The notes under the pieces: model-generated | Databases searched by the model: none | Seen by the model: the letters and a program-made list of their open reading frames with translations, nothing else | What the model was told of the DNA's origin: nothing | Origin: Escherichia phage vB_EcoM-G3F7 | Sequence record: MZ234035.1 | Reading direction: 5' to 3' (one strand) | Length of the DNA stretch: 64,000 bases | Translations under genes and position numbers: made by a program | Shown here: in pieces, positions 1-64,000 of the stretch | Numbering within the stretch: position 1 is the first letter of the stretch | Layout: each line of letters starts with the position of its first letter

Positions 1-969
1 ATGAAAACTGTAACTATCAATAAGGGTATCTACTTCGGTAAAGAAATCTCTGGAACTTTTGAGCTCTTAGGTGAATGGTTCCCAGATAATGCTCCGGTAG
101 ATGCACAAGGAGATGGTAAAGTTTTTGTTGAAATTGACGGTAAGCGTCGCGGTGTTTGGGTTTACAAATCAGACATTTCATATGATGGTGTAAAAGTTGA
201 AGAAGTTAAAGAATCATATGAAGATATGAAAACCCGCATTAATAAAAGATTTAATGTTATGGGAATGATGACGAATGGTATTATTAACGGAAACATTCGT
301 TCATTAATTATCTCTGGTGCGGCGGGTATTGGTAAAACGTATTCTTTAGATAAAGCTTTGAATAAAGCAAATGATAATGGATACATTGAATATAAAAGCA
401 TTAACGGTAAAATCTCCGGTATCGGTCTTTATGAACAACTTTGGAATAATCGTGAAGAGAATTCTGTCCTTTTGATTGATGATGTGGATGTTTTCTCTGA
501 TATGGACATTCTTAATCTTCTGAAAGCTGCTCTGGACACTGGAGAGACCCGTAAAGTCTGCTGGAGCACCGCATCTTCTTACTTAGAAGAAAAAGGCATT
601 GAGCGTGAGTTTGAATTTAAAGGAACGATTGTTTTTATCACAAACGTTGACATTGACCGCGAATTAGACCGTGGTACTAAACTTGCTCCACATTTACAAG
701 CATTAGTGTCCCGCTCGGTTTATTTGGATTTGGGTGTTCACACTAATGAAGAAATTATGGTCAGGGTTGAAGATGTTATTCTTTCAACTGACATGATGCA
801 AAAGCGCGGTCTTTCTGATGAAGAAACTTATAAAGCATTATCATGGATGAAAGTTAATGTTAATCGTTTACGCAATGTTTCACTGCGTACTGCTCTTTAT
901 CTTGCTGACTTTATTATGACCGACAAAAACGGTTGGGAAGAAATTGCTGAGGTTACTCTTCTGAAATAA
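1..969 (+). CDS. P-loop NTPase (AAA-like), nrdC.11-like early protein
   Basis: 322-aa ORF; Walker A GAAGIGKT and Walker B LLIDDVD motifs. Confidence 0.7.
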   Translation: MKTVTINKGIYFGKEISGTFELLGEWFPDNAPVDAQGDGKVFVEIDGKRRGVWVYKSDISYDGVKVEEVKESYEDMKTRINKRFNVMGMMTNGIINGNIRSLIISGAAGIGKTYSLDKALNKANDNGYIEYKSINGKISGIGLYEQLWNNREENSVLLIDDVDVFSDMDILNLLKAALDTGETRKVCWSTASSYLEEKGIEREFEFKGTIVFITNVDIDRELDRGTKLAPHLQALVSRSVYLDLGVHTNEEIMVRVEDVILSTDMMQKRGLSDEETYKALSWMKVNVNRLRNVSLRTALYLADFIMTDKNGWEEIAEVTLLK

Positions 970-1058
970 TTCATAAGAGGACTTCTATGACAAAAAGGCA
1001 GTTCAGAAATAGATTATATGGACTGCCATTAAAAAGATGACTAGAATTAAACTGGTGA

Positions 1059-1373
1059 ATGGAGGTAATGATGTTATACTCAAAGGCTCGTGAAATTTAC
1101 GAAACTAAAATTAAAGAAGCAGTATTTAAGTTCGCAACGACAATGCGATGGACAAATGACTGGGAGTATTCAAAAAATCATAAGAAGCCCATGGTGACAA
1201 GAAAGGCTCATATGTTAGTGTTAATAGACCGTGAGCAGATTAAAGCCCGAGAAGCCCTCCAGAATCATAAAAAGGCTGCCTTTGAATGGTTTATGGATAA
1301 CACTGCTCCTGAGACTAAGAAAGCGGTAAGCGCATGGTTCAGTGGAAAAAATTGTGAAAGAAGTTTCTTTTAG
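1059..1373 (+). CDS. hypothetical protein
   Basis: 104-aa ORF; GGAGG RBS precedes internal ATG at 1071, so true start may be 1071. Confidence 0.45.
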   Translation: MEVMMLYSKAREIYETKIKEAVFKFATTMRWTNDWEYSKNHKKPMVTRKAHMLVLIDREQIKAREALQNHKKAAFEWFMDNTAPETKKAVSAWFSGKNCERSFF

Positions 1374-1375
1374 TG

Positions 1376-1405
1376 GTTTACAAGACTGTTCCTCTGTGGT
1401 ACTAT
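1376..1405 (+). promoter_or_regulatory. T4-type early promoter
   Basis: GTTTAC, 18-nt spacer with TGG, TACTAT. Confidence 0.6.
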
Positions 1406-1433
1406 ACAACTATCAACTACGGAGGAACACAAA

Positions 1434-1961
1434 ATGAACGCTAAAGATATTTTCAACCTGGTAAATTACAACGATGGTAAATTTAAATCTGAAGCACAAA
1501 GTAAGTTCTTTAATGACATCTCAATCGAAGGTGAAATCACGGTTGACGGAGGACAAATTTACAAATCTCGTTGGAATTGGATCGTTATTATCGATGAGAT
1601 TGGTATTGTAGAAATTTACAAGAATACGAATAAAAATCGTACATTACACTGGTCTCGTGATACTAACGAACAGTACAAAAAGGATAAAGCATCTAAATTA
1701 TCTCGTGTAACTCAAGAAGATATTGAGTTCATCAAGAAAGATATTTTGATGTATGATAACTTAATTGCTGAAGAGCAAGCTGTTATTGATAAATTTGATG
1801 AGATTAAAGCTTCTCGTGAAATTCCTGATTTTATGAAAGAATCAGTAAATGAACGATACACTCTCATTTCAGAGCGTATTGAAACTTACAAAAAGCAAAG
1901 AGCTGAACGCCAGAATACTCTTCGGAAGTTTGAAGAACGGTTAAAGACGGTACTCGCATAA
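1434..1961 (+). CDS. hypothetical early protein
   Basis: 175-aa ORF immediately downstream of early promoter 1376-1405 and GGAGG RBS. Confidence 0.55.
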   Translation: MNAKDIFNLVNYNDGKFKSEAQSKFFNDISIEGEITVDGGQIYKSRWNWIVIIDEIGIVEIYKNTNKNRTLHWSRDTNEQYKKDKASKLSRVTQEDIEFIKKDILMYDNLIAEEQAVIDKFDEIKASREIPDFMKESVNERYTLISERIETYKKQRAERQNTLRKFEERLKTVLA

Positions 1962-1962
1962 C

Positions 1963-1987
1963 CGCTTTATACCAAGGATGGTATAAT
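1963..1987 (+). promoter_or_regulatory. MotA-box-like middle promoter
   Basis: CGCTTTA box, 11-12-nt spacer, TATAAT. Confidence 0.4.
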
Positions 1988-2016
1988 GGTTCTAAGCCCT
2001 TTTAATTGAGATTATT

Positions 2017-2424
2017 ATGAAACAGTTGATAATTAAAAGATTGAATTTATTGATATGTTGTTTATGTATAGCAATTGCATATGGTTATTACGCAATTAAT
2101 GATTATATGCATTATAAAGATTATGATGTTACTGTAGTTAATACCATTACAGGAACACAAGGAAAAGGGTCTAGTTTATCGTTTATTGCCGTATATGAAC
2201 TCAAAGATGGTTATAGATTTAGTGAATATATTTCCCCAGAGATGTATTCATCAATAGAAAAAGGTGATAATATTACTGTAAGTTTACGTCCTTTCGACGT
2301 AAAACAGACATTGTTTGATAATATTGTTTGGTTCTTTGGAATGGTATTAGTTCAATCTGTGTGTGGTGCTTATATAGTCTGTTCCATCTTATTCTGTATA
2401 TTTAGTAAAATTGAAATTGAGTGA
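2017..2424 (+). CDS. hypothetical membrane protein
   Basis: 135-aa ORF with hydrophobic Cys-rich segments at both ends. Confidence 0.5.
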   Translation: MKQLIIKRLNLLICCLCIAIAYGYYAINDYMHYKDYDVTVVNTITGTQGKGSSLSFIAVYELKDGYRFSEYISPEMYSSIEKGDNITVSLRPFDVKQTLFDNIVWFFGMVLVQSVCGAYIVCSILFCIFSKIEIE

Positions 2425-2431
2425 GGAAAAT

Positions 2432-3319
2432 ATGTCAGTAGTAATTAATAATGTCAATGCAGTAATTAAATCTTTAGTTAATAAAAAATTAAATGAATGG
2501 ACTGTACTTCGTCGTGGAGAGCCAGATAAATTTTTTCATAGATTTAACCCAACTTTGGATTTGAATGTTATTGACAGAGATGTTCATGCTGAAATTTTAG
2601 ATAAATTTAAAGTTGATATTGGGTTTGGGTTAGATAAACATTTGCAACGAACAAACGGATCTGGAATGGGTTTATCTAATCGCATCATGAAAGCCCTTAA
2701 TAAAATTGGAGCGTTGTCTCGTATTAATGCGAGTGAAATCCTTCGCAATTATAATAAAGGATATGACCTTTATGGTCGACTAATGCCGAAATTATCATTT
2801 GACCAAATGATTGCGGATTTGTGGGAAAATCAACGACGATTATTAGCATTAGGCGCTCGATTAGCTAAAGGTCTAGATAAACAAATGATTTTTAAGACCA
2901 ATAATACAGAAGACCTTAAATGCTTTAAATTTAGTACTCGTGGAGATGATTATTACATCAGAGCTCGCTCTACAGATTATGTTAATATGGGGCATCATCT
3001 CTGTTTAGCTTTTGAAGTTTTAAAAGAAGCCGGAACATTAGAATATGTGTCTGGTGCTAAATGTCCGATTGGTTCAAATTGCATTTTAATTTATCGCCCA
3101 GATGAATCCAGTTCAACTAAATTACCTACAAAACCTGTACCAGTTCGCAGTAATGAAAAACATTCTGAACAAATTGCTTATTTTAATAAGCAGATTGAAG
3201 AGCTAAATATTTCTATTCAGCAATATGATGATGAAATTTTCAGACTATCTGGATTGAGTAGTAAAGCTAAATCTGAGCGTGAAAAATTAATTAAAATCGT
3301 TGATTTACTTAAATCTTAA
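2432..3319 (+). CDS. hypothetical protein with C-terminal coiled coil (paralog A)
   Basis: ATG at 2432 after GAGGA RBS; C-terminal heptad-rich tail. Confidence 0.55.
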   Translation: MSVVINNVNAVIKSLVNKKLNEWTVLRRGEPDKFFHRFNPTLDLNVIDRDVHAEILDKFKVDIGFGLDKHLQRTNGSGMGLSNRIMKALNKIGALSRINASEILRNYNKGYDLYGRLMPKLSFDQMIADLWENQRRLLALGARLAKGLDKQMIFKTNNTEDLKCFKFSTRGDDYYIRARSTDYVNMGHHLCLAFEVLKEAGTLEYVSGAKCPIGSNCILIYRPDESSSTKLPTKPVPVRSNEKHSEQIAYFNKQIEELNISIQQYDDEIFRLSGLSSKAKSEREKLIKIVDLLKS

Positions 3320-3327
3320 GGAACACC

Positions 3328-4356
3328 ATGAAAACTCGTTCTCAAATTGAAGATATGGTTCGTAATGCCAGCTATACTCGTGATGTTATGACATTTTTGT
3401 GTGAAAATAATTTAGACCCTGATAAAGTTAATCGTGTTATTCATCACTTTAAGTATACGAATAGCAGTGAATGGGTGCGTAATTTTAGTAAAGCAGGGTA
3501 TATTACACAAATGACTGCTCGTGAACAGCTCACCGATTTCTGTAAAACTATTGATTATAAAAATCCTTTGATTGTTCAAGGCGTTGGTCAAAGTAAGGTC
3601 GATTTATCATCTGGATTTTTCAATCCAAATCATTATCGTATTGAATGGAGATTTATTGCTCTATTCCGTAAACAATTAAAGCAAATTTTGTCTACTGCTA
3701 GTCGATTAAAAGGCTCTGATATTAACTTAAAGAACCTGAAATTTGATGGTTATACTCTTCAGATGGAAGTAAGACCGTTAAAAGAAAATAATAGAACTGC
3801 ACGAATTAGCTTTAAGCCTAATACTAAAAATTCTCTTTCAATTTGTGAATGTCTTAAATCACAGCTGACAGAAGCATTTAAGTATATGGATGTTGTTGCT
3901 GCTGTTCAATCTAAGATTTTACCTCGTTTTGAGCGAAATTGGGAACATACAACAACATATGAACTTGATATGATCGTTTCATTTAAATATGAATTTTTGA
4001 GAAAGGATGAAATTGTTCAAGAGAAAAAGCAGGAAGTGCAAGATACCTTAAATTTAAATTTATCCAATTACTTATCAAACGATCCTAAATTTTGGATGTA
4101 TAGCTCAAGCAATATAGATGCATGTAAACTTAATAAAGTGAGTTTTCTTCCTACTGAAAATTCAAATTTTAAACCTGTAGAAAAATGGCACGCTGACGCG
4201 ATTGAGAAGTCTCTTAAGGCAGTAGATGATGAACTCGTTAAAGCGACCAATGAAGTGCTAGAAGCTGAAAAGGCGTTAGAACAAGCTCAGTCAAGGGTTC
4301 AAAATCTGACAAAGCAACGTTCTAAACTGAACAATGCACTAAATGCACTGAACTAG
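3328..4356 (+). CDS. hypothetical protein with C-terminal coiled coil (paralog B)
   Basis: 342-aa ORF; tail ...LEAEKALEQAQSRVQNLTKQRSKLNNALNALN; core resembles next two ORFs. Confidence 0.6.
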   Translation: MKTRSQIEDMVRNASYTRDVMTFLCENNLDPDKVNRVIHHFKYTNSSEWVRNFSKAGYITQMTAREQLTDFCKTIDYKNPLIVQGVGQSKVDLSSGFFNPNHYRIEWRFIALFRKQLKQILSTASRLKGSDINLKNLKFDGYTLQMEVRPLKENNRTARISFKPNTKNSLSICECLKSQLTEAFKYMDVVAAVQSKILPRFERNWEHTTTYELDMIVSFKYEFLRKDEIVQEKKQEVQDTLNLNLSNYLSNDPKFWMYSSSNIDACKLNKVSFLPTENSNFKPVEKWHADAIEKSLKAVDDELVKATNEVLEAEKALEQAQSRVQNLTKQRSKLNNALNALN

Positions 4357-4385
4357 TTTACTTTGCCACAAGGATGTGGTATAAT
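4356..4385 (+). promoter_or_regulatory. T4-type early promoter
   Basis: GTTTAC, 18-nt spacer, TATAAT. Confidence 0.6.
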
Positions 4386-4413
4386 GTTTTTACTTTCTAC
4401 TGAGGAGATTATT

Positions 4414-5415
4414 ATGACTCGTAACGAATATATCAAATCATTCAATAGCGTTATTGATGATAAAGCTATACCGATGTTTGGCCAAAATAGCGTTCTTTCT
4501 ATTATCAATCAATGGCTCAATAGTGTTGATGCAAGTATTGTTTCTTCTACTAAATTTATTCATGAAATTCGTAAAATTTCTAGCCGTGTAGATAAAGATG
4601 TTATCAAGAAAACCTTTAAAGAGTCTCGTCTTCTTTCATATTTGGTTAATCGGGATATTCTTGGTAATTTTGGGAAAGAAATTAAACGAACTAAAGATGT
4701 AGTAGGATACAATTGGTTCGGTGATGTTAATTCTTATCATCTTAATATTAAAGAAGACCCTGAGAATATTTTTACTCGTCGTTGGATCAGTAATTTCAGA
4801 CTTTTTAAGAAACAAATTCTAAAATCAGCTTCTAAATTATGTTATGGCGATTATCGTCAAATTCATCCTTTGGCTTCTGATATGATTATCATAAAAGAAT
4901 ATGAACTTGATAAAAATAAAGTATCTATTTTTGTGAATTATGGATTTTTTACACCAGAAACTAACCAAAAGAATATTAATAAATTTTTCTCAATTGCTAG
5001 CACTATAACTCGTCAATTAGAGACCGCATTACTTTGTATGGAAACAGTAGAAAATATTCATACATATCCTTTTAAGAATATATGCGGTTGGGAAGGATAT
5101 AAACTCGTAATTAGCCTTCGTGAAGTGAAATGTGCTTATTCACCTACTGATAAAGAAATTTACCAACAAAAATGTGATGAAATTGTGAATACTCCTAAAG
5201 AAGAAACTACCCTTGAGGAACTAATGGAATGTCTTGATGATTCACCTGAACCGATAGAAATTCGTCCAGAAGTTATTGCACTAGAAAAAGCTTATAAAGA
5301 AGTTCTAGAAATTTCTAATAAAGCGCAGAAAGAATATGAGCAGGCTAAAAGGATTTGGGAAGAATCTGTTAATCGTCTTGATCGTCTGGAACAAGCTTTA
5401 CAGTTAATTAAGTAA
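4414..5415 (+). CDS. hypothetical protein with C-terminal coiled coil (paralog C)
   Basis: ATG at 4414 after GAGGAG RBS; shares FKKQILKSASKL core with paralog B; heptad tail. Confidence 0.6.
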   Translation: MTRNEYIKSFNSVIDDKAIPMFGQNSVLSIINQWLNSVDASIVSSTKFIHEIRKISSRVDKDVIKKTFKESRLLSYLVNRDILGNFGKEIKRTKDVVGYNWFGDVNSYHLNIKEDPENIFTRRWISNFRLFKKQILKSASKLCYGDYRQIHPLASDMIIIKEYELDKNKVSIFVNYGFFTPETNQKNINKFFSIASTITRQLETALLCMETVENIHTYPFKNICGWEGYKLVISLREVKCAYSPTDKEIYQQKCDEIVNTPKEETTLEELMECLDDSPEPIEIRPEVIALEKAYKEVLEISNKAQKEYEQAKRIWEESVNRLDRLEQALQLIK

Positions 5416-5467
5416 TTTAAAGCCAAGGATGGCTCGGAGTATAAATCATTAACCAAGTGAGAAGAAC

Positions 5468-6394
5468 ATGAAAACTCGTAAACATTATATTGATTATTTT
5501 GACAGTCTTATTACTAAACATCGTAATTATCAGATAGGACACAGAGCAGTAATCAATAATATTCTTCGTGATTTTTTAGACTATATTGGATGGGAAAACC
5601 ATATTTGTAAAGATACACAAAATGCGTATTCACATTCTCTTGGTTCTTTGCTCGAGTGGTTCAAACGTTCCCGATTACTATCTTCTGTGATAGCTGTTAA
5701 TAATGTTAAAAAATTTATGTATCCAAGCTACATTGAGACTAATGTATCAAATGCTAGTGTTGTTACATTTAATATTATTAACGACGTGAAAAGAACTTAT
5801 TTAGAAGAATGGTTTTCTAAAGATAGTAAAGAAAAATTTGCTAGTGAATTTTCACACGAATTCAATAATAACGTGAATATGCTTTTTAAGCATTCTCGTA
5901 GACTGTTTTGTCATGGTGATAACCGTACTATTAATGTGAATGTAAAAGACTGGGTTACGGCTAAATTCACTCCATCGTCCCAGAATGGGCAATTTGAATT
6001 GTCAATTATCATTTGTGCTCCGCACGAGATATATAAAAACCTTCCGTATATGAAACCACGCGAAGCTAATAAACACAATGAAACTATTAGTTCTTTGGCT
6101 TATAATTTACGCGTGTTATTATCTGATATGGATGTAGTCAAATCCTTTGATGATAATACGAATTATGGTCTTTCGCTGTTTGAAACTAAATTTGTTATTA
6201 AATTAAAGGACCCTAGTGAATTTAAACCTACACCAAAATCCAATCATGGAAATGATACTATGAAAGAAGAACGCGAATATCTCAGTGCCCGTTTGATTGA
6301 AGTTGAAAAACAGATTGAAGAGCATACTAAAGTTCTTAAGGCTTTAACCGCCAAAGCAAATGGTTTACGTAATGCTATTGAGGTATTGAAATGA
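5468..6394 (+). CDS. hypothetical protein with C-terminal coiled coil (paralog D)
   Basis: 308-aa ORF; heptad tail ...[31 protein letters not shown]. Confidence 0.6.
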   Translation: MKTRKHYIDYFDSLITKHRNYQIGHRAVINNILRDFLDYIGWENHICKDTQNAYSHSLGSLLEWFKRSRLLSSVIAVNNVKKFMYPSYIETNVSNASVVTFNIINDVKRTYLEEWFSKDSKEKFASEFSHEFNNNVNMLFKHSRRLFCHGDNRTINVNVKDWVTAKFTPSSQNGQFELSIIICAPHEIYKNLPYMKPREANKHNETISSLAYNLRVLLSDMDVVKSFDDNTNYGLSLFETKFVIKLKDPSEFKPTPKSNHGNDTMKEEREYLSARLIEVEKQIEEHTKVLKALTAKANGLRNAIEVLK

Positions 6395-6780
6395 AAAAGC
6401 GTTTATTAGAAGACATTGCAGCTTCAAGTAATTCCAGTTTAATTAAAATTATTATGGCTGGTGAGGAAGATGATATGGAAATGCGTGGAAAGATTCACGG
6501 CTGCGACGATTTAGATTTTAAACCTCCAGCATGGGATGCTATTATGGCTATGGTTGAACGACGTGAAAGAGCTTCTAAAAACGTTCCTAATTGCCCTGAA
6601 TGCGGTACTGAACAAGTTCAATTGATTAACTGGCGTAAACCAGAGCTTGAATATAAATGCCGTCAATGTAAACATAAATTCAGTAAGCATGCTCCGGAAA
6701 TGGTTAAATTGCCTGACTCTACTGAGTTCTTTAAAGAACTTGTGAGTGTTCAACCAATGCCTAATAATATTTTGGATTAA
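6391..6780 (+). CDS. hypothetical zinc-ribbon protein
   Basis: 129-aa ORF; CPECG...CRQC motif; ATGA start/stop overlap with upstream ORF. Confidence 0.55.
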
Positions 6781-6782
6781 AA

Positions 6783-7025
6783 ATGACCAAGCGTAAAGAA
6801 TATATGGAGGCTGCTGAAAAGGCAGTCCGTGAATTAGCAATAGCTTATTATAATGAACATGGTAAATTTCCTGATAGATACAGCGTGCTTAAATCTGCTT
6901 TAACTCGTTCATATAAAAATATGCTATCAGAAGTAAGTGATATTATATACAAACATAAAGAACAAACGGGCCAAAGTCTTGATTACGACGAGACTTTTAA
7001 ACAAGTACTAGGAATTAAGGAATAA
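6783..7025 (+). CDS. hypothetical protein
   Basis: 80-aa ORF tightly packed between neighbours. Confidence 0.5.
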
Positions 7026-7026
7026 T

Positions 7027-7290
7027 ATGTTTAAAGTATATGGTTATGATAGCAACATTCATAAATGTGTGTATTGCGATAATGCAAAACGTCTTTTGAC
7101 CGTGAAGAAACAGCCGTTTGAATTTATCAACATTATGCCGGAAAAAGGTGTTTTTGATGATGAGAAAATTGCTGAGCTTCTGACTAAACTAGGTCGTGAT
7201 ACTCAAATCGGCTTGACAATGCCCCAGGTATTTGCTCCTGATGGAAGTCATATTGGTGGATTTGACCAACTGCGAGAATATTTTAAATGA
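7027..7290 (+). CDS. nrdC: thioredoxin/glutaredoxin NrdC
   Basis: 87 aa; CVYC redox motif; matches T4 NrdC length and sequence as recalled. Confidence 0.85.
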   Translation: MFKVYGYDSNIHKCVYCDNAKRLLTVKKQPFEFINIMPEKGVFDDEKIAELLTKLGRDTQIGLTMPQVFAPDGSHIGGFDQLREYFK

Positions 7291-7502
7291 TGCTCGAAGG
7301 AACTGACTATATTCATGATTACCGCGGAAGCGCGGTATATGTAGGTGATGAAGTTGCAGTTTATTATGGGTATAGAACTTTGATGACAGCCAAGGTTATT
7401 CAAATTAAAAATAATCGTGCTAAACTCGAAGTTTATTATTCTAATGGTGAAAAGTCTATTTCTAAGTGGAAATACGGCGATTGTATGGTTAAATTGGGGT
7501 AA
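7287..7502 (+). CDS. hypothetical protein
   Basis: 71-aa ORF; ATGA overlap with nrdC stop. Confidence 0.5.
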   Translation: MMLEGTDYIHDYRGSAVYVGDEVAVYYGYRTLMTAKVIQIKNNRAKLEVYYSNGEKSISKWKYGDCMVKLG

Positions 7503-7504
7503 AT

Positions 7505-7675
7505 ATGATTTACGATATTAATGTATCAAGAACTCCGTCAATGGTTACTATTCCAGCCGAAGAACTAGATCGTCTTCAGAAAATTGAAGAGCTTCTTTGG
7601 GAAATTGAATCTGATTTGCCATCAGGATTAGAATCCTGGATTGATTATGAAGAACTTAATAAGCTTCGGGGTTAA
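7505..7675 (+). CDS. hypothetical acidic protein
   Basis: 56-aa ORF; a +1-frame ORF (7647-7814) overlaps its 3' end. Confidence 0.4.
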   Translation: MIYDINVSRTPSMVTIPAEELDRLQKIEELLWEIESDLPSGLESWIDYEELNKLRG

Positions 7676-7797
7676 ACCTTGGTGGGCGGCTAGATGGGAA
7701 ACTGTAGAGCCAGAGCCGGAAGAACCGGTTTACATTGATGAAGAAACAGTATATAATGAACCAACGATAAATGACTTAATTGATATGGAGATGGGAC

Positions 7798-8283
7798 ATG
7801 ATTACAGTAGATAAGTGGTTTAGAATTAATCGTGTTGATACAGGGCTATGTAATTACTGGCCGGAACTTAGTGCAGGTACTGTCTTTAAAGTTCGTGAAC
7901 TTGCAAAAGAATGCGAAGATGATATAGAACCTGATACTGGAATTATTGAAATTGAACTTTCCGACGGAAAGATTATTAACATCTATGATAAGCCAATTAC
8001 ATACTGGTGTTTGTGGAATACTGAATCCGTTGAAAATGGCGAAATTGAAGAAGTTGTAGAGAGAACTAGCCAAGATGTTCAGAAGCCTAAAGCCGCTTTT
8101 CAAGGTGAACGTATTTCATACGCATTAGCTAAATTAGCTGCGCAAGAAAATAACGATGGCTATGAAGGTAACCTGATGCAAGCTGCCGCAGAGTACATTG
8201 AATGGCTTGAAACTCAAATTTCTTTTTCTGACCAAAAGATTCGGCAATATAAGCGATTGCATCAAATGTTTTACAATACTTGA
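7798..8283 (+). CDS. pin: Lon protease inhibitor Pin-like protein
   Basis: 161 aa from ATG 7798; position between nrdC and gene 49 as in T4. Confidence 0.5.
   Translation: MITVDKWFRINRVDTGLCNYWPELSAGTVFKVRELAKECEDDIEPDTGIIEIELSDGKIINIYDKPITYWCLWNTESVENGEIEEVVERTSQDVQKPKAAFQGERISYALAKLAAQENNDGYEGNLMQAAAEYIEWLETQISFSDQKIRQYKRLHQMFYNT
8236..8283 (+). repeat. direct repeat copy 1 (3' end of pin)
   Basis: About 46 nt highly similar to 8449-8496. Confidence 0.6.
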
Positions 8284-8319
8284 AAAAACTCAAAATTCTT
8301 TTTCTGACAGGACATTTTA

Positions 8320-8496
8320 ATGAAAACCGAATTGGTTTATACTGAAAAGTTAAATGGCGGTAAGGTTTGGAAACTTTTTATTAAAGGACATTCTACGGAC
8401 CCTCATATGACCACTTGCGTAGGAACCTATTCTCGTCCTACTAAAAAGATGATTCGACAGTATAAACGATTGCATCGAATGTTTTACAATACTTAA
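8320..8496 (+). CDS. small ORF sharing duplicated C-terminal tail with pin
   Basis: 58-aa ORF ending IRQYKRLHRMFYNT, near-identical to pin C-terminus. Confidence 0.35.
   Translation: MKTELVYTEKLNGGKVWKLFIKGHSTDPHMTTCVGTYSRPTKKMIRQYKRLHRMFYNT
8449..8496 (+). repeat. direct repeat copy 2 (3' end of small ORF)
   Basis: Near-identical to 8236-8283 with a 3-nt insertion and a few substitutions. Confidence 0.6.
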
Positions 8497-8539
8497 AAAT
8501 AATAAATACCCTTATCTATTTAAGGTAAGGGTATTTATT

Positions 8540-9013
8540 ATGTTATTGACTGGCAAATTATACAAAGAAGAAAAACAAAAATTTTATGATGCACAAAATG
8601 GTAAATGCTTAATTTGCCAACGAGAACTAAATCCTGACGTTCAAGCTAATCATCTTGATCATGACCATGAATTAAATGGACCAAAAGCAGGAAAGGTACG
8701 TGGATTGCTTTGTAATCTCTGCAATGCTGCAGAAGGTCAAATGAAGCACAAATTTAATCGTTCTGGCTTAAAGGGACAAGGTGTTGATTATCTTGAATGG
8801 TTAGAAAATTTACTTACTTATTTAAAATCCGATTACACCCAAAATAATATTCATCCTAACTTTGTTGGAGATAAATCAAAGGAATTTTCTCGTTTAGGAA
8901 AAGAGGAAATGATGGCCGAGATGCTTCAAAGAGGATTTGAATATAATGAATCTGACACCAAAACACAATTAATAGCTTCATTTAAGAAGCAGCTTAGAAA
9001 GAGTTTAAAATGA
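8540..9013 (+). CDS. 49: endonuclease VII (Holliday junction resolvase)
   Basis: 157 aa; Cys/His zinc-site pattern; matches T4 gp49 as recalled. Confidence 0.85.
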   Translation: MLLTGKLYKEEKQKFYDAQNGKCLICQRELNPDVQANHLDHDHELNGPKAGKVRGLLCNLCNAAEGQMKHKFNRSGLKGQGVDYLEWLENLLTYLKSDYTQNNIHPNFVGDKSKEFSRLGKEEMMAEMLQRGFEYNESDTKTQLIASFKKQLRKSLK

Positions 9014-10827
9014 CAATTGAAAAAGAAATTGAAGGATTGATTCATAAAACTAATAAAGACCTTTTAAACGAGAATGCTAATAAAGATTCTCGTGTTTTTC
9101 CAACTCAACGGGACCTTATGGCTGGTATTGTGTCTAAACACATTGCCAAAAATATGGTCCCGTCTTTTATTATGAAAGCGCATGAAAGCGGAATTATTCA
9201 TTTCCATGATATTGATTATTCCCCTGCTCTTCCATTTACTAATTGTTGTTTAGTAGATTTAAAAGGAATGCTTGAAAACGGATTTAAGCTTGGTAATGCA
9301 CAGATTGAAACTCCTAAATCAATTGGCGTTGCTACTGCAATTATGGCGCAAATTACTGCACAGGTTGCTTCTCACCAATACGGCGGAACGACTTTTGCTA
9401 ATGTAGATAAAGTACTTTCTCCTTATGTTAAACGCACCTATGCAAAACATATTGAGGATGCAGAAAAATGGCAAATCGCTGATGCGTTAAATTATGCTCA
9501 ATCTAAAACAGAAAAAGATGTATACGATGCATTCCAAGCTTATGAATATGAAGTAAATACTCTCTTTAGTTCAAACGGACAGACTCCTTTTGTAACAATT
9601 ACATTTGGTACGGGAACTGACTGGACTGAACGAATGATTCAGAAAGCAATTCTGAAAAATCGTATTAAAGGTCTCGGTCGTGATGGGATAACTCCTATTT
9701 TCCCTAAGCTTGTTATGTTCGTTGAAGAAGGCGTTAATCTTTATAAAGACGATCCGAACTATGATATTAAGCAGCTTGCTTTAGAGTGTGCAAGCAAAAG
9801 GATGTATCCTGATATTATTTCAGCTAAGAACAATAAAGCTATCACCGGCTCATCTATTCCTGTTTCTCCAATGGGTTGCCGCAGTTTCTTGAGCGCGTGG
9901 AAAGATTCAACCGGTAATGAAATTCTTGATGGACGTAATAATCTTGGTGTTGTAACACTGAATCTTCCTCGTATTGCGTTGGATTCTTATATTGGAACAC
10001 AGTTCAATGAACAGAAATTTACTGAATTGTTCAATGAGCGAATGGATTTATGTTTTGAAGCTTTGATGTGTAGAATTAGTTCCTTAAAAGGAGTTAAAGC
10101 GACTGTTGCTCCTATTCTTTACCAAGAAGGTGCATTCGGGGTTCGTCTTAAACCTGATGACGACATAATTGAGTTATTTAAAAACGGTAGAAGTTCAGTG
10201 TCTTTAGGATACATTGGTATTCATGAATTGAATATTCTTGTCGGTCGTGATATTGGACAAGAAATTTTAACTAAAATGAATGCTCGTCTTAAACAGTGGG
10301 CTGAAAGAACTGGGTTTGCTTTTAGTTTGTATTCGACTCCTGCTGAAAACCTTTGTTATCGCTTCTGTAAACTTGATACAGAAAAATATGGAAGTGTAAA
10401 AGATGTTACCGATAAAGGATGGTACACTAACAGTTTCCATGTTTCAGTAGAAGAAAATATTACTCCGTTTGAAAAGATTTCTCGCGAAGCCCCATATCAT
10501 TTCATTGCGACAGGTGGTCACATTTCTTATGTTGAACTTCCTGATATGAAAAATAACCTAAAAGGTCTTGAGGCTGTCTGGGATTATGCTGCACAACATT
10601 TAGATTATTTTGGTGTTAATATGCCAGTAGATAAGTGTTTTACATGCGGAAGTACCCATGAAATGACTCCTACTGAAAACGGATTTGTTTGTTCTATTTG
10701 TGGAGAAACTGATCCTAAAAAGATGAACACAATAAGAAGAACATGCGGCTATCTTGGAACTCCTAGCGTTGTTCCATGGAATTTAGGTAAAATGAAAGAA
10801 ATGGTAAAACGAGTAAAACATGCATAG
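9010..10827 (+). CDS. nrdD: anaerobic ribonucleoside-triphosphate reductase NrdD
   Basis: 605 aa uninterrupted; C-terminal glycyl-radical motif RRTCGYLG and CxxC...CxxC zinc ribbon. Confidence 0.92.
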   Translation: MTIEKEIEGLIHKTNKDLLNENANKDSRVFPTQRDLMAGIVSKHIAKNMVPSFIMKAHESGIIHFHDIDYSPALPFTNCCLVDLKGMLENGFKLGNAQIETPKSIGVATAIMAQITAQVASHQYGGTTFANVDKVLSPYVKRTYAKHIEDAEKWQIADALNYAQSKTEKDVYDAFQAYEYEVNTLFSSNGQTPFVTITFGTGTDWTERMIQKAILKNRIKGLGRDGITPIFPKLVMFVEEGVNLYKDDPNYDIKQLALECASKRMYPDIISAKNNKAITGSSIPVSPMGCRSFLSAWKDSTGNEILDGRNNLGVVTLNLPRIALDSYIGTQFNEQKFTELFNERMDLCFEALMCRISSLKGVKATVAPILYQEGAFGVRLKPDDDIIELFKNGRSSVSLGYIGIHELNILVGRDIGQEILTKMNARLKQWAERTGFAFSLYSTPAENLCYRFCKLDTEKYGSVKDVTDKGWYTNSFHVSVEENITPFEKISREAPYHFIATGGHISYVELPDMKNNLKGLEAVWDYAAQHLDYFGVNMPVDKCFTCGSTHEMTPTENGFVCSICGETDPKKMNTIRRTCGYLGTPSVVPWNLGKMKEMVKRVKHA

Positions 10828-11650
10828 GTATTATATAATTTATAAAATAACAAATATAATTAATTCAAAGGAATATATCGGTGCGCATAGCACCGATAAC
10901 ATAAATGACGGTTATATGGGGTCAGGAACATTGATTCGTGCCGCTTTATTAAAATATGGTAGAAAAAATTTTAATAAAGAAATTTTACATGTTTTTGATA
11001 ATGAAAAACAAATGTATGATAAAGAAGCTGAACTTGTAACCGAAGAGTATTGTCTAAAAGAAAATACATATAATATTAAACCTGGTGGAAAAGGTGGAAC
11101 TGCTTATGAACAGACACTTGAACATCGCCACAAAAATAGTTTAGCAAATAAAGGTAAAAAGAAAACAGCAGAAACTAAAATAGCTATTTCACGTGCTTTA
11201 AAGAAATATAAACGTACACCAGAGCATCAAGCAAATTTAAATAAAGCTGTAAGCATAGCTATGAAGCGAAAAGATGTTAGAAGTAAATTAGTTGGAGAGC
11301 GGTCTGAGAAAGATAAATTATCTATATCAAACGGTGTTAAAAAATATTACAATTCTTTGAGCGAAGAAGAACGCGAACTTCATCGCAAGCGAATTATTGA
11401 AGGTAAAAAGAATTCTCCCATGTCATTGGAATCTAGACAAAAGCTTTCAAAAGCTTTAAAAGGACTTCAAGTTGGTTCAAAAAATCCAATGTATGGAAAA
11501 ATTTCTCCAACTAGTAAAACCGTTTCAGTTGACGGTATTAAATATGATTCAATTAAAAAGTGCTCAAATGCCATAAAAGTTTCTAGACATCTTATACTGA
11601 AACGCTGTAATTCTACTGATGAAGCTTGGAAAAATTGGATATTATTATGA
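10820..11650 (+). CDS. free-standing GIY-YIG homing endonuclease (Seg-like)
   Basis: 276 aa; N-terminal IIY...(10 aa)...YIG motif; basic C-terminal half; overlaps nrdD stop and nrdG start. Confidence 0.8.
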   Translation: MHRYYIIYKITNIINSKEYIGAHSTDNINDGYMGSGTLIRAALLKYGRKNFNKEILHVFDNEKQMYDKEAELVTEEYCLKENTYNIKPGGKGGTAYEQTLEHRHKNSLANKGKKKTAETKIAISRALKKYKRTPEHQANLNKAVSIAMKRKDVRSKLVGERSEKDKLSISNGVKKYYNSLSEEERELHRKRIIEGKKNSPMSLESRQKLSKALKGLQVGSKNPMYGKISPTSKTVSVDGIKYDSIKKCSNAIKVSRHLILKRCNSTDEAWKNWILL

Positions 11651-12118
11651 ACTATGACAGAATATACCCGTGCTGCTTTGTGAATGGTCCTGGATGCAGG
11701 ACCGTTCTTTTCGTTACAGGTTGTTTGCATAAATGCGAAGGGTGTTATAATAAATCAACATGGAATGCTAGAAATGGTATTCCATTCACTGGTGAAACAC
11801 TAGAACAATTAATTGAATGTTTGAATAATGATTATATAGAAGGATTAACTATAACCGGAGGTGACCCTCTTTATCCTGATAACAGAGACGTGATTCATTG
11901 CATCGTTCAAACAGTAAAAAAATCTTTATCCCAATAAAAGCATTTGGTTGTGGACAGGATATAAGTTTGAAGATATTAAACAACTAGAAATGCTTAAATA
12001 TGTTGATGTTATTATTGATGGAAAGTATGAGAAAAATCTTCCGACTAAAAAGCTGTGGCGAGGATCAGATAATCAGCGACTTTGGTCAAATACCTATGGG
12101 GTGTGGAAACATGATTAA
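11647..12118 (+). CDS. nrdG: anaerobic RNR activating protein NrdG, apparent +1 frameshift
   Basis: Radical-SAM CxxxCxxC (GCLHKCEGC) part stops at 11935-11937; conserved C-terminal part continues in +1 frame to 12118. Confidence 0.8.
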
Positions 12119-12238
12119 ATTGAATTATATTATATTATGGATACTATAAATGATATGATTTTTCATTTTGGTCCAGAATTTTATTCCCAATATAGTTTAG
12201 TGCTTATCAATGCTTGGTTAATTAATTAAGGGTAAAAT

Positions 12239-12454
12239 ATGTATAAATTTCGTAAAGGTTTAGCTGATTTTCTTACAACTGTAACATTCTTTCTGTTTAT
12301 GGCAGTTGGAGCTATTTTCCTTATTCCTTTTATTGCTATATTTTTCGTGATTAGTTTAATTTCTCCAGAAAAGGGCTTATCTTCTAGTGAGTTTAATGAG
12401 CGTCTGGATAAAATTACTAACAAGCTGAATGCTGTTCTTGATAAAAAGGCTTAA
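12239..12454 (+). CDS. hypothetical membrane protein
   Basis: 71-aa ORF with one long hydrophobic helix. Confidence 0.45.
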   Translation: MYKFRKGLADFLTTVTFFLFMAVGAIFLIPFIAIFFVISLISPEKGLSSSEFNERLDKITNKLNAVLDKKA

Positions 12455-12456
12455 TT

Positions 12457-12768
12457 ATGATTAGTTTTGAGCGGTATGTAGTAGAGAGTTGGAATGGTTT
12501 TGATATGTTCGGTAATGACTATTATTTCTATGAATGTAGTCTGAACCCAAGCTTCTGGGCTGGACGTGAACAAGACCTCGAAGAAATCAACGCTCGTGCC
12601 GATTTGTTAGGTGAACTGCCTACTACTTATTTCACCTTTGATGAATCCGGCTTCGTTATCCAGGTTTATTTTCCTGAAGAAAACTCTGGTGAGGATTCTG
12701 TTAATCCTCCTTATTGGGCTTACCAAGGAATTATTTCTCGTGGAACAAAACTCGAACTTAAAGAATAA
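12457..12768 (+). CDS. hypothetical protein
   Basis: 103-aa ORF, acidic. Confidence 0.5.
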   Translation: MISFERYVVESWNGFDMFGNDYYFYECSLNPSFWAGREQDLEEINARADLLGELPTTYFTFDESGFVIQVYFPEENSGEDSVNPPYWAYQGIISRGTKLELKE

Positions 12769-13063
12769 GATTGAAGTCTATGGAATTCCAGATGAAGTAG
12801 GTCGTTGTCCTGGATGTCAATCAGTTACAAAACTTCTAAAGGAGCTCAATGCTCCTTTTACTTTCTATAAAGTTCTTACAAATAATGGTAAGATTGAGTA
12901 TGATCGTCCACTGATTGTATCTCTTGCTAAACGCGCTGGATTCACATCTCTTAGCATTCGTTATCCAGTCATTTTCATTAATGATTCTAGACAAAAGAAC
13001 ATTAAACACTTCAAAGAAACTCTCATTTCACTTGGATATGATAGAGATATCATAGAAGACTAA
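12740..13063 (+). CDS. nrdH: glutaredoxin-like protein NrdH
   Basis: CPGC redox motif; start uncertain (GTG 12740 after AAGGA, no in-frame ATG near N-terminus). Confidence 0.55.
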   Translation: MEQNSNLKNKIEVYGIPDEVGRCPGCQSVTKLLKELNAPFTFYKVLTNNGKIEYDRPLIVSLAKRAGFTSLSIRYPVIFINDSRQKNIKHFKETLISLGYDRDIIED

Positions 13064-13066
13064 GAC

Positions 13067-13090
13067 GGGCCCTCTGGGCCTTTCTTTCTC
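13067..13090 (+). terminator. intrinsic terminator after nrdH
   Basis: GGCCC-TCT-GGGCC hairpin followed by TTTCTTTCTC. Confidence 0.55.
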
Positions 13091-13160
13091 ACATTCTGTA
13101 TATTACCATTCTAAGCTATCGTTCCCTTCTTATCATTCCCTAAAATAATTTCACAAAGTT

Positions 13161-13190
13161 GTTTACAACAAGTTCAAACTGTGGTATTAT
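13161..13190 (+). promoter_or_regulatory. T4-type early promoter
   Basis: GTTTAC, 18-nt spacer, TATTAT; A/T-rich upstream element. Confidence 0.6.
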
Positions 13191-13220
13191 TAACATATGA
13201 ATTGCCTTTGAGGATTTGAT

Positions 13221-13403
13221 ATGGTTGTGGTTGATAAAGAGATTAAAAAGGGACAATATTATTTTATTAATGGTAATGTTGTTCGTGTTACTTATGTAAA
13301 CGGTTTTGAAGTTTATTATCTTATACTCAAGTTACATAAACAGATGATTTGTGATCGTGCTGTATTTAGTTCAGTTGCTAAGGAAATTAAACTCCATGGG
13401 TAA
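13221..13403 (+). CDS. hypothetical protein
   Basis: 60-aa ORF downstream of early promoter 13161-13190. Confidence 0.35.
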   Translation: MVVVDKEIKKGQYYFINGNVVRVTYVNGFEVYYLILKLHKQMICDRAVFSSVAKEIKLHG

Positions 13404-13689
13404 AACGTATCGTCGTAAAGATTTAAAAGTACGTGATTATGACTATTTCGGAAAGCGTAAAGCTCCTGATGGTGTAAGTCATAAAGATATGGTTGAAAAC
13501 ATTTTTCGCTCTGATAAATGGCGTAGAATGAAAGGCATTGATTCAGAAGTTAAAGATGAGCTAAATCGTCAATTACGTAGTGAAGTAAGAAAGTTGAAAA
13601 AATCAGTTTACATTGACGATGATTTTGATTACAATACTTCTCAACGAGTTGCTAAGCGCAAATCAAACGAGTGTTATCGTTATAGCTGA
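13396..13689 (+). CDS. hypothetical basic protein
   Basis: ATG at 13396; about 97 aa, Arg/Lys-rich. Confidence 0.45.
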   Translation: MGKTYRRKDLKVRDYDYFGKRKAPDGVSHKDMVENIFRSDKWRRMKGIDSEVKDELNRQLRSEVRKLKKSVYIDDDFDYNTSQRVAKRKSNECYRYS

Positions 13690-13828
13690 GGAAAATATGA
13701 ATATCAAACGCATGCTTTTTAAGCAAGGGCTATATACTTTAAATGCTACTCCAAAAGGAGATACAACTAAGTGGTTAGTAAATGACTGGATTAAATTTAT
13801 TGATGAAAATGGTAATTGGGAAATTTAA

Positions 13829-14029
13829 ATGAATCCTGAATCTAAATTATCGCAGCGAATTGCTGAAGAACGCGCCAAATTTTTCCAGAACATGAAACAC
13901 AATGGTATTGAGGATGAAGTTTTTCTAAATTGGTTCTGGAATAATAAGTATGCAGCATGCGAAGGAGCTTTGTCATTGTCAGTCGCAATGATGTACGAAG
14001 GCTGGAAGGGTGCCAAAAAGTTTAGCTAA
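13829..14029 (+). CDS. hypothetical protein
   Basis: 66-aa ORF ending at terminator hairpin 14029-14047. Confidence 0.45.
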   Translation: MNPESKLSQRIAEERAKFFQNMKHNGIEDEVFLNWFWNNKYAACEGALSLSVAMMYEGWKGAKKFS

Positions 14030-14047
14030 GGGCTTCGGCCCTTTTTG
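14029..14047 (+). terminator. intrinsic terminator (UUCG tetraloop)
   Basis: AGGGC-TTCG-GCCCT followed by TTTTT. Confidence 0.7.
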
Positions 14048-14081
14048 GATAATAAAATTTTAATGCAATTGAGGATAATGT

Positions 14082-14408
14082 ATGACTATTCAAATTAAAA
14101 ACGCCATCAATTCTTACGCATATGATAAAGTAGTTTCTCTGCTAGAAAAAGGCGATATTGTAACTCCTCAAATTTTGGATAAATGGGAAAAAGAGCTTCA
14201 TCAGACGATGAAACAGAATGATCAGAAGATTGGACGCAATACTGTCCGTGAATTGTTGGTTCAATATATCTTGTCAGAATTTGATGTTAAAGCTTTTGGT
14301 GTAGAATCTAAAGCTTATCAAAAGCATGAAATTTCCGATAAAACTATTCGTCGTATGAAAAATCAACGCAAGAAAAAATTTGCAGACCTGAAAATTACTA
14401 AGGTATAA
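14082..14408 (+). CDS. hypothetical protein
   Basis: 108-aa ORF with RBS. Confidence 0.5.
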   Translation: MTIQIKNAINSYAYDKVVSLLEKGDIVTPQILDKWEKELHQTMKQNDQKIGRNTVRELLVQYILSEFDVKAFGVESKAYQKHEISDKTIRRMKNQRKKKFADLKITKV

Positions 14409-14410
14409 TT

Positions 14411-14626
14411 ATGAACGAAGCTCTTATTAACGATTTGCGTCTTGCCGGATATGAAGTAAATACAAATGGCATTGGTTTAACTCAAATTGAAGGAAACGGA
14501 TTCATCCTTGAGTATGAATTTAGCCAATGGTGGTTATATGCCAATTACGGCGAATTGATTGAATATGTTGACCAATTTGATTCACTAGATGCAGCTCTTG
14601 AAGCGGCTAAGTTGATGAATGTATGA
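14411..14626 (+). CDS. hypothetical protein
   Basis: 71-aa ORF. Confidence 0.5.
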   Translation: MNEALINDLRLAGYEVNTNGIGLTQIEGNGFILEYEFSQWWLYANYGELIEYVDQFDSLDAALEAAKLMNV

Positions 14627-14892
14627 AATTAATTAATATTTCTATTGCTATTGAAAATTTTGGTATTTTCTATGTTGACCAATACATGAAAATTTCATTT
14701 TTCCCAAATAAAACTGGTGTTGGATATTGGGAAAGCCATGTTTCTGAATTAAATGAAAGTGAATATGTTAGTACACATAAAAAGTTTTTAGACTTTTTAT
14801 ATCGCGCTGATATTAATGATCATTACATAGATATTCATGAATTTAAAAAGATGATGGAGAAAGTGTTCCAAGCATACTGCTTACTTAGATAA
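14623..14892 (+). CDS. hypothetical protein
   Basis: 89-aa ORF; ATGA overlap with upstream ORF. Confidence 0.5.
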   Translation: MKLINISIAIENFGIFYVDQYMKISFFPNKTGVGYWESHVSELNESEYVSTHKKFLDFLYRADINDHYIDIHEFKKMMEKVFQAYCLLR

Positions 14893-14970
14893 CTGATATC
14901 CTCTATGCTTTAAGATAGATCTTCAAATATTATGATATAATAGATCTATGAATTGAGCTAAGAGGTGAAA

Positions 14971-15528
14971 ATGTCAGAAACTAAGCCTAAATATAATTAC
15001 GTAAACAATAAAGAGCTTTTACAAGCTATTATTGATTGGAAAACAGAATTAGCAAATAATAAAGACCCAAATAAAGTAGTTCGTCAGAATGATACTATCG
15101 GATTAGCCATTATGCTTATTGCAGAAGGCTTATCTAAACGTTTCAACTTTTCAGGATACACCCAGTCTTGGAAACAAGAAATGATTGCAGATGGTATAGA
15201 AGCTTCTATTAAGGGGCTTCACAATTTTGATGAAACGAAATATAAAAACCCACATGCGTATATAACTCAAGCTTGTTTTAATGCATTTGTCCAACGTATT
15301 AAAAAAGAACGTAAGGAAGTTGCAAAGAAATATAGTTACTTCGTTCACAATGTCTATGACAGTCGTGACGACGATATGGTTGCGTTAGTAGATGAAACTT
15401 TTATTCAAGACATCTACGATAAAATGACGCATTACGAAGAATCAACCTATAGAACACCGGGGGCTGAAAAGAAAAGTGTTGTAGACGATTCTCCTAGTTT
15501 GGATTTTTTATATGAGGCTAACGATTAA
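14971..15528 (+). CDS. 55: late-transcription sigma factor gp55
   Basis: 185 aa from ATG 14971 ([23 protein letters not shown]...), matches T4 gp55 as recalled. Confidence 0.9.
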
Positions 15529-15730
15529 CCTCTCCGGATTCTTGGAAGAAATACCTGAAGTTGAAGCTATTCCCTATTTACTTAAAATGTATCTCAGGGA
15601 AGTTTTAGCTCTTGACATTGATATTGATCCAGAAAATCCGTATGATACCGCTTTTAAATCTAATGGTGTAGAATTAAACTATCGGTATCATTTAACAGAT
15701 GATGATTTTTATTTTATATTAGAGAAATAA
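15512..15730 (+). CDS. hypothetical protein
   Basis: 72-aa ORF overlapping gp55 3' end. Confidence 0.45.
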
Positions 15731-15731
15731 T

Positions 15732-16049
15732 ATGACTGATAAACCCGAAATTAATGATGAAGTGGAAAAGCTTATTTCTTCTATTGAAGAAAAGAACCGT
15801 CTTGAAGCAGAAAGAAAAGCAAATAAGTTATTGTCTAAAAACAAACGCGAACTGAATCGTCTTTATAAGCACGCTCAGATCGCAGCTGAAAACAATAATT
15901 TTGCTCAATACGAATATGCTATCAAGAAAAGTCGGGATATTCTGAAACAGCCATATAACGATGAACTCATCAGTATTCTTTGGAAGACTACTAGATCGCA
16001 GATTGAGGATATGATTGATGCTTACACACGTAAAATTCAAGCGTCTTAA
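15732..16049 (+). CDS. hypothetical protein
   Basis: 105-aa ORF. Confidence 0.5.
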   Translation: MTDKPEINDEVEKLISSIEEKNRLEAERKANKLLSKNKRELNRLYKHAQIAAENNNFAQYEYAIKKSRDILKQPYNDELISILWKTTRSQIEDMIDAYTRKIQAS

Positions 16050-16221
16050 AATTAATGCAGGATTTACTGAATCTTTGAATGGTCATCTTTGTGTGAAAAT
16101 TTCTGAAAAAGAATACCATGATAGTTCAATTAAAGAAGTTAATCCTCCTATTGTAAGAGCAGACCCCAATATGAAAGTGTGGGTTGATTCTTATCAAGTC
16201 AAAAAATGGTGGCAGTTATGA
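16015..16221 (+). CDS. hypothetical protein
   Basis: 68-aa ORF. Confidence 0.4.
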   Translation: MMLTHVKFKRLKINAGFTESLNGHLCVKISEKEYHDSSIKEVNPPIVRADPNMKVWVDSYQVKKWWQL

Positions 16222-16396
16222 AAGATGAACACCCAGACTTCTGAAATAGATTATAATAAAATTCGTTCCTCTAAAGAGGAAATGATGAGACGCTTTAAAG
16301 AGTCTCATGATAAAGCTAAAGCAGAAGGAACTATAAAATATAAGCGCATAAAATTTAAAAGTTCTAACGAGCCTCTGTATGGCGTATTATGTGGAT

Positions 16397-16420
16397 AGGA
16401 GCTTCGGCTCCTATATTGCT
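16397..16420 (+). terminator. terminator-like hairpin
   Basis: AGGAGC-TTCG-GCTCCT; weak T-run. Confidence 0.45.
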
Positions 16421-16440
16421 TTATAAATTTTTGGTAAAAT
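16416..16440 (+). promoter_or_regulatory. MotA-box middle promoter upstream of agt
   Basis: TTGCTTTA box, 11-nt spacer, TAAAAT. Confidence 0.5.
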
Positions 16441-16464
16441 AAACCAAAACAAAGAGGATATTAA

Positions 16465-17667
16465 ATGAAAGTATGTATTTTTATGGCTCGAGGTCTTGAA
16501 GGTTGCGGTGTAACTAAATTTTCTCTTGAGCAGCGTGATTGGTTTATTAAAAATGGTCATGAAGTAACTTTGGTTTATGCTAAAGATAAATCATTTACTC
16601 GTAATTGTGCGCATGATTATAAATCATTTTCAATTCCGGTTTTATTAGCAAAAGAATACGATAAAACACTTAAGCTGGTAAATGATTGTGATATTCTAAT
16701 TATCAATTCAGTTCCTGCTACTTCGGTTGAAGAAGACACTATTAATAACTATAAAAAAATTATTGATAACATTAAACCTTCTGTTCGTGTTGTAGTTTAT
16801 CAACATGACCATTCTTCTCTTTCTTTGCGCCGAAATTTGGGATTAGAAGAAACTGTTCGTCGAGCTGATGTTATTTTTAGCCATTCTGATAATGGTGATT
16901 TTAATAAAGTTCTGATGAAAGAATGGTATCCTGAAACAGTTTCTCTGTTTGATGATATTGAAGAAGCACCGACAGTATATAACTTTCAGCCTCCTATGGA
17001 TATTGCGAAGGTTCGGTCAACCTACTGGAAAGATGTTTCTGAAATTAACATGAATATCAACCGTTGGATTGGTCGTACGACTACATGGAAAGGTTTTTAT
17101 CAGATGTTTGATTTTCATGAAAAACATCTTAAACCTGCAGGACTAAGTACTATTATGGAAGGTCTGGAACGTTCTCCAGCGTTCATTCCTATTAAAGAAA
17201 AAGGAATTCCATACGAGTATTATCGTCTTCATCAAGTAGACCAAATTAAAATTGCTCCTAATTTGCCAACGCAAATTCTTGACCGTTATGTAAATAGCGA
17301 AATGCTTGAACGCATGAGTAAATCCGGATTTGGTTATCAGCTGAGTAAGTTGGACAAAAAATATCTACAACGTTCTTTAGAATATACTCATCTCGAGCTT
17401 GGTGCATGTGGAACAATTCCTGTTTTCTGGAAATCTACTGGCGAAAATTTAAAATTCCGTGTTGATAATACTCCTTTGACCTCACATGATAGCGGTATCA
17501 TTTGGTTTGATGAAAATGACATGGAATCAACATTCGAGCGTATTAAAGAATTGTCATCTGACCGAGCTCTTTATGACCGTGAGCGAGAAAAAGCATATGA
17601 ATTTTTGTATCAGCATCAAGATTCAAGCTTCTGTTTTAAAGAACAGTTTGACATTATTACAAAATAA
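16465..17667 (+). CDS. agt: DNA alpha-glucosyltransferase
   Basis: 400 aa; N-terminus MKVCIFMARGLEGCGVTKF...; length matches T4 alpha-gt. Confidence 0.85.
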   Translation: MKVCIFMARGLEGCGVTKFSLEQRDWFIKNGHEVTLVYAKDKSFTRNCAHDYKSFSIPVLLAKEYDKTLKLVNDCDILIINSVPATSVEEDTINNYKKIIDNIKPSVRVVVYQHDHSSLSLRRNLGLEETVRRADVIFSHSDNGDFNKVLMKEWYPETVSLFDDIEEAPTVYNFQPPMDIAKVRSTYWKDVSEINMNINRWIGRTTTWKGFYQMFDFHEKHLKPAGLSTIMEGLERSPAFIPIKEKGIPYEYYRLHQVDQIKIAPNLPTQILDRYVNSEMLERMSKSGFGYQLSKLDKKYLQRSLEYTHLELGACGTIPVFWKSTGENLKFRVDNTPLTSHDSGIIWFDENDMESTFERIKELSSDRALYDREREKAYEFLYQHQDSSFCFKEQFDIITK

Positions 17668-17690
17668 AGGGCTTCGGCCCTTTAGCTTTA
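17668..17690 (+). terminator. intrinsic terminator after agt
   Basis: AGGGC-TTCG-GCCCT followed by TTAGCTTT. Confidence 0.6.
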
Positions 17691-17709
17691 TACGGAGTTT
17701 GATATAATG
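17684..17709 (+). promoter_or_regulatory. MotA-box-like middle promoter upstream of gene 47
   Basis: AGCTTTA box, 12-nt spacer, TATAAT. Confidence 0.45.
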
Positions 17710-17843
17710 ATATTTCTTGGATATGTGATACTTTTTCTTGCATTTTATCTATTCACTAGAGCATGTTGGATTGGGTTCTTTAGCACTCCAGATGGATTTA
17801 TTTCAATAATTTTATTTTGCATTTCAATGACGGTTCTTGATAT

Positions 17844-18863
17844 ATGAAAATTTTAAATTTAGGTGATTGGCATTTAGGCGTTAAAGCCGATGATGAGTGG
17901 GTTCAATCTATTCAGTTGGATGGAATTAAACAAGCAATAGAATATTCTAAGAAAAATGGAATTACTACATGGATTCAATATGGCGATATTTTTGATGTGC
18001 GAAAAGCAATCACACATAAAACTATGGAGTTCGCCCGTGAAATAGTTCAAATGCTTGATGATGCTGGTATTACCCTACATACTGTTGTAGGAAACCATGA
18101 TATGCACTTTAAAAATACTTTAACCCCAAATGCTTCTACTGAGCTTTTGGCTAAATATCCTAATGTTAAAGTATATGATAAGCCTACTACAGTAGATTTT
18201 GACGGATGTTTGATTGATTTAATTCCTTGGATGTGTGAAGAAAATACTGGTGAAATTCTTGAGCATATCAAAACTTCATCTGCTTCTTTTTGTGTTGGTC
18301 ACTGGGAACTGAATGGATTTTATTTTTATAAAGGAATGAAATCTCATGGTCTTGAACCTGATTTCCTTAAGACTTATAAAGAGGTGTGGTCTGGTCACTT
18401 CCATACTATTTCTGAGGCTGCTAACGTCAGATATATTGGGACACCATGGACACTAACTGCAGGTGACGAGAATGACCCTCGTGGGTTCTGGATGTTTGAC
18501 ACAGAAACAGAACGAATGGAATTTATTCCAAACAATACTACCTGGCATCGTAGAATTCATTATCCATTTAAAGGAAAAATTGACTATAAAGATTTTACAA
18601 ATCTATCAGTACGTGTTATAGTAACTGAAGTAGACAAAAATCTGACGAAGTTCGAATCTGAACTAGAAAAAGTTGTGCATTCATTACGAGTTGTGTCAAA
18701 GATTGATAACTCTGTCGAGTCAGATGACAGTGAAGAAGTTGAAGTTCAATCTCTTCAGACGTTGATGGAAGAGTATATTAATGCAATTCCAGACATCACT
18801 GATTCTGACCGTGAAGCACTTATTCAATATGCAAATCAGCTATATGTAGAGGCAACACAATGA
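17844..18863 (+). CDS. 47: recombination nuclease subunit gp47 (Mre11-like)
   Basis: 339 aa; phosphoesterase motifs GDWH, GDIFD, GNHD. Confidence 0.9.
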   Translation: MKILNLGDWHLGVKADDEWVQSIQLDGIKQAIEYSKKNGITTWIQYGDIFDVRKAITHKTMEFAREIVQMLDDAGITLHTVVGNHDMHFKNTLTPNASTELLAKYPNVKVYDKPTTVDFDGCLIDLIPWMCEENTGEILEHIKTSSASFCVGHWELNGFYFYKGMKSHGLEPDFLKTYKEVWSGHFHTISEAANVRYIGTPWTLTAGDENDPRGFWMFDTETERMEFIPNNTTWHRRIHYPFKGKIDYKDFTNLSVRVIVTEVDKNLTKFESELEKVVHSLRVVSKIDNSVESDDSEEVEVQSLQTLMEEYINAIPDITDSDREALIQYANQLYVEATQ

Positions 18864-19123
18864 CTTTTGATGAATTTAAAAATGTTATGATGAGTCAGCA
18901 TTTTGAATGCGAAGTAAAAGATGATATTGGGCATAAAGAAATTATTGAATATTGGTTTGAACCGTTAGAGGTTGAAGATAATTGTATTAAAAAGGTTACA
19001 GTCTGCACTGACTGGGCTGTATCTTTTAACTTCAACATTTTAGATAATGACACACCTAAATCATTACGAGATATGGCTGTATCTTGTATTAAGGATGCAT
19101 ACTGTGAAGTTTTCGACATTTGA
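18860..19123 (+). CDS. hypothetical protein (46.2 position)
   Basis: 87-aa ORF; ATGA overlap with gene 47 stop. Confidence 0.5.
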   Translation: MTFDEFKNVMMSQHFECEVKDDIGHKEIIEYWFEPLEVEDNCIKKVTVCTDWAVSFNFNILDNDTPKSLRDMAVSCIKDAYCEVFDI

Positions 19124-19310
19124 CATTAATGATGAATTCATAGCAAATATTGATTACACCGAAGAAGATTCTAGATATGTTGGAATAATTTATATCACAT
19201 CAAAAGCAGCACAAGGTGTTGTTTGCATGGCTGAATTTGATGAATACTTTTTAGATTATGATGATATGATAGAATGGTCTAAAAGATACATTAAAAGGAA
19301 TCTTTTGTGA
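19095..19310 (+). CDS. hypothetical protein (46.1 position)
   Basis: ORF with internal ATG at 19095; start uncertain. Confidence 0.4.
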   Translation: MHTVKFSTFDINDEFIANIDYTEEDSRYVGIIYITSKAAQGVVCMAEFDEYFLDYDDMIEWSKRYIKRNLL

Positions 19311-20989
19311 AGAATTTTAAACTAAACCGAGTTAGGTATCAAAATATAATGTCAGTAGGTGGAAATCCTATTGACATTCAACTAGATAAGGTTCAAAAAA
19401 CTCTTATTACTGGACGAAATGGTGGTGGTAAGTCTACTATGTTAGAAGCCATCACATTTGGGCTTTTTGGCAAGCCATTTCGTGATGTAAAGAAAGGTCA
19501 ATTAATAAACAGCACAAATAAGAAAGAACTTTTAGTTGAACTGTGGATGGAATATGATGAGAAAAAGTACTATATCAAAAGAGGACAAAAACCGAACGTT
19601 TTCGAAATCACCGTTAACGGTACACGTCTTAATGAATCTGCCAGCAGTAAAGATTTCCAAGCAGAATTTGAACAGCTTATCGGAATGTCATATGCCAGTT
19701 TCAAGCAGATTGTTGTCCTTGGTACAGCAGGGTATACCCCTTTCATGGGTTTGTCGACCCCTGCGCGAAGAAAGCTTGTGGAAGACCTGCTTGAGGTAGG
19801 AACATTAGCTGAAATGGATAAGCTTAATAAAGCACTAATACGTGAATTAAATTCACAAAACCAAGTGCTTGATGTTAAAAAAGATAGTATTATCCAACAA
19901 ATTAAAATATATAATGATAACGTTGAACGCCAGAAAAAATTAACGGGTGACAACCTTACTCGTCTTCAAAATATGTATGATGATTTGGCAAAAGAAGCTA
20001 GAACGCTAAAATCGGAAATAGAAGAAGCTAATGAAAGATTAGTTAATATTGTTTTAGATGAAGACCCGACTGATGCATTTAATAAAATCGGTCAAGAAGC
20101 AGTTTTAATTAAATCAAAAATTGACTCGTATAATAAAGTCATTAATATGTATCACGAAGGTGGATTATGTCCAACCTGCTTGTCACAATTAAGTTCCGGT
20201 GATAAAGTTGTTTCTAAAATTAAAGATAAAGTTTCTGAATGTACGCATTCGTTTGAACAGCTTTCAACACACCGTGATAATTTAAAAGTTCTTGTTGATG
20301 AATACCGAGATAATATTAAAACCCAACAGTCGTTGGCAAATGATATTCGCAATAAAAAGCAATCTCTAATCACGACGGTAGATAAAGCTAAAAAAGTTAA
20401 AGCGGCTATAGAAAAAGCATCTTCTGAGTTTATTGACCATGCTGATGAAATAGCACTGCTTCAAGAAGAACTTGATAAAATTGTTAAGACAAAAACTAAT
20501 TTAGTAATGGAAAAATACCACCGAGGAATTTTGACTGATATGCTCAAAGATTCTGGTATTAAAGGTGCTATTATTAAAAAGTACATTCCATTATTTAATA
20601 AGCAGATTAACCATTATCTTAAAATAATGGAAGCGGATTATGTGTTTACATTAGATGAAGAATTTAATGAGACAATTAAATCCCGTGGTCGCGAAGATTT
20701 TAGTTATGCTTCATTTAGTGAAGGTGAAAAAGCAAGAATTGATATTGCTCTTTTATTTACTTGGCGTGATATTGCTTCTATTGTATCTGGTGTTAGTATT
20801 AGTACATTAATACTCGATGAAGTGTTTGATGGGTCATTTGATGCCGAAGGTATTAAAGGTGTAGCTAATATTATAAATTCAATGAAAAACACTAATGTTT
20901 TTATAATTTCGCATAAAGACCATGACCCGCAAGAATATGGTCAGCATCTTCAAATGAAGAAAGTTGGTCGATTTACTGTAATGGTTTAA
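19307..20989 (+). CDS. 46: recombination nuclease ATPase subunit gp46 (Rad50-like)
   Basis: 560 aa; Walker A GRNGGGKST; CPTC zinc hook; apparent GTG start. Confidence 0.9.
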   Translation: MKNFKLNRVRYQNIMSVGGNPIDIQLDKVQKTLITGRNGGGKSTMLEAITFGLFGKPFRDVKKGQLINSTNKKELLVELWMEYDEKKYYIKRGQKPNVFEITVNGTRLNESASSKDFQAEFEQLIGMSYASFKQIVVLGTAGYTPFMGLSTPARRKLVEDLLEVGTLAEMDKLNKALIRELNSQNQVLDVKKDSIIQQIKIYNDNVERQKKLTGDNLTRLQNMYDDLAKEARTLKSEIEEANERLVNIVLDEDPTDAFNKIGQEAVLIKSKIDSYNKVINMYHEGGLCPTCLSQLSSGDKVVSKIKDKVSECTHSFEQLSTHRDNLKVLVDEYRDNIKTQQSLANDIRNKKQSLITTVDKAKKVKAAIEKASSEFIDHADEIALLQEELDKIVKTKTNLVMEKYHRGILTDMLKDSGIKGAIIKKYIPLFNKQINHYLKIMEADYVFTLDEEFNETIKSRGREDFSYASFSEGEKARIDIALLFTWRDIASIVSGVSISTLILDEVFDGSFDAEGIKGVANIINSMKNTNVFIISHKDHDPQEYGQHLQMKKVGRFTVMV

Positions 20990-21003
20990 TTTATAAGAGA
21001 TTA

Positions 21004-21027
21004 TGCTTTAATTTATTAGAGTATAAT
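21004..21027 (+). promoter_or_regulatory. MotA-box middle promoter
   Basis: TGCTTTA box, 11-nt spacer, TATAAT. Confidence 0.5.
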
Positions 21028-21044
21028 CTCTATGGAGGAAAAAC

Positions 21045-21233
21045 ATGGAATATTCAACTGGACAGCATCTATTAACTATTCCTGAAATAAAACGATATAT
21101 TCTGAGAAATAATTTTTCTAATGAAGAGCATATAGTTACTGAATCTATGCTTAGGAATGCATTTAAAGCAGAATATACAAAAATAATGTCCAATAGAAAT
21201 GAAGCTTGGACTGTTACTGATTATTATGACTAA
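21045..21233 (+). CDS. hypothetical protein
   Basis: 62-aa ORF after MotA-box promoter 21004-21027. Confidence 0.4.
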   Translation: MEYSTGQHLLTIPEIKRYILRNNFSNEEHIVTESMLRNAFKAEYTKIMSNRNEAWTVTDYYD

Positions 21234-21242
21234 AGGTGTATT

Positions 21243-21632
21243 ATGACTAAAATTACTGTGAATTATAACGTTGATGTAAAAGATATTCAGCCAAAACACG
21301 TGCGTTCTGAATCAAATCCACAAAACCAAAATAAAATTCGTCGAGCATGGGTTTTGTCTCTTTCTGATAACGCAATGGAAGTTATTCAGAACAAAATTAA
21401 ATCTGCACCTGCTCGTCATGCGTATTATGAAGCTATCGATCGTGAAGTAAGTAATAAATGGATTGAACTAATGCGCAAACATACTACAGAATCCCTAAAC
21501 GCCGGTGCTAAATTTATTATGACTTCATGTGGTGAACGTCTTGAAGATGATTATTGCGGTAATGCAGATGAACGTCTAATTGTTGCTGCTCAAATTGTTG
21601 CGGAAACAATTGCGGCTGATTTTAATCGTTAA
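21243..21632 (+). CDS. rpbA: RNA polymerase-binding protein RpbA
   Basis: 129 aa, position upstream of gene 45, length matches T4 RpbA. Confidence 0.6.
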
Positions 21633-21687
21633 TTGCTTTATTAAATTAGTTATAAAATTAAATCTCATTTGAATTGAAGGAAATTAC

Positions 21688-22374
21688 ATGAAACTGTCTA
21701 AAGATACACTGAATATTTTGAAAAATTTCGCTACTATTAACTCTGGCATTATGCTTAAATCCGGTCAATTTATTATGACTCGCGCAGTTAATGGTACAAC
21801 TTATGCGGAAGCAAATATTTCTGACGTTATTGATTTTGATGTAGCAATTTACGATTTGAACGGTTTTCTCGGTATTCTGTCTCTAGTTAATGATGATGCA
21901 GAAATTTCCCAGTCAGAAGATGGAAATATTAAAATTGCTGATGCTCGTTCAACAATTTTTTGGCCAGCAGCCGATCCGAGTACAGTAGTTGCTCCTAATA
22001 AACCAATTCCATTCCCGGTAGCATCTGTTGTTACTGAAATTAAAGCTGAAGACCTTCAACAACTGTTGCGTGTATCTCGTGGTCTGCAAATTGATACAAT
22101 TGCTATCACGGTAAAAGAAGGTAAAATCGTAATTAACGGTTTTAATAAAGTAGAAGATTCTGCTCTGACCCGTGTTAAATATTCTTTGACTCTTGGTGAT
22201 TATGATGGTGAAAATACATTTAATTTCATTATCAATATGGCAAATATGAAAATGCAACCAGGAAATTATAAACTTCTGCTCTGGGCAAAAGGTAAACAAG
22301 GTGCTGCTAAATTTGAAGGTGAACACGCGAATTATGTAGTAGCTCTTGAAGCTGATTCTACCCACGATTTTTAA
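21688..22374 (+). CDS. 45: sliding clamp gp45
   Basis: 228 aa; matches T4 gp45 length; followed by terminator hairpin. Confidence 0.9.
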   Translation: MKLSKDTLNILKNFATINSGIMLKSGQFIMTRAVNGTTYAEANISDVIDFDVAIYDLNGFLGILSLVNDDAEISQSEDGNIKIADARSTIFWPAADPSTVVAPNKPIPFPVASVVTEIKAEDLQQLLRVSRGLQIDTIAITVKEGKIVINGFNKVEDSALTRVKYSLTLGDYDGENTFNFIINMANMKMQPGNYKLLLWAKGKQGAAKFEGEHANYVVALEADSTHDF

Positions 22375-22377
22375 TAG

Positions 22378-22396
22378 AGGGCTTCGGCCCTTTATA
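22378..22396 (+). terminator. intrinsic terminator after gene 45
   Basis: AGGGC-TTCG-GCCCT followed by TTTAT. Confidence 0.65.
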
Positions 22397-22425
22397 ATTT
22401 ACACTAAAACTTGAATGAGGAAATT

Positions 22426-23385
22426 ATGATTACCGTAAATGAAAAAGAACACATTCTTGAACAGAAATATCGTCCATCTACTATCGATGAATGTATTCTT
22501 CCCGCCTTTGATAAAGAAACCTTTAAATCTATTACAAGTAAAGGTAAGATTCCACATATTATTCTTCATTCTCCTTCTCCAGGAACAGGTAAAACAACTG
22601 TAGCAAAAGCATTGTGTCATGATGTAAATGCTGATATGATGTTTGTAAATGGATCAGACTGTAAAATTGATTTCGTTCGCGGTCCTTTGACTAATTTTGC
22701 CAGTGCAGCTTCATTTGATGGTCGTCAAAAAGTAATCGTTATTGATGAATTTGACCGTTCAGGGCTAGCAGAGTCTCAGCGACATCTTCGTTCATTTATG
22801 GAAGCTTATAGTTCAAACTGTAGTATTATTATTACTGCTAACAATATTGATGGTATTATTAAACCACTTCAGTCACGCTGCCGAGTTATTACATTCGGTC
22901 AACCGACCGATGAAGATAAAATTGAAATGATGAAGCAGATGATTCGTCGATTGACTGAAATCTGTAAGCATGAAGGAATTGCTATAGCTGATATGAAAGT
23001 TGTAGCAGCTTTGGTTAAAAAGAATTTTCCTGATTTTCGTAAAACTATTGGCGAGCTCGATAGTTATTCATCTAAAGGTGTTTTGGATGCTGGTATTTTA
23101 TCACTGGTTACTAACGATCGTGGTGCTATTGATGATGTTCTTGAGTCTCTCAAAAATAAAGATGTTAAACAACTCAGAGCTTTAGCACCAAAATATGCAG
23201 CTGATTATTCGTGGTTCGTGGGTAAACTTGCCGAAGAAATCTATACACGCGTAACTCCGCAAAGTATTATTCGTATGTATGAAATTATTGGTGAAAATAA
23301 CCAGTATCATGGTATTGCAGCTAATACTGAATTGCATCTAGCTTATCTTTTCATTCAGTTAGCATGTGAAATGCAGTGGAAGTGA
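22426..23385 (+). CDS. 44: clamp loader large subunit gp44
   Basis: 319 aa from ATG 22426; Walker [11 protein letters not shown]. Confidence 0.9.
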
Positions 23386-23386
23386 T

Positions 23387-23950
23387 ATGAGCTTATTTGA
23401 AGATGATATTCAATTAAACGAGCATCAAGTTGCTTGGTATTCAAAAGATTGGACAGCTGTCCAATCCGCTGCTGATTCTTTTAAAGAAAAAGCTGAAAAT
23501 GAATTTTTTGAAATAATTGGAGCTATTAATAATAAAACTAAATGCTCTATTGCTCAAAAAGATTATTCAAAATACATGGTTGAGAATGCATTATCACAAT
23601 TTCCTGAATGCATGCCAGCTGTATATGCTATGAATTTAATTGGATCAGGTTTAAGTGATGAAGCTCATTTTAATTATCTGATGGCTGCAGTTCCTCGTGG
23701 TAAAAGATATGGTAAATGGGCAAAACTGGTTGAAGATTCCACCGAAGTATTGATTATTAAGTTACTTGCTAAACGGTATCAAGTTAATACAAATGATGCA
23801 ATTAACTATAAATCAATTCTTACTAAAAATGGAAAACTTCCTTTAGTATTAAAAGAACTAAAAGGTTTAGTCACGGATGATTTTTTGAAAGAAGTGACTA
23901 AGAACGTAAAAGAACAGAAACAACTCAAAAAACTAGTATTGGAATGGTAA
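23387..23950 (+). CDS. 62: clamp loader small subunit gp62
   Basis: 187 aa from ATG 23387; position between 44 and regA. Confidence 0.8.
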
Positions 23951-23951
23951 A

Positions 23952-24320
23952 ATGATTGAAATTACTCTTAAAAAACCTGAAGATTTTCTGAAAGTAAAAG
24001 AAACTTTGACTCGTATGGGAATTGCTAATAATAAAGATAAAGTTCTGTATCAGTCCTGTCATATTCTTCAGAAAAAAGGACTATACTATATCGTTCATTT
24101 TAAAGAAATGCTTCGTATGGATGGTCGCCAAGTTGAAATGACAGAAGAAGATGAAGTTCGTCGTGATTCGATTGCATGGCTGTTAGAAGATTGGGGACTG
24201 ATTGAAATCGTTCCTGGTCAAAGAACTTTTATGAAAGATTTAACTAATAACTTCCGAGTTATTTCTTTTAAACAAAAACATGAATGGAAGCTCGTTCCTA
24301 AATATACGATTGGTAATTAA
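23952..24320 (+). CDS. regA: translational repressor RegA
   Basis: 122 aa; matches T4 RegA length and position. Confidence 0.85.
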   Translation: MIEITLKKPEDFLKVKETLTRMGIANNKDKVLYQSCHILQKKGLYYIVHFKEMLRMDGRQVEMTEEDEVRRDSIAWLLEDWGLIEIVPGQRTFMKDLTNNFRVISFKQKHEWKLVPKYTIGN

Positions 24321-24321
24321 T

Positions 24322-24543
24322 ATGACTGCTATAACTCCGCAAGAATACATGGCGTCTCTTAAAGAAAAATATAATCTTTCTGCAACAGAAACACTTTTTG
24401 ATTTACCAGAAAACCTTCAACTAAAATTTCAGGTAGAATTTCAAAAATTAATTCATCCAGAACAAAAACACTTTACCGCAGTCGTTAAGTCAATTAATGC
24501 AGATGGAATGACAATTTTTCACCGACAAATAGTACTAATTTAA
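24322..24543 (+). CDS. hypothetical protein
   Basis: 73-aa ORF from ATG 24322 ending at terminator hairpin. Confidence 0.4.
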   Translation: MTAITPQEYMASLKEKYNLSATETLFDLPENLQLKFQVEFQKLIHPEQKHFTAVVKSINADGMTIFHRQIVLI

Positions 24544-24545
24544 GC

Positions 24546-24568
24546 AAGGGGCTTCGGCCCCTTATTTG
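24546..24568 (+). terminator. intrinsic terminator upstream of gene 43
   Basis: AAGGGGC-TTCG-GCCCCTT followed by ATTT. Confidence 0.6.
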
Positions 24569-24585
24569 GAGTATAATATATCAAG

Positions 24586-24621
24586 AGCCTAATAACTCGG
24601 GCTATAAACTAAGGAATATCT
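24586..24621 (+). promoter_or_regulatory. gene 43 translational operator hairpin
   Basis: AGCCU-AAUAACUC-GGGCU stem-loop just 5' of gene 43 RBS and ATG. Confidence 0.55.
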
Positions 24622-27318
24622 ATGAAAGAATTTTATATCTCTATTGAAACAGTCGGAAATAACATCGTTGAACGTTATATTGATGAAAACGGAAAGGAAC
24701 GTACTCGTGAAGTAGAATATCTTCCGACTATGTTTAGGCATTGTAAGGAAGAGTCAAAGTACAAAGACATCTATGGTAAAAACTGCGCTCCTCAAAAATT
24801 TCCATCAATGAAAGATGCTCGAGATTGGATGAAACGAATGGAAGACATCGGTCTCGAAGCTCTCGGTATGAACGATTTTAAACTCGCTTATATCAGTGAT
24901 ACATATGGTTCAGAAATTGTTTATGACCGAAAATTTGTTCGTGTAGCTAACTGTGACATTGAGGTTACTGGTGATAAATTTCCTGACCCAATGAAAGCTG
25001 AATATGAAATTGATGCTATCACTCATTATGATTCAATTGACGATCGTTTTTACGTCTTTGATTTGTTGAATTCAATGTACGGTTCAGTATCAAAATGGGA
25101 TGCAAAGTTAGCTGCTAAGCTTGACTGTGAAGGTGGTGATGAAGTTCCTCAAGAAATTCTTGACCGAGTAATTTATATGCCATTCGATAATGAGCGTGAT
25201 ATGCTCATGGAATATATCAATCTTTGGGAACAGAAACGACCTGCTATTTTTACTGGTTGGAATATTGAGGGATTTGACGTTCCGTATATCATGAATCGCG
25301 TTAAAATGGTTCTCGGTGAACGCAGTATGAAACGTTTCTCTCCAATCGGTCGAGTAAAATCTAAACTAATTCAAAATGTGTACGGTAGCAAAGAAATTTA
25401 TTCTATTGATGGCGTATCTATTCTTGATTATTTAGATTTGTATAAGAAATTCGCATTTACTAATTTGCCGTCATTCTCTTTGGAATCAGTTGCTCAACAT
25501 GAAACCAAAAAAGGTAAATTACCATACGACGGTCCTATTAATAAACTTCGTGAGACTAATCATCAACGATACATTAGTTATAACATCATTGACGTAGAAT
25601 CAGTTCAAGCAATTGATAAAATTCGCGGGTTTATCGATCTAGTTTTAAGTATGTCTTATTATGCTAAAATGCCTTTTTCTGGTGTAATGAGTCCTATTAA
25701 AACTTGGGATGCTATTATTTTTAACTCATTGAAAGGTGAACATAAGGTTATTCCTCAACAGGGTTCGCACGTTAAACAGAGTTTTCCGGGTGCATTTGTG
25801 TTTGAACCTAAACCAATTGCTCGTCGATATATTATGAGTTTTGACTTGACGTCTCTGTATCCGAGCATTATTCGTCAGGTTAACATTAGTCCTGAAACTA
25901 TTCGTGGTCAGTTTAAAGTTCATCCAATTCATGAATATATCGCAGGAACAGCTCCTAAACCAAGTGATGAATATTCTTGTTCTCCGAATGGATGGATGTA
26001 TGATAAGCATCAAGAAGGTATCATTCCAAAGGAAATCGCTAAAGTATTTTTCCAGCGTAAAGATTGGAAAAAGAAAATGTTCGCTGAAGAAATGAATGCC
26101 GAAGCTATTAAAAAGATTATTATGAAAGGCGCAGGGTCTTGTTCAACTAAACCAGAAGTTGAACGATATGTTAAGTTCAGTGATGATTTCTTAAATGAAC
26201 TATCGAATTACACCGAATCCGTTCTCAATAGTCTGATTGAGGAATGTGAAAAAGCAGCTACACTTGCTAACACAAATCAGCTGAACCGTAAAATTCTTAT
26301 TAACAGTCTTTATGGTGCTCTTGGTAATATTCATTTCCGTTACTATGATTTGCGAAATGCTACTGCTATCACAATTTTCGGTCAAGTCGGTATTCAGTGG
26401 ATTGCTCGTAAAATTAATGAATATCTAAATAAAGTATGTGGAACTGATGGTGAAGATTTCATTGCCGCGGGTGATACTGATTCGGTATATGTTTGTGTAG
26501 ATAAAGTAATTGAAAAAGTAGGTCTTGACCGCTTTAAAGAACAAAATGATTTAGTTGAATTCATGAATCAGTTTGGTAAGAAAAAGATGGAACCTATGAT
26601 TGATGTTGCATATCGTGAGTTATGTGATTATATGAATAATCGCGAGCATCTGATGCATATGGACCGTGAAGCTATTTCTTGCCCTCCACTTGGTTCAAAG
26701 GGCGTTGGTGGATTTTGGAAAGCGAAAAAGCGTTATGCTCTGAACGTTTATGATATGGAAGATAAACGATTTGCTGAACCGCATCTAAAAATCATGGGTA
26801 TGGAAACTCAACAGAGTTCAACACCAAAAGCAGTGCAAGAAGCTCTCGAAGAAAGTATTCGTCGTATTCTTCAGGAAGGTGAAGAGTCTGTCCAAGAATA
26901 TTACAAAAACTTCGAGAAAGAATATCGTCAGCTTGACTATAAAGTTATTGCTGAAGTAAAAACTGCGAACGATATAGCGAAATATGATGATAAAGGTTGG
27001 CCAGGATTTAAATGTCCGTTCCATATTCGCGGTGTGCTAACTTATCGTCGAGCTGTTAGTGGTCTGGGTGTAGCTCCAATTTTGGATGGAAATAAAGTAA
27101 TGGTTCTTCCATTGCGTGAAGGAAATCCATTTGGTGACAAGTGCATTGCTTGGCCGTCGGGCACAGAACTTCCAAAAGAAATTCGTTCTGATGTACTATC
27201 TTGGATTGACTACTCAACTTTGTTCCAAAAATCGTTTGTTAAACCGCTTGCGGGCATGTGTGAATCGGCTGGTATGGACTATGAAGAAAAAGCTTCGTTA
27301 GACTTCCTGTTTGGCTGA
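24622..27318 (+). CDS. 43: DNA polymerase gp43 (family B)
   Basis: 898 aa; exonuclease DIE and polymerase DTDS motifs. Confidence 0.95.
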   Translation: MKEFYISIETVGNNIVERYIDENGKERTREVEYLPTMFRHCKEESKYKDIYGKNCAPQKFPSMKDARDWMKRMEDIGLEALGMNDFKLAYISDTYGSEIVYDRKFVRVANCDIEVTGDKFPDPMKAEYEIDAITHYDSIDDRFYVFDLLNSMYGSVSKWDAKLAAKLDCEGGDEVPQEILDRVIYMPFDNERDMLMEYINLWEQKRPAIFTGWNIEGFDVPYIMNRVKMVLGERSMKRFSPIGRVKSKLIQNVYGSKEIYSIDGVSILDYLDLYKKFAFTNLPSFSLESVAQHETKKGKLPYDGPINKLRETNHQRYISYNIIDVESVQAIDKIRGFIDLVLSMSYYAKMPFSGVMSPIKTWDAIIFNSLKGEHKVIPQQGSHVKQSFPGAFVFEPKPIARRYIMSFDLTSLYPSIIRQVNISPETIRGQFKVHPIHEYIAGTAPKPSDEYSCSPNGWMYDKHQEGIIPKEIAKVFFQRKDWKKKMFAEEMNAEAIKKIIMKGAGSCSTKPEVERYVKFSDDFLNELSNYTESVLNSLIEECEKAATLANTNQLNRKILINSLYGALGNIHFRYYDLRNATAITIFGQVGIQWIARKINEYLNKVCGTDGEDFIAAGDTDSVYVCVDKVIEKVGLDRFKEQNDLVEFMNQFGKKKMEPMIDVAYRELCDYMNNREHLMHMDREAISCPPLGSKGVGGFWKAKKRYALNVYDMEDKRFAEPHLKIMGMETQQSSTPKAVQEALEESIRRILQEGEESVQEYYKNFEKEYRQLDYKVIAEVKTANDIAKYDDKGWPGFKCPFHIRGVLTYRRAVSGLGVAPILDGNKVMVLPLREGNPFGDKCIAWPSGTELPKEIRSDVLSWIDYSTLFQKSFVKPLAGMCESAGMDYEEKASLDFLFG

Positions 27319-27330
27319 TAGAATAAATCT

Positions 27331-27355
27331 AGGGACCTCCGGGTCCCTTTTTCAT
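27331..27355 (+). terminator. intrinsic terminator after gene 43
   Basis: AGGGACC-TCCG-GGTCCCT followed by TTTTC. Confidence 0.7.
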
Positions 27356-27435
27356 ACAAGTAATATAAATCTATACTTAGGAAAAATAGATGATTCTAGG
27401 TCCTGTAAATTCATTAAAAATTTTTTCACAAAACT

Positions 27436-27465
27436 GTTTACAAGACTGTTCCTCTGTGGTACTAT
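27436..27465 (+). promoter_or_regulatory. T4-type early promoter (repeat cassette)
   Basis: GTTTACAAGACTGTTCCTCTGTGGTACTAT, near-identical to 1376-1405. Confidence 0.6.
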
Positions 27466-27499
27466 ACAATTATCAACTAATACGGATTTGGAGAATAAA

Positions 27500-27736
27500 A
27501 TGAAAATTGTTATGGGATGCTTAGCAGTTTGTTTAGTTGCATTAGCAGCAGTTCCATTTGTTAGTGTTGAAAATGATACTCAACCTGTGATTGAATCTAG
27601 CACCGTTATTCACACTAATGGTAAAATATCAGTTAAAATTGATGATAATCTTCATGTGAATACTAATGGAACGCTGGGTGTTCAATTAGGTAATATCTGT
27701 GTAAGCACTACTGGAGTAATTACTACTTGTATTTGA
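27500..27736 (+). CDS. hypothetical secreted protein
   Basis: 78 aa from ATG 27500; N-terminal signal-like hydrophobic segment; downstream of early promoter. Confidence 0.45.
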   Translation: MKIVMGCLAVCLVALAAVPFVSVENDTQPVIESSTVIHTNGKISVKIDDNLHVNTNGTLGVQLGNICVSTTGVITTCI

Positions 27737-27746
27737 GGAAATTATT

Positions 27747-28127
27747 ATGAAAATCGCTATTTTGGTTATTGCATTAGGTCTTACTGGTTGTGTAGCTCAA
27801 GGACCGGTAGTAAATCAGTCTGATGCAGGAAAAATTGTAAACTGTTCAAGCAAATTTTATAATCCTAATGTCAAGTGTTATAAAGAAGCTCCAAAGCAAA
27901 CAGTCGAACAAATGCAGGCGAATTTTGACGAAGCTATTCGTCCAGATGAATCTGCTCAAGCATATCGTAATTCTGATGTAATTACACGCGAAGAAAAAAT
28001 TGAAAACTACTGCGCCGAAATTTGGGCTAATTGGGCTAATAATTACCAATGGCGTACTGGTAAAAATGCTCCGATGGAGTATGTAGTGAATTCTTATAAT
28101 TCATGCGTAAAAAATTTGACTAAGTGA
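27747..28127 (+). CDS. hypothetical lipoprotein
   Basis: 126 aa; lipobox-like LTGC after hydrophobic leader. Confidence 0.5.
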   Translation: MKIAILVIALGLTGCVAQGPVVNQSDAGKIVNCSSKFYNPNVKCYKEAPKQTVEQMQANFDEAIRPDESAQAYRNSDVITREEKIENYCAEIWANWANNYQWRTGKNAPMEYVVNSYNSCVKNLTK

Positions 28128-28134
28128 GGAAAAC

Positions 28135-28386
28135 ATGGAAACTTTAGTAGCAGGTTCAATTTTTATGGTTTTAGTATCAGGCGTGTTGGCTATTATTATA
28201 TACATGCTTCCATGGTTTATCGCCTTGATGCGTGGGTCAAAATCGACAGTAGGAATCTTTTTCACATCTTTACTGTTTAACTGGTCAATTATTGGTTGGT
28301 TTATTACATTTATTTGGTCAATTGTAGGTGAAACTAAAAAGTCTGCGCAGCCAAATCAGGTAATTATCATCAGAGAGAAGGAATGA
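28135..28386 (+). CDS. imm: superinfection immunity membrane protein Imm
   Basis: 83 aa, two hydrophobic helices; matches T4 Imm as recalled. Confidence 0.85.
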   Translation: METLVAGSIFMVLVSGVLAIIIYMLPWFIALMRGSKSTVGIFFTSLLFNWSIIGWFITFIWSIVGETKKSAQPNQVIIIREKE

Positions 28387-28532
28387 AAAGCAAAATTATA
28401 GCAGTGTTGCTTTTAATCTTGATGGTTATAATAAGTATATACTATAGTGTAACGGTTCCTCTTATGATTCCAACTATTATTTTAGGTTGGAGTTTATTAC
28501 TGTTACAAATTAAATATGAATGCATCAATTGA
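28383..28532 (+). CDS. small hydrophobic protein
   Basis: 49-aa ORF; ATGA overlap with imm stop. Confidence 0.35.
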   Translation: MKSKIIAVLLLILMVIISIYYSVTVPLMIPTIILGWSLLLLQIKYECIN

Positions 28533-28539
28533 GGTTTAA

Positions 28540-29280
28540 ATGATTAACGATTATATGACAGTTGAAGAAATCCGTCTTGATTTGGGTCTTGCATTAAAGG
28601 AAAAAGATTTCGTAATTGATAAAACCGGGGTTAAAACTATTGAAATTATTGGTGCATCATTTGTAGCAGATGAACCTTTTATTTTTGGCGCTCTTAATGA
28701 TGAATACATTCAGCGTGAACTTGAATGGTATAAATCTAAGAGCTTGTTCGTTAAAGATATTCCAGGTGAAACACCGAAGATTTGGCAGCAGGTAGCATCT
28801 TCTAAAGGCGAAATTAACTCGAATTATGGTTGGGCTATCTGGTCAGAAGATAACTATGCTCAGTATGATATGTGTTTAGCTGAACTTGGTCAAAATCCTG
28901 ATTCTCGACGTGGTATCATGATTTATACTCGTCCATCCATGCAATTTGACTACAATAAAGATGGTATGTCAGATTTCATGTGTACGAATACAGTACAGTA
29001 CCTGATTCGTGATAAGAAAGTCAATGCAGTAGTAAGCATGCGCTCAAATGACGTGGTCTTCGGATTCCGTAATGATTATGCATGGCAAAAATACGTATTA
29101 GATAAATTAGTATCTGATTTGAATGCAGGCGATTCAACTCGTCAGTATAAAGCAGGTTCTATTATATGGAATGTTGGAAGTCTTCATGTATATTCTCGTC
29201 ATTTTTACTTGGTTGATCATTGGTGGAATACTGGCGAAACTCATATTGTGAAAAAAGATTATAACGGTGAGTGGAAATGA
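28540..29280 (+). CDS. 42: dCMP hydroxymethylase gp42
   Basis: 246 aa; thymidylate-synthase-like fold; matches T4 gp42 length. Confidence 0.9.
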   Translation: MINDYMTVEEIRLDLGLALKEKDFVIDKTGVKTIEIIGASFVADEPFIFGALNDEYIQRELEWYKSKSLFVKDIPGETPKIWQQVASSKGEINSNYGWAIWSEDNYAQYDMCLAELGQNPDSRRGIMIYTRPSMQFDYNKDGMSDFMCTNTVQYLIRDKKVNAVVSMRSNDVVFGFRNDYAWQKYVLDKLVSDLNAGDSTRQYKAGSIIWNVGSLHVYSRHFYLVDHWWNTGETHIVKKDYNGEWK

Positions 29281-30119
29281 TTCAATTCGTAATTCCAAGC
29301 TATCAACGCGTAGGGGCAGTTTCTGCCCTTGATATGTTTCCGACTGATTATGAACCACATATTGTAGTGCGTGAACACGAAGAAAAAGCTTATTATGATG
29401 CTTATGGGTCTAGAGCTAAAATTGTAACTATTCCTGATGATGTTAATGGAATTGCCGGTACTCGTAAAGCAATTACTGATATGTATGCAGGTCAACGAAT
29501 CTGGATGATTGATGATGATACTACTATTCGTATGAGTTCAATACGAAAGAGAGACGATAAACGGCGCGTAGATAAAATTAATCAATTAACTCGTGAACAG
29601 TTCTATGAATTAATTCAATACGTTGAGGATGCTATGGATTGCGGGTATTATCACGGTCATGCTCGTCTACCAATTTTTAAAATTACTTCATCTTGGGGTA
29701 ATTATCGTGAAAACTCATATGGATTCACGAATACATGGTATGACCTCGGAAAACTTACGACAGAACAAATTGGGTATGGAAAAATTGATTTATGTGAAGA
29801 TATGTACGCATTTCTCAATTTAATTAATCAAGGTTATCCGCATTTGGCCTTGTTCAAATATCTAGTTGTATCTGGAAAATCACACGCTCCCGGCGGGTGC
29901 AGTTCAATTCGTAGTAATTCTAAACATAATAGAGCGCTTGAACAAATCAATAGAGAGTTTCCAGAGCAAGCTCGTTGGAAAACTTCTAATATTGAAAAAC
30001 GAAAATCGTTGGGTGAAGAAGACGAGCCATTAAAGGTTCTTCGCATGTGTGTTTCTCGTAAAGAAAAATCAGAAGCATTTCATAAGTTTAATGCTATTCA
30101 TCCAATAGCAGTTGATTAA
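29277..30119 (+). CDS. putative GT-A glycosyltransferase at the beta-gt locus
   Basis: 280 aa from ATG 29277; DxD-like IWMIDDDTT motif; unlike T4 beta-gt sequence. Confidence 0.55.
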   Translation: MIQFVIPSYQRVGAVSALDMFPTDYEPHIVVREHEEKAYYDAYGSRAKIVTIPDDVNGIAGTRKAITDMYAGQRIWMIDDDTTIRMSSIRKRDDKRRVDKINQLTREQFYELIQYVEDAMDCGYYHGHARLPIFKITSSWGNYRENSYGFTNTWYDLGKLTTEQIGYGKIDLCEDMYAFLNLINQGYPHLALFKYLVVSGKSHAPGGCSSIRSNSKHNRALEQINREFPEQARWKTSNIEKRKSLGEEDEPLKVLRMCVSRKEKSEAFHKFNAIHPIAVD

Positions 30120-30196
30120 TGCCTAAATTTATTGTGTTATAATTACTCTATCTTTAACCAGTGAGGAAAATATAATGATGCCTATGGAAAAAATGA

Positions 30197-31378
30197 ATGT
30201 CTATTGCAGATTTAAAATCCCGTTTGATTAAAGCTTCCACTTCTAAAATGACTGCTGAGCTGACTACATCTAAATTCTTTAATGAAAAGGATGTAATTCG
30301 TACAAAAATTCCAATGCTTAATATTGCTATTTCTGGTGCGATTGATGGTGGTATGCAGTCTGGTTTAACTATTTTCGCAGGGCCTTCTAAACACTTTAAA
30401 TCAAATATGTCTTTGACTATGGTTGCGGCGTATTTGAACAAATATCCTGACGCGGTTTGTCTATTCTATGATAGCGAATTTGGTATTACTTCAGCTTATT
30501 TGCGATCCATGGGAGTTGATCCGGAACGTGTAATTCATACACCAATCCAGTCAGTTGAACAGCTGAAAATTGATATGGTGAATCAGCTTGAAGCTATTGA
30601 GCGTGGTGAAAAAGTTATTGTATTCATCGACTCAATTGGTAATATGGCTTCTAAGAAAGAAACGGAAGATGCCTTGAATGAAAAATCTGTGGCAGATATG
30701 ACTCGTGCTAAATCACTGAAGTCATTATTCCGTATTGTTACTCCTTATTTTAGTATTAAAAACATTCCATGTGTTGCGGTTAACCACACAATTGAAACAA
30801 TTGAAATGTTTAGTAAGACCGTGATGACAGGTGGTACAGGCGTAATGTATTCGGCTGATACTGTATTCATTATCGGTAAGCGTCAGATTAAAGATGGTTC
30901 TGATCTTCAGGGGTATCAATTTGTTCTAAATGTAGAAAAATCTCGTACCGTTAAAGAAAAAAGTAAATTCTTTATTGATGTTAAATTTGACGGTGGCATC
31001 GATCCTTATTCTGGATTGTTAGATATGGCTCTAGAATTAGGATTTGTAGTAAAACCTAAGAATGGTTGGTATGCTCGTGAATTTCTTGACGAAGAAACCG
31101 GTGAGATGATTCGCGAAGAAAAATCTTGGCGTGCAAAAGATACCAACTGCACTACATTCTGGGGTCCTTTATTTAAGCATCAACCATTCCGAGATGCTAT
31201 TAAACGTGCTTATCAGTTAGGTGCTATTGATAGTAATGAAATTGTTGAAGCTGAAGTTGATGAATTGATTAACTCAAAGGTTGAAAAATTTAAATCTCTA
31301 GAAAGTAAAAGTAAATCAGCTGCTGATTTAGAAACTGACCTCGAGCAGTTAAGTGATATGGAAGAATTTAATGAATAA
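30197..31378 (+). CDS. uvsX: recombinase UvsX (RecA-like)
   Basis: 393 aa; Walker A GPSKHFKS; near-identical to T4 UvsX as recalled. Confidence 0.95.
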   Translation: MSIADLKSRLIKASTSKMTAELTTSKFFNEKDVIRTKIPMLNIAISGAIDGGMQSGLTIFAGPSKHFKSNMSLTMVAAYLNKYPDAVCLFYDSEFGITSAYLRSMGVDPERVIHTPIQSVEQLKIDMVNQLEAIERGEKVIVFIDSIGNMASKKETEDALNEKSVADMTRAKSLKSLFRIVTPYFSIKNIPCVAVNHTIETIEMFSKTVMTGGTGVMYSADTVFIIGKRQIKDGSDLQGYQFVLNVEKSRTVKEKSKFFIDVKFDGGIDPYSGLLDMALELGFVVKPKNGWYAREFLDEETGEMIREEKSWRAKDTNCTTFWGPLFKHQPFRDAIKRAYQLGAIDSNEIVEAEVDELINSKVEKFKSLESKSKSAADLETDLEQLSDMEEFNE

Positions 31379-31715
31379 AGATGATTTAGACTTAGATCTA
31401 GAAATTATCGATGAATCCCCCTCTTCGGAGGGGGAAGAAGAAAGAAAAGAACGTCTTTTTAATGAGTCTCTTAAGATAATTAAATCTGCTATGGAAAATG
31501 TTATCCAGGAGATTGTCATTAAACTAGAAGATGGTTCTACACATATAGTGTATGTAACTAAACTGGATTGGGTTGATGGAAAGGTTGTAATGGACTTTGC
31601 TGTTCTTGACCAAGAAAGAAAAGCTGAGTTAGCTCCTCATGTAGAAAAATGTATTACAATGCAACTGCAAGATGCATTTAATAAAAGGTCAAAGAAAAAA
31701 TTTAAATTCTTTTAA
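31353..31715 (+). CDS. 40: gp40-like protein
   Basis: 120-aa acidic ORF between uvsX and 41. Confidence 0.55.
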   Translation: MIWKNLMNKDDLDLDLEIIDESPSSEGEEERKERLFNESLKIIKSAMENVIQEIVIKLEDGSTHIVYVTKLDWVDGKVVMDFAVLDQERKAELAPHVEKCITMQLQDAFNKRSKKKFKFF

Positions 31716-31724
31716 GGAGTAAGT

Positions 31725-33152
31725 GTGGTAGAAATTATTCTTTCTCATCTCATATTTGATCAAGCTTATTTTTCAAAAGTTTGGCCATATATGGATTCAG
31801 AATATTTTGAAAGTGGTCCAGCTAAAAATACATTCAAATTAATTAAATCTCATGTCAATGAGTATCATAGCGTTCCATCTATTAATGCGTTAAATGTTGC
31901 ATTAGAAAATAGTTCATTTACTGAAACAGAATATTCTGGTGTAAAAACACTTATTTCAAAACTAGCTGATTCTCCGGAAGACCACAGCTGGTTAGTAAAA
32001 GAAACAGAAAAATATGTTCAGCAAAGGGCGATGTTTAATGCTACGTCTAAAATAATCGAAATTCAAACTAATGCTGAGCTTCCTCCGGAAAAACGAAATA
32101 AGAAAATGCCAGATGTAGGTGCTATTCCTGACATCATGCGCCAAGCATTATCAATTTCATTTGATAGTTACGTTGGTCATGATTGGATGGATGACTACGA
32201 AGCACGCTGGCTATCTTATATGAATAAAGCTCGTAAAGTTCCATTTAAACTCAGAATTCTAAACAAAATTACGAAAGGCGGAGCTGAAACTGGAACACTG
32301 AACGTTTTAATGGCTGGCGTTAACGTTGGTAAGTCATTAGGTCTGTGTTCATTGGCAGCAGATTATTTGCAGCTCGGACATAATGTTCTTTACATTTCCA
32401 TGGAAATGGCAGAAGAAGTCTGTGCTAAGCGTATTGACGCTAACATGCTTGATGTTTCTCTTGATGACATTGATGATGGGCATATTTCTTACGCTGAGTA
32501 TAAAGGAAAAATGGAAAAATGGCGTGAGAAATCTACTCTCGGCCGTTTAATCGTTAAACAGTATCCTACTGGTGGAGCAGATGCTAATACATTTCGGTCG
32601 CTTTTAAATGAATTAAAGCTCAAGAAGAATTTTGTTCCAACAATCATTATTGTTGACTATCTAGGTATTTGTAAATCTTGCCGCATTAGAGTTTATTCAG
32701 AAAATAGTTACACAACTGTTAAAGCCATCGCAGAAGAATTGCGTGCTCTGGCTGTTGAAACTGAAACTGTTCTTTGGACTGCAGCACAGGTTGGTAAACA
32801 AGCTTGGGACTCTTCCGATGTTAACATGAGTGATATCGCAGAATCTGCTGGTCTTCCAGCGACAGCTGATTTTATGCTTGCGGTCATTGAAACCGAGGAG
32901 TTAGCAGCTGCTGAACAACAACTCATTAAGCAAATCAAATCACGATATGGTGATAAGAATAAATGGAATAAGTTTTTGATGGGTGTTCAAAAAGGAAATC
33001 AGAAATGGGTAGAAATTGAACAAGATTCTACTCCAACTGAAGTGAACGAAGTAGCAGGTTCACAACAGATTCAGGCTGAACAGAATCGCTATCAAAGAAA
33101 CGAATCGACTCGAGCTCAGTTAGATGCTTTGGCGAATGAATTAAAATTTTAG
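31725..33152 (+). CDS. 41: replicative helicase gp41 (DnaB-like)
   Basis: 475 aa; Walker A GVNVGKS; apparent GTG start. Confidence 0.95.
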   Translation: MVEIILSHLIFDQAYFSKVWPYMDSEYFESGPAKNTFKLIKSHVNEYHSVPSINALNVALENSSFTETEYSGVKTLISKLADSPEDHSWLVKETEKYVQQRAMFNATSKIIEIQTNAELPPEKRNKKMPDVGAIPDIMRQALSISFDSYVGHDWMDDYEARWLSYMNKARKVPFKLRILNKITKGGAETGTLNVLMAGVNVGKSLGLCSLAADYLQLGHNVLYISMEMAEEVCAKRIDANMLDVSLDDIDDGHISYAEYKGKMEKWREKSTLGRLIVKQYPTGGADANTFRSLLNELKLKKNFVPTIIIVDYLGICKSCRIRVYSENSYTTVKAIAEELRALAVETETVLWTAAQVGKQAWDSSDVNMSDIAESAGLPATADFMLAVIETEELAAAEQQLIKQIKSRYGDKNKWNKFLMGVQKGNQKWVEIEQDSTPTEVNEVAGSQQIQAEQNRYQRNESTRAQLDALANELKF

Positions 33153-33181
33153 TTTACAAGCTGACAAGACTATGGTATAGT
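33153..33181 (+). promoter_or_regulatory. T4-type early promoter upstream of dmd
   Basis: GTTTAC, 17-nt spacer, TATAGT. Confidence 0.5.
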
Positions 33182-33210
33182 AGTCTTGTTGGTTAAATGA
33201 GGAGATTGTT

Positions 33211-33393
33211 ATGGAATTGGTAAAGGTAGTTTTTATGGGGTGGTTTAAGAATGAAAGCACGTTTACTAAAGAAACCACAATGATGAAAGATGACGTTCAA
33301 TGGGCTACTACTCAGTATGCTGAAGTTAATAAAGCATTAGTTAAAGCTTTCATTGATGACAAGAAAGTATGTGAAGTGGATTGCCGAGGATAA
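33211..33393 (+). CDS. dmd: Dmd-like antitoxin
   Basis: 60 aa, directly downstream of gene 41 and an early promoter; size and position match T4 dmd. Confidence 0.6.
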   Translation: MELVKVVFMGWFKNESTFTKETTMMKDDVQWATTQYAEVNKALVKAFIDDKKVCEVDCRG

Positions 33394-33394
33394 T

Positions 33395-33652
33395 ATGCAT
33401 ATTGTTTTATTTAAACCTACTCCGTATAACGTCAGGAAAAATACACAATTCAAAGCACTTATTGCCGATACGTGGGAATTGGTGTTAGATATTCCAGCAG
33501 AAGAAAGTCCTCCATTTGGTCGAGTGGAATTTATTAAGTTTGCTGTTCGCCCTACGAAGCGGCAGATTCGTCAGTGTAAAAGGTATTTTCGTAAGATCGT
33601 TAAGCTAGAGAAACAGTTTGTAACATGTGATTACGCAAAAGTTTTAAAATAA
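33395..33652 (+). CDS. hypothetical basic protein (61.4 position)
   Basis: 85 aa from ATG 33395; Lys/Arg-rich. Confidence 0.45.
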   Translation: MHIVLFKPTPYNVRKNTQFKALIADTWELVLDIPAEESPPFGRVEFIKFAVRPTKRQIRQCKRYFRKIVKLEKQFVTCDYAKVLK

Positions 33653-33710
33653 CTGTTTACTTTTATTGGAAATTGAGATACTATAAACATAAACTACTGA
33701 GGAGATTATC

Positions 33711-34004
33711 ATGAAAAAATTTATCTTTGCTACAATTTTTGCTTTAGCTTCTTGTGCTGCTCAGCCTGCTATGGCAGGTTATGATAAAGATTTGTGCGAA
33801 TGGTCTATGACTGCGGATCAGACTGAGGTTGAAACTCAAATTGAAGCAGATATTATGAATATCGTTGAGCGTGATCGTCCTGAAATGAAAGCTGAAGTGC
33901 AAAAACAGCTTAAGTCTGGTGGTGTAATGCAGTATAATTACGTTCTGTATTGTGATAAAAACTTTAATAATAAAAATATCATCGCTGAAGTGGTAGGTGA
34001 ATAA
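33711..34004 (+). CDS. sp: Spackle-like periplasmic protein
   Basis: 97 aa with N-terminal signal peptide; size and position match T4 sp. Confidence 0.6.
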   Translation: MKKFIFATIFALASCAAQPAMAGYDKDLCEWSMTADQTEVETQIEADIMNIVERDRPEMKAEVQKQLKSGGVMQYNYVLYCDKNFNNKNIIAEVVGE

Positions 34005-34017
34005 TTAGAGGCTAATA

Positions 34018-34182
34018 TGAAAACGTTTAAAGAATTTATCAAAGAAGATATGGTCGCTGGAGATTCAGGTGGTAGTCCTGAAAATATCTCTACTGGAACA
34101 ACGTCAGGCGCTGTAGTAAATAAAGGTCCTGAACAGATTCCTAAAAAGAAAAAAGAGGAATCTAAAGAAAAAGAAGAGTAAA
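34018..34182 (+). CDS. small hypothetical protein
   Basis: 54-aa Lys/Glu-rich ORF between sp and 61. Confidence 0.35.
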
Positions 34183-34183
34183 A

Positions 34184-35212
34184 ATGTCATCAATACCTTG
34201 GATTGATAATGAGTTTGCATACCGTGCATTAGCTCATTTACCTAAATTCACACAAGTAAATAATAGTTCAACTTTTAAATTACGGTTTAGATGCCCAGTT
34301 TGTGGAGATTCAAAAACCGACCAGAATAAAGCCCGTGGATGGTATTATGGTGATAATAATGAAGGAAATATTCATTGTTATAACTGTAACTATCATGCAC
34401 CAATCGGAATATATTTAAAGGAGTTTGAACCTGATTTATATCGTGAGTATATCTTTGAAATAAGAAAAGAAAAAGGTAAAAGTCGTCCAGTAGAAAAACC
34501 TAAAGAACTTCCTAAACAACCTGAGAAGAAAATAATTAAATCTCTTCCGTCATGTGTTAGATTAGATAAACTGGCGGAAGACCATCCAATTATAAAATAT
34601 GTAAAAGCTCGTTGTATTCCAAAGGATAAATGGAAATATCTTTGGTTTACAACCGAATGGCCTAAATTAGTTAATAGCATAGCACCGGGAACATATAAAA
34701 AGGAAATTTCTGAGCCTCGTCTTGTTATTCCAATTTATAATGCTAATGGAAAAGCTGAGTCTTTTCAAGGACGCGCATTAAAGAAAGATGCTCCTCAAAA
34801 ATATATCACCATCAAAGCTTATCCTGAAGCAACAAAAATTTATGGAGTCGAACGAGTTAAAGATGGTGATGTATATGTTCTAGAAGGACCTATAGATTCA
34901 CTTTTTATTGAAAATGGTATAGCTATTACGGGTGGTCAATTAGACCTAGAAGTTGTTCCATTTAAAGATAGACGAGTGTGGGTTTTAGATAATGAACCTC
35001 GTCACCCTGACACTATTAAACGAATGACTAAATTAGTTGATGCAGGAGAAAGGGTTATGTTTTGGGATAAATCTCCCTGGAAATCAAAAGATGTTAATGA
35101 TATGATTAGAAAGGAAGGTGCAACCACTGAACAAATTATGGAATATATGAAAAATAATATTGCCCAGGGGTTAATGGCTAAAATGCGGCTATCTAAATAT
35201 GCTAAGATTTAA
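34184..35212 (+). CDS. 61: DNA primase gp61
   Basis: 342 aa; N-terminal zinc ribbon CPVCGD...CYNC; Toprim-like region. Confidence 0.9.
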   Translation: MSSIPWIDNEFAYRALAHLPKFTQVNNSSTFKLRFRCPVCGDSKTDQNKARGWYYGDNNEGNIHCYNCNYHAPIGIYLKEFEPDLYREYIFEIRKEKGKSRPVEKPKELPKQPEKKIIKSLPSCVRLDKLAEDHPIIKYVKARCIPKDKWKYLWFTTEWPKLVNSIAPGTYKKEISEPRLVIPIYNANGKAESFQGRALKKDAPQKYITIKAYPEATKIYGVERVKDGDVYVLEGPIDSLFIENGIAITGGQLDLEVVPFKDRRVWVLDNEPRHPDTIKRMTKLVDAGERVMFWDKSPWKSKDVNDMIRKEGATTEQIMEYMKNNIAQGLMAKMRLSKYAKI

Positions 35213-35409
35213 ATTAACCCAACTAAAGCAAATGCTAAATCTACGAATGTATCAAGAGTAACTACTGGAATACTAACGCCATGAGCAATAGCAACTGGCG
35301 ATAAAACAAAATTCCAAAGTAAAATTCCTATCATAGCAGTAATAGTAAAAGCTATACGTTTCTTATTACCTTTTATGGCATTAACAAGTGCCATTAATTT
35401 TTGTACCAT
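35209..35409 (-). CDS. small hydrophobic membrane protein, antisense to flanking genes
   Basis: 66-aa ORF; AAGGAGGA RBS 3 nt before ATG; two hydrophobic helices. Confidence 0.45.
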   Translation of the reverse strand: MVQKLMALVNAIKGNKKRIAFTITAMIGILLWNFVLSPVAIAHGVSIPVVTLDTFVDLAFALVGLI

Positions 35410-35422
35410 ATGTCCTCCTTAT

Positions 35423-35446
35423 TGCTTTATATATTTATTGTATAAT
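35423..35446 (+). promoter_or_regulatory. MotA-box middle promoter upstream of gene 56
   Basis: TTGCTTTA box, 11-nt spacer, TATAAT. Confidence 0.55.
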
Positions 35447-35482
35447 TAATCTACTAACCCATGAATTGAAAGGAAAAATAAC

Positions 35483-35998
35483 ATGCCACATTTCAACGAA
35501 TGTAGTCAACTGATCGAAGGCGCTGATAAAGCTCAAAATGAATATTGGGATATTCTCGGTGATGAAAAAGACCCGCTGCAGGTAATGCTTGATATGCAGA
35601 AATCTTTACAGATTCGTTTAGCAAATGACCGCGAATACTGTTATCATCCAGATAAATTAGAAACTGCCGGTGATGTTGTTTCTTGGATGCGTGAACAAAA
35701 AGACTGTATTGATGATGAATTCCGCGAACTTCTGACTTCTCTTGGTGAAATGTCACGTGGTGAAAAAGATGCATCGGCAGTTTGGAAAAAATGGAAAGCA
35801 CGTTATATTGAAGCGCAAGAAAAACGCATTGATGAAATGTCCCCAGAAGATCAGCTCGAAATTAAATTTGAGCTTGTGGATATATTTCATTTCGTATTAA
35901 ATATGTTTGCTGGCCTTGGAATGAATGCGGAAGAAATCTTTAAACTTTATTATTTGAAAAATAAACATAATTTTGAACGTCAAGATAATGGGTATTAA
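35483..35998 (+). CDS. 56: dCTP pyrophosphatase gp56 (MazG-like)
   Basis: 171 aa; matches T4 gp56 length; MotA-box promoter upstream. Confidence 0.85.
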   Translation: MPHFNECSQLIEGADKAQNEYWDILGDEKDPLQVMLDMQKSLQIRLANDREYCYHPDKLETAGDVVSWMREQKDCIDDEFRELLTSLGEMSRGEKDASAVWKKWKARYIEAQEKRIDEMSPEDQLEIKFELVDIFHFVLNMFAGLGMNAEEIFKLYYLKNKHNFERQDNGY

Positions 35999-36662
35999 AC
36001 AAAAATTTTATAGAACATATATCGTAAAAGTTAGGACGCCGAAAGGCGTCTTTTGGTACGCTGGGAAACATGAATCATTTATTGTAAATCCATATGATGA
36101 TAAATATCCGGGGTCAGGCAAAATACTATGGAACATATATCGTAAGTATGGTTTTAATTATAAAATACGTTGGTCAAAATGCCATGGTTCTAGAGAAAAA
36201 TCATATGAAGTTGAACGCGAGCTAATATCTGCATTAAAACGTAAACACCCAGATACTTGCATTAATATTTCTCCTGGTGGTCAGGGTGGAGAAGGAAGAA
36301 AATGGACTGAGCAACAACGATTAGAACATAAACTTAGATTAAACAATCCTGAAACAAAAACTCGGATGAAGAATTCACAACGTATAGCCCAAAATAGAGC
36401 AGAACGAAAAGCTCGGCAATCTGAAGTAATGAAAAAGTTTTATTCGAATGGCGGAAATAAAAAGATTTCAGAAGGAACTTCAAGGGCGCAAAGAAAAGCG
36501 CCGCATTGGCATGAACCGCTTAAAAGCGAAATACATGAGTTATGGGTTTCTTTAGGTAAACCAGCAACAGGCCCGGTTGTAAAGGCGCTTAAAGGAAAAT
36601 ATGATGTAACAAGTTCAGCTCTTAAGAATTTAATTTACTTATTCAGAAAAGAAGATGTATAA
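35988..36662 (+). CDS. segF: GIY-YIG homing endonuclease SegF
   Basis: 224 aa from ATG 35988; GIY-YIG-like N-terminus; between 56 and soc as in T4. Confidence 0.8.
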   Translation: MGIKQKFYRTYIVKVRTPKGVFWYAGKHESFIVNPYDDKYPGSGKILWNIYRKYGFNYKIRWSKCHGSREKSYEVERELISALKRKHPDTCINISPGGQGGEGRKWTEQQRLEHKLRLNNPETKTRMKNSQRIAQNRAERKARQSEVMKKFYSNGGNKKISEGTSRAQRKAPHWHEPLKSEIHELWVSLGKPATGPVVKALKGKYDVTSSALKNLIYLFRKEDV

Positions 36663-36665
36663 ATA
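36658..36665 (+). promoter_or_regulatory. late promoter motif for soc
   Basis: Exact TATAAATA about 30 nt upstream of soc ATG, overlapping segF stop. Confidence 0.55.
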
Positions 36666-36695
36666 ATCATGTAATTTAAATAAAAGGAGAATTAC

Positions 36696-36941
36696 ATGGC
36701 TAGTACTCGCGGTTATGTTAATATTAAAACATTTGAGCAGAAATTAGATGGAAATAAGAAAATTGAAGGAAAGGAAATTTCTGTAGCTTTCCCTCTTTAT
36801 TCTGACGTTCACAAAATTTCTGGTGCTCATTACCAGACGTTCCCTTCAGAAAAAGCAGCATATACTACTGTATATGAAGAAAATCAGCGTACTGAATGGA
36901 TTGCTGCAAACGAAGATTTGTGGAAAGTAACTGGTGGTTAA
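36696..36941 (+). CDS. soc: small outer capsid protein Soc
   Basis: 81 aa; matches T4 Soc; late promoter TATAAATA at 36658-36665. Confidence 0.85.
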   Translation: MASTRGYVNIKTFEQKLDGNKKIEGKEISVAFPLYSDVHKISGAHYQTFPSEKAAYTTVYEENQRTEWIAANEDLWKVTGG

Positions 36942-36947
36942 TAATTC

Positions 36948-36975
36948 AAGGACTCCTTCGGGAGTCCTTTTTTCA
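36948..36975 (+). terminator. intrinsic terminator after soc
   Basis: AAGGACTCC-TTCG-GGAGTCCTT followed by TTTTTC. Confidence 0.75.
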
Positions 36976-36983
36976 TTTAAATG

Positions 36984-37013
36984 GTTTACTTTCCAAAATG
37001 AGTATGGTATAAT
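36984..37013 (+). promoter_or_regulatory. T4-type early promoter
   Basis: GTTTAC, 18-nt spacer, TATAAT. Confidence 0.55.
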
Positions 37014-37039
37014 AGAATTATCTTATAGAGGAGAGCGCT

Positions 37040-37246
37040 ATGTTAAATCGTTGGATTAAACCGAATGAAGATTTAGATATTATCATTTCACGACACGTAA
37101 TGAAGAAATATGAATTGCAACCATGGTCTACAGAAGTTGTTGTGCATTCATTTATGATGTACGCAGATGGTTCTGTTGAATTTAATGCAGAGATTCGATA
37201 CGATTATGGCGAGAAGCAAGTTGAATTCAAAAGAGGCTTTTTGTAA
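37040..37246 (+). CDS. hypothetical protein
   Basis: 68-aa ORF downstream of early promoter 36984-37013. Confidence 0.45.
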   Translation: MLNRWIKPNEDLDIIISRHVMKKYELQPWSTEVVVHSFMMYADGSVEFNAEIRYDYGEKQVEFKRGFL

Positions 37247-37587
37247 TGTTTATCTTTAATTGGTTTAAAAATTTCTTTACGGATTTTTTCTCTACAGTTC
37301 CTGGGGAAGGTGTAGTTCCTATTTCAAATGACGACCTTCCTTTAACTGTAGTTGAGTATGTTTATATGGGAGATGGAACAGTAGAAGCAGTCACTATGAC
37401 TTATGAAGAAGCCCAAGAATATTATAAAAATCCTTGGCGCTGGTCAGTACCTACTACATCATCTAATGCACAGAATACACAGTCTAGTTCTGATTCATAT
37501 GATACTAATGTTCCTGTTCATGTATGGACGGGCGATTCATGTGGAAGTTCTTGTGATTCTAGTTGTTCATCTACATCTTGTGATTGA
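37246..37587 (+). CDS. hypothetical protein with Cys/Ser-rich C-terminus
   Basis: 113-aa ORF ending [17 protein letters not shown]. Confidence 0.45.
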
Positions 37588-38081
37588 GGAAAATTATGGA
37601 AGCAATTTTGTTTGAAATGTCTATCAATAGTATTAGTATGGCGTTTGTCAAGGATGTTCCAATTACCGTAGCAGTAATGATTGATAAAAGATATGACAAT
37701 GACATGTATCTAGTAGAAGATTTTATTTCAATGCCAGTTCCAGAAGATGTTGAAATAAAACTTAAAAAGATCGGAATTATTGAAACTGTACAAAATTCTC
37801 CATTTATGGCAATTCAAGCATTTACTAAATCTAACTATATTGATGTTGCTGAAGCATACTATAATAATAAACCGTTATCCTTCTATTCATATGATTCAAT
37901 ATATGACTGGAAAATTGATAAGGGAAATAAATTTATAATTACGGACGAAAGTGCGCTATCATATTTTATTACCTCTTTATGGAATAATTTAAATCCTAAT
38001 TTGCTAAAAATTCATGAATTTGACGGTGTCCATACTATTGTTTTAGGTAAAATAAATGAAAGCTCTCAAGAAGATTCTTGA
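37584..38081 (+). CDS. hypothetical protein (mrh region)
   Basis: 165-aa ORF; ATGA overlap with upstream ORF. Confidence 0.5.
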
Positions 38082-38259
38082 ATGGTTCAATAGACCAAAC
38101 TCAATGTACATTGATGATGGTTGGGTTGAACAAGCAAATAAAGAAATGCAGAACGAATCAGAAGAATGGATGAAATCAATGATTAGTGCTGAGAAAGAAA
38201 AGAAATTAGAACGCTCAGCGCTTAAATTAATGAGAGACATCTATGGGGATAAATCGTGA
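38056..38259 (+). CDS. hypothetical protein
   Basis: 67-aa ORF. Confidence 0.4.
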
Positions 38260-38412
38260 ACAAAGATATGACGTTAGAAGAGGCTAAAGCAAAAGCAAAT
38301 GAAGCATTGGATTTGCTTCTTAAAATTGGCAGTAAAATGATGGAAGAAAATGAGAAATATATCCAGGAAAACAAAATTCCTGACGGCCCATTAGTAGGCA
38401 AGAGGAAATCAC

Positions 38413-38883
38413 ATGATTGAAGTAGCAAAACATTATTCAATAGAATTTATGTCTAAAGAAGGTAAATCAGTAAATACACTTGACAAAAAGTGCTCGTTAA
38501 TTATTCCTTTAGCAGAAAATCCGGATATTTTAATTAAAGATATAAAAGAAAGAAAATACCCAGAAAATGTTATTCTAATTATAAAGCATACTGAAGATAT
38601 TTTGCAGAATACTGATTCACCGTTTTCTTCTTCTGAAGCTTTAACTATTAAAGGCTATAAAAGAGCTCATGAATATGGTCTTTTTGACCTGTTTGAAGAC
38701 GATAAAGTTAAATTAGCGAGTCAACCTTCTAAAAGTAAAACATTCATTATTGAAGATATTAAAGATATAAATGCATTCGTTAAGATGGTCTGGGCTCATT
38801 TTGATGTTGGACTACGCTGGAGAATGTCCGAAGAAGAAAGAAAGATTATTGAAGCTAATCGTCAATTTGGTTTTTATCGCTAG
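38413..38883 (+). CDS. hypothetical protein
   Basis: 156-aa ORF. Confidence 0.5.
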
Positions 38884-38891
38884 GAATTAAT

Positions 38892-39074
38892 ATGGATTTA
38901 TTTGAGATGTTAGAAGATAATCATTCTACGAATATCCAGAATGATTCTAGTGATTATAAGAAAGAGTACCGTATAGTATTACAGAATTATGGAATTGAAG
39001 CCCCAGATGCTCTTCTAGAAGAACTAGCTTCATACCATCTTGACCCTCCGCCTTGGGCTCCTTGGGCAAAATAA
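38892..39074 (+). CDS. hypothetical acidic protein
   Basis: 60-aa ORF. Confidence 0.4.
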   Translation: MDLFEMLEDNHSTNIQNDSSDYKKEYRIVLQNYGIEAPDALLEELASYHLDPPPWAPWAK

Positions 39075-39085
39075 TTCAAAAAGTT

Positions 39086-39115
39086 GTTTACTTTCCTTTC
39101 TAACGATGATATGAT
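39086..39115 (+). promoter_or_regulatory. T4-type early promoter upstream of modB
   Basis: GTTTAC, 18-nt spacer, TATGAT. Confidence 0.45.
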
Positions 39116-39141
39116 AGCTTCTGAAGTATACGGAGGCTATC

Positions 39142-39765
39142 ATGATTATTAATCTTGCAGATGTTGAACAGTTATCTATAAAAGCTGAAAGCGTTGATTT
39201 TCAATATGATATGTATAAAAAGGTCTGTGAAAAATTTACTGACTTTGAGCAGTCTGTTCTTTGGCAATGTATGGAAGCTAAAAAGAATGAAGAGCTTCAT
39301 CGGCAATTGAATAAAATCATTAAAAAGCATTTAACTAAATCGCCTTATCAGTTATATCGTGGTATATCAAAATCGACAAAAGAACTTATTAAAGATTTAC
39401 AAGTTGGAGAAGTGTTTTCAACGAACAGGGTAGATTCATTTACTACTAGTTTGCATACAGCGTGTTCTTTTTCTTATGCTGAATATTTTACTAAAATAAT
39501 ACTTCGTTTAAAAACTAATAAAGCTTTTAATTATTCTGACCATATCAGCGATATTATACTTTCTTCTCCTAATACTGAGTTTAAGTACACGTATGAAGAT
39601 ACTGATGGGCTAGATTCAGAGCGTACTGATAACTTAATGATGATTGTGCGTGAACAAGAATGGATGATTCCAATTGGAAAGTATAGAATAACTTCTATTT
39701 CAAAAGAAAAATTACACGATTCATTTGGAACATTTAAAGTTTATGATATTGAGGTAGTTGAATGA
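39142..39765 (+). CDS. modB: ADP-ribosyltransferase ModB-like
   Basis: 207 aa; R...STN...E-x-E-like motifs (YRGIS, EQEWMIP). Confidence 0.6.
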   Translation: MIINLADVEQLSIKAESVDFQYDMYKKVCEKFTDFEQSVLWQCMEAKKNEELHRQLNKIIKKHLTKSPYQLYRGISKSTKELIKDLQVGEVFSTNRVDSFTTSLHTACSFSYAEYFTKIILRLKTNKAFNYSDHISDIILSSPNTEFKYTYEDTDGLDSERTDNLMMIVREQEWMIPIGKYRITSISKEKLHDSFGTFKVYDIEVVE

Positions 39766-40364
39766 AATACTCAGTAATGCAACTAAAAGATTTTAAAATA
39801 AAATCAATGGATGCATCGGTGCGTGCTTCTATTCGTGAAGAATTACTTTCTGAAGGGTTTAATTTATCTGAAATTGAACTTTTAATTCATTGTATTACTA
39901 ATAAGCCAGATGACCATACTTGGTTAAATGAAATAATCAAATCTCGTTTGGTTCCAAACGATAAACCTCTTTGGAGAGGTGTTCCAGCTGAGACTAAACA
40001 AGTATTAAATCAAGGAATTGATATTATTACATTTGATAAAGTCGTATCAGCTTCATATGATAAAAATATAGCTCTACATTTTGCTTCCGGTTTAGAGTAT
40101 AACACACAAGTTATTTTTGAATTCAAAGCTCCTATGGTATTCAATTTCCAGGAGTATGCTATAAAAGCTCTGCGCTGTAAAGAATACAATCCAAACTTTA
40201 AGTTTCCGGATAGCCATCGTTATCGTAATATGGAATTAGTTTCAGATGAACAAGAAGTAATGATACCAGCTGGAAGTGTATTTAGAATTGCAGATAGATA
40301 TGAGTATAAAAAGTATTCAACATACACTATCTATACTCTTGATTTTGAAGGATTTAATCTATAA
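39762..40364 (+). CDS. modA: ADP-ribosyltransferase ModA-like
   Basis: 200 aa; paralog of upstream ORF (WRGV, EQEVMIP). Confidence 0.6.
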   Translation: MKYSVMQLKDFKIKSMDASVRASIREELLSEGFNLSEIELLIHCITNKPDDHTWLNEIIKSRLVPNDKPLWRGVPAETKQVLNQGIDIITFDKVVSASYDKNIALHFASGLEYNTQVIFEFKAPMVFNFQEYAIKALRCKEYNPNFKFPDSHRYRNMELVSDEQEVMIPAGSVFRIADRYEYKKYSTYTIYTLDFEGFNL

Positions 40365-40420
40365 TGGAAGGACTTAGATTCATTATACCATGAAATTTTT
40401 GAAGCATTTTTCATAAAATT

Positions 40421-40450
40421 GTTTACAAGCCAAGGTAAAAATGTTATAGT
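40421..40450 (+). promoter_or_regulatory. T4-type early promoter
   Basis: GTTTAC, 18-nt spacer, TATAGT. Confidence 0.5.
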
Positions 40451-40485
40451 ATAGTAGTCAATCGTCCGTAAGATGTGAGAAAAAT

Positions 40486-41232
40486 ATGAAACTGTCTAAT
40501 AATCAAATTCGTAAAATTAAACGTCGTTTAGAGCACACTCAGGCATCTGCAAAAAGACGTTCTAAAGATTTTAACTTAGACTTCAATTACATTAAGAATA
40601 TTTTAGATCAAAAAGTTTGTGCCTATTCAGGAGAACCTTTTGATAATCGTATTGAAGGAGAGAAATTATCATTAGAACGTTTTGATAATAACATTGGATA
40701 CATTAAAGGGAATGTTATTGCAGTAAAGAAAAAGTATAATACATTTCGTTCTGATTATACTTTAGAAGAGTTGATTGAAAAACGGGATTTATTTGCTTTG
40801 CGAATTGGTCGTTCATCTGCGAAAAAAGTTCATAAACTAAATTTAGATGAAAAGAAATGGGCTAAAATCAAAAAGACTTATAATCAAATTAAAGCTATAC
40901 AGAAAAAGCGTGAAAATCGAATTGAACACATTTCTCAGCTTTCTAAATCAAAACAGACCTCTGACATTAAGCTAAGAATTATAGCACTTAAAGCTCGTAT
41001 TGATGGTTCTCGCATAGCAGAAGGCGCTGAAGTTGTTAAACTGAACGTTCTTCTTAAAGGCTCGGATTGGAAAATTGTGAAAAAGTTGTCAGAAGCAGAA
41101 ATGCAATATGATGTGTGTGATAAAATTATTCAAGGTGTAGAGCGGTATCAAAACTTGTCTTTTATTGATAAACTTAAACTGAAAAGAGGATACCCGCTAA
41201 ATTGTTCAATTTTTAAACTTATCCGAGGATAA
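40486..41232 (+). CDS. srd: hypothetical protein, Srd-like by position
   Basis: 248-aa basic ORF between modA and dda; identity by synteny only. Confidence 0.35.
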   Translation: MKLSNNQIRKIKRRLEHTQASAKRRSKDFNLDFNYIKNILDQKVCAYSGEPFDNRIEGEKLSLERFDNNIGYIKGNVIAVKKKYNTFRSDYTLEELIEKRDLFALRIGRSSAKKVHKLNLDEKKWAKIKKTYNQIKAIQKKRENRIEHISQLSKSKQTSDIKLRIIALKARIDGSRIAEGAEVVKLNVLLKGSDWKIVKKLSEAEMQYDVCDKIIQGVERYQNLSFIDKLKLKRGYPLNCSIFKLIRG

Positions 41233-41233
41233 T

Positions 41234-41545
41234 ATGGTTTATGTATATGCGATAGTTTACCGAGACAAAGACGGATTTACGGCGCCAGTTCCACTTGATG
41301 AACATCGTCCTGCTGTGTTTTTTGAAAGAGAGATTGCTGATAGAGTTTTTACTACTCTCAAAGACCAATATAAACTAGCTTTAGGTATGGGAATTCCAAG
41401 ACTAGTTGAGACTCCACGCAAGTTTTGGTTTAATAAAATAGAAGTTAAACATGTTAAGCCTGATGTAGATACACAAAGATTATATCAACGAATTCTAGAT
41501 ACTGGGCGTATTGTTAGTATTCCAATTGCAGGGACTTTCCGATGA
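41234..41545 (+). CDS. hypothetical protein (dda.1 position)
   Basis: 103-aa ORF. Confidence 0.5.
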   Translation: MVYVYAIVYRDKDGFTAPVPLDEHRPAVFFEREIADRVFTTLKDQYKLALGMGIPRLVETPRKFWFNKIEVKHVKPDVDTQRLYQRILDTGRIVSIPIAGTFR

Positions 41546-42861
41546 CATTTGATGATTTGACAGAAGGCCAGAAAAATGCCTTTAACATCGTTATGAGGGC
41601 TATTAAAGAAAAGAAACATCATGTAACTATTAATGGACCTGCTGGTACTGGTAAGACTACTCTTACTAAGTTCATCATTGAAGCTTTAATATCTACGGGT
41701 GAAACTGGTATTATTTTAGCAGCTCCTACACATGCAGCTAAAAAGATTCTTTCAAAACTGTCGGGGAAAGAAGCGAGTACTATTCACAGTATTCTTAAAA
41801 TTAACCCAGTTACGTATGAAGAAAACGTTCTTTTTGAACAGAAGGAAGTACCAGATTTAGCTAAATGCAGGGTATTAATCTGCGACGAAGCGTCAATGTA
41901 TGATAGAAAGCTATTTAAAATTCTGCTTTCAACTATTCCACCTTGGTGTACTATAATTGGAATAGGTGATAATAAGCAAATTAGACCTGTTGATCCAGGA
42001 GAAAATACTGCTTATATCAGTCCATTCTTTACACATAAAGATTTTTATCAGTGTGAACTCACTGAAGTTAAACGCAGTAATGCTCCTATTATTGATGTAG
42101 CTACTGACGTTCGTAACGGTAAGTGGATTTATGATAAAGTTGTTGACGGGCATGGAGTACGTGGATTTACTGGTGATACCGCTTTACGCGATTTTATGGT
42201 AAATTATTTTTCAATCGTCAAATCTCTAGATGATTTGTTTGAAAATCGCGTAATGGCATTTACGAATAAATCTGTTGACAAGTTAAATAGCATTATTCGT
42301 AAAAAGATTTTTGAAACTGATAAAGATTTTATTGTCGGTGAAATTATTGTAATGCAGGAACCATTAATTAAAACATATAAAATTGATGGAAAGCCTGTGT
42401 CAGAAATTATTTTTAATAACGGACAATTAGTTCGTATTATAGAAGCAGAGTATACATCAACATTTGTTAAAGCTCGTGGTGTTTCTGGAGAATACTTAAT
42501 TCGTCATTGGGATTTAACAGTAGAAACTTACGGCGATGATGAATATTATCGTGAAAAGATTAAAATAATTTCATCTGATGAAGAGCTATATAAGTTTAAC
42601 CTATTTTTAGGTAAAACAGCAGAAACTTATAAAAACTGGAATAAGGGTGGAAAAGCTCCATGGAGTGATTTTTGGGATGCTAAATCACAGTTTAGTAAAG
42701 TGAAAGCACTTCCTGCATCAACATTCCATAAAGCGCAGGGTATGTCTGTAGACCGTGCTTTCATCTATACACCTTGTATTCATTATGCAGATGCTGAATT
42801 GGCTCAACAACTTCTTTATGTTGGTGTTACCCGTGGTCGTTATGACGTATTTTATGTGTGA
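41542..42861 (+). CDS. dda: DNA helicase Dda (SF1)
   Basis: 439 aa; Walker A GPAGTGKTT. Confidence 0.9.
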   Translation: MTFDDLTEGQKNAFNIVMRAIKEKKHHVTINGPAGTGKTTLTKFIIEALISTGETGIILAAPTHAAKKILSKLSGKEASTIHSILKINPVTYEENVLFEQKEVPDLAKCRVLICDEASMYDRKLFKILLSTIPPWCTIIGIGDNKQIRPVDPGENTAYISPFFTHKDFYQCELTEVKRSNAPIIDVATDVRNGKWIYDKVVDGHGVRGFTGDTALRDFMVNYFSIVKSLDDLFENRVMAFTNKSVDKLNSIIRKKIFETDKDFIVGEIIVMQEPLIKTYKIDGKPVSEIIFNNGQLVRIIEAEYTSTFVKARGVSGEYLIRHWDLTVETYGDDEYYREKIKIISSDEELYKFNLFLGKTAETYKNWNKGGKAPWSDFWDAKSQFSKVKALPASTFHKAQGMSVDRAFIYTPCIHYADAELAQQLLYVGVTRGRYDVFYV

Positions 42862-42867
42862 GGATAT

Positions 42868-43128
42868 ATGATTAACATCAATTCAAAATATTTAAATCGT
42901 CTAATAGATTGTATAAGGAAGCATACTAATAAGCAAGATAATCTCGATGTTATGGTAACAGGAGCTGAGCTCCTTCATAAGCTTTATCTTATAAGTGATA
43001 CTATATTAGCAATTAAACGAATTGAAAAACAATCATATCACAGTAATACAGATACGGTAATTACACTAGATGAAAGTGTCTGTAAATTACTAATTAAATT
43101 TGAGGAAGCTATTCGTGGAAATAACTAA
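42868..43128 (+). CDS. small hypothetical protein, paralog 1 of 3
   Basis: 86-aa ORF. Confidence 0.45.
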   Translation: MININSKYLNRLIDCIRKHTNKQDNLDVMVTGAELLHKLYLISDTILAIKRIEKQSYHSNTDTVITLDESVCKLLIKFEEAIRGNN

Positions 43129-43360
43129 AGACCAGTTTTATCTGCTTCAAGATAAAGTGAGCGAAATTTATGAAATAGCTTATAGTAAAAATCGTGAAAC
43201 TGTAAAAATTGAATCTAGTAAGTTGATGCTTCAATTAGAAGAAATTGAACGAGATTTAATTGCGTTAGAATTCTTTTGTGGTGAAGTGAAAACTGTCACA
43301 ATCAGTGATTATGTTTTAGGTGAAATTAGCTATCTTTATAAGGCGATTATTAATGATTGA
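43100..43360 (+). CDS. small hypothetical protein, paralog 2 of 3
   Basis: 86-aa ORF; tail TVTISDYVLGEISYLYKAI resembles next ORF. Confidence 0.45.
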   Translation: MRKLFVEITKDQFYLLQDKVSEIYEIAYSKNRETVKIESSKLMLQLEEIERDLIALEFFCGEVKTVTISDYVLGEISYLYKAIIND

Positions 43361-43595
43361 ATTAAGTTGGTGTCAGTTTAAATCTCTTATGACAAATGTT
43401 AAAGCTGTCATTGAGAAAAATTCTGGTCCTGAAAATATTACTATTCGCGAAAAAGCTTTAAAGATAATATACAGTCTTGAAGAGATGCAAAAAGATATTG
43501 AATCTATGGCAAAATTTATTGATGAACCTATTAATAAAGTTTATATTCAAGACTATACTGTAGGCCAAATTCGCGATTTAGCGAGGAAAATTTAA
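43320..43595 (+). CDS. small hypothetical protein, paralog 3 of 3
   Basis: 91-aa ORF; tail KVYIQDYTVGQIRDLARKI. Confidence 0.45.
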   Translation: MKLAIFIRRLLMIELSWCQFKSLMTNVKAVIEKNSGPENITIREKALKIIYSLEEMQKDIESMAKFIDEPINKVYIQDYTVGQIRDLARKI

Positions 43596-44278
43596 TGTTT
43601 GATTTTATTATAGATTTTGAAACAATGGGAAGTGGTGAAAAAGCAGCTGTTATTGATTTAGCTGTAATTGCTTTTGACCCTAACCCAGAAGTAGTTGAAA
43701 CATTTGATGAATTAGTTTCACGCGGCATTAAAATCAAATTTGATTTAAAAAGCCAAAAAGGACATCGTCTTTTTACTAAAAGCACTATCGAATGGTGGAA
43801 AAATCAGTCTCCTGAAGCTCGAAAAAATATTGCACCGTCCGATGAAGATGTAAGCACTATCGACGGTATTGCGAAATTTAATGATTACATCAATGCACAT
43901 AATATCGATCCTTGGAAATCTCAAGGCTGGTGCCGTGGAATGTCGTTTGATTTTCCAATTTTAGTCGATCTCATTCGTGATATTCAACGTCTTAATGGTG
44001 TTTCTGAGAATGAACTTGACACATTTAAGTTAGAACCATGTAAATTCTGGAATCAGCGTGATATTCGTACCAGAATTGAAGCACTTCTGCTTGTTCGTGA
44101 TATGACCACGTGTCCTCTTCCAAAAGGAACTTTAGATGGATTCGTTGCGCATGATTCTATTCATGACTGCGCGAAAGACATCCTGATGATGAAGTACGCT
44201 TTGCGATATGCTATGGGTCTTGAAGATGCTCCATCAGAGGAAGATTGCGATCCTCTATCTCTTCCAACAAAACGATAA
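43595..44278 (+). CDS. dexA: exonuclease A DexA
   Basis: 227 aa; DEDD-like exonuclease; matches T4 DexA length. Confidence 0.8.
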   Translation: MFDFIIDFETMGSGEKAAVIDLAVIAFDPNPEVVETFDELVSRGIKIKFDLKSQKGHRLFTKSTIEWWKNQSPEARKNIAPSDEDVSTIDGIAKFNDYINAHNIDPWKSQGWCRGMSFDFPILVDLIRDIQRLNGVSENELDTFKLEPCKFWNQRDIRTRIEALLLVRDMTTCPLPKGTLDGFVAHDSIHDCAKDILMMKYALRYAMGLEDAPSEEDCDPLSLPTKR

Positions 44279-44284
44279 AAAGTT

Positions 44285-44314
44285 GTTTACTTCCTCGGTT
44301 AGTTGTGGTATTAT
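44285..44314 (+). promoter_or_regulatory. T4-type early promoter
   Basis: GTTTAC, 18-nt spacer with TGG, TATTAT. Confidence 0.55.
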
Positions 44315-44341
44315 AACACCATAGCTACTGAGGATAATAAA

Positions 44342-44842
44342 ATGAAAATTTATCGTGTTGAATCATCGTTTAGTATTCTTGATTATGAAGATGCTATAAC
44401 AATACGTCGAAATCTTTGTGTTCAAATAACGCCGTACAGGAGTATAATAGATTCATGGAGCGAAGAGTGGCTATTACACGTAGGTTATGACAGACCTAAT
44501 TTTATGCATCATAGCGATAATAATAAAAGAATTCCTTTACCACACGAAGATAAACTATTAGTTAAAAACGCTAATATAGTAATTAATACTAAGTTCAAGA
44601 AAGATTATGTTGGAGTAGAATATCATATTCCAGGATGGTTTATAGCTCTTTATCATTTTGCTTTCGCTAGCGAATATGATATGATGAGATGGTTCACACG
44701 AGAAGAGCGTGAAGAATTAGCTTCGAAAGGATTTTATCTTGCTGTATACGAAGTACCAGATGACCAAGTTATCGTTGGCGGGCATCAAGTAATGTTCCGT
44801 AAATCCCATGCTGAACTTGTAGATTTTATTGAAATGAGATAA
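44342..44842 (+). CDS. hypothetical protein
   Basis: 166 aa from ATG 44342 downstream of early promoter 44285-44314. Confidence 0.5.
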   Translation: MKIYRVESSFSILDYEDAITIRRNLCVQITPYRSIIDSWSEEWLLHVGYDRPNFMHHSDNNKRIPLPHEDKLLVKNANIVINTKFKKDYVGVEYHIPGWFIALYHFAFASEYDMMRWFTREEREELASKGFYLAVYEVPDDQVIVGGHQVMFRKSHAELVDFIEMR

Positions 44843-44844
44843 TT

Positions 44845-45390
44845 ATGAAATTTAATTATAATCCTGAATACACACCGAATCCGGCAGCTAAACTGATTGA
44901 TTTTGACGTTGTAAGTACTTATGTATGCCCTGTTAAACCACTGGAAATTAAGGAACCTACTATGACTACCGCTATTGAAATCGGCAAAACCTACAAACTG
45001 GTTGAACCTAAAATTAAAACTAATGCCTTGATTTCTGGTCATAAAACTCTGACTGATGTTTTTGGCGAAGGCGAATTTATTGTTGAAGAATTTGCCAAAA
45101 GTGAGTGGTTTGACAAATCTTACGTCATCCACGGTCGCCGGTTAGATAATAACAAAATAAAGAAAAACCTGGTTTATGAAGATGAGTTCATCCTGTTCCA
45201 AGAAGTTGAAGAACAAGACCCTACAGACCTGTTGTGTGCTGCTGTGTCTATCCGTCGTCCTTTTGATAATCCTATCTGTGGTTGGGTAACAGACCAGTGG
45301 ATTGAAGATGGTGTTGAGCTTCTGAACGTTGTCCATGCAGGAGATTTTAGTGTAGTACCTCGTAGTGCGGTGGTAGCTATTTTGAATTAA
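44845..45390 (+). CDS. MotB-family paralog
   Basis: 181-aa ORF; C-terminus WIEDGVELLNVVHAGDFSVVP resembles next ORF. Confidence 0.5.
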   Translation: MKFNYNPEYTPNPAAKLIDFDVVSTYVCPVKPLEIKEPTMTTAIEIGKTYKLVEPKIKTNALISGHKTLTDVFGEGEFIVEEFAKSEWFDKSYVIHGRRLDNNKIKKNLVYEDEFILFQEVEEQDPTDLLCAAVSIRRPFDNPICGWVTDQWIEDGVELLNVVHAGDFSVVPRSAVVAILN

Positions 45391-45392
45391 TA

Positions 45393-45422
45393 GTTTACAA
45401 ACTCTTGGGACCAGAGTATAAT
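45393..45422 (+). promoter_or_regulatory. T4-type early promoter upstream of motB
   Basis: GTTTAC, 18-nt spacer, TATAAT. Confidence 0.55.
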
Positions 45423-45466
45423 GGTCCTGTGGAGTATAAAATCTTTTTAACAAGTGAGAGATAACT

Positions 45467-45955
45467 ATGATTATTAATATTGGTGAAATTGCTCGTGTAT
45501 CTGATAAATCCCGTTCTAAAGCAGCAGGAAAATTGGTCGAAGTTGTAAGCATTCAGCTTAAACACGGTGTTAAAGATGAAGATTCTGAAGTAAAAGTACG
45601 TATCATTGCTAAAGATGGAATGTCTAAGCCCCAGTTTGGTTATGTTCGATGGAAATTTCTTGAGCCTGCGTTTTTGAAAGCTGTTCCTGCTAAAGGAATT
45701 GAAACGATTGATACTTCGCATGTAGGTGTAGACTTTAAGTGGAAACTCGGTCAAGCTATCAAGTTCATTGCTCCTTGTGAATTTAAATTTATCAAAGATG
45801 ATGGAAAGGCTGTTTATACTCGCGCTATGTGTGGATACATTACCGATCAATGGGTAGAAGATGGCGTTAAGTTGTACAACGTGGTATTTTTAGGAACATA
45901 TAAAGTCATTCCTGAAAGTTGGATTAAACACTACAGCAATGCTCTCTATGCATAA
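45467..45955 (+). CDS. motB: MotB-like protein
   Basis: 162 aa as T4 MotB; position upstream of the gene 39 cluster. Confidence 0.5.
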   Translation: MIINIGEIARVSDKSRSKAAGKLVEVVSIQLKHGVKDEDSEVKVRIIAKDGMSKPQFGYVRWKFLEPAFLKAVPAKGIETIDTSHVGVDFKWKLGQAIKFIAPCEFKFIKDDGKAVYTRAMCGYITDQWVEDGVKLYNVVFLGTYKVIPESWIKHYSNALYA

Positions 45956-46126
45956 AGTTTAAAATTTTTTCATAAAACTATATACATCAGTAGTTGATTA
46001 TGGTACTATATCAATATCAACTACTGATACAGAAAACAACTTGGAGAATAAAATGGATAATTCGTTAAAGGTGCGCTGATACTCTTCTGAAACGCATCGC
46101 TCCAATGTTCAATTAATGAGGAAATT

Positions 46127-46345
46127 ATGATGAAACGTAAAATTGTTCAGAATTGCACTAATGATGAATTTGAAGATGTATTATTCGATCCAGATTTGGT
46201 AGTAGTTCAAAAGGAACACACTATCAAGTTTACTCACTTGACTTCGGTTTATGTGTATGAAAAGGTTGGGGATAAACAACCAATTTACGGTGTATTTCGT
46301 GAAATCACTGAAGATGGTACAACTTACTGGAAGGAAATTTATTAA
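46127..46345 (+). CDS. hypothetical protein
   Basis: 72-aa ORF. Confidence 0.45.
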
Positions 46346-46758
46346 TGGCTATTAAATTTGAAGTTAATAAATGGTATCAATTTAAAAATAAACAAGCTCA
46401 AGAAAATTTTATTAAAGACCATACTGATAACGGAATCTATGCACGCCGTTTAGGTATGCATCCTTTTAAAATTTTAGATGTGGATGCTCTTGGGCGTCCT
46501 ATTAAAATTATGTCATTTGCTGGAAATTTAGTACTATCTTCTGGTAAAGATATTTTGGATGAAGATTTTATTTGGCTTTCATCGAATGAAGCTGAATTCT
46601 TTAATGAAGTTGAAAATCCATACCAGGCAGCTGAAGAGCAGGAAGAATCTGCACCGATAACTGATCAATCTAAATTCCCTGTAATGAAAGTTACTATTGA
46701 AAATGATGAACAGGCATGGTCCTTGTATCAGATGTTGAAAGCTCACTTTAAGGAATAA
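46345..46758 (+). CDS. hypothetical acidic protein
   Basis: 137-aa ORF; TAATG overlap with upstream ORF. Confidence 0.5.
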
Positions 46759-46760
46759 TT

Positions 46761-46937
46761 ATGCCGCTTTATGATTATAAATGTCAATCAAAAGACTGCG
46801 CAAAAGAATACGAAAAAATCAAGAAAATTTCTGAAAGAGATACTGATGTATGTCCTGATTGTCATCGGATTGCTATTCGGTTAGTCTCTGCCCCTAAGCA
46901 TGTGAATGGCGGATTTTACGACTTACTTAAAGGGTAA
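46761..46937 (+). CDS. FmdB-like zinc-ribbon protein
   Basis: 58-aa ORF, not in track; YDYKCQ...C...CPDC pattern. Confidence 0.4.
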   Translation: MPLYDYKCQSKDCAKEYEKIKKISERDTDVCPDCHRIAIRLVSAPKHVNGGFYDLLKG

Positions 46938-46939
46938 TT

Positions 46940-47311
46940 ATGTTTAAAATCGGTAAGAAATATCGCATTCGCGAAGGTGAAGAAAAGAAATATCTATTTT
47001 CTGCTATTTATAGGAATGGTTCTATTAATGCTGTAATATCTACAAGCGAATTTATCGTTGAAGATATGAAAGGTAATAATGTTACAATGATTAGTACAGC
47101 ATCTGGAAATGACGGAAAAATTCTTCACAGTTTTCAGAGTAATGTTCTAATTTATGATGAAGAATTTGACTTCTTCGAAGAAGTTCCCGAAGGTTTTGCT
47201 TTTGAATGCACTATCACTATGAAATCTGGTGACCCTCTTTCTTTTACAGTTAAAGATGAAGGAAGTCGCTTGAGAATTATTAGTCTTCTTCAAGCCATTA
47301 AATTTAAGTGA
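46940..47311 (+). CDS. hypothetical protein
   Basis: 123-aa ORF. Confidence 0.45.
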   Translation: MFKIGKKYRIREGEEKKYLFSAIYRNGSINAVISTSEFIVEDMKGNNVTMISTASGNDGKILHSFQSNVLIYDEEFDFFEEVPEGFAFECTITMKSGDPLSFTVKDEGSRLRIISLLQAIKFK

Positions 47312-47577
47312 AAATTATGAAATATATTAATCGTTCTATCGCGGCATTAGTATTAGCAGTGTCTTTAGTAGGATGTACTGATGCTGATAATGCAACCAAA
47401 GTTTTGTCTTCAAGCGGTTTTACTAATATTGAAATCACTGGATATAACTGGTTCGGTTGTTCTGAAAATGATTTCCAACATACTGGATTTCGTGCTATTG
47501 GACCTACTGGGCAGAAAGTAGAAGGAACAGTATGTTCTGGGCTGTTCTTTAAGGATTCAACTATTCGTTTTAAATAA
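47308..47577 (+). CDS. hypothetical lipoprotein
   Basis: 89 aa; signal peptide with LVGC lipobox; followed by terminator. Confidence 0.45.
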   Translation: MKIMKYINRSIAALVLAVSLVGCTDADNATKVLSSSGFTNIEITGYNWFGCSENDFQHTGFRAIGPTGQKVEGTVCSGLFFKDSTIRFK

Positions 47578-47597
47578 AAGGCCTTCGGGCCTTTAGC
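47577..47597 (+). terminator. intrinsic terminator upstream of gene 39
   Basis: AAAGGCC-TTCG-GGCCTTT. Confidence 0.6.
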
Positions 47598-47619
47598 TTT
47601 ATGATTACCGGAGTATAAT
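47594..47619 (+). promoter_or_regulatory. MotA-box-like middle promoter upstream of gene 39
   Basis: AGCTTTA box, 12-nt spacer, TATAAT. Confidence 0.45.
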
Positions 47620-47643
47620 ATTCCCGAAACCAAACGAGGATAA

Positions 47644-49464
47644 GTGATGATTAAGAATGAAATTAAAATTCTGAGCGATATTGAACATATCAAAAAGCGT
47701 AGCGGCATGTACATTGGCTCTTCTGCTAATGAAATGCATGAGCGCTTTCTGTTTGGTAAATGGGAAAGTGTTCAGTATGTACCTGGTCTTGTTAAGCTTA
47801 TTGATGAAATTATCGATAACTCAGTAGATGAAGGTATTCGTACTAAGTTTAAATTCGCAAATAAAATTAATGTTACTATTAAAAACAATCAAGTAACAGT
47901 TGAAGATAACGGTCGTGGTATTCCACAAGCGATGGTTAAAACACCTACCGGTGAAGAAATTCCTGGTCCAGTTGCTGCATGGACTATTCCAAAAGCGGGT
48001 GGTAACTTCGGTGATGATAAAGAACGCGTCACCGGCGGTATGAATGGTGTTGGTTCTAGTTTGACAAACATTTTTTCTGTGATGTTTGTCGGTGAAACTG
48101 GTGATGGTCAAAATAATATTGTAGTTCGTTGTTCAAATGGCATGGAAAATAAATCATGGGAAGATATTCCTGGAAAATGGAAAGGAACTCGTGTTACTTT
48201 CATTCCAGATTTTATGTCATTTGAAACTAATGAATTATCTCAAGTTTATCTTGACATTACACTAGATCGTCTCCAGACACTTGCTGTTGTTTATCCTGAT
48301 ATTCAATTTACCTTTAATGGTAAAAAGGTTCAGGGCAATTTTAAGAAATATGCACGACAGTATGATGAACATGCTATCGTTCAAGAACAAGAAAATTGTT
48401 CTATTGCGGTTGGTCGTTCACCCGACGGTTTTCGTCAATTAACATACGTCAATAACATTCATACTAAGAATGGTGGCCATCACATTGACTGTGTTATGGA
48501 TGATATTTGTGAAGACCTTATTCCACAAATCAAACGCAAGTTCAAAATTGATGTAACTAAAGCACGCGTTAAAGAATGTTTGACTATCGTTATGTTTGTT
48601 CGTGATATGAAAAACATGCGATTTGATTCTCAAACTAAAGAGCGTTTGACTTCTCCATTTGGTGAAATCCGTAGTCATATTCAGCTTGATGCTAAAAAGA
48701 TTTCACGTGCTATTTTGAATAATGAAGCAATTCTGATGCCAATTATTGAAGCTGCTTTGGCTCGTAAATTGGCGGCAGAAAAAGCAGCAGAAACTAAAGC
48801 AGCTAAAAAGGCATCTAAAGCTAAGGTTCATAAACATATCAAAGCGAATCTTTGTGGTAAAGATGCTGATACTACATTGTTCTTGACTGAGGGTGATTCT
48901 GCTATCGGATATCTTATTGATGTTCGTAATAAAGAACTTCATGGTGGTTATCCATTACGTGGTAAAGTTCTCAACAGTTGGGGTATGTCATATGCTGATA
49001 TGCTTAAAAACAAAGAACTATTTGATATTTGCGCAATCACTGGATTAGTTCTTGGTGAAAAAGCTGAAAACTTGAATTATCATAATATTGCTATTATGAC
49101 TGATGCTGACCATGATGGTCTAGGAAGCATTTATCCTTCTCTGCTTGGATTTTTTAGTAATTGGCCAGAACTGTTTGAGCAAGGAAGAATTCGCTTCGTC
49201 AAAACTCCTGTAATCATCGCTCAGGTCGGTAAAAAACAAGAATGGTTTTATACAGTCGCTGAATATGAGAGTGCCAAAGATGCTCTACCTAAACATAGCA
49301 TCCGTTATATTAAAGGACTTGGCTCTTTGGAAAAATCTGAATATCGTGAGATGATTCAAAACCCAGTATATGATGTTGTTAAACTTCCTGAGAACTGGAA
49401 AGAGCTTTTTGAAATGCTCATGGGAGATAATGCTGACCTTCGTAAAGAATGGATGAGCCAGTAG
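47644..49464 (+). CDS. 39: topoisomerase II large subunit gp39 (GyrB-like), unsplit
   Basis: 606 aa continuous; ATPase motif EIIDNSVDE; no gene 60 split or mobA insert. Confidence 0.9.
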   Translation: MMIKNEIKILSDIEHIKKRSGMYIGSSANEMHERFLFGKWESVQYVPGLVKLIDEIIDNSVDEGIRTKFKFANKINVTIKNNQVTVEDNGRGIPQAMVKTPTGEEIPGPVAAWTIPKAGGNFGDDKERVTGGMNGVGSSLTNIFSVMFVGETGDGQNNIVVRCSNGMENKSWEDIPGKWKGTRVTFIPDFMSFETNELSQVYLDITLDRLQTLAVVYPDIQFTFNGKKVQGNFKKYARQYDEHAIVQEQENCSIAVGRSPDGFRQLTYVNNIHTKNGGHHIDCVMDDICEDLIPQIKRKFKIDVTKARVKECLTIVMFVRDMKNMRFDSQTKERLTSPFGEIRSHIQLDAKKISRAILNNEAILMPIIEAALARKLAAEKAAETKAAKKASKAKVHKHIKANLCGKDADTTLFLTEGDSAIGYLIDVRNKELHGGYPLRGKVLNSWGMSYADMLKNKELFDICAITGLVLGEKAENLNYHNIAIMTDADHDGLGSIYPSLLGFFSNWPELFEQGRIRFVKTPVIIAQVGKKQEWFYTVAEYESAKDALPKHSIRYIKGLGSLEKSEYREMIQNPVYDVVKLPENWKELFEMLMGDNADLRKEWMSQ

Positions 49465-49493
49465 TTTACTTTACCACAAGGATGTGGTATAAT
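49464..49493 (+). promoter_or_regulatory. T4-type early promoter upstream of rIIA region
   Basis: GTTTAC, 18-nt spacer with TGG, TATAAT; overlaps gene 39 stop. Confidence 0.6.
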
Positions 49494-49518
49494 TAATTGG
49501 GCAAATGAGGATATTGAA

Positions 49519-49722
49519 ATGAAATCATATAAAGTAAATTTAGAACTTTTTGATAAAGCAGTTCATCGAGAATATAGAATCATTCAACGCTTTTTCGATA
49601 TGGGAGAAGCTGAAGAGTTTAAAAACCGCTTTAAGGATATTAGAGATAAAATTCAATCCGACACCGCAACTAAAGATGAACTACTAGAAGTTGCTGAAGT
49701 TATTAAACGCAATATGAATTAA
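49519..49722 (+). CDS. hypothetical protein (rIIA.1 position)
   Basis: 67-aa ORF between 39 and rIIA after early promoter. Confidence 0.5.
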
Positions 49723-49732
49723 TGAGGAAATT

Positions 49733-51910
49733 ATGATTATCACCACTGAAAAAGAAACAATTCTTGGTAATGGTTCTAAATCAAAAGCATTTAGCATCAC
49801 AGCATCTCCTAAAGTATTTAAAATTCTATCATCTGATTTGTACACAAACAAGATTCGCGCAGTAGTCCGTGAATTGATTACCAACATGATTGATGCCCAT
49901 GCTCTCAATGGAAATCCTGAAAAATTTATCATTCAAGTTCCTGGACGTTTAGACCCACGATTTGTTTGTCGAGATTTTGGTCCGGGTATGAGTGATTTTG
50001 ATATTCAGGGTGATGATAATTCTCCTGGGTTGTATAATTCATACTTCAGTTCATCTAAAGCTGAATCTAATGACTTTATTGGCGGATTTGGTTTAGGTTC
50101 TAAATCTCCGTTTAGTTATACTGATACGTTTAGTATTACTTCGTATCATAAAGGTGAAATTCGTGGTTATGTAGCTTACATGGATGGTGATGGCCCACAG
50201 ATTAAACCTACATTCGTAAAAGAAATGGGTCCAGATGATAAAACTGGTATTGAAATCGTAGTTCCAGTTGAAGAAAAAGACTTTAGAAACTTTGCTTATG
50301 AAGTTTCTTATATCATGCGACCATTCAAAGATTTGGCTATCATTAATGGTCTTGACCGCGAAATTGATTATTTTCCGGATTTTGATGATTATTACGGCAT
50401 AAATCCAGAAAGATACTGGCCTGATCGTGGTGGATTATATGCTATCTATGGCGGTATTGTTTATCCTATCGATGGTGTTATTAAAGACCGTAACTGGCTA
50501 AGCATTCGTAATGAAGTGAATTACATTAAGTTTCCAATGGGTTCGCTTGATATTGCTCCATCACGCGAAGCTCTTTCACTAGATGATCGTACTCGTAAAA
50601 ATATTATTGAACGAGTTAAAGAACTCAGTGAGAAAGCATTTAATGAAGATGTAAAACGATTTAAAGAATCTACATCTCCTCGTCACACATATCGTGAATT
50701 GATGAAGATGGGATATTCTGCTCGAGATTATATGATTAGTAATTCAGTCAAATTCACGACTAAAAATCTGTCATATAAAAAGATGCAGAGCATGTTTGAA
50801 CCTGACAATAAGTTATGTAATGCAGGAGTTGTGTATGAAGTAAATCTTGATCCTCGACTGAAGCGCATTAAGCAAAGTCATGAAACTTCAGCCGTTGCAT
50901 CAAGTTATCGTCTGTTTGGTATTAATACAACAAAAATTAATATCGTTATTGATAATATTAAAAATCGTGTTAATATTGTTCGTGGATTAGCACGAGCGTT
51001 AGATGATAGTGAATTTAATAACACTTTGAATATTCATCATAATGAGCGTCTTCTGTTTATTAATCCAGAAGTAGAATCGCAGATTGATTTGCTTCCTGAT
51101 ATTATGGCGATGTTTGAAAGTGATGAAGTTAACATTCATTATTTGTCAGAAATTGAAGCTTTAGTTAAAAGCTATATTCCAAAGGTAGTTAAAAGTAAAG
51201 CTCCTCGTCCTAAAGCTGCTACAGCATTTAAGTTTGAAATTAAAGACGGGCGCTGGGAAAAAGAGGAATTATTTACGCTCACATCAGAAGCAGATGAAAT
51301 TACTGGGTATGTAGCGTATATGCATCGTTCTGATATTTTCTCTATGGATGGTACTACATCTCTTTGTCATCCATCTATGAATATTTTGATTCGTATGGCT
51401 AATCTTATTGGCATTAATGAGTTTTATGTTATTCGTCCGCTTTTGCAGAAAAAGGTAAAAGAACTCGGTCAGTGCCAATGTATTTTTGAAACTCTGCGTG
51501 ATTTATATGTAGATGCTTTTGATGATGTAGATTATGATAAGTACGTAGGTTATTCAAGTTCAGCTCAACGATATATTGATAAAATTATCAAGTATCCTGA
51601 ACTAGATTTTATGATGAAGTACTTCAGTACAGATGAAGTTTCTGAAGAATATACACGACTCGCTAATATAGTTAGTTCATTGCGCGGTGTATATTTTAAT
51701 GGTGGAAAAGATACCATCGGTCATGATATCTGGACAGTAACTAATCTTTTTGATGTATTATCAAATAATGCTTCAAAAAACAGTGATAAAATGGTTGCTG
51801 AGTTTACCAAGAAATTCCGTATTGTTTCCGACTTCATCGGATATCGCAACTCTTTAAGTGATGATGAAGTTTCCCAAATCGCTAAAACTATGAAGGCCCT
51901 TGCGGCCTAA
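49733..51910 (+). CDS. rIIA: rIIA protein
   Basis: 725 aa; N-terminus [20 protein letters not shown]...; matches T4 rIIA. Confidence 0.95.
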
Positions 51911-51921
51911 TAAGGAAAATT

Positions 51922-52860
51922 ATGTACAATATTAAATGCCTGACCAAAAACGAACAAGCTGAAATTGTTAAACTGTATTCAAGTGGTAATTACACCCAGC
52001 AGGAATTGGCTGATTGGCAAGGTGTATCGGTTGACACAATCCGTCGTGTTTTGAAAAATGCTGAAGAAGCAGAACGCTCTAAAGTTACTATTAGCGGTGA
52101 CATTACAGTTAAAGTTAATAGCGATGCAGTTATTGCTCCAGTTGCTAAATCTGACATTATTTGGAATGCATCTAAAAAATTCATTTCAATTACTGTTGAC
52201 GGTGTAACTTATAACGCAACTCCTAATACTCATTCAAACTTCCAGGAAATTCTTAATCTGCTTGTAGCGGATAAGTTGGAAGAAGCGGCACAAAAAATTA
52301 ATGTTCGTCGCGCTGTTGAAAAATATATTTCCGGCGATGTTCGAATTGAAGGTGGAAGCTTATTCTATCAAAATATTGAATTGCGGTCTGGTTTGGTTGA
52401 TCGTATTCTTGATTCGATGGAAAAAGGCGAAAACTTTGAATTTTATTTTCCGTTCTTGAAAAATCTGCTGGAAAACCCAAGCCAGAAAGCGGTATCTCGA
52501 CTCTTTGATTTCTTGGTAGCAAACGATATTGAAATTACAGAAGATGGTTACTTCTATGCTTGGAAAGTAGTTCGTAGCAATTACTTTGATTGTCACTCAA
52601 ACACTTTTGATAACAGTCCTGGTAAAGTAGTTAAAATGCCGCGTACTCGTGTGAATGACGATGATACGCAAACTTGTTCCCGCGGTTTGCATGTATGTTC
52701 TAAATCTTATATTCGTCACTTTGGCAGTTCAACCAGCCGAGTCGTAAAAGTTAAAGTACATCCGCGTGATGTAGTATCAATTCCGATTGATTACAACGAT
52801 GCTAAAATGCGTACCTGCCAATACGAAGTAGTTGAAGACGTTACTGAACAATTTAAATAA
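51922..52860 (+). CDS. rIIB: rIIB protein
   Basis: 312 aa; N-terminus MYNIKCLTKNEQAEIVKLYSSGNYTQQELADWQ; matches T4 rIIB. Confidence 0.95.
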   Translation: MYNIKCLTKNEQAEIVKLYSSGNYTQQELADWQGVSVDTIRRVLKNAEEAERSKVTISGDITVKVNSDAVIAPVAKSDIIWNASKKFISITVDGVTYNATPNTHSNFQEILNLLVADKLEEAAQKINVRRAVEKYISGDVRIEGGSLFYQNIELRSGLVDRILDSMEKGENFEFYFPFLKNLLENPSQKAVSRLFDFLVANDIEITEDGYFYAWKVVRSNYFDCHSNTFDNSPGKVVKMPRTRVNDDDTQTCSRGLHVCSKSYIRHFGSSTSRVVKVKVHPRDVVSIPIDYNDAKMRTCQYEVVEDVTEQFK

Positions 52861-52876
52861 GGGCTTCGGCCCTTAA
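52860..52876 (+). terminator. terminator-like hairpin after rIIB
   Basis: AGGGC-TTCG-GCCCT; short T-run. Confidence 0.5.
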
Positions 52877-52888
52877 CTAAGGAAAATT

Positions 52889-53083
52889 ATGTTAGGTTAT
52901 CAAGCACGAGTAAAAGAAGAATACGATCAATTAATGCTCAAAATTAATGCACTTAGCAATTTTTTAGAAAGCACAAAGTTTCTAACGGTTAGTGCAGTTG
53001 AGCAAGAATTGCTACTTTCGCAGTTTATCTCAATGAAATCTTACGCAGATTGTTTAGAAAAAAGAATTGCACAATTCAAATAA
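52889..53083 (+). CDS. hypothetical protein
   Basis: 64-aa ORF flanked by terminator hairpins. Confidence 0.45.
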   Translation: MLGYQARVKEEYDQLMLKINALSNFLESTKFLTVSAVEQELLLSQFISMKSYADCLEKRIAQFK

Positions 53084-53087
53084 AATA

Positions 53088-53110
53088 AGGGCTTCGGCCC
53101 TTTTGTTTTA
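53088..53110 (+). terminator. intrinsic terminator
   Basis: AGGGC-TTCG-GCCCT followed by TTTTGTTTT. Confidence 0.7.
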
Positions 53111-53146
53111 AGGGAAATTATGATTCCGACATAAAGGAAAGTTTAA

Positions 53147-53704
53147 ATGCAGAAAACGAATCCGGGTTTGCAGAGACTATTTCAGATTCCGTCATTTACC
53201 CTATCGAACAGTGACTTGACTAGTGAAATGAAGGTCAAAATTGCTGATACTGCAAGATACTCTTTAAAACAAAACCCGAACCAGGATAAAGCAGAAGTTA
53301 TCGAAAGATGTCGTATCGCTGTGTACGCAGAGTTTTTTGTGGCAGATTGGCTAAGAGGGTATGTTAACAAAGGCCAAGAGGATGTTAATGACCCGTATAC
53401 ATACGCATGGGATGTACTGGCGCATCCAAAATACTGCGGGCTTCGTGTAGAAGTTAAGACACATCAAACTGACTCACGTTGGATTTCGGTAACAACAGGA
53501 TGCAGCGGAGAGTATCCATATGGTTCTGGAATAAATCTAGGGCCCATTCTAAATCATCAAGTCGCTGACTGTATAATTATATTCAACACTAAAGAAATTC
53601 ATCCAGGTGTCATCCAGTACACTCCGAAGTTCATCGGTGACAGAGAAGACCTTCGTAAGGTTGTAAGAAAAAGCAACTACAATGGATGGTATCTTTCCAT
53701 TTAA
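53147..53704 (+). CDS. denB: endonuclease IV DenB-like
   Basis: 185 aa; size and position after rIIB match T4 denB. Confidence 0.7.
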   Translation: MQKTNPGLQRLFQIPSFTLSNSDLTSEMKVKIADTARYSLKQNPNQDKAEVIERCRIAVYAEFFVADWLRGYVNKGQEDVNDPYTYAWDVLAHPKYCGLRVEVKTHQTDSRWISVTTGCSGEYPYGSGINLGPILNHQVADCIIIFNTKEIHPGVIQYTPKFIGDREDLRKVVRKSNYNGWYLSI

Positions 53705-53720
53705 AAATTTTCACAAAACG

Positions 53721-53750
53721 GTTTACATACCACAAGGACTGTGGTACTAT
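53721..53750 (+). promoter_or_regulatory. T4-type early promoter (repeat cassette)
   Basis: GTTTAC, 18-nt spacer with TGG, TACTAT. Confidence 0.6.
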
Positions 53751-53777
53751 ACAACTATCAGCTACGGAGGAGTAAAA

Positions 53778-54041
53778 ATGAAATTTAAATTTTATTACGC
53801 TAAACATAAAATTACCGGTGAATTTATTGCATTTACGACTTCAACTACAGATGAAGGAGATATTTTTACTGCAGTATTTTTATCAAAATGGGAATCAGAT
53901 CAACCTTACTTATCATCACGTGAAGATCTCCAACGATTAGTTAATGGAGAATATAATGATTCATGGTCATATTTAGTCCATGATTGTGTTAAAAAGGCAA
54001 TAAAACAAAAACACTTGGAAATCGTTGAGATTGAACTATGA
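53778..54041 (+). CDS. hypothetical protein
   Basis: 87 aa from ATG 53778 downstream of early promoter 53721-53750. Confidence 0.45.
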   Translation: MKFKFYYAKHKITGEFIAFTTSTTDEGDIFTAVFLSKWESDQPYLSSREDLQRLVNGEYNDSWSYLVHDCVKKAIKQKHLEIVEIEL

Positions 54042-54226
54042 GTTCATTATGGTGGTGTTTCGTTTGGTTAATTAGTATTCCATTAATTTGTTTAACATTT
54101 ACTTTTGTGATGAGGTTATTATGAAAATTTTGAATTCTGTGCTTATTGCTTGTGCGTGGTGGGTTGCGCAAGTTTCAGCAGTAGTAGTTGGTATTCACAT
54201 TTATTACGAATATTTTTAAAAAAGTT

Positions 54227-54256
54227 GTTTACAAGACTGTTCTTCCGTGGTATTAT
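54227..54256 (+). promoter_or_regulatory. T4-type early promoter (repeat cassette)
   Basis: GTTTACAAGACTGTTCTTCCGTGGTATTAT. Confidence 0.6.
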
Positions 54257-54384
54257 TACCCTATCAACTACGGAGGAACAGAAAATGAAAAAGATTGTTA
54301 AAGCTATATGGAATGTAGTTATAATACTAATAGTTTTGAGTATATTCCCAATCGTTTTAATGATTGATGTATTAAACGCTTACT

Positions 54385-54603
54385 TTGGATTTATGTGAGG
54401 AAAATATGAAGCGTAAACGCAGTGCTTTTACATTTATTGAATGGTTTTTCGATAATATTTTTCCGGCTTTATTCATTTTCATGCTGATTTTTGCTTTAGG
54501 TTCAGTTGTAGTTGGAATCTATTTGATGACAGTAGTCGGAATTGATATTCATCAAAATGGTTTAAAATCCGTAGTTGAAACAATTTGGAACGGTGTAAAA
54601 TGA
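54385..54603 (+). CDS. hypothetical membrane protein
   Basis: 72-aa ORF with hydrophobic helices. Confidence 0.4.
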   Translation: MDLCEENMKRKRSAFTFIEWFFDNIFPALFIFMLIFALGSVVVGIYLMTVVGIDIHQNGLKSVVETIWNGVK

Positions 54604-54718
54604 TGAATTTGCTGAGCGGTTGGTTTTATATTCTTATGTTTTACATTGGCGCAAATTTTCCATATTGGATGGGATGGTCAACAACTGCGTTTGGATTTTA
54701 TACTCCTTGAGGTGAATT

Positions 54719-54934
54719 ATGAAAATCTTTAAAGATGTAAAAGTTGGTGAAATTTTCTGTTTAGATAACGGTGATCAGTTAATTCGTATTTCACCTCTTA
54801 AGAGCACTAGCGAGAAACCGACAGTTAACGCTACTTTAGCAAACAATAGTAATGAACGTTTCTGTATTGAAAATGATACTGAAACTTATACCGTAGAAGA
54901 GTTTTGGGAATTGAGCGTCGACTGCGACGATTAA
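54719..54934 (+). CDS. hypothetical protein
   Basis: 71-aa ORF. Confidence 0.45.
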   Translation: MKIFKDVKVGEIFCLDNGDQLIRISPLKSTSEKPTVNATLANNSNERFCIENDTETYTVEEFWELSVDCDD

Positions 54935-54994
54935 TTTAATGGCCGTGTGTATTCATGCGGCCTTGGAGTAGAAAATAATTTAGAGGAAATTAAT

Positions 54995-55453
54995 ATGAAA
55001 TACATGACTGTTACTGATCTGAATAATGCAGGCGCTACCGTTATTGGTACAATCAAGAACGGTGAATGGTTTTTGGGAGTTCCACATAAAGATATTTTAT
55101 CTAAACCTGGATTTTACTTTTTAGTAAGTAAATTAGATGGTCGTCCATTTAGTAATCCATGTGTGTCTGCACGATTTTATGTAGGTAATCAGCGTTCTAA
55201 GCAAGGATTTAGTGCGGTTCTAAGTCATATTCGTCAACGTCGGTCTCAGCTTGCGCGTACTATTGCAAATAACAATGTTCCATACACAGTATTTTATCTG
55301 CCTGCTTCTAAGATGAAACCTCTGACTACGGGATTTGGAAAAGGTCAGTTAGCTTTGGCGTTTATTCGTAATCATCATTCTGAGTATCAAACACTTGAAG
55401 AAATGAACCGTATGTTGGCTGATAACTTTAAATTCGTTTTGCAGGCATATTAA
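54995..55453 (+). CDS. ndd: nucleoid disruption protein Ndd-like
   Basis: 152 aa from ATG 54995 after GAGGAAA RBS; size and position match T4 ndd. Confidence 0.7.
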
Positions 55454-55533
55454 TGAGTAATTTCCACAACGAACATGTGATGCAGTTCTATCGTAATAAT
55501 TTTAAAACTAAAGGCGTCTTCGGACGCCAGTGA
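55453..55533 (+). CDS. stp: Stp peptide
   Basis: 26-aa [29 protein letters not shown], near-identical to T4 Stp as recalled; not in ORF track. Confidence 0.85.
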
Positions 55534-55540
55534 GGAAAAT

Positions 55541-55699
55541 ATAAATATTGCAAAATTATTAGGAGTTATTTCATTTATTTGTTGGATAGTAGCATGTGTT
55601 TTAACTATCTGTATTGATGTCAGCAGTGTGTTTTCGCAAGCTTTAGCTCAGGGTATGTGTGCATATTTAACATTTGTGTTGTTATCTACTAATGATTAA
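55541..55699 (+). CDS. ac: small hydrophobic protein, Ac-like by position, non-AUG start
   Basis: About 50 hydrophobic codons open from ATA/ATT after GAGGA; no in-frame ATG near start. Confidence 0.3.
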   Translation: MNIAKLLGVISFICWIVACVLTICIDVSSVFSQALAQGMCAYLTFVLLSTND

Positions 55700-55832
55700 G
55701 AAAATCTTGGGCTATTCATTAGCCCTTGCTATTTTATTGATAGCATTATATTACGGAATAATGTTCGGATTAATTCAAGTCGTGCTTTTCATTTCTGATG
55801 TTATTATGGCACTACATTCACTAGTATGGTAA
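55692..55832 (+). CDS. small hydrophobic membrane protein
   Basis: 46-aa ORF immediately upstream of gene 52. Confidence 0.35.
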   Translation: MIKKILGYSLALAILLIALYYGIMFGLIQVVLFISDVIMALHSLVW

Positions 55833-55836
55833 ATTT

Positions 55837-57165
55837 ATGCAACTGAATAATCGTGATTTAAAAAGTATCATTGATAATGAAGCATTGGCTTATGCTATGT
55901 ACACGGTTGAAAATCGTGCCATTCCAAATATGATTGACGGATTTAAGCCAGTTCAACGATTTGTTATTGCTCGAGCTCTTGATTTGGCACGAGGAAATAA
56001 AGATAAGTTTCACAAACTCGCTTCTATCGCAGGCGGTGTAGCGGACCTTGGATATCATCATGGTGAAAACTCTGCGCAAGACGCAGGTGCTTTGATGGCT
56101 AACACTTGGAATAATAACTTTCCTCTGTTAGACGGTCAAGGAAACTTTGGTTCTCGTACTGTCCAAAAGGCAGCAGCAAGTCGTTATATTTTTGCTCGTG
56201 TAAGTAAAAATTTCTATAACGTATATAAAGATACTGAATATGCTCCAGTACATCAAGATAAAGAACACATTCCGCCTGCTTTCTATTTGCCTATTATTCC
56301 TACTGTTCTTCTTAATGGCGTTTCCGGTATTGCAACTGGTTATGCAACTTACATTCTTCCTCATAGTGTTTCTTCTGTCAAGAAAGCTGTACTGCAAGCT
56401 CTTCAAGGAAAGAAAGTAACTAAACCGAAGGTAGAATTCCCAGAATTTCGTGGTGAAGTCGTTGAAATTGATGGGCAATATGAAATTCGTGGAACATATA
56501 AGTTTACTTCACGAACTCAAATGCATATCACTGAGATTCCATATAAGTATGATCGTGAAACTTATGTGAGTAAAATCTTAGACCCGCTTGAAGATAAAGG
56601 CTTCATTACATGGGATGATGCTTGTGGTGAGCATGGCTTTGGCTTCAAAGTTAAATTCCGAAAAGAATACTCTTTGAGCGATAATGAAGAAGAACGCCAT
56701 GCAAAAATTATGAAAGACTTCGGGTTGATTGAGCGTCGTTCCCAGAATATTACCGTCATTAATGAGAAAGGAAAGCTGCAAGTTTACGATAATGTAGTTG
56801 ATTTAATCAAAGACTTCGTTGAAGTTCGTAAAACTTATGTCCAAAAACGAATTGATAACAAAATCAAAGAAACTGAATCAGCATTTCGTTTAGCTTTTGC
56901 CAAGGCACATTTCATTAAGAAAGTAATTTCAGGTGAAATTGTTGTACAAGGTAAAACTCGCAAAGAACTGACCGAAGAACTTTCTAAAATTGATATGTAT
57001 TCTTCTTATGTTGATAAACTAGTTGGAATGAACATTTTTCATATGACTTCCGACGAAGCAAAGAAACTTGCTGAAGAAGCTAAAGCCAAAAAAGAAGAAA
57101 ACGAATATTGGAAAACTACTGATGTAGTTACAGAATACACCAAAGATTTAGAGGAAATCAAATGA
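55837..57165 (+). CDS. 52: topoisomerase II medium subunit gp52 (GyrA-like)
   Basis: 442 aa; matches T4 gp52 length and sequence as recalled. Confidence 0.9.
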   Translation: MQLNNRDLKSIIDNEALAYAMYTVENRAIPNMIDGFKPVQRFVIARALDLARGNKDKFHKLASIAGGVADLGYHHGENSAQDAGALMANTWNNNFPLLDGQGNFGSRTVQKAAASRYIFARVSKNFYNVYKDTEYAPVHQDKEHIPPAFYLPIIPTVLLNGVSGIATGYATYILPHSVSSVKKAVLQALQGKKVTKPKVEFPEFRGEVVEIDGQYEIRGTYKFTSRTQMHITEIPYKYDRETYVSKILDPLEDKGFITWDDACGEHGFGFKVKFRKEYSLSDNEEERHAKIMKDFGLIERRSQNITVINEKGKLQVYDNVVDLIKDFVEVRKTYVQKRIDNKIKETESAFRLAFAKAHFIKKVISGEIVVQGKTRKELTEELSKIDMYSSYVDKLVGMNIFHMTSDEAKKLAEEAKAKKEENEYWKTTDVVTEYTKDLEEIK

Positions 57166-57311
57166 GTCCATTCATTGGTATCACAAGCGCTGCATTAGTA
57201 TCTGGTGGCATTTTACTGGCGGGTTTAGGTGTTGTTCCTGCCGTAGCAGGAGGTCTTCTTGCGTTCGGAATTCAACGTGTTATCATGACAGTTATCACAG
57301 TCATGCAGTAA
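57162..57311 (+). CDS. small hydrophobic membrane protein
   Basis: 49-aa Gly/Ala/Val-rich ORF; ATGA overlap with gene 52 stop; followed by terminator. Confidence 0.35.
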   Translation: MSPFIGITSAALVSGGILLAGLGVVPAVAGGLLAFGIQRVIMTVITVMQ

Positions 57312-57315
57312 TTTT

Positions 57316-57346
57316 AGGGAGAGCCTCGGCTCTCCCTTTTTATTTC
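57316..57346 (+). terminator. intrinsic terminator after gene 52 cluster
   Basis: GGGAGAGC-CTCG-GCTCTCCC followed by TTTTTATTT. Confidence 0.75.
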
Positions 57347-57366
57347 AAAAATTTTTTCACAAAACG

Positions 57367-57396
57367 GTTTACAACCAAAGCATACTGTGGTACTAT
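57367..57396 (+). promoter_or_regulatory. T4-type early promoter (repeat cassette)
   Basis: GTTTAC, 18-nt spacer with TGG, TACTAT. Confidence 0.6.
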
Positions 57397-57445
57397 ACAA
57401 CTATCAAATAAATGAACTGAAACAAACAACCCGGAGATACAAAAA

Positions 57446-57673
57446 ATGAAATTTAAAATCGAAAACGAAATCGTTAAAGCTAAAAATGCTCTGACTGCTA
57501 ACAAACTGGTTGTAGATGGTATTGAATATGATATCTGTGGAGTTCGTGAAGAAAAACCTGGTGTTCTGACTTTCTTCACAATGATTTTTAAATTTAAAGG
57601 TGACACAGAATTCAAACAGTTTGATTTTGCCCATGAAGACGAAATCGAAGTTCGTAATCTGAACATTAAGTAA
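57446..57673 (+). CDS. hypothetical protein
   Basis: 75-aa ORF downstream of early promoter 57367-57396. Confidence 0.5.
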   Translation: MKFKIENEIVKAKNALTANKLVVDGIEYDICGVREEKPGVLTFFTMIFKFKGDTEFKQFDFAHEDEIEVRNLNIK

Positions 57674-57712
57674 GTACTTTATTAGAGCTCTTGAAAAAGA
57701 GTGCAAAAAAGT

Positions 57713-57741
57713 GTTTACTTCTGCTTTAAACATGATACTAT
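57713..57741 (+). promoter_or_regulatory. T4-type early promoter upstream of motA
   Basis: GTTTAC, 17-nt spacer, TACTAT. Confidence 0.55.
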
Positions 57742-57778
57742 AGACCTATCAAATAAATGAACTGAAACGGAGATTAAA

Positions 57779-58414
57779 ATGTCTAAAGTAACTTACATCA
57801 TCAAAGCTTCTAACGATATTCTGAATGAAAAAACTGCTGCGATTTTAATTACCATTGCTAAGAAAGATTTCATTACAGCTGCAGAAGTTCGTGAGGTGCA
57901 TCCAGATTTAGGCAATGCAGTAGTTAATAGTAATATTGGGGTATTGATTAAAAAAGGCCTGGTGGAGAAATCTGGTGATGGATTAATCATTACTGGTGAA
58001 GCTCAGGATATTATTTCAAATGCAGCAACTTTATACGCACAGGAAAACGCTCCGGAACTGCTGAAAAAACGAGCAACTCGTAAAGCTCGCGAAATTACTT
58101 CTGATATGGAAGAAGATAAAGACTTCATGTTAAAACTTTTAGATGAAAATGGATTTGTTCTTAAAAAGGTTGAAACTTACCGCAGTAACTATCTCGCTAT
58201 TTTAGAAAAACGCACTCACGGAATTCGTAATTTTGAAATTAACAACAATGGAAATATGCGAATTTTTGGATACAAAATGATGGAACATCATATTCAGAAA
58301 TTTACTGACATCGGAATGTCATGTAAAATCGCTAAAAACGGTAATGTGTATCTTGACATTAAACGTTCGGCAGAAAACATTGAAGCTGTAATCACTGTAG
58401 CATCTGAACTGTGA
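57779..58414 (+). CDS. motA: middle-transcription activator MotA
   Basis: 211 aa; N-terminus MSKVTYIIKASNDILNEKTAAILITIAKKDF; matches T4 MotA. Confidence 0.9.
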   Translation: MSKVTYIIKASNDILNEKTAAILITIAKKDFITAAEVREVHPDLGNAVVNSNIGVLIKKGLVEKSGDGLIITGEAQDIISNAATLYAQENAPELLKKRATRKAREITSDMEEDKDFMLKLLDENGFVLKKVETYRSNYLAILEKRTHGIRNFEINNNGNMRIFGYKMMEHHIQKFTDIGMSCKIAKNGNVYLDIKRSAENIEAVITVASEL

Positions 58415-58424
58415 GGAATAAATA

Positions 58425-58754
58425 ATGAACAAGTTAGAAATTGTCAATGAACTTCGTCGTTGTGTAGAACCTACTCAAGAGGGTTGGGACATCTGGTACC
58501 ATGGAGCTTATCTTGGAACTATCGTAAAGATTAAGACTGGCAAATACATGATTATTCGTGAAAGTAAAGATGCTCCAGTAGGTATTCGCAATAATTTCAT
58601 GGCAGCTATAAGTTCCTTTATGGATTCAGCTTACGAAATTTACCTTGCTGATTATAAAGAATTCCATGAATCTCAACCAGTTATTCGCTCAATTGGTGTT
58701 AACAAAGCTCAACAGAAAACTTTATGGCAACGTATTAAAGGATGGTTTAAATGA
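58425..58754 (+). CDS. hypothetical protein (motA.1 position)
   Basis: 109-aa ORF. Confidence 0.5.
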   Translation: MNKLEIVNELRRCVEPTQEGWDIWYHGAYLGTIVKIKTGKYMIIRESKDAPVGIRNNFMAAISSFMDSAYEIYLADYKEFHESQPVIRSIGVNKAQQKTLWQRIKGWFK

Positions 58755-58906
58755 AAACATTTAAAATTGTCGTAGAATTTTATAACGGCGAAGGTGTAGT
58801 CCATCTTAAAGCGGCCAACCAGTTTGATGCGGTAAGAGTATATTGTCAATGCTTTGAAAGTTCTAAACAAGCTATAAAAATTAAAAGTGTTGAGGAAACC
58901 AAATGA
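58751..58906 (+). CDS. small hypothetical protein
   Basis: 51-aa ORF; ATGA overlaps at both ends. Confidence 0.35.
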
Positions 58907-59370
58907 AAACCTTCAAAGAGCGTCTTGAATTATTAGACCTGGCTTTATTACGTGAAACTCCAGAAAGTCTAGCAGCTAAATTACAGGCCTATGGCGACTA
59001 CACCGAATATACGGAAGAGGATGTTTTAGAAGAGGTTCCTGAAATCTGTTGGCAAGTAGCTCATTGGAACAATAATGAAAAATATCAACGTCGAATTGTG
59101 TGTGCAGCCAACCGCTTTAAGTTAAAAGATGGTGGGACTCTGGTTATTCCTGGTGCTCGTCATTATTCTAAAGATATGGCTGAAGTTCTTGACCAGGTAA
59201 GTGATAAACTTGTATCAGACCATGTTTGTGGTGAAGACCAAGGATTTATTGACCAGTATAGCAATTACTGGACACGTGAAGAAGCAATGATTATTGCAAC
59301 TTACGCTGGACAAGTGCGTATTGAACGTGGTGGTAGTGAAAAAGAACTTTACTCTGAGGACCTTTACTAA
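58903..59370 (+). CDS. hypothetical protein
   Basis: 155-aa ORF; no motif recognised. Confidence 0.5.
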
Positions 59371-59666
59371 TGAATATTAAAAAGTTTCAAATTGATGGAA
59401 TTAAGAATCAAATCCAGGCGTTGGAATATGCCAATAAAATGATGTCAACTAATTGGGGAATTTATACAAATGAACCGGCATTTCAGTTCTGTGATATGGA
59501 ATTCACTAAAAAGCTCGTAGGAAAAGATTATGTATGCCCATTTAGTTTTCCGGTAAATGGAATGCTAAAACCTGCTTTACGCGATCTTTATATTGCGATG
59601 AACGAAGAAATGATAAAAGAATTAAAACGTCAACTGAAGGTGATTCAATTTGGCCAGGGAAATTAA
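59370..59666 (+). CDS. hypothetical protein
   Basis: 98-aa ORF; TAATG overlap with upstream ORF. Confidence 0.5.
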   Translation: MNIKKFQIDGIKNQIQALEYANKMMSTNWGIYTNEPAFQFCDMEFTKKLVGKDYVCPFSFPVNGMLKPALRDLYIAMNEEMIKELKRQLKVIQFGQGN

Positions 59667-59868
59667 TTCAAAATCTGATTATTTTAATTCTCTCAATGAT
59701 AAAGATAAAAATCTAATACGGCATTTTATTGTTGAGATGGGATATACTGATACACGTGATTTAAGAGAACATATATTTGAATGTGGTGTAGCTAAAAAGT
59801 TTTCATTCACATGCAAATGTTTAAGAGAGGTAATTCAGCATTATGAACAATTTAGTCGCAAAACATAA
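59650..59868 (+). CDS. hypothetical protein
   Basis: 72-aa ORF with non-ATG start in track. Confidence 0.4.
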   Translation: MAREINSKSDYFNSLNDKDKNLIRHFIVEMGYTDTRDLREHIFECGVAKKFSFTCKCLREVIQHYEQFSRKT

Positions 59869-59951
59869 TTTTAATAAAGCTTCTGTCCATAAAGATAAGA
59901 AGAAAGCGTTTAAAGAATCTAATCGCAAACAGAAACATAAGGGGAAGGTCT

Positions 59952-60230
59952 ATGATTATTGATTCTCAATCTGTGGTTCAATATACAATCAAAATTGATA
60001 TTCTAGAAAAGCTATATAAGTTTCTACCAAATTTATACCACTCAATTGTTAATGAATTAGTTGAAGAACTACATCTTGAGAATAATGATTTCTTGATTGG
60101 AACTTATAAAGACCTCTCAAAAGCAGGATATTTTTACGTAATTCCAGCTCCAGGAAAAAGTATTGATGATGTATTAAAAACTATAATGATTTATGTCCAT
60201 GATTATGAAATTGAAGATTATTTCGAATGA
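59952..60230 (+). CDS. arn: anti-restriction protein Arn-like
   Basis: 92-aa acidic ORF after GGGGAAGG RBS; size and position match T4 arn. Confidence 0.55.
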   Translation: MIIDSQSVVQYTIKIDILEKLYKFLPNLYHSIVNELVEELHLENNDFLIGTYKDLSKAGYFYVIPAPGKSIDDVLKTIMIYVHDYEIEDYFE

Positions 60231-60379
60231 GTTATAATCTTGAAATGGTAATCGAGCATAATGTAGCTCAGGAACGTGAGTCGTTCAAGGAATTCGTAGA
60301 AAAAATTTTTGAAGAAAATAACACAGACCAGTTTACAAATCAAACGTCTGATGATATTATAACAAAGTCAACTAATTGA
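60227..60379 (+). CDS. small hypothetical acidic protein
   Basis: 50-aa ORF; ATGA overlap with arn stop. Confidence 0.3.
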   Translation: MSYNLEMVIEHNVAQERESFKEFVEKIFEENNTDQFTNQTSDDIITKSTN

Positions 60380-60392
60380 GTGGTATAAGTTA

Positions 60393-60665
60393 ATGAATAA
60401 AAATATTGATACAGTTCGTGAAATTATTACTGTTGCGTCTATTTTGATTAAATTTTCCAGAGAAGATATTGTTGAGAATCGCGCTAATTTTATTGCATTT
60501 CTGAATGAGATTGGAGTAACGCATGAAGGTAGAAAGTTAAATCAGAATTCATTCCGTAAAATTGTTTCTGAATTAACTCAAGAAGATAAGAAAACCCTCA
60601 TCGACGAATTCAACGAGGGTTTTGAGGGTGTATATCGATATCTAGAGATGTATACGAACAAATAA
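60393..60665 (+). CDS. asiA: anti-sigma70 factor AsiA
   Basis: 90 aa; MNKNIDTVREIITVASILIKFSREDIVENRANFIAFLNEIG...; matches T4 AsiA. Confidence 0.9.
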   Translation: MNKNIDTVREIITVASILIKFSREDIVENRANFIAFLNEIGVTHEGRKLNQNSFRKIVSELTQEDKKTLIDEFNEGFEGVYRYLEMYTNK

Positions 60666-61322
60666 TTATTTAGCCCTTCCTAATATTCTGGCCGCCTGAG
60701 CACATATTGATTCAAGGCGGTCATTACTTATATGATCATTTCTATACCAGTACATGGTTATTGTTCCAGCATAGATATTATCCAAATTAAAATATGGACA
60801 ACTGTACATGTAGTTTATTTCGGGAGTAGGCTTTTTAGTTGGTAAAAAAGCAAATTTTGAGTCGGAATAATAATGACGTCCATTTAAATGAACTGTATAT
60901 TCATCCATAGTTTTATCAACAGGATATCCTCCAAGTGATTTTTCACTTATTGTTGAAGGTAATTTTCCTTCATATGCTATAATATCAACAAAATAGTTTA
61001 AGTTTTTAGGGCGGAAAGAATACACCGCACTAAAGTCTGCCTCAGATGATATATGAACTATCTGGAGTTGTTCCAGGGCGACAGATTCAAAGCGTGCATT
61101 TCTTTCCTTTTCAATAATTTCACTGTATGTTTCATACTTTGATTGCTTATAGTACTCAAAGAAACTATCTCCCCTATACCAAACAATCGCCATCATAAAT
61201 AAAAGAATTACGACAGCTACCCGGGAAGCAAGAACTTTCCCGGTAGCGTTATCTTTGAACAAGCGATCTAGAACACCAAACAGAATACCAGAGGGCGAAA
61301 ATGATATTCTAGGTGCTGCCAT
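60666..61322 (-). CDS. t: holin T
   Basis: 218 aa; N-terminal TM segment and large periplasmic domain; matches T4 holin. Confidence 0.9.
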   Translation of the reverse strand: MAAPRISFSPSGILFGVLDRLFKDNATGKVLASRVAVVILLFMMAIVWYRGDSFFEYYKQSKYETYSEIIEKERNARFESVALEQLQIVHISSEADFSAVYSFRPKNLNYFVDIIAYEGKLPSTISEKSLGGYPVDKTMDEYTVHLNGRHYYSDSKFAFLPTKKPTPEINYMYSCPYFNLDNIYAGTITMYWYRNDHISNDRLESICAQAARILGRAK

Positions 61323-61352
61323 AGACCCTCCTTTTAAGGGTATTTATTCACA

Positions 61353-62107
61353 TTATACTCTTGGACCATATATTGCTCCAACATTTTGCCATGTTGGAGC
61401 GGACCCTATGACAGCATAACCAGCAGCGCCGCCATTATATTCAGATCCTTGACCGCGAATATTGCATCTACCTCCCGCGGAACCTACTTCACCACCGTTT
61501 CCACCATTATAGATACCATTCACGGATCCTGAGCCAGGTGCAGAAATAGAATAGATCCTCCTGGCGCACCAAAAGGACGACCGCCACCACCACCAAAGGT
61601 CAATCTCATTCGTGAAAAAGGAGAATAATATCCGCCGCCGCCACCGCCGCCACCGCCTGCAATAGCTCCGCCATTATTAATTCTTAGTCTCCCACCAATA
61701 TCGTTTTGAATACAATGACCTCCAGCTGAGCCAGGACTATTGCTACCGCCATTACCTCCACGACCATACATCGTTACGCCATGTATATTTAACTGAACAT
61801 ATTCATTTGGTGTATCTCCGTACATGAAGAATAAAGGAACATCTTTAGAATAAGAAACGATATCACCAACAATATTGAATACAATAGGTGCACCGCCAGC
61901 TTCAAAGCATCTATCACGGAACCACTGACCATTAAAATTGTGGTTTGCTCCTACAGTATGAATAATTTCTCGTGAGCGACCTGCAAATTGACTCATCCAG
62001 CAAGGAACACCCAATCTTAATTGACCAGCCGCTTGACTCATCCAGCGCTGTCCTGTTTCATTTGCGGCTGAACTTCCAATCCAACCAGGAACACCAACTA
62101 CTGCCAT
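61353..62107 (-). CDS. 38: long tail fibre adhesin gp38 (T2-type, Gly-rich), apparent frameshift
   Basis: N-terminal 195 codons ([13 protein letters not shown]..., poly-Gly) stop at 61520; Gly-rich C-terminal part continues in another frame to stop 61353-61355. Confidence 0.8.
61632..61658 (-). repeat. GC-rich triplet repeat encoding poly-Gly in gp38
   Basis: CCGCCGCCGCCACCGCCGCCACCGCC tract in an AT-rich genome. Confidence 0.6.
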
Positions 62108-62122
62108 AATTTATACTCCAAA

Positions 62123-62137
62123 GGGGGCATTTCCCCC
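62123..62137 (-). other. GC stem-loop between genes 37 and 38
   Basis: GGGGG-5 nt-CCCCC in the 36-nt gap between gp37 stop and gp38 RBS. Confidence 0.4.
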
Positions 62138-62143
62138 TTGTTG

Positions 62144-64000
62144 TTAGAATTTAAAATATTTACTAATTTTGCGAGCAATTTTAGTAAAGAGAGGCGTTTT
62201 CAATTCTTTAATTTCTTCACTCATTTCCTGAATAGCCTTAATTAAAAGAGCATTCACAGCAGAGTTAGAAATTGTCAGAACATCAGATCCATCAACTTCA
62301 ACTTTAGATACAGCTTCCGGTAATTCCTTTTCAAGGTCCTGAGCAATAATACCAACTTCACGTTTAATAACACTACGGTCTTTAATAGACTTAACTTTAT
62401 CGTAAATATAAACTTTCAGTCGGCAAACTTTTTCGACTGCTCCATATTCTAATTCTTCTTTATTAATCTTGAGACGGGAGTCAGAACGAATATACACATC
62501 GCTAAAGCTACCATTTCCTGGTGTATAAAAGAATCCATCATGATGGAATTCAAACACAGCTTGTGGGTGTCCAGCATCAGGAGAAGCCTCCGTGGATCCG
62601 ACACGAATGATTGCTTGCCCCCACTGTGATGGAATACGACGCATACCAAAGTCAACAGCGGTGCTATATCCTTGATTGGTTATAACGCTTCTTGCTTTAA
62701 GAATAGGATAATAACTATCTTGACCAACATAACCATGATCAACGAATAATGGAGCTTCTACTCGCCATTGGTTGCCCCAATCACCCGGTTGTCTAGCAAT
62801 CCATCCAGAACCGTTAATGTGTACACGGTCACGGTTAACGTTAACCATTGCGGTATTTTGCGGGTTTAACGCAATCTCACCATTGTTTGTGATATGTACT
62901 GCCGCCTGAGAAGCATAGCTATAAAATGCTAGCGAATTATCAGCACCACCCTTGCCAATATACCAGTTACCAGTCCCGTCTATGTCACCGCGAATATGCA
63001 AAGAATTACTAGCAGTTGTTGATAATACAATAGAATCATTAGGTGCATTGATTGTTAACCGACCTGTCATCGTATCACCGCCTTTACCTAGGCGAGTATT
63101 CAAGGCAGCATCTAAATTGGTTGCATCGTTGTATTTCTTCCAGATTGAACCAGCAATGTTACCATCAGTGTTCAAGAATGCTGCGCCAGCATAAACTCGG
63201 CTTTGTGACATGAATCGGCCAGACGGCAAGAAACGCCATATAGCTAATTCAGTGGCTGTAGTTCCAGTAGCGGATAAATCACCCTGAGCAACGATACGAT
63301 ATTCTGAACTAGCAATATCCATACCAGAAGCCATAGTAATATTTGTTACAGTGTTTTTCTGTTTAACAATTGGCGCAAACTGGTTTTTATTTGAATCGTC
63401 AATAGCCTGATATAATGGCGCAATGGTAGTATTCTGATTTGCGTAAGTATTAGAACCAGAACCGCTAGCAGGGGCTTGAATATATGCTCCTGGAGCAAGT
63501 GAAATTTTCTGATTAGCACCAAGATTAACAGCAGCAGTGATATTCAGCAATCCCCTAAAGTTTTGTTGAGCAGTCCAAGTGTGTGATCCGTCTTCAAGAA
63601 CAACACGACGACAAGTATTAGTCCTACTTCCTGGATTACCAGCGATACGAACAACGAAATAACGATAGTTCGCCTGAGATACAGTACCGCGCCACACTTG
63701 AACAGTTCGACCCGTTCCGGTATGTTCGCTAGGACCGACAGAAAACATAACCAGGTTTCCATCAATCGTGCCCCAATCCATATTTGCTGGCATATTCTTT
63801 ATTTTGTTCAAAGGAACACTAAACATACTACCAGGGACAAAATCAAAGGTTTGCCAATCTAACTCCGCTAATTGAGCTTTAATACCACCCATACCCAAAG
63901 TAATTGGCAGAGAATAAGATGTATATACTTCGTTCCATGCACCCCACGCACCACCAGTATATGCACGCTCAAAAATACGATCGCGAGTAGTTGCACCCGT
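62144..64000 (-). CDS. 37: long tail fibre distal subunit gp37, 3' portion (5' end beyond window)
   Basis: Frame open from window edge to stop 62144-62146; Ser/Thr/Gly/Asn-rich fibre repeats; C-terminal chaperone-like domain. Confidence 0.85.
   Translation of the reverse strand, partial: TGATTRDRIFERAYTGGAWGAWNEVYTSYSLPITLGMGGIKAQLAELDWQTFDFVPGSMFSVPLNKIKNMPANMDWGTIDGNLVMFSVGPSEHTGTGRTVQVWRGTVSQANYRYFVVRIAGNPGSRTNTCRRVVLEDGSHTWTAQQNFRGLLNITAAVNLGANQKISLAPGAYIQAPASGSGSNTYANQNTTIAPLYQAIDDSNKNQFAPIVKQKNTVTNITMASGMDIASSEYRIVAQGDLSATGTTATELAIWRFLPSGRFMSQSRVYAGAAFLNTDGNIAGSIWKKYNDATNLDAALNTRLGKGGDTMTGRLTINAPNDSIVLSTTASNSLHIRGDIDGTGNWYIGKGGADNSLAFYSYASQAAVHITNNGEIALNPQNTAMVNVNRDRVHINGSGWIARQPGDWGNQWRVEAPLFVDHGYVGQDSYYPILKARSVITNQGYSTAVDFGMRRIPSQWGQAIIRVGSTEASPDAGHPQAVFEFHHDGFFYTPGNGSFSDVYIRSDSRLKINKEELEYGAVEKVCRLKVYIYDKVKSIKDRSVIKREVGIIAQDLEKELPEAVSKVEVDGSDVLTISNSAVNALLIKAIQEMSEEIKELKTPLFTKIARKISKYFKF

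Follow-up and report, generated by a model that had tools for sequence, protein, structure and literature searches.

A probable single-base insertion in an adenine run interrupts nrdG in a T4-like Escherichia phage

Phage nrdG encodes the activating protein of the anaerobic ribonucleotide reductase, and the locus described here raises the question of whether this gene is truly broken at a run of seven adenines (A7), or whether its two-frame appearance reflects an error in the deposited sequence or a way of making the whole protein in spite of the frameshift. We approached this question by reading the interrupted gene within the window, which is the whole 64,000-nt stretch of DNA analysed, by comparing the run with its counterparts in related phages, and by weighing a real mutation against a miscall and against several forms of recoding.

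The interrupted gene and its neighbours

Translation of frame 0 from the ATG at 11647 gives 96 residues (MNYDRIYPCC...IVQTVKKSLSQ) before a TAA stop at 11935-11937, and this 5' fragment of nrdG (11647..11937, plus strand) corresponds to the GenBank CDS G3F10_020. Its residues 1-91 are native NrdG, including the radical-SAM sequences CLHKCEGC and GGDPL, and are followed by five out-of-frame residues, KSLSQ. The CxxxCxxC motif for the [4Fe-4S]/SAM cluster is present at residues 26-33 (CLHKCEGC), and the 96-residue product gives Pfam matches to Fer4_12 and Radical_SAM. Read directly in the window sequence, seven adenines occupy 11916-11922 on the plus strand in the context ...CAAACAGTAAAAAAATCTTTATCCCAATAAAAGC..., where relatives have six (A6), which makes this run the likely site of a single-A insertion. 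The +1 frame is closed upstream by TAA at 11915-11917, then reads KNLYPNKSIWLWTGYKFEDIKQ...GVWKHD and stops at TAA 12116-12118, so that the 3' part of nrdG (11918..12118, plus strand) comprises 66 sense codons (KNLYPNKSIWLWTGYK...GVWKHD) and a TAA. These translations bear out a preliminary description of the locus, which had ended the radical-SAM N-terminal part at the same TAA, continued the C-terminal part in the +1 frame to 12118 behind the same upstream stop, and placed the indel at the A7 run.

The same description had predicted that removal of one nucleotide would yield a 156-codon reading frame colinear with E. coli NrdG, and the in-silico repair agrees with it. With one A removed, the gene runs to 471 nt (156 codons and a stop), and the repaired protein scores 196 bits against the TIGR02491 NrdG profile, which has a cutoff of 126.1, while its residues 1-145 align colinearly with positions 1-150 of the 154 positions of the E. 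coli-type NrdG profile NF008335. The repaired protein is also identical to PM105 NrdG at 156 of 156 residues and to T6 NrdG at 155 of 156, and the identification of the gene as nrdG thus stands. Taken separately, the 5' fragment reaches 111.1 bits on TIGR02491 (profile positions 1-94 of 154) and the C-terminal piece 61.8 bits (positions 101-153). Because both fragments fall below the cutoff and only the sequence repaired in silico passes it, the gene as encoded is a disrupted nrdG rather than an intact member of the NrdG family. The GenBank record already splits nrdG into two CDSs with an identical product name (G3F10_020/021). We considered duplicate product names as a check on the annotation quality of G3F10 and found them uninformative, since names in this record (MZ234038.1) are smeared over unrelated neighbours, as in window positions 1-7025 and 38268-39074, where ten consecutive CDSs are called 'thioredoxin' and three CDSs beside modA are called 'molybdenum ABC transporter'; the product names are therefore not trustworthy.

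The neighbourhood of the gene follows the phage T6 arrangement, with gp49 (endonuclease VII), nrdD, a free-standing GIY-YIG homing endonuclease gene, nrdG, small ORFs and nrdH in this order, onward to gp55. The class III ribonucleotide reductase gene nrdD, whose product is activated by NrdG, lies at 9010..10827 on the plus strand and is intact. Its 605-residue product has no internal stops, carries the glycyl-radical motif RRTCGYLG, matches Pfam NRDD and Gly_radical, and is identical to T6 NrdD at 599 of 605 residues. As in T6, only segH lies between nrdD and nrdG. This segH-like gene (10820..11650, plus strand; 273 of 276 residues identical to T6 SegH, 47.3 bits on TIGR01453) shares 8 nt with nrdD and 4 nt with nrdG (ATGA), and it is context for the nrdG lesion, not a part of it. 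At the position between nrdD and nrdG, T4 has the HNH gene mobC, and WilhelmHis, F1 and HX01 have nothing, the two genes overlapping directly. In comparison with the seg-less WilhelmHis, all 12 differences in the repaired nrdG fall in the first 90 nt (the 11647-11740 region of the window) and none in the other 381 nt; in comparison with the seg-less F1, 10 of 12 differences fall in the first 90 nt. The segH carriers (the window, T6 and PM105) read YPCCFVNG here, and the examined seg-less phages, together with the mobC carrier T4, read YPCDFVNG. Judged from these alignments, the first 90 nt of nrdG look like a co-conversion or target-immunity tract beside a homing endonuclease gene. A literature search returned nothing usable on a T4 nrdG mutant phenotype or on the SegH cleavage site.

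Several further features were noted downstream of nrdG. At 12119-12140, just 3' of the gene, a 5-nt insertion (ATTAT) is shared with PM105 and absent from T6, PM123 and WilhelmHis, and it changes a small 55.9-like ORF from 37 codons, overlapping the nrdG stop, to 30 codons starting at 12137. An intact 103-codon ORF (MISFERYVVESWNGFDMFGNDYYFYEC...) occupies 12457-12768, between a 55.8 homolog and nrdH. It occurs in PM105, PM123 and WilhelmHis and is absent from T4 and T6. The G3F10 GenBank record omits this ORF, and calls instead a 40-aa ORF on the minus strand (12451-12573) and, at 12641-13063, a 140-aa 'hypothetical protein' that is extended too far and includes NrdH. Loss of the nrdH start codon was considered as a second hit in the pathway and rejected, since PM105 and PM123 share both the GTG start and the coding sequence with the window, and the product matches NrdH of T4 and T6.

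Distribution of the seven- and six-adenine alleles

A 601-nt query from the locus matches the record of G3F10 (MZ234038.1), a T4-like Tequatrovirus, at 100% identity and at the same coordinates, and the first 50 kb of that record equal the window, which corresponds to the first 64 kb of that genome. With a 116-nt query centred on the adenine run, 595 records matched in the phage collection, and among the matches listed only three, G3F10, CHD94UKE2 and PM123, cover all 116 nt at 100% identity; the remaining listed matches all span 115 nt, not 116. Eight records, representing seven other phages by our count, have this same haplotype with A6 and an intact gene, at 99.1% identity over 115 nt, namely F1 (two records), FN, WilhelmHis, UTI-E2, Proteus phage Isf-Pm2, Salmonella phage UAB_60 and F26. 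In the two that were checked, WilhelmHis and F1, the sole difference in the haplotype is one A fewer. WilhelmHis, an isolate from Basel of independent origin, belongs to the same species, and nucleotides 91-471 of the repaired nrdG are identical to its gene. A query with the whole 472-nt nrdG matched 815 records; among the 120 listed, a split annotation is found only in G3F10, CHD94UKE2 and PM123, and the full-length matches span 471 nt against the 472 nt of the query. The '(x2)' nrdG annotations of pSe_SNUABM_01 and HX01 were examined as further split genes and rejected, each being an intact 471-nt gene with an overlapping small ORF. In both of these phages, as in T4, with which the preliminary description had proposed an alignment, nrdG is a single 156-codon gene. 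That description had also allowed that homologs might likewise consist of two ORFs, but a single intact 471-nt gene is present in all the other relatives examined.

Two further collections give a similar distribution. An exact-pattern scan of IMG/VR, a sample too small for a census, returned no match for the A7 haplotype and none for a degenerate A7 pattern, and it found the A6 pattern on 4 contigs. In an index of 153 billion genes the truncated 96-aa product occurs on 3 contigs only, of which the two listed are the G3F10 and PM123 GenBank records. Across the phage collection, IMG/VR and this index, there was no sign that the A7 allele circulates outside the lineage of one laboratory. Taken together, these comparisons indicate that A7 is most readily read as a derived state, in which one base has been inserted into an allele that otherwise shows no change, and the insertion appears to be very recent because nothing 3' of the lesion has decayed.

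A heritable allele or a miscall

The preliminary description had left two alternatives side by side, a homopolymer-length error and a real inactivation of the gene. Of these we favour the second, and consider it probable that a genuine and very recent A6 to A7 insertion has inactivated, or nearly inactivated, nrdG in the CHD94UKE2/G3F10 lineage. A7 occurs in three separately deposited genomes, including PM123, and A6 in phages that passed through the same pipeline; the error is the less likely alternative. On that view the true phage sequence has A6 and nrdG is whole, the added A having entered the consensus in error, perhaps through PCR slippage in a Nextera library or through polishing, and having spread to related records. 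We regard this explanation as unlikely, although it is the most probable of the rivals, and the history of the three records bears directly on it.

The three A7 records share a single study, laboratory and pipeline, in which genomes were sequenced on Illumina MiSeq with Nextera libraries made with 13 PCR cycles and were assembled with SPAdes (PMC8614997); this common source and the PCR cycles speak for a shared error. According to the same study, CHD94UKE2 is a wastewater isolate, and PM123 is an "epsilon-squared" phage obtained by breeding CHD94UKE2 together with three further myoviruses over 20 Appelmans-type rounds, with about 11% of its coding regions derived from CHD94UKE2; the study gives no description of G3F10 (PMC8614997). 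Over the 49,945 nt compared, G3F10 and CHD94UKE2 do not differ except by a 55-bp tandem duplication present in the record of the latter, and they may be the same stock, so that true independence rests mainly on PM123. In PM123, A7 lies inside a block of ten sites diagnostic of CHD94UKE2 (11856-11932), and the flanks of this block match neither G3F10 nor PM105 and apparently derive from another ancestor. It follows that the A7 block is a recombinant tract in a phage that was isolated separately and sequenced in a separate library, which a consensus error would not readily explain. Against an error also stand PM105 and other bred phages, which went through the same pipeline and have A6 in nearly the same context, and the rarity of Illumina consensus errors at a 7-base run.

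The duplication in CHD94UKE2 (MZ234031.1) is an observation in its own right. Positions 11660-11769 of that record correspond to window positions 11660-11714, an exact 55-bp tandem duplication of nrdG nucleotides 14-68, and this is the sole difference between CHD94UKE2 and G3F10 in the first 50 kb, the record lengths differing by exactly 55. It breaks the CHD94UKE2 nrdG a second time, giving three CDS pieces in GenBank. The junction has no microhomology, and the size equals a k-mer often used by SPAdes, a hint that an assembly junction may have escaped curation; to that extent the duplication lends some support to the error explanation. This leaves two readings of the duplication, an assembly junction left untrimmed or a genuine second hit in a gene that was dead before.

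The homopolymers of the genome provide a further test of the assembly. In 47.4 kb compared with WilhelmHis, a homopolymer-length indel within a gene was found at the nrdG adenine run and nowhere else, and therefore the assembly is not generally error-prone at homopolymers, which weighs against a miscall at this run. Of the indels whose length is not divisible by three, most are intergenic or form compensated pairs where the sequences diverge; at an uncompensated 1-nt difference near ~38355 the window ORFs are intact. Two other length differences from WilhelmHis were noted. At 44664-44680 WilhelmHis has an extra ATATG copy that gives two ORFs (348 and 162 nt) in place of the single 501-nt ORF of the window (44342-44842), and at 8284-8289 the window has A6 and WilhelmHis A7 in an intergenic position just after the pin stop codon. 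From these comparisons, slippage indels seem to be common in accessory regions of this phage group.

The composition of the window (65% A+T over 64 kb) allows a second view of the run. There are 64 exact six-base A/T runs, only 2 runs of at least seven against ~33 expected from base composition, and none of at least eight against ~11 expected, and long homopolymers appear to be selected against in this genome. Runs of at least five are in excess, with 434 observed and 322 expected. The only other A7 run (16753-16759) lies in frame within the intact alpha-glucosyltransferase gene (16465-17667). From the 2 runs observed against ~33 expected, it follows that A7 in nrdG is not an equilibrium state but a derived one, and a fresh change of this kind fits the scarcity of runs of at least seven. 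Taking the lineage and the homopolymers together, we judge a miscall to be much less likely than an allele that is truly inherited.

Consequences, recoding and known systems

If A7 is a heritable insertion, as we favour, it most likely arose by strand slippage at the homopolymer during DNA replication, the classical Streisinger mechanism; an A6 run is a classical target of replication slippage in T-even phages. The insertion would shift the reading frame after codon 91 and end translation five codons later. The resulting 96-residue product would keep the [4Fe-4S]/SAM cluster motif and lack the C-terminal 65 residues of the radical-SAM fold (profile positions ~95-154), and such a truncated NrdG would presumably fail to generate the glycyl radical on NrdD, which is itself intact. 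The phage would then be left without, or almost without, a working anaerobic ribonucleotide reductase of its own, with NrdD made but not self-activated. Class III ribonucleotide reductase is oxygen-sensitive and dispensable in aerated culture, where dNTPs are supplied by the aerobic phage enzyme NrdAB, by host enzymes and by the breakdown of host DNA. A lesion in the class III system would be tolerated in aerated laboratory culture because the enzyme is not needed there, which may explain the persistence of the A7 allele, and recombination would have carried the allele into the bred phage PM123. As PM123 carries A7 and is the most virulent of the bred phages in artificial urine (PMC8614997), the lesion is at least not costly in that medium. 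Nothing suggests that A7 was selected for, since it is found in only one of six bred myoviruses.

An insertion in a slippery run can also be read as a device. In this alternative, full-length NrdG would arise in useful amounts if tRNA-Lys slipped by +1 on AAA-A or if RNA polymerase slipped on A7, or the run would act as a reversible on/off (contingency) switch. We consider such a role very improbable, and it is a little less probable still in its specific form, in which toggling between A6 and A7 would shut down the activase in aerobic niches and restore it in the gut, or leaky decoding in the +1 frame would keep catalytic traces of NrdG. If it were true, the run would be a contingency locus in the nucleotide metabolism of a lytic phage. 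A +1 slip from AAA at 11917-11919 to AAA at 11918-11920 gives the exact wild-type sequence ...TVKNLYPNK..., the tRNA being able to re-pair in the new frame. NrdG presumably acts catalytically, so that small amounts may suffice, and the downstream part of nrdG has not decayed, an observation that recency explains equally well. Against these points, the shift site is not conserved, every examined relative other than the three A7 records having A6 and a single 471-nt ORF. Neither do the signals that usually assist recoding appear around the run: no Shine-Dalgarno-like element occurs in the 55 nt upstream of it, the 88-nt RNA downstream folds no better than its shuffles (-13.3 kcal/mol, z = -0.54), and the codon in the A site after the slip is AAA, a common lysine codon that is not slow. 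Characterised bacterial transcriptional slippage involves A/T runs of ~9 or more, and a run of seven is shorter than the runs at which such slippage is efficient. Classical -1 frameshifting on the perfect A_AAA_AAA heptamer was also considered and rejected, since a -1 slip leads into a third, closed frame (...KKIFIPIKAFGCGQDI) that ends after 21 codons. With an inactivating insertion as the preferred reading, a rare +1 slip by the ribosome or RNA polymerase, or reversion of A7 to A6, would give back the wild-type protein unchanged; both such reversion and a low, incidental leak are expected, yet they would not amount to a programmed device.

A split enzyme, in which the 96-aa N-terminal piece and a separately initiated C-terminal piece of 42-56 aa (from TTG 11948 or ATG 11990) would form an active two-chain activase, is the least credible of the rivals and close to negligible, for although GenBank lists two CDSs and both pieces are still NrdG-like, no ribosome-binding site precedes either start (the sole Shine-Dalgarno-like match in 11861-12000, AGGA at 11956, is downstream of TTG 11948 and precedes ATG 11990 by 34 nt), the product would lack residues 92-101 or 92-115, no split arrangement occurs in the other relatives examined, and a 2013 survey of phage ribonucleotide reductase genes has no interrupted nrdG (PMC3653736).

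What this allele means in practice depends on the use of the phages that carry it. CHD94UKE2 and PM123, which was bred from it, are candidates for phage therapy of urinary-tract infection, and the bladder and the gut are oxygen-poor, so that loss of the phage's own anaerobic dNTP supply could lower its yield there. The A7 allele is also a convenient natural marker for CHD94UKE2-derived DNA in bred phages, and for database curation the CDS pairs G3F10_020/021 and PM123_020/021 would be better annotated as one disrupted nrdG. For general biology the import is small, as this would be one more case of homopolymer slippage disabling an accessory gene that a T-even phage can do without.

An interrupted nrdG is uncommon but not conceptually new, for it combines a well-known mutational mechanism with a non-essential gene. 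The gene is the same as that for NrdG (gp55.9) of T4 and T6, the anaerobic ribonucleoside-triphosphate reductase activating protein of TIGR02491, with the same position 3' of nrdD, the same length after repair and the same CxxxCxxC motif. It differs from its T4 and T6 counterparts in being interrupted by a one-base insertion, with neither of its ORFs reaching the family cutoff. The closest parallel to the lesion itself is found in the Streisinger-type frameshifts of T-even phages, such as the rII and lysozyme hot spots at A runs, which likewise involve the gain of a single base in six A's in a T4-like genome; as with those mutations, nrdG is dispensable on plates and reversion by loss of one A is to be expected. 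Unlike those selected mutants, the A7 allele of nrdG is a natural or laboratory-stock allele that came to light by genome sequencing, and its mutational origin is deduced rather than observed. The run also resembles the sites of programmed +1 frameshifting in prfB and of transcriptional slippage in Thermus dnaX and Shigella mxiE, in that a shift-prone homopolymer lies at the frame junction and +1 re-pairing would give the full-length protein. In contrast to these systems, A7 in nrdG is not conserved, is only seven bases long, and is accompanied by no stimulatory Shine-Dalgarno element, slow codon or RNA structure.

What the first reader, a model, noticed from the sequence alone, without database searches (positions are those of the whole stretch)
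27436..28532. Cluster of secreted and membrane small proteins around imm
After the gene 43 terminator and an early-promoter cassette come a 78-aa signal-peptide ORF, a 126-aa lipoprotein-like ORF (LTGC lipobox), Imm (83 aa) and a 49-aa hydrophobic ORF overlapping the imm stop. This is a compact envelope-targeted module consistent with superinfection exclusion; two members are not known T4 genes to my recollection.
Basis: partly seen in the sequence, partly recalled or inferred. Interest (0 to 1): 0.4.

Follow-up and report, generated by a model that had tools for sequence, protein, structure and literature searches.

The report
T-even imm gene cluster, already catalogued
This is the known early gene cluster between the DNA polymerase and dCMP hydroxymethylase genes of a T4-like phage: four small envelope-directed proteins, of which only Imm has a demonstrated role (blocking superinfecting phage DNA), so it is ordinary but leaves three untested membrane or periplasmic proteins.

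Summary
After the gene 43 terminator (27331-27348) and a T4-type early promoter (27437-27465) lie four tightly packed + strand ORFs: ORF78 (27500-27736), imm.1 (27747-28127), imm (28135-28386) and a 49-aa ORF (28383-28532).

The window is 100% identical here to sequenced Tequatrovirus phages. Each ORF belongs to an existing phage protein family (phrog_4189; phrog_1754/DUF5481; phrog_1039/PF14373; phrog_3610).

- **ORF78** is missing from T4 through a clean 247-nt indel bounded by ATGAAAAT repeats. It occurs in 325 phage records.
- **The 49-aa ORF** is intact but unannotated in T4 RefSeq. RB51 and VR7 call it gp42.1. It is conserved in six Tevenvirinae genera, and its start always overlaps the upstream stop codon.

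Sequence features support export of all four: a Sec-type signal (ORF78), an invariant lipobox (Imm.1), and two hydrophobic segments each (Imm, gp42.1).

Only Imm has a shown exclusion role. Imm.1 stays next to imm in six genera and moved with it beside spackle in RB69, so a shared function is plausible but inferred. gp42.1 is not tied to imm.

No fold or homology clue to mechanism was found. Verdict: already known genes, low novelty.

The parts
27331..27353 (+). Intrinsic terminator-like hairpin (AGGGACCTCCGGGTCCCT) plus T-run, just downstream of the gene 43 stop at 27318
   Evidence: 7 pairs, 5 GC, loop 4, T-run. Annotated as a terminator in the identical phage Lutter. Conserved in T4.
27437..27465 (+). 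T4-type early promoter (GTTTACA ... TGGTACTAT). The transcription start is inferred near 27472, about 28 nt upstream of the ORF78 ATG
   Evidence: A 44-nt copy 97.7% identical lies at 1376-1419, and related copies at 53739, 54226 and 57385 each precede an ORF. Annotated as a promoter in Lutter. Function is inferred, not shown.
27500..27736 (+). ORF78: an accessory small secreted protein. It has an N-terminal Sec-type signal (MK + 15-17 hydrophobic residues, ALA|A) and a mature part made of three hxTNGxhxVxh beta-hairpin repeats. The Cys67/Cys77 pair is nearly invariant. phrog_4189
   Evidence: E 4e-30; 325 phage records, 296 near full length; pN/pS 0.39; beta meander 34-77, pLDDT about 80-86. 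GGAG Shine-Dalgarno 9 nt upstream.
27500..27746 (+). A 247-nt segment present here but absent from T4. The indel is bounded by the direct repeat ATGAAAAT(T/C)G, which forms the start codons of ORF78 and imm.1
   Evidence: Pairwise alignment with T4. Metagenomic locus L008 has the same junction.
27747..28127 (+). imm.1: lipoprotein precursor (lipobox LTGC, Cys15, Val at +2) of the DUF5481 / phrog_1754 family. The model gives the C-terminal half as three helices, and the Cys89/Cys120 pair is conserved
   Evidence: PF17578, 235 bits; T4 imm.1; pN/pS 0.04. An early RNA and early protein in T4 (PMC9697503 supplement).
28135..28386 (+). imm: superinfection immunity protein, 83 aa, with two hydrophobic membrane segments
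   Evidence: PF14373 at 58 bits. phrog_1039. 97.6% identical to T4 Imm. pN/pS 0.06.
28383..28532 (+). gp42.1: a 49-aa protein with two hydrophobic segments (likely an inner-membrane hairpin). Its start codon overlaps the imm stop codon (ATGA)
   Evidence: phrog_3610, E 1.5e-25. The identical protein P0001 carries a precomputed PF26865 hit. 750 phage records. Intact in all 15 Tequatrovirus loci examined, including T4. A 45-49 aa orthologue exists in six genera, with synonymous sites saturated (pS 0.6-1.0) against pN 0.2-0.36.
28406..28432 (+). Promoter-like site inside gp42.1 (TGCTTT ... TATAAT). It is probably the MotA-type middle promoter serving gene 42
   Evidence: Annotated as a promoter in the identical phage Lutter. 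Sequence. The MotA-box reading is my inference from the published consensus, not a test.

Best explanation
The segment is the conserved early transcription unit between gene 43 and gene 42 of a Tequatrovirus (T-even) phage.

Transcription and translation (inferred). Transcription that reads through or restarts after the gene 43 terminator begins at a T4-class early promoter near 27472. It runs through four closely spaced ORFs into gene 42. A second, middle-type promoter for gene 42 sits inside the last small ORF.

Destinations of the products (inferred from sequence).
- ORF78 is exported by a Sec signal peptide as a roughly 60-aa, beta-rich periplasmic protein, probably disulfide-bonded.
- Imm.1 is processed as a lipoprotein. 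It lacks Asp at +2, so it probably goes to the inner leaflet of the outer membrane.
- Imm inserts into the inner membrane with two hydrophobic segments.
- gp42.1 inserts into the inner membrane as a two-helix hairpin and is translated by coupling to the imm stop codon.

Functions.
- Shown, in T4, by others: Imm alone blocks DNA entry from superinfecting T-even phages. Imm.1 is made early in infection.
- Inferred here: Imm.1 is the likeliest co-worker of Imm in protecting the infected cell's envelope, because the pair stays together across genera and moved together next to spackle in RB69. I put this at about 0.3.
- gp42.1 has a role of its own that does not depend on Imm.
- ORF78 is a dispensable, strain-variable accessory gene that the T4 lineage lost by deletion between two ATGAAAAT start-codon repeats.
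For: - **Identity.** The region is 100% identical to slur03, Lutter and other phages, and 464 phage records cover at least 80% of it.
- **Coding.** pN/pS is 0.04 (imm.1), 0.06 (imm), 0.39 (ORF78) and 0.31 (42.1). gp42.1 is conserved across genera.
- **Export signals.**. The lipobox is invariant in RB69, VR7, DK-13, MN04, Merlin, K65PH164, EcS1 and CIP9, all of which match phrog_1754.
- **imm.1-imm linkage.** Tequatrovirus, Mosigvirus RB69 (61.4 | imm.1 imm | sp), Moonvirus and Jiaodavirus, Gaprivervirus and Dhakavirus (imm, 42.1, imm.1).
- **Expression.** T4 imm.1 is early at both RNA and protein level (PMC9697503 supplement).
- **Imm and Spackle as the known exclusion pair.** PMC7677548.
- **Promoter family.**
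- **No terminator** was found between ORF78 and gene 42.
Against: - No experiment links Imm.1, gp42.1 or ORF78 to exclusion, and none was found in the searchable literature.
- From my memory of Lu & Henning 1989, plasmid-borne imm alone confers exclusion, so Imm.1 is not strictly required.
- Conserved adjacency in a compact phage genome may reflect shared timing or inheritance rather than shared function.
- Signal-peptide and lipoprotein calls rest on simple rules, not on SignalP or LipoP.
- Structure models were weak (pLDDT 70 and 57) and gave no functional analogue.
- Co-transcription and the promoter assignments are inferred from sequence only.
Confidence: 0.8

Rival explanations
1. One reading: all four ORFs form one dedicated superinfection-exclusion module that acts together at the envelope.
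For: All four carry export or membrane signals and appear to be co-transcribed early. Imm is a proven exclusion protein. imm.1 and imm travel together and sit beside spackle in RB69. In Providencia phage PSTCR6, imm is followed by a spackle-like gene.
Against: gp42.1 is separated from imm in Mosigvirus and is coupled to a SIS sugar-isomerase gene there and in Kagamiyamavirus and Kanagawavirus. Moonvirus and Jiaodavirus keep imm.1-imm without 42.1. ORF78 is absent from T4, which excludes superinfecting phage normally, and from about a third of Tequatrovirus records. There is no PADLOC match.
Confidence: 0.12
2. Imm.1 and/or ORF78 act on a different envelope process: masking the OmpC/LPS receptors as T5 Llp masks FhuA, resisting lysis from without, signalling lysis inhibition, or countering a host envelope-based defence.
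For: Both are predicted to face the periplasm and are made early. ORF78 varies by allele and in presence or absence, as accessory host-interaction genes often do. Imm and Sp mutants themselves affect lysis inhibition and lysis from without (PMC6832632).
Against: There is no homology or fold similarity to any such protein. The persistent linkage of imm.1 to imm favours a shared role.
Confidence: 0.2
3. The 49-aa ORF is not a gene. Its conservation reflects the gene 42 promoter and leader embedded in the imm-42 spacer, which is how the T4 reference treats the region.
For: It is unannotated in NC_000866. A promoter is annotated inside it in Lutter. Within Tequatrovirus the variable sites show little third-position bias (9/3/8 by codon position, pN/pS 0.31). 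The Shine-Dalgarno sequence is weak.
Against: An ORF of 45-49 codons is kept in six genera at 53-67% nucleotide identity. Synonymous sites are saturated, while the motifs IYW, PxMIPT, GW and QxKYxCFN are preserved. This holds even where gene 42 is not downstream. The start overlaps the upstream stop in every case. It is intact in all 15 Tequatrovirus loci. Families phrog_3610 and PF26865 exist for it.
Confidence: 0.03
4. ORF78 is a decaying or non-functional ORF left over from recombination at a plastic junction.
For: Constraint is relaxed (pN/pS 0.39). It is missing from T4 and from L008. It is rearranged or truncated in CT01 and CrRp10. The signal region carries a 21-nt duplication in some phages.
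Against: It is full length in 296 records. It has a good Shine-Dalgarno sequence. The C-terminal 22 residues and the Cys pair are nearly invariant, even in the 62%-identical dhabil form. pN/pS is still well below 1.
Confidence: 0.08

Closest known systems
T4 Imm (gene imm, UniProt P08986; Pfam PF14373 Imm_superinfect)
   Same: The 83-aa product at 28135-28386 is 97.6% identical to T4 Imm. It has the same length, the same position upstream of gene 42 and the same two hydrophobic segments.
   Different: Nothing material. There are two conservative substitutions relative to T4 (A45T and A64V).
T4 Imm.1 (NP_049661, UniProt P18057, 'uncharacterized 14.1 kDa protein in imm-gp43 intergenic region'; Pfam DUF5481)
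   Same: The 126-aa ORF is the orthologue. It shares the position, the lipobox (LTGC against LAGC in T4) and near-identical sequence.
   Different: It is one residue longer at the C-terminus because of a 1-nt indel. Here it is preceded by ORF78, not directly by the promoter and Shine-Dalgarno sequence as in T4.
gp42.1 of RB51, VR7 and other T4-like phages (phrog_3610; PF26865)
   Same: It has the same size and position, the same overlap with the upstream stop codon, and the conserved motifs IY(W/Y), PxM(I/V)PT, GW and QxKYxC(F/I)N.
   Different: The Tequatrovirus form has two extra N-terminal residues. In other genera the upstream partner is a SIS isomerase rather than imm.
T4 Spackle (gp61.3), the periplasmic superinfection-exclusion protein that inhibits the gp5 lysozyme
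   Same: Functional analogy only, for ORF78. Both are small early proteins with a cleavable signal peptide, a periplasmic destination and a conserved Cys pair. Spackle lies next to imm in RB69 and PSTCR6 (PMC7677548).
   Different: There is no sequence or fold similarity. ORF78 is modelled as all-beta hairpin repeats. The window has its own spackle gene at about 33711-34004. No target is known for ORF78.
Phage exclusion lipoproteins such as T5 Llp (blocks FhuA) - recalled from memory
   Same: Functional analogy only, for Imm.1. It is an early phage-encoded lipoprotein predicted to sit in the envelope.
   Different: No homology was detected. No receptor link has been shown. Imm.1 is about twice the size.
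PeSL cassettes (promoter-early plus stem-loop) that flank variable ORFs in T4-type phages (PMC2839356, PMC4122927)
   Same: A stem-loop terminator followed by an early promoter sits immediately upstream of the variable ORF78. CT01 carries a partial duplication of the promoter at a rearranged junction.
   Different: The T4 / ORF78 indel endpoints lie at the two ATGAAAAT start codons, not inside the promoter or stem-loop, and only one cassette is present. PeSL-mediated exchange is therefore not needed to explain it.

Membership tests
Imm_superinfect (PF14373) / T4 Imm | Match to the family profile above the curated threshold | tested here: met
   58.2 bits against a cutoff of 27.9, E 7.7e-16. 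phrog_1039, E 2e-32.
Imm_superinfect (PF14373) / T4 Imm | Small protein with two hydrophobic membrane segments, orthologous in position to T4 imm | tested here: met
   Hydrophobic stretches at about 1-34 and 39-66. Same locus as in T4, 97.6% identity.
Imm_superinfect (PF14373) / T4 Imm | Blocks DNA entry by superinfecting T-even phage | not testable with these tools
   Known for T4 Imm from the literature (PMC7677548; Lu & Henning 1989 from memory). Inferred here from near-identity.
Imm.1 / DUF5481 (PF17578), phrog_1754 | Match to the family profile above the curated threshold | tested here: met
   235.1 bits against a cutoff of 27, E 1e-70. phrog_1754, E 9e-44.
Bacterial lipoprotein (signal peptidase II substrate) | Lipobox [LVI][ASTVI][GAS]C after a short basic n-region and an uncharged hydrophobic stretch, with the Cys at about 15-35 | tested here: met
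   MKIAILVIALGLTG|C, Cys15, no charged residue in the 10 residues before it. The lipobox is invariant in eight divergent family members. Weak LPAM_1 hit below threshold.
Bacterial lipoprotein (signal peptidase II substrate) | Actual lipid modification, and sorting to the outer membrane when residue +2 is not Asp | not testable with these tools
   Residue +2 is Val here and G, A or Q in homologues. Outer-membrane sorting is inferred from the E. coli +2 rule.
gp42.1 (phrog_3610 / PF26865) | Match to the family profile; 45-49 aa; conserved C-terminal motifs | tested here: met
   phrog_3610, E 1.5e-25. The identical cluster representative P0001 carries PF26865; that model is not in the local Pfam copy. 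Motifs aligned.
phrog_4189 (ORF78 family) | Match to the family profile | tested here: met
   E 4.2e-30, full length. The homologues are confined to Tequatrovirus-like phages, down to 62% identity.
Sec-type secreted protein (ORF78) | n-h-c signal peptide with a small-x-small cleavage site | tested here: inconclusive
   MK, then a hydrophobic stretch to about residue 20, with candidate sites ALA|A (16) and LAA|V (17). The N-terminal Cys residues are absent in the dhabil homologue, so it is not a lipoprotein as a family. No dedicated predictor was available, and a signal-anchor cannot be excluded.
Superinfection-exclusion system (as a functional class) for ORF78, Imm.1 and gp42.1 | Expression reduces productive infection or DNA entry by a second phage | not testable with these tools
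   Only contextual evidence exists: linkage of imm.1 to imm, and to sp in RB69. There are no PADLOC hits.
Triple beta-spiral fibre repeats (adenovirus fibre shaft type), considered for ORF78 | Significant profile or fold match to fibre-shaft repeats | tested here: not met
PeSL mobile regulatory cassette | Early promoter plus stem-loop flanking a variable ORF on both sides, with exchange endpoints inside the cassette | tested here: not met
   Only one cassette, upstream. The indel endpoints are at the ATG repeats. The CT01 rearrangement does involve the promoter.

The most novel reading that the evidence does not exclude
Imm does not work alone in nature. The outer-membrane lipoprotein Imm.1 and the inner-membrane protein Imm would form a two-membrane device that recognises or obstructs the incoming tail tube or DNA conduit of a superinfecting T-even phage. 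The strain-variable periplasmic ORF78 and the micro-protein gp42.1 would be add-ons that tune specificity or stability. This would give a handle on the still unknown mechanism of Imm.
Probability: 0.2. Interest if true: 0.5.

Novelty: already known. Interest (0 to 1): 0.2.

Why it matters
How Imm stops DNA entry has been unresolved since the late 1980s, whereas the partner system Spackle now has a structural explanation. If the tightly linked lipoprotein Imm.1 takes part, genetics and pull-downs on a two-gene unit would make the question directly testable. The survey also shows that the T4 reference annotation omits a small membrane-protein gene (42.1) conserved in six genera. Beyond that, the cluster is a routine, already sequenced and catalogued part of T-even genomes.

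Tried and rejected
1. **Remote homology.** Pfam, NCBIfam, PADLOC and the PDB sequence search gave nothing beyond the self-families. The weak hits (Av_adeno_fibre, DUF19, YidC, designed 'Cake' propellers) are below threshold or are repeat artefacts.
2. **Structure.**
   - Imm.1 had only near-identical sequences allowed as input (pLDDT 57; N-terminal 48 residues unmodelled). BFVD returned only its own family.
3. **Wider family searches.** The word-indexed searches found only close relatives: 9 for gp42.1, 15 for ORF78 and 3 for Imm.1. The exhaustive HMMER search with gp42.1 found three further 50%-identity clusters and one spurious repeat protein. All three families are therefore narrow.
4. **ORF78 as a lipoprotein** (a UniRef name for the 85-aa variant). 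Rejected for the family. The window form lacks a canonical lipobox, and the dhabil form has no N-terminal Cys. Only the variants carrying a 7-aa duplication gain an LAAC motif.
5. **The longer 141-aa TTG ORF (27311-27736).** Rejected as the real gene. Its extension spans the terminator and promoter and is not conserved in frame.
6. **The RefSeq product name 'iduronate sulfatase' for T4 imm.1**. It has no support from any profile.
7. **Rfam.** Nothing significant.
8. **Literature.** Searches for imm.1, DUF5481 and T4 small-ORF translation found no functional study. Miller et al. 2003 was not held.
Full report
**What is there.** The window is a Tequatrovirus (T-even) genome. Positions 27300-28560 are 100% identical to phages slur03, slur08, slur14, Lutter and others, and 464 phage records cover at least 80% of the stretch.

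Gene 43 (DNA polymerase, 24622-27318) ends just before a GC-rich hairpin with a T-run at 27331-27348. A promoter-like site follows at 27437-27465: TTTACA, a 17-nt spacer, then TACTAT preceded by TG. Its core is repeated almost exactly at 1376-1419 (44 nt, 97.7% identical). Similar copies lie at 53739, 54226 and 57385, always on the + strand and 40-60 nt upstream of an ATG. This is the long conserved consensus of T4 early promoters (my knowledge of that consensus). The identical phage Lutter is annotated with a terminator and promoters at these places.

Four ORFs follow, separated by 10 nt, 7 nt and a 4-nt overlap:
- ORF78, 27500-27736
- a 126-aa ORF, 27747-28127
- an 83-aa ORF, 28135-28386
- a 49-aa ORF, 28383-28532

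Gene 42 (dCMP hydroxymethylase) starts at 28540.

**Are they genes, and which genes.** Each product matches an existing phage protein family:
- ORF78: phrog_4189 (E 4e-30)
- 126-aa ORF: phrog_1754 (9e-44)
- 83-aa ORF: phrog_1039 'immunity to superinfection' (2e-32)
- 49-aa ORF: phrog_3610 (1.5e-25) (all)

Pfam places the 126-aa protein in DUF5481 (235 bits) and the 83-aa protein in Imm_superinfect (58 bits), both above threshold.

In T4 itself the order is 43, imm.1, imm, 42. The 126-aa ORF is imm.1, called 'uncharacterized 14.1 kDa protein in imm-Gp43 intergenic region' in one record. The 83-aa ORF is imm.

Among 15 Tequatrovirus loci, substitutions in imm.1 and imm fall overwhelmingly on third codon positions (pN/pS 0.04 and 0.06). 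ORF78 (0.39) and the 49-aa ORF (0.31) are less constrained.

**ORF78.**
- *Relation to T4.* Alignment with T4 shows that T4 lacks exactly 247 nt (27500-27746). The endpoints are the two start codons, ATGAAAATTG of ORF78 and ATGAAAATCG of imm.1. In T4, imm.1 therefore sits directly behind the Shine-Dalgarno sequence that serves ORF78 here. A metagenomic phage (L008) has the same junction. Deletion between the short repeats is the simplest reading, but the direction of the event is inferred.
- *Distribution.* tblastn finds ORF78 in 325 phage records, 296 of them near full length. By comparison, about 500 records carry a T4-type Imm at 95% identity or more. Roughly two thirds of Tequatroviruses therefore carry ORF78. 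Homologues do not extend beyond this group; the lowest identity is 62%, in phage dhabil.
- *Protein features.* It begins MK followed by about 17 hydrophobic residues, with ALA|A and LAA|V candidate cleavage sites. The N-terminal cysteines are not conserved, since dhabil has none, so the family is not a lipoprotein family. Variants with a 21-nt duplication gain an LAAC motif, which probably explains a UniRef 'Lipoprotein' name.
- *Mature part.* It consists of three hxTNGxhxVxh repeats. The model shows a six-strand beta meander (pLDDT about 80-86 over residues 34-77). The C-terminal 22 residues and the Cys67/Cys77 pair are nearly invariant.

**Imm.1.** The N-terminus MKIAILVIALGLTG|C is a textbook lipobox with Val at +2. 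I checked eight divergent family members:
- RB69 Imm.1
- the 146-175 aa lipoproteins of VR7, DK-13, MN04, Merlin, K65PH164/Roth66 and CIP9
- the 138-aa lipoprotein of EcS1

All match phrog_1754 (E 2e-15 to 2e-52). All keep L-x-G-C, and none has Asp at +2. By the E. coli +2 rule this predicts an outer-membrane lipoprotein facing the periplasm (inference).

A Cys pair (C89/C120 here) is conserved throughout the family. It lies in helices 2 and 3 of a low-confidence three-helix model (pLDDT 57).

In T4, imm.1 is classed as early at both RNA and protein level in a published omics data set, so it is expressed (PMC9697503 supplement). No solved structure or functional paper was found. The RefSeq label 'iduronate sulfatase' has no support.

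**The 49-aa ORF (gp42.1).**
- *In T4.* The ORF is intact in T4 DNA (MKSKIIAALLLILMIIISIYYSVTVPLMIPTIILGWSLLLLQVKYECIN) and in all 15 Tequatrovirus loci examined. NC_000866 does not annotate it. RB51 and VR7 call it gp42.1.
- *Distribution.* tblastn finds it in 750 phage records.
- *Other genera.* Orthologues of 45-47 aa occur in Gaprivervirus, Dhakavirus, Mosigvirus, Kagamiyamavirus and Kanagawavirus. Nucleotide identity is 53-67%. Synonymous sites are saturated (pS 0.6-1.0) against pN of 0.2-0.36. The motifs IY(W/Y), PxM(I/V)PT, (G/A)W and Qx(K/R)(Y/F)xC(F/I)N are preserved.
- *Why this is a gene.* The conservation holds even where gene 42 is not downstream. This rules out the idea that the region is conserved only as the gene 42 promoter and leader, although a promoter is annotated inside it in Lutter (28406-28432).
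- *Coupling.* In every genus the start codon overlaps the stop codon of the upstream gene (ATGA, or TGATG in EcS1). This indicates translational coupling.
- *Topology.* Two hydrophobic stretches flanked by Lys residues suggest an N-in/C-in hairpin in the inner membrane (inference).
- *Family size.* The family is narrow. An exhaustive HMMER scan found only three further 50%-identity clusters.

**Context across genera.**

| Genus (example) | Gene order |
|---|---|
| Tequatrovirus (this window) | 43 \| [ORF78] imm.1 imm 42.1 \| 42 |
| Moonvirus (Merlin) | 43 \| unrelated 79-aa ORF, imm.1, imm \| 42 |
| Jiaodavirus (K65PH164, Roth66) | 43 \| imm.1 imm \| 42 |
| Gaprivervirus, Dhakavirus | 43 \| imm 42.1 imm.1 |
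| Mosigvirus (RB69) | 61.4 \| imm.1 imm \| sp |
| Mosigvirus (SCS57) | 43 \| SIS isomerase, 42.1 \| nucleotidyltransferase |
| Kagamiyamavirus, Kanagawavirus | 43 \| imm.1-like, SIS isomerase, 42.1 |

Three conclusions follow.
- imm.1 stays adjacent or next-but-one to imm in six genera. In RB69 it moved with imm to sit beside spackle, the other known exclusion gene.
- gp42.1 is not tied to imm. In Mosigvirus SHSML-52-1 the two lie about 10 kb apart.
- In Providencia phage PSTCR6, imm is directly followed by a spackle-like gene.

**Mechanism.** The following is shown by others. Imm and Spackle together confer superinfection exclusion (PMC7677548). Imm appears to be a plasma-membrane protein whose action is poorly understood (PMC6832632). 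Plasmid-borne imm alone excludes T4 and limits DNA ejection (Lu & Henning 1989, from memory).

The following is inferred here.
- The four ORFs are an early co-transcribed unit, since no terminator was found between them.
- Their products go to the periplasm, the outer membrane and the inner membrane.
- Imm.1 is the most plausible helper of Imm (about 0.3).
- gp42.1 acts independently of Imm.
- ORF78 is a dispensable accessory gene.

No tool result points to a molecular target for any of the three.

**Novelty and verdict.** Everything here is already sequenced, annotated in hundreds of genomes and grouped into families. One of the two 'unknown' ORFs is absent from T4. The other is in T4 but left out of its reference annotation. 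The envelope-targeting observation holds. The 'exclusion module' interpretation is proven for one gene, plausible for a second and unsupported for the other two. Interest is low. The useful residue is a testable Imm.1-Imm hypothesis and the case for annotating 42.1 in T4.

Noticed in passing
L017 (Shigella phage CT01, OK018184.1) 1190-1720; corresponds to window 27300-27800: CT01 carries a mosaic junction. The order is: promoter, the first ~100 nt of imm.1, an internal ORF78 fragment with a 1-nt frameshift, a second copy of the 3' half of the early promoter, then a complete imm.1. It looks like a recombinant between a T4-type (ORF78-less) genome and an ORF78-type genome.
   Followed up: partly
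L009 and L016 (ORF78 homologues); proteins P0014 and P0020: Some phages carry a 21-nt tandem duplication in the ORF78 signal-peptide region (CLVALAA repeated). It lengthens the hydrophobic core and creates a canonical LAAC lipobox that the window version lacks. One such cluster is named 'Lipoprotein' by UniRef.
   Followed up: partly
L004 (T4 NC_000866.4) record 26636-27013: RefSeq names T4 imm.1 'iduronate sulfatase'. No profile search supports this, and it looks like an annotation error that has propagated.
   Followed up: yes
L004 (T4) record 26220-26372; window 28383-28532: The T4 reference genome has no feature in the 153-nt imm-42 spacer. The 49-codon 42.1 ORF is nevertheless intact there and conserved in six genera.
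   Followed up: yes
L019 (RB69 AY303349.1) locus 2071-3106: In RB69 the imm.1-imm pair is not beside gene 43. It lies between 61.4 and sp (spackle), so all the known or suspected exclusion genes are contiguous there.
   Followed up: partly
L011, L012 and L013, locus 1118-3626 in each: In Mosigvirus, Kagamiyamavirus and Kanagawavirus, gp42.1 is translationally coupled to a SIS-domain arabinose-5-phosphate-isomerase-like gene and is followed by a 561-aa nucleotidyltransferase-domain protein. This is presumably the arabinosyl-hmC DNA-modification cluster. The reason a membrane micro-protein sits there is unexplained.
   Followed up: no
window 1376-1419, 53739-53760, 54226-54252, 57347-57407: These are near-identical copies of the early-promoter core GTTTACA...TGGTACTATACAACTATCAAC. 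Each lies 40-60 nt upstream of a + strand ATG.
   Followed up: partly
window 29271-30119: The gene after 42 overlaps its end. In close relatives it is annotated as beta-glucosyl-HMC-alpha-glucosyltransferase (T2/T6 type), not the T4 beta-glucosyltransferase. It had no NCBIfam hit.
   Followed up: no
window 28118-28127 compared with T4: A 1-nt indel at the 3' end of imm.1 makes the T4 protein 125 aa rather than 126 aa. In T4 it also opens an in-frame upstream ATG that would extend imm to 94 codons.
   Followed up: no
window 33711-34004: The spackle (sp, 61.3) gene is on the same strand, 5.3 kb downstream of imm.
   Followed up: no
L018 (UNVERIFIED phage CJY920) locus 459-752 of the extracted region: imm.1 is truncated to 97 codons in this unverified record. 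It may be a sequencing error rather than a real loss.
   Followed up: no

Follow-up and report, generated by a model that had tools for sequence, protein, structure and literature searches.

The gene for beta-glucosyl-HMC-alpha-glucosyltransferase was reportedly first assigned to its enzyme, in phages T2 and T6, by Winkler and Rueger in 1993 in Nucleic Acids Res. Knowledge of the activity itself goes back to the early 1960s, according to later papers that cite Lehman and Pratt (1960) and Kuno and Lehman (1962). T2 and T6 carry no beta-gt, and in these phages a second transferase puts a beta-linked glucose on alpha-glucosyl-5hmC to give gentiobiosyl-5hmC (bioRxiv 10.64898/2026.02.25.707755, PMC13216743). 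The share of 5hmC that is gentiobiosylated is about 5% for T2 and about 72% for T6 (bioRxiv 10.64898/2026.02.25.707755, PMC13216743), and deletion of the transferase gene, g-gt, from T6 replaces gentiobiosyl-5hmC with about 75% alpha-glucosyl-5hmC (bioRxiv 10.64898/2026.02.25.707755). When DNA of phages Geo and BGP was hydrolyzed and analysed by HPLC/MS, 5hmdC, alpha-glucosyl and alpha-gentiobiosyl cytidines were found at about 1:2:2, and no beta-glucosyl form was found (PMC13390438). Geo and Solly fall into different modification groups, with Solly DNA containing about one-third hmC and two-thirds gentiobiosyl (PMC13390438). Papers from 2026 have analysed the family to which the second transferase belongs (TAGT), along with the GT-A fold and the distribution of that family. 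In T4, the slot downstream of gene 42 holds beta-gt instead, with segA between beta-gt and uvsX. UDP-glucose is the donor for both enzymes, and each makes a beta linkage on phage DNA, but T4 beta-gt is a GT-B protein whose acceptor is 5hmC itself, not glucosyl-5hmC. Both an alpha- and a beta-glucosyltransferase are encoded in 6 of 753 genomes (PMC13216743).

We analysed a window of 64,000 nucleotides (the whole stretch of DNA presented above) and compared it with the record of Escherichia phage vB_EcoM-G3F10 (MZ234038.1, Tequatrovirus), with which it is identical over record bases 15277-44119. From this identity, at matching coordinates, we take the window to be bases 1-64000 of the G3F10 genome. 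The locus is organized as follows.

28540-29280, plus strand: gene 42, dCMP hydroxymethylase (PF00303, thymidylate synthase family, 1.1e-15)
29266-29271, plus strand: SD-like GGTGAG, read from the sequence, 5 nt 5' of the ATG and within the end of gene 42
29277-30119, plus strand: ba-gt or g-gt (Pfam TAGT) open reading frame, 280 aa, 843 nt, predicted GT-A fold enzyme
30120-30143, plus strand: middle-promoter-like TGCCTAA-N11-TATAAT, near-consensus, read from the sequence, in the 77-nt spacer before uvsX
30197-31378, plus strand: uvsX recombinase, the downstream neighbour (PF21134, 4.7e-39; PF00154, 1.4e-10)

The original prediction of a 280-aa ORF that begins on the gene 42 stop codon held at these coordinates: the ATG (29277-29279) lies over the gene 42 stop TGA (29278-29280) in an ATGA overlap, and the ORF ends at TAA (30117-30119). 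The ORF listing also offers an in-frame GTG at 29271, two codons 5' of the ATG; the ATG is the start of the 280-aa ORF annotated in G3F10 (MZ234038.1) and in other phage records. The ATGA overlap implies that the ORF would be co-transcribed and translationally coupled with gene 42, and the GGTGAG sequence, together with its location within gene 42, likewise suggests translational coupling. From this coupling we infer early or middle-period expression alongside gene 42. The label dCMP hydroxymethylase is the one that gene 42 bears in the T2, T6 and T4 records, while RefSeq records name it 'thymidylate synthase'. Since the G3F10 record labels gene 42 'hypothetical protein' and the ORF merely 'glucosyl transferase', its annotation can be sharpened.

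The middle-promoter-like site at 30120-30143 has one mismatch to the pattern TGCTTNA-N11-13-TANNNT used in our scan, and it would mark the glucosyltransferase ORF as the last gene of a gene 42-TAGT translational unit. In phage Lutter, a 'promoter' feature is among the annotations under the match to the ORF. Scans around the ORF for sigma-70 promoters (11 matches against 10.4 expected) and for terminators (1 match against 0.9 expected) stayed at chance level. The only terminator-like match, at 29311-29331, is a 9-bp GC-rich hairpin (TAGGGGCAG-TTT-CTGCCCTTG) 34 nt into the ORF, whose bases are also present in T6; we left the terminator reading aside, given its place inside the coding region and the chance-level count. 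Minus-strand ORFs of 70-78 aa over the glucosyltransferase gene were likewise dismissed, as they show no gene-like signs and are unannotated in the G3F10 record. Base composition gave no sign of recent foreign origin, with a GC content of 0.365 in the ORF, 0.347 in the window and 0.36 in both neighbours.

The 843-nt ORF is 100% identical to the G3F10 gene at the same coordinates, 29277-30119. At the protein level it shares 97% and 96% identity, over 280 aa, with the T2 and T6 products, respectively, of the ORF that lies after gene 42 and before uvsX. It matches PHROG 842, 'beta-glucosyl-HMC-alpha-glucosyltransferase', over its full length (4e-88), and this is also the RefSeq name of the gene. 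PF20691 (TAGT, TET-associated glycosyltransferase) is the sole Pfam family matched, with 39.1 bits against a gathering cut-off of 27.5 (E=1e-9) and with residues 3-207 aligned on profile positions 2-205 of 205; NCBIfam has no model matching the protein. On the grounds of the T2/T6 identity, the shared locus, PHROG 842, PF20691 and the RefSeq annotation, we are highly confident that the ORF encodes the T2/T6-type beta-glucosyl-HMC-alpha-glucosyltransferase (ba-gt, g-gt; TAGT), which acts after a-gt to form gentiobiosyl-5hmC. The original prediction had assigned the ORF to a glycosyltransferase family and to the position of this very enzyme, and both the family match and the direct comparison with the T2 and T6 proteins bear it out. 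Identity and family, like the fold, the motif conservation and the gene context described below, are observations of the present analysis; the chemistry and product of the enzyme are taken from the literature.

The gene was found in 478 phage records, all at 90% identity or more, and 474 of them cover at least 80% of its length. Carriers are mostly Tequatrovirus phages of Escherichia, Shigella, Yersinia and Salmonella. These 474 full-length records at 90-100% nucleotide identity, together with 2158 representatives of the wider family, confirm that the ORF is a real conserved gene rather than a chance reading frame. The gene, with its canonical position and partner, is already known, ordinary and widespread, and its enzyme family has a name and has been characterized by experiment.

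A word-indexed search with the protein recovered 11 relatives, and a full profile search recovered the 2158 cluster representatives at E<=1e-3. For conservation analysis we used an alignment of 118 sequences that reaches down to about 17-20% identity. Five residues, R11, D80, D175, G186 and G207, are invariant in this alignment, and a further eight (I6, P7, R63, D79, D81, L180, G206 and R212) are conserved in at least 90% of the sequences. The codons of the principal motifs lie at the following positions.

29307-29309, plus strand: CGC codon of Arg11, an arginine kept by 118 of 118 family members; the residue is His in all T2 records
29511-29519, plus strand: (GAT)3, the codons of D79-D80-D81 (DxD motif), which come immediately after beta-strand 74-78 (RIWMI)
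29796-29801, plus strand: codons of E174-D175, the 'ED' motif, of which D175 is invariant

A search of PDB sequences with the ORF protein gave no relative (best E-value 1.6, to an unrelated protein). A first AlphaFold model, built on 10 close homologues, had a pLDDT of 68.9 and only marginal PDB matches (E about 1e-3), and was replaced by an AlphaFold2 model on the 118-sequence alignment, with a pLDDT of 95.0 and a pTM of 0.92. Foldseek matched the latter to 192 PDB entries at E<=1e-3, led by K4CP chondroitin polymerase, AvpGT, WrtF, TarS and TarP. The predicted structure consists of one alpha/beta/alpha domain of Rossmann-like type and resembles solved GT-A enzymes. The motif IWMIDDDTT (residues 75-83), on which the original prediction of a GT-A enzyme had relied, fits this fold: its aspartates follow the hydrophobic strand 74-78 in the model and are conserved among relatives, at D79 in 116, at D80 in 118 and at D81 in 116 of the 118 sequences. 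The GT2-like GT-A enzymes TarP, TarS, K4CP, AvpGT, WrtF and SpsA, and the base-J glucosyltransferase JGT, share with it the GT-A fold, an acidic 'ED' and a DxD preceded by a hydrophobic strand.

An R...DDD...EDY/F motif has been described for phage GT-A DNA glycosyltransferases, of which TarP and JGT are structural relatives (bioRxiv 10.1101/2023.12.21.572611). The R...DDD...ED arrangement in the family of our ORF corresponds to the pattern of these phage enzymes and of the trypanosome base-J glucosyltransferase (bioRxiv 10.1101/2023.12.21.572611). By analogy, we infer that DDD (79-81) would hold a divalent metal and UDP, a presumed role, and that E174/D175 would provide the catalytic base, for which it is a candidate, of an inverting GT2-like enzyme. 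Formation of a beta linkage from UDP-alpha-glucose requires an inverting enzyme, which is consistent with the GT2-like character of the closest structural relatives.

The size and diversity of the TAGT family, with its 2158 representatives, raise the question of whether this member has another specificity, such as bare 5hmC as acceptor or another sugar donor, particularly as many phages have a solitary TAGT and neither a-gt nor beta-gt, so that other acceptors must exist (PMC13216743). We consider this extremely improbable for the present ORF, which is 96-97% identical to the T2/T6 enzymes and has a-gt in the same genome. Moreover, the Geo protein is identical to that of the window and the Geo and BGP genes are identical in nucleotide sequence, and the DNA of these phages contains only 5hmC and its alpha-glucosyl and gentiobiosyl forms (PMC13390438).

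The original prediction had also named a-gt as the partner of the ORF, and the search for glucosyltransferase genes supports this. We extended it to the full genome of 167,867 bp, composed of the window and three further stretches of the G3F10 record. By tblastn, TAGT and a-gt are each present there in one copy, and no homologue of T4 beta-gt was found at E<=1 across the 167,867 bp. The a-gt gene and the promoter-like sites concerned are these.

16417-16440, plus strand: perfect fit to the middle-promoter pattern of MotA type, 25 nt 5' of the a-gt start codon
16465-17667, plus strand: a-gt, DNA alpha-glucosyltransferase (PF11440, 1.8e-237; same annotation in the G3F10 record)
21004-21029, 21634-21658 and 35423-35446: examples of further middle-promoter matches in the pattern scan

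The pattern TGCTTNA-N11-13-TANNNT matches 15 times in the 64-kb window against 4.3 expected, with 11 of the 15 matches on the plus strand and several, for example those of a-gt and the dCTPase gene, located just 5' of annotated starts. Within the window a-gt we also noted a run of seven adenines at 16753-16759 (gene positions 289-295). In T2, the adenine run of a-gt (gene bases 288-296) is reported to act as a contingency locus for frameshifting (PMC12633550); being shorter than that of T2, the window run may be less mutable.

In the proposed pathway, gene 42 would produce 5-hydroxymethyl-dCMP, which takes the place of dCMP in phage DNA, and a-gt, a GT-B enzyme, would transfer glucose from UDP-glucose onto 5hmC in alpha linkage. 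The GT-A enzyme encoded by the ORF would then add a second glucose from UDP-alpha-glucose, beta-1,6 on the first, yielding gentiobiosyl-5hmC. Virion DNA would be expected to contain a mixture of 5hmC, alpha-glucosyl-5hmC and gentiobiosyl-5hmC, without beta-glucosyl-5hmC. Such a sugar pattern would change the sensitivity of the DNA to host nucleases and to glycosylases that read the sugar; it bears on restriction of the GmrSD/BrxU type and on glycosylases of the Brig1/BapA type, as well as on the ease of cutting or sequencing phage DNA.

An enzyme placed immediately downstream of gene 42, where T4 has beta-gt, could also be pictured as a functional analogue of T4 beta-gt that puts beta-glucose directly onto 5hmC left bare by a-gt, and several records do carry the label 'putative beta-glucosyltransferase', which we regard as mislabelling. 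The probability of this is next to nil. As the original prediction had held, the protein does not resemble T4 beta-gt (BLASTP best E-value 4.1), and its predicted fold is GT-A as opposed to GT-B. Furthermore, phages with the TAGT gene have no beta-glucosyl-5hmC, and about 20-33% of their 5hmC is bare (PMC13390438). Labels are unreliable in both directions: the T4-type beta-gt of RB55 and RB59 is mislabelled 'beta-glucosyl-HMC-alpha-glucosyl-transferase', and the TAGT genes of KRT47, Sf22, teqskov and SH7 are mislabelled 'beta-glucosyltransferase'.

The further claim that the ORF replaces T4 beta-gt is right as a statement of synteny, though not of an event. TAGT is found in about 474 records, as against 29 in which a T4-type beta-gt reaches 95% identity or more. 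Most of Tequatrovirus has the TAGT arrangement, and the beta-gt of T4 is the exception. In the sister isolates MZ234027, MZ234030, MZ234034, MZ234037 and MZ234039, the position of the G3F10 TAGT (about 29295-30215) is occupied by a beta-gt-like gene with 64.7% nucleotide identity to T4 beta-gt, with 'glucosyl transferase' annotated under the match. Thus, the slot 3' of gene 42 is variable within one collection.

We then compared the window allele with those of T2, T6, Geo and Solly. With T2 and T6 it has in common the length of 280 aa, the position after gene 42 and before uvsX, overlap included, the a-gt partner and the conserved motifs. Seven residues set it apart from the T2, T6 and Solly-type alleles alike: V50I, I89M, K95R, R97C, I101V, S202A and H203Q, with the residue of the window given first. 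Each of these positions is variable within the TAGT family. The window allele keeps every family-invariant residue, including R11, and the DDD motif, and it has neither the R11H change of T2 nor the lesions of the T6 records. The TAGT genes of Geo and BGP, phages whose DNA has been analysed chemically (PMC13390438), are 100% identical in nucleotide sequence to the window ORF, with protein identity checked for Geo; the analysis of Geo and BGP DNA is the most direct evidence for what the window allele would make.

These comparisons bear on whether the gene might be weakly active or inactive, as it perhaps is in T2, so that the DNA would be essentially alpha-glucosylated only. The T2 protein is 97% identical and goes with about 5% gentiobiosyl-5hmC (bioRxiv 10.64898/2026.02.25.707755), and the gene has lesions in the laboratory sequences of T2 and T6. 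The window allele, however, retains all invariant residues, its frame is intact with a start coupled to gene 42, and the identical Geo/BGP allele is accompanied by about 40% gentiobiosyl-5hmC (PMC13390438). We therefore judge a weak or inactive enzyme to be very unlikely, and retain the assignment of an active T2/T6-type transferase.

In its a-gt protein the window matches Solly at every residue and departs from Geo at 33; between Geo and Solly themselves there are 33 residue differences in a-gt and 7 in TAGT. Judged from these sequences, G3F10 is a mosaic, a natural recombinant with a Geo-type TAGT and a Solly-type a-gt. Because of the 33 a-gt differences, the modification ratio of Geo and BGP is not transferable to the window phage, whose own ratio of hmC to glucosyl to gentiobiosyl is beyond what sequence can tell. 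In Geo and T2, a dam-like methyltransferase gene lies between the primase and dCTPase genes, whereas G3F10 has none there (regions compared: window 35213-36662, and 21207-22546 and 5203-5982 of the retrieved Geo and T2 stretches). A homing endonuclease ORF (35988-36662) directly follows dCTPase in G3F10.

The R11H change is present in all eight T2 or SV76 records (in T2 AP018813, codon 11 of the gene at 12283-13125 of the retrieved stretch, minus strand), and the exact 5' 60-mer of the T2 gene is restricted to these eight records. The nearest non-T2 alleles, those of teqskov and Bas44, retain Arg11. For T6, two genome sequences are available in three records, and each sequence has a different lesion. 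In MH550421 (gene at 101-943 of the retrieved stretch), codon 10 is the amber TAG instead of CAA, and the CDS is annotated from the internal Met20; AP018814 (= NC_054907; gene at 12135-12974 of the retrieved stretch) has lost one GAT of (GAT)3, a trinucleotide repeat that is a plausible slippage site. The T6 lesions may be laboratory-stock changes or sequencing errors. We considered the loss of one Asp in AP018814 (IWMI-DDTT) as a feature that sets T6, with its high gentiobiosyl level, apart from T2, with its low level, and rejected it: MH550421 has the full 843 nt with DDD, which means that the Asp deletion belongs to one stock or assembly.

What determines the mono- to di-glucosyl ratio in T-even phages is a loose end of some interest, for which allele comparisons are a cheap and testable lead. 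It is possible, though we hold it to be rather doubtful, that the TAGT alleles, and not a-gt or the expression level, set the extension to gentiobiosyl-5hmC. If so, R11H at an invariant arginine could explain the gap between the 5% of T2 and the 72% of T6, and the seven-residue 'Geo-type' allele could lie behind the intermediate 1:2:2 pattern seen in Geo, BGP and EL. G3F10, with its TAGT of Geo type and its a-gt of Solly type, has a DNA composition that would show what each of the two enzymes contributes.

Elsewhere in the window, three small ORFs at 38268-39074, beside the modA ADP-ribosyltransferase genes, are labelled 'molybdenum ABC transporter, periplasmic molybdenum-binding protein ModA' in the G3F10 record. 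This label is almost certainly a name collision with phage modA rather than a sign of a real transporter.

Follow-up and report, generated by a model that had tools for sequence, protein, structure and literature searches.

A T4-type anti-TA interval without adfA in Escherichia phage vB_EcoM-G3F7 and a gp23-like module in its gp61.1

Results and discussion

Gene content of the interval between genes 41 and 61

The window, a 64,000-nt stretch of Escherichia phage vB_EcoM-G3F7 (MZ234035.1), is 100% identical to the first 64 kb of Escherichia phage vB_EcoM-G3F10 (MZ234038.1, Tequatrovirus), with the same coordinates. Its interval between the helicase gene 41 and the primase gene 61 holds four small ORFs (Table 1), all of which are annotated CDSs in MZ234038.1. 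Their products share 96–99% amino acid identity with Dmd, gp61.4, Spackle and gp61.1 of T4. The nucleotide identity between T4 and the block amounts to 97.4% over aligned columns, and the whole block is found with at least 90% identity in 502 phage records. Gene order and promoter sequence are shared with the T4 interval (dmd/61.5, tifA/61.4, sp/61.3, adfA/61.2 and 61.1), which differs from the present one by a few amino acid substitutions and by the possession of adfA (627 nt, 208 aa). We are highly confident that the region is the orthologue of the T4 interval between genes 41 and 61, with functions assigned by close orthology. The base composition of the island was no different from that of its flanks, a search of positions 32900–34400 against Rfam gave no match at E values up to 1, and a terminator scan found none.

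Table 1 Genes and sequence features of the interval and its flanks (positions in the window)
Feature	Position	Strand	Remarks
Gene 41, replicative helicase (left flank)	31725..33152	+	475/475 aa identical to T4 gp41; annotated in MZ234038.1
Predicted early sigma-70-type promoter of the dmd-tifA bicistron	33153..33181	+	-35 TTTACA (33153-33158), 17-nt spacer, extended TG, -10 TATAGT (33176-33181)
Perfect 9-bp inverted repeat	33164..33189	.	ACAAGACTA / TAGTCTTGT; 8-nt loop; straddles the -10 hexamer
dmd (61.5)	33211..33393	+	60-aa antitoxin-like inhibitor of the RNase toxins RnlA and LsoA; function by orthology
tifA (61.4)	33395..33652	+	85-aa basic RNA-binding inhibitor of the ToxN endoribonuclease; function by orthology
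Second promoter-like site, upstream of sp	33656..33684	+	TTTACT-17-TACTAT; preceded by G, as in the T4 early consensus GTTTAC
sp (61.3)	33711..34004	+	Spackle, periplasmic inhibitor of the gp5 tail lysozyme; function by orthology
sp/61.1 junction, position of adfA (61.2) in T4	34005..34019	+	one copy of the RBS-start cassette TAGAGG(C/T)TAATATG
Gene 61.1	34017..34181	+	54-aa protein; N-terminus MKTFKEFIKE, gp23-like core, Lys/Glu tail
Gene 61, DNA primase (right flank)	34184..35212	+	339/342 identical to T4 gp61

A preliminary description of the locus, made from the letters alone, had placed the first three ORFs at the positions of Table 1, and annotation and family matches bear these out. The fourth ORF exists as well, but one base upstream of the 34018–34182 then given. 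The same description had recognized the T4 locus downstream of gene 41, with Dmd acting against RnlA and LsoA and with Spackle in superinfection exclusion. The 96–99% identity to T4 agrees with this, and because of it the ORFs cannot be called dissimilar to the T4 61.x products. Alignments with T4 dmd, 61.4, sp and 61.1 all gave matches; the exception is 61.2 (adfA), which the phage does not possess. The proposed role as a counter-defence island is already in the literature, where the T4 region between genes 41 and 61 was named the "anti-TA island" (Srikant, Guegler and Laub 2022, PMC9391042). Of the two ORFs left unassigned, the one of 85 aa encodes the characterized protein TifA, whereas the one of 54 aa corresponds to T4 61.1.

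That the small ORFs might be chance open frames or mis-annotations is suggested by their size and by nothing else, and its probability is practically nil. They are near-identical to experimentally characterized T4 proteins, two of which (Dmd and Spackle) have solved structures, and they match curated family models (Dmd 150 bits, DUF7279 73 bits, T4_Spackle 151 bits, phrog_1823 115 bits). Moreover, the block is kept in 502 genomes and the 61.1 module is conserved across genera at the protein level.

Promoters and repeats

An early promoter had been proposed at the start of the interval, and position 33153 is the first base of a predicted site identical to that of T4. It was the top promoter-like site of our scan, scoring 10/12, in a scan that overall remained at chance level (8 sites vs 5.6 ± 2.4 in shuffles). 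Since the scan was not enriched over shuffles, the case for this promoter is made by its base identity to T4 from the -35 to the -10 hexamer and by the early promoter described upstream of dmd in T4 (PMC9391042). Judging from the T4 sequence, it would transcribe dmd and tifA as a translationally coupled pair. The inverted repeat across its -10 hexamer could form an RNA hairpin only in read-through transcripts from gene 41.

The site upstream of sp scored 8/12, which is under the scan threshold. Its sequence is kept in T4, HY03 and slur03, an indel of 2 nt following closely downstream, and a promoter downstream of tifA has been stated for T4 (PMC9391042). By identity with T4, we infer a promoter at this position, ahead of sp, 61.1 and 61. 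Late promoters (TATAAATA) were not found near the locus, the nearest being located at 36658, upstream of soc.

Dmd, TifA and Spackle

Dmd is encoded by the first gene downstream of gene 41, behind the predicted early promoter. It is identical to T4 Dmd in 58 of its 60 residues and carries the changes M17T and I22T. The protein matches Pfam family PF17587 over its entire length (positions 1–60 of 60; 149.9 bits, cut-off 27) and the structure PDB 5hy3_B, "Antitoxin Dmd" (E 6e-36). By orthology to the T4 protein, and with these two changes, it would bind and block the host RNase toxins RnlA and LsoA.

The start codon of tifA lies one base past the dmd stop codon (1-nt gap), and translation of the gene is predicted to be coupled to that of dmd. 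T4 61.4 was renamed TifA in 2022 as an RNA-binding ToxN inhibitor encoded in an operon with dmd (PMC9391042). The product of vB_EcoM-G3F7 shares 83/85 residues with T4 gp61.4 (E82K, I83V), and affiliates to the Pfam family DUF7279 (PF23945; 72.7 bits, cut-off 24.5) and to phrog_2375 (E 2e-38). By direct reading, its central basic cluster is present (RPTK55R56QIR59QCKRYFRK) and includes K55, R56 and R59, which PMC10853763 gives as the residues mutated in the published TifA mutant and needed for RNA binding. According to the same source, residue 41 sets the potency of ToxN inhibition; it is Phe in this TifA, the weaker T4-type allele, with Ser or His being the stronger ones. By orthology, TifA would bind ToxN and RNA and thereby trap the toxin in an inactive ribonucleoprotein. 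With the weaker F41 allele, it is expected to suffice against chromosomal toxIN but to fail when toxIN is over-expressed.

The third ORF had been described as a Spackle-like protein of 97 aa with a signal peptide, a reading that the family match, the comparison with T4 and the start of the mature chain all uphold. It differs from T4 Sp by a single change, K53E (96/97 identical), and matches PF25676 (T4_Spackle, 151.1 bits) and PDB 6x6o (E 8e-62). A hydrophobic N-terminus ending in AQPAMA|GYD was read from the sequence as a signal peptide of residues 1–22 (33711–33776), with the mature protein starting at G23. In agreement, residues 1–75 of the crystallized mature chain (7cn6) align to Spackle residues 23–97. 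A mature protein of 75 aa with a disulfide is described in PMC7677548, and both Cys29 and Cys81 are present here. Direct reading against the same text also located all of the residues in contact with the gp5 lysozyme (S32, M33, T34, A35, Q37 and N76); K53E is not one of the residues named in the passages of PMC7677548 consulted. The exported protein would, by orthology, inhibit the gp5 tail lysozyme of superinfecting T-even phages.

Absence of adfA

AdfA, the product of gene 61.2, is the anti-DarT protein of T4. An ORF of the AdfA family (Pfam PF23813) is not present between 34004 and 34017, where sp and 61.1 are separated by a spacer of 12 nt with one copy of the cassette TAGAGGCTAATATG. Neither was adfA detected by tblastn anywhere in the 167,867-bp genome of vB_EcoM-G3F10, the best E values being 2.8 for T4 AdfA and 0.18 for the 118-aa homologue from HY03; the Pfam model recognizes T4 61.2 with an E value of 1e-135. 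At the junction the alignment has gaps of 627 nt (adfA) against T4 and of 973 columns against slur03. In HY03 and slur03 the same cassette flanks both adfA and a 118-aa adfA-like ORF. The gene may have been lost, or never gained, via recombination at this repeated RBS-start cassette.

Phages naturally lacking adfA are common. RB10, Shigella phage KNP5, Escherichia phage ERS-1 and vB_EcoM-CHD94UKE2 have the same contiguous sp-61.1 junction (96–100% identity), and T2 is also without adfA (PMC11825919). Other relatives, in contrast, carry between sp and 61.1 adfA, a 118-aa homologue of the C-terminal half of AdfA (Pfam AdfA, E 2e-8), or both. Among 17 tested Tevenvirinae only 13 possessed adfA, and resistance to DarTG1 depends on gp30.3/AdfN instead (PMC11825919). 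Gene 30.3 is intact in this genome.

The gp61.1 family

Protein gp61.1 is identical to its T4 counterpart in 52 of 54 residues (N20S, I26T) and is predicted to be disordered. It affiliates to phrog_1823 (E 2e-33, 115 bits) and, with its C-terminal end, to phrog_2086 (E 2e-16). The family is defined by the module E-[ED]-MVAGDxGG..NI..G.T.GA..NKGP, followed by a Lys-rich tail and encoded upstream of gene 61, and this module is present in vB_EcoM-G3F7.

Long forms of about 150 aa (phrog_2086, "T4 GC1491") occur in Slopekvirus, Angelvirus, Lazarusvirus, Karamvirus-like and Vibrio T4-like phages. They share with gp61.1 the position upstream of the primase gene and the C-terminal module [LIM]-x-E-[ED]-MVAGDSGG..NIASG.TSGA..NKGP..KKKK. 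In contrast to gp61.1, they possess an additional helical N-terminal domain of about 100 aa (AlphaFold, pLDDT 80–90) without recognizable fold. For this domain, Foldseek found no match in the PDB (best E 1.7) and, in BFVD, only uncharacterized phage proteins, some of them far longer (672 and 913 aa). A counterpart encoded as a separate ORF does not exist anywhere in this genome. The long form matched 851 phage records in tblastn, and a further homologue search returned close long forms only.

In Angelvirus, Lazarusvirus and a Vibrio phage, the 61.1-family gene is located directly upstream of the primase gene, whereas in Slopekvirus it lies two genes from it. Aeromonas phage PX29 has no other gene between 41 and 61. 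The ORFs filling this interval in Slopekvirus and Lazarusvirus gave nothing informative with Pfam. Its fixed synteny with the primase gene in distant genera argues for a backbone gene and not for strain-specific cargo: gp61.1 is probably the Tequatrovirus short form of a Straboviridae backbone gene accompanying the primase gene. The preliminary description had counted the 54-aa ORF among the counter-defence genes; as a backbone gene tied to the primase across distant T4-like genera, it probably does not belong there.

Similarity of gp61.1 to the major capsid protein

The conserved module of gp61.1 is homologous to residues ~62–100 of gp23 (hhalign 97.4% probability, E 9e-12), the part that holds the protease cleavage site and the "N-fist". 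Residues 3–39 of gp61.1 align with gp23 58–94 in a colinear, gap-free manner (16/37 identical), and E10 is placed on the Glu before the gp21 cleavage site of gp23. The ungapped score of this pair was 76, compared with 11.9 ± 5.8 in 5000 shuffles. Searched with the gp61.1 profile, the PDB sequences yielded gp23 with an E value of 7e-5, and among all ORFs of this genome gp23 was the sole significant non-self match (E 6e-7). The similarity holds for the 61.1 family in all four genera examined. Unlike gp23, gp61.1 has neither the HK97-fold body nor the 57-residue upstream part of the propeptide, and it ends in a poly-Lys/Glu tail. A plain duplication of the 5' end of gene 23 was considered as well and rejected: in hhalign, the long form compared with gp23 residues 1–110 had no homology in the upstream propeptide, and since the homology stops short of this part, 61.1 is not simply a duplicated gene 23 5' end.

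The first ten residues, MKTFKEFIKE, could be taken for the 10-residue capsid targeting sequence (CTS; PMC9026906) of the T4 internal proteins IPI, IPII and IPIII, which ends in [LI]-x-E. Starts of the type MKT[YF]xEF[IL]xE were found in gp61.1 and in only five other ORFs of the genome, one of which is annotated as "internal (core) protein". In contrast to IPI–III, the similarity of gp61.1 does not extend past the first 10 residues and its gene lies outside the ip loci. Conservation of the N-terminus is lower in Mosigvirus-like homologues, which start with MKSFKEVMNE, and the sequence may derive from the internal segment EIFKELPLFE of the long form and not from a CTS.

There are also hints of lineage-specific co-variation between the 61.1 module and the cognate gp23.

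Possible functions of gp61.1

In the literature we found gp61.1 only in the gene table of one paper, with no function and no report of its presence in virions. Our best guess from the sequence comparisons, though a tentative one, is that gp61.1 might be processed by gp21 and associate with proheads, or might compete for the binders of the gp23 N-terminus. Its module may be a paralogue or a mimic of the maturation-cleavage site and N-fist of gp23. The prohead protease gp21 would cut it after the conserved [LI]-x-E, and the peptide would then have a role in assembling or maturing the head, or contend with the gp23 N-terminus for one of its partners, e.g. the scaffold core, gp21 or Soc. Co-variation of 61.1 with the cognate gp23 would in this case mirror shared binding constraints. 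Against a head factor stand the result of the late promoter scan, which found none near 61.1, and the location of the gene among replication genes. The lack of any report of the protein in virions and the possible origin of its CTS-like start in the long form also count against it.

This location invites a second explanation, which we consider rather unlikely, namely that gp61.1 assists or regulates the gp61 primase and gp41 helicase in DNA replication, or that 61.1 is mainly an upstream ORF coupling ribosomes to gene 61. The position upstream of gene 61 is conserved in four genera, the 61.1 stop codon is followed after only 2 nt by the ATG of gene 61, whose Shine-Dalgarno sequence is weak, and the Lys-rich tail could bind nucleic acid. 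However, such a role leaves unexplained why the module is so strongly and specifically homologous to the cleavage site and N-fist of gp23 in all four genera examined, and an ORF that served coupling alone would not have residues that stay invariant in 30 sequences of 36–50% identity. Because the head-assembly gene 40 shares the same cluster, location alone is weak evidence for a replication role.

A third explanation, a fourth counter-defence gene, is improbable. Here gp61.1 would act as an inhibitor or decoy for a host immunity protein, in one version as a decoy for a sensor of the N-terminal part of the major capsid protein. It is small, predicted disordered and adjoins three or four proven defence-related genes, and other genes of the region have been called "attractive anti-toxin candidates" (PMC9391042). 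It mimics a segment of gp23, and capsid proteins trigger abortive-infection systems such as Gol/Lit. The fixed synteny beside the primase gene in distant genera, however, sets it apart from dmd, tifA, sp and adfA. The distant intervals between genes 41 and 61 are otherwise filled by unrelated ORFs, and PX29 has a 61.1-family gene there with no other. A role as Gol mimic or Lit counter was set aside, as gp61.1 and gp23 cease to be similar roughly at the start of the best-conserved stretch of gp23, the presumed Gol core.

Implications

The locus as such is already known: it re-identifies a textbook interval of T4, and mechanisms have been published for three of its four genes. The counter-defence repertoire predicted for vB_EcoM-G3F7 comprises Dmd, a weak F41 TifA, Spackle and gp30.3/AdfN, without AdfA, and a prediction of this kind is useful when phages are picked for therapy or typing. 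The accessory cargo (dmd, tifA, sp and adfA) is now set apart from the backbone gene 61.1. The resemblance between gp61.1 and gp23, as suggested by the sequence comparisons, is an unexpected side lead. Gene 61.1 is still annotated as "hypothetical" in more than 800 T4-like genomes, and its product shares a 39-residue module with the major capsid protein. If the head-related reading is true, gp61.1 would be an unrecognized head-related factor encoded beside the primase gene, much as gene 40 lies beside the helicase gene.

Organisation and conservation of the dmd-61.1 region

Four small genes, dmd, tifA (61.4), sp (61.3) and 61.1, lie between uvsX, 40 and helicase gene 41 on the left and primase gene 61 on the right. 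The ORF list and the sequence confirmed the 60-, 85- and 97-aa ORFs of a preliminary description, and the GenBank annotation of phage G3F10 (MZ234038.1) has the same set; the 54-aa ORF is also real, one base off from where it had been placed. The products were compared with T4 by global alignments to the reference NC_000866 (Table). In a megablast search against 50,697 phage records, positions 33100-34250 found two full-length matches at 100% identity, one of them MZ234038.1 with coordinates equal to those of the window, and were matched at at least 90% identity in 502 records, nearly all Tequatrovirus.

The preliminary description had read the stretch as a counter-defence island in which the 85-aa and 54-aa products were unassigned. 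The region was termed a possible "anti-TA island" in 2022 (PMC9391042), and this interpretation is essentially the published one: the locus finding is correct yet already known from a deposited genome, characterised genes and the published "island" concept. The 85-aa ORF does have an assignment, namely gp61.4, renamed tifA in the same study. Gene 61.1 probably does not belong to the island's cargo, as described below.

Features of the locus, its flanks and the comparison sequences (L002, L003 and L008-L011, loci of related phages; L005, the part of MZ234038.1 beyond the window)
Feature	Sequence	Position	Size	Residues identical to T4
Gene 41, left flank	window			475/475 (gp41)
dmd promoter, first base	window	33153		
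Inverted repeat	window	33164-33189		
dmd	window	33211-33393	60 aa	58/60 (Dmd)
tifA (61.4)	window	33395-33652	85 aa	83/85 (gp61.4)
Putative second promoter	window	33655-33684		
sp (61.3)	window	33711-34004	97 aa	96/97 (Sp)
Cassette before 61.1	window	34005-34019		
61.1	window	34017-34181	54 aa	52/54 (gp61.1)
Direct repeat in 61.1	window	34075-34092, 34126-34143	18 nt	
Gene 61, right flank	window			339/342 (gp61)
Hydrophobic ORF, minus strand	window	35209-35409	66 aa	
Stretch following gene 61, no dam	window	35213-35482		
Homing-endonuclease-like ORF	window	35973-36662	224-229 aa	
Late promoter motif	window	36658		
soc	window	36696		
Repeated cassette copies	L003	2409-2423, 2765-2781		
Repeated cassette copies	L002	3018-3035, 3375-3393		
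gp30.3 homologue	MZ234038.1	92170-92628 (L005 28170-28628)		
Long-form 61.1 gene	L008	3501-3956		
Long-form 61.1 gene	L009	3501-3989		
Long-form 61.1 gene	L010	2971-3447		
Long-form 61.1 gene	L011	3001-3486		
Other CTS-like ORFs (147-156 kb)	MZ234038.1	147454, 150528, 155276, 156036, 156360		

Beyond gene 61 the order departs from that of T4, in which dam adjoins gene 61, whereas here gene 56 (dCTPase) follows. A tblastn search of the whole genome with T4 Dam residues 1-208 had no match at E up to 1, and the Dam methyltransferase therefore appears absent from the phage. Just downstream of gene 61 lies a hydrophobic ORF that is annotated in G3F10, HY03 and slur03; the T4 stretch between 61 and dam is 93% identical to it at the DNA level yet carries no annotated feature. 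A homing-endonuclease-like ORF is located between gene 56 and soc, and the late promoter motif TATAAATA directly upstream of soc.

Promoters

The top site of a promoter scan, TTTACA-17-TATAGT with an extended TG, precedes dmd. By itself the scan proves nothing, since its total of 8 sites shows no excess over shuffled sequence (5.6 +/- 2.4). From -35 through -10 the site is identical in T4, where dmd and 61.4 form a two-gene locus under an early promoter with a further promoter downstream of tifA (Srikant et al., PMC9391042), and the early promoter proposed in the preliminary description is thus probably active. The element GTTTACT-17-TACTAT behind tifA fits the second promoter of that study; because it scored only 8/12 it is treated as putative. 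Across the -10 hexamer in front of dmd runs a perfect inverted repeat with 9-bp arms (ACAAGACTA/TAGTCTTGT) and an 8-nt loop, identical in T4 over its whole length; a hairpin would be possible only in transcripts reading through from gene 41.

Dmd, TifA and Spackle

Pfam assigned the 60-, 85- and 97-aa ORFs to Dmd (150 bits), DUF7279 (73 bits) and T4_Spackle (151 bits), bearing out the Dmd-like and Spackle-like labels given earlier. Structures have been solved for Dmd (5hy3, 5i8j) and Spackle (6x6o, 7cn6), and the crystallised mature Spackle chain begins at residue 23 of the sp ORF, in agreement with signal-peptide cleavage after AQPAMA.

Dmd directly inhibits the toxins RnlA and LsoA, TifA and ToxN co-precipitate, and T4 escaped toxIN through dmd-tifA amplification (PMC9391042). 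TifA binds both ToxN and RNA and traps ToxN in a ribonucleoprotein, RNA binding being required (PMC10853763). Its potency is tuned by residue 41, S41 or H41 conferring more activity than F41. TifA of the window phage has F41 and the basic cluster K55/R56/R59; its substitutions relative to T4, E82K and I83V, both fall in the C-terminal extension that is absent from the more potent RB69 homologue (PMC9391042). Spackle acts in the periplasm as an inhibitor of the gp5 tail lysozyme (PMC7677548), and the contact residues that this source names are all kept. By orthology, a single transcript would yield Dmd and TifA early in infection, both of which would counter RNase toxins deployed by toxin-antitoxin defences of the host, and Spackle would be exported and block superinfection.

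Absence of adfA and possible exchange of modules

In T4 (NC_000866) sp and 61.1 are separated by gene 61.2, whose 208-aa product is the anti-DarT factor AdfA (Pfam PF23813, E 1e-135). In the window phage sp and 61.1 are only 12 nt apart, and a tblastn search of all 167,867 bp of the G3F10 genome was negative for adfA-like sequence. The sp-61.1 interval of relatives contains adfA, a 118-aa ORF with homology to AdfA's C-terminal half, or the two together. Upstream of each module between sp and 61.1 lies the cassette TAGAGG(T/C)TAATATG, which occurs in repeated copies in relatives, and the modules share the same 3' end, the last 13 residues being common to AdfA and the 118-aa ORF. The repeats are obvious candidate recombination sites and suggest that modules are gained and lost in cassette-like fashion. 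With a junction probe, sp and 61.1 were found uninterrupted in a minority of records, e.g. RB10, KNP5 and ERS-1.

The loss of adfA is not remarkable: T2 is without it, only 13 of 17 tested Tevenvirinae carry it, and DarTG1 resistance instead depends on gp30.3, the NADAR-type anti-DarT1 factor AdfN (PMC11825919). A gp30.3 homologue is intact in G3F10 outside the window (Pfam Phage_30_3, E 7e-70) and could explain DarTG1 resistance in an adfA-less phage. The window phage thus appears to combine a weaker TifA allele and a retained AdfN with the absence of AdfA.

gp61.1 as a backbone gene

The 54-aa ORF, previously called unassigned, is T4 gp61.1 and matches phrog_1823 and no Pfam family; it is nevertheless the only one of the four ORFs without a known function. 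An exhaustive profile search placed 52 representative clusters in its family (E <=0.001). Most are 120-165 aa long with the 61.1-like module at the C-terminus and correspond to phrog_2086. With one such long form as tblastn query, 851 phage records were matched, from Klebsiella, Acinetobacter, Vibrio, Aeromonas and other T4-like phages.

Aeromonas phage PX29 has no gene other than the homologue between 41 and 61. The homologue thus adjoins the primase gene on its upstream side in PX29, as it does in Acinetobacter phage fHyAci03 and Vibrio phage D484, and is two genes away in Klebsiella phage PMBT1. The rest of the 41-61 interval is completely different among these genera. From this synteny and the otherwise unlike intervals, 61.1 is best regarded as a backbone gene, with variable cargo (dmd, tifA, sp and adfA) inserted upstream of it. 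A part for gp61.1 in counter-defence is accordingly improbable. The synteny and the 2-nt gap to gene 61 would also fit a role in replication or translational coupling, which we consider rather unlikely. Within 61.1, the two units of an imperfect direct repeat (78% identity) specify ...SPENIS... and ...GPEQIP...; either chance or an internal duplication may account for their likeness.

Similarity of gp61.1 to the capsid protein gp23

Several methods agreed on a resemblance of gp61.1 to a part of the major capsid protein. [quoted passage not shown] Against all ORFs of the G3F10 genome, gp23 was the only significant non-self match of the profile (E 6e-7). The ungapped alignment has 16/37 identical residues and a BLOSUM62 score of 76, compared with 11.9 +/- 5.8 and a maximum of 45 in shuffles (n=5000). 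Aligned by hhalign with the gp23 N-termini of four genera, the family gave a probability of 97.4% (E 9e-12) over 39 columns equivalent to gp23 62-100, to which the module is homologous, and the similarity did not reach the upstream part of the propeptide.

The gp21 prohead protease removes 65 N-terminal residues of gp23 at L-T-E65/A66 (PMC9546572). The 61.1-like segment begins at this site and runs through the N-arm/N-fist, which is disordered and scaffold-facing before expansion, then externalised to help form the Soc site (PMC9546572). An [LIM]-x-E is kept just before the module in the gp61.1 family, at the position of the cleavage site. The module itself is predicted to be disordered (pLDDT <50), and the N-terminal domain of the long form is a confidently predicted helical domain of no recognisable fold. 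Across the four genera, 13-17 of 28 residues are common to module and gp23. In two of these, represented by PMBT1 and PX29, the module matches its cognate gp23 best and has lineage-specific residues in common with it, which, with just four genomes compared, is no more than a hint of co-variation.

The short T4-type N-terminus MKTFKEFIKE resembles the capsid targeting sequence (CTS) of internal proteins; it aligns equally well with the internal ...EIFKELPLFE segment of the long form. Starts of the type MKT[YF]xEF[IL]xE occur in only six ORFs of MZ234038.1, gp61.1 included. One of the other five is annotated 'internal (core) protein', two of the CTS-like ORFs are preceded, at a distance of about 60 nt, by GTTTAC-type early promoters, and the late motif TATAAATA was not found within 200 nt of these ORFs.

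The preferred, though tentative, reading is that gp61.1 may be head-related, either as a peptide processed by gp21 or by competing with the gp23 N-terminus for one of its partners. Homologues of 61.1 already go by the name "major capsid (domain-containing) protein" in the output of several annotation pipelines, so the resemblance has been picked up automatically; it was not interpreted there. Lying outside the interpretation given in the preliminary description, the relationship between gp61.1 and gp23 is the one element of this locus that could become new biology.
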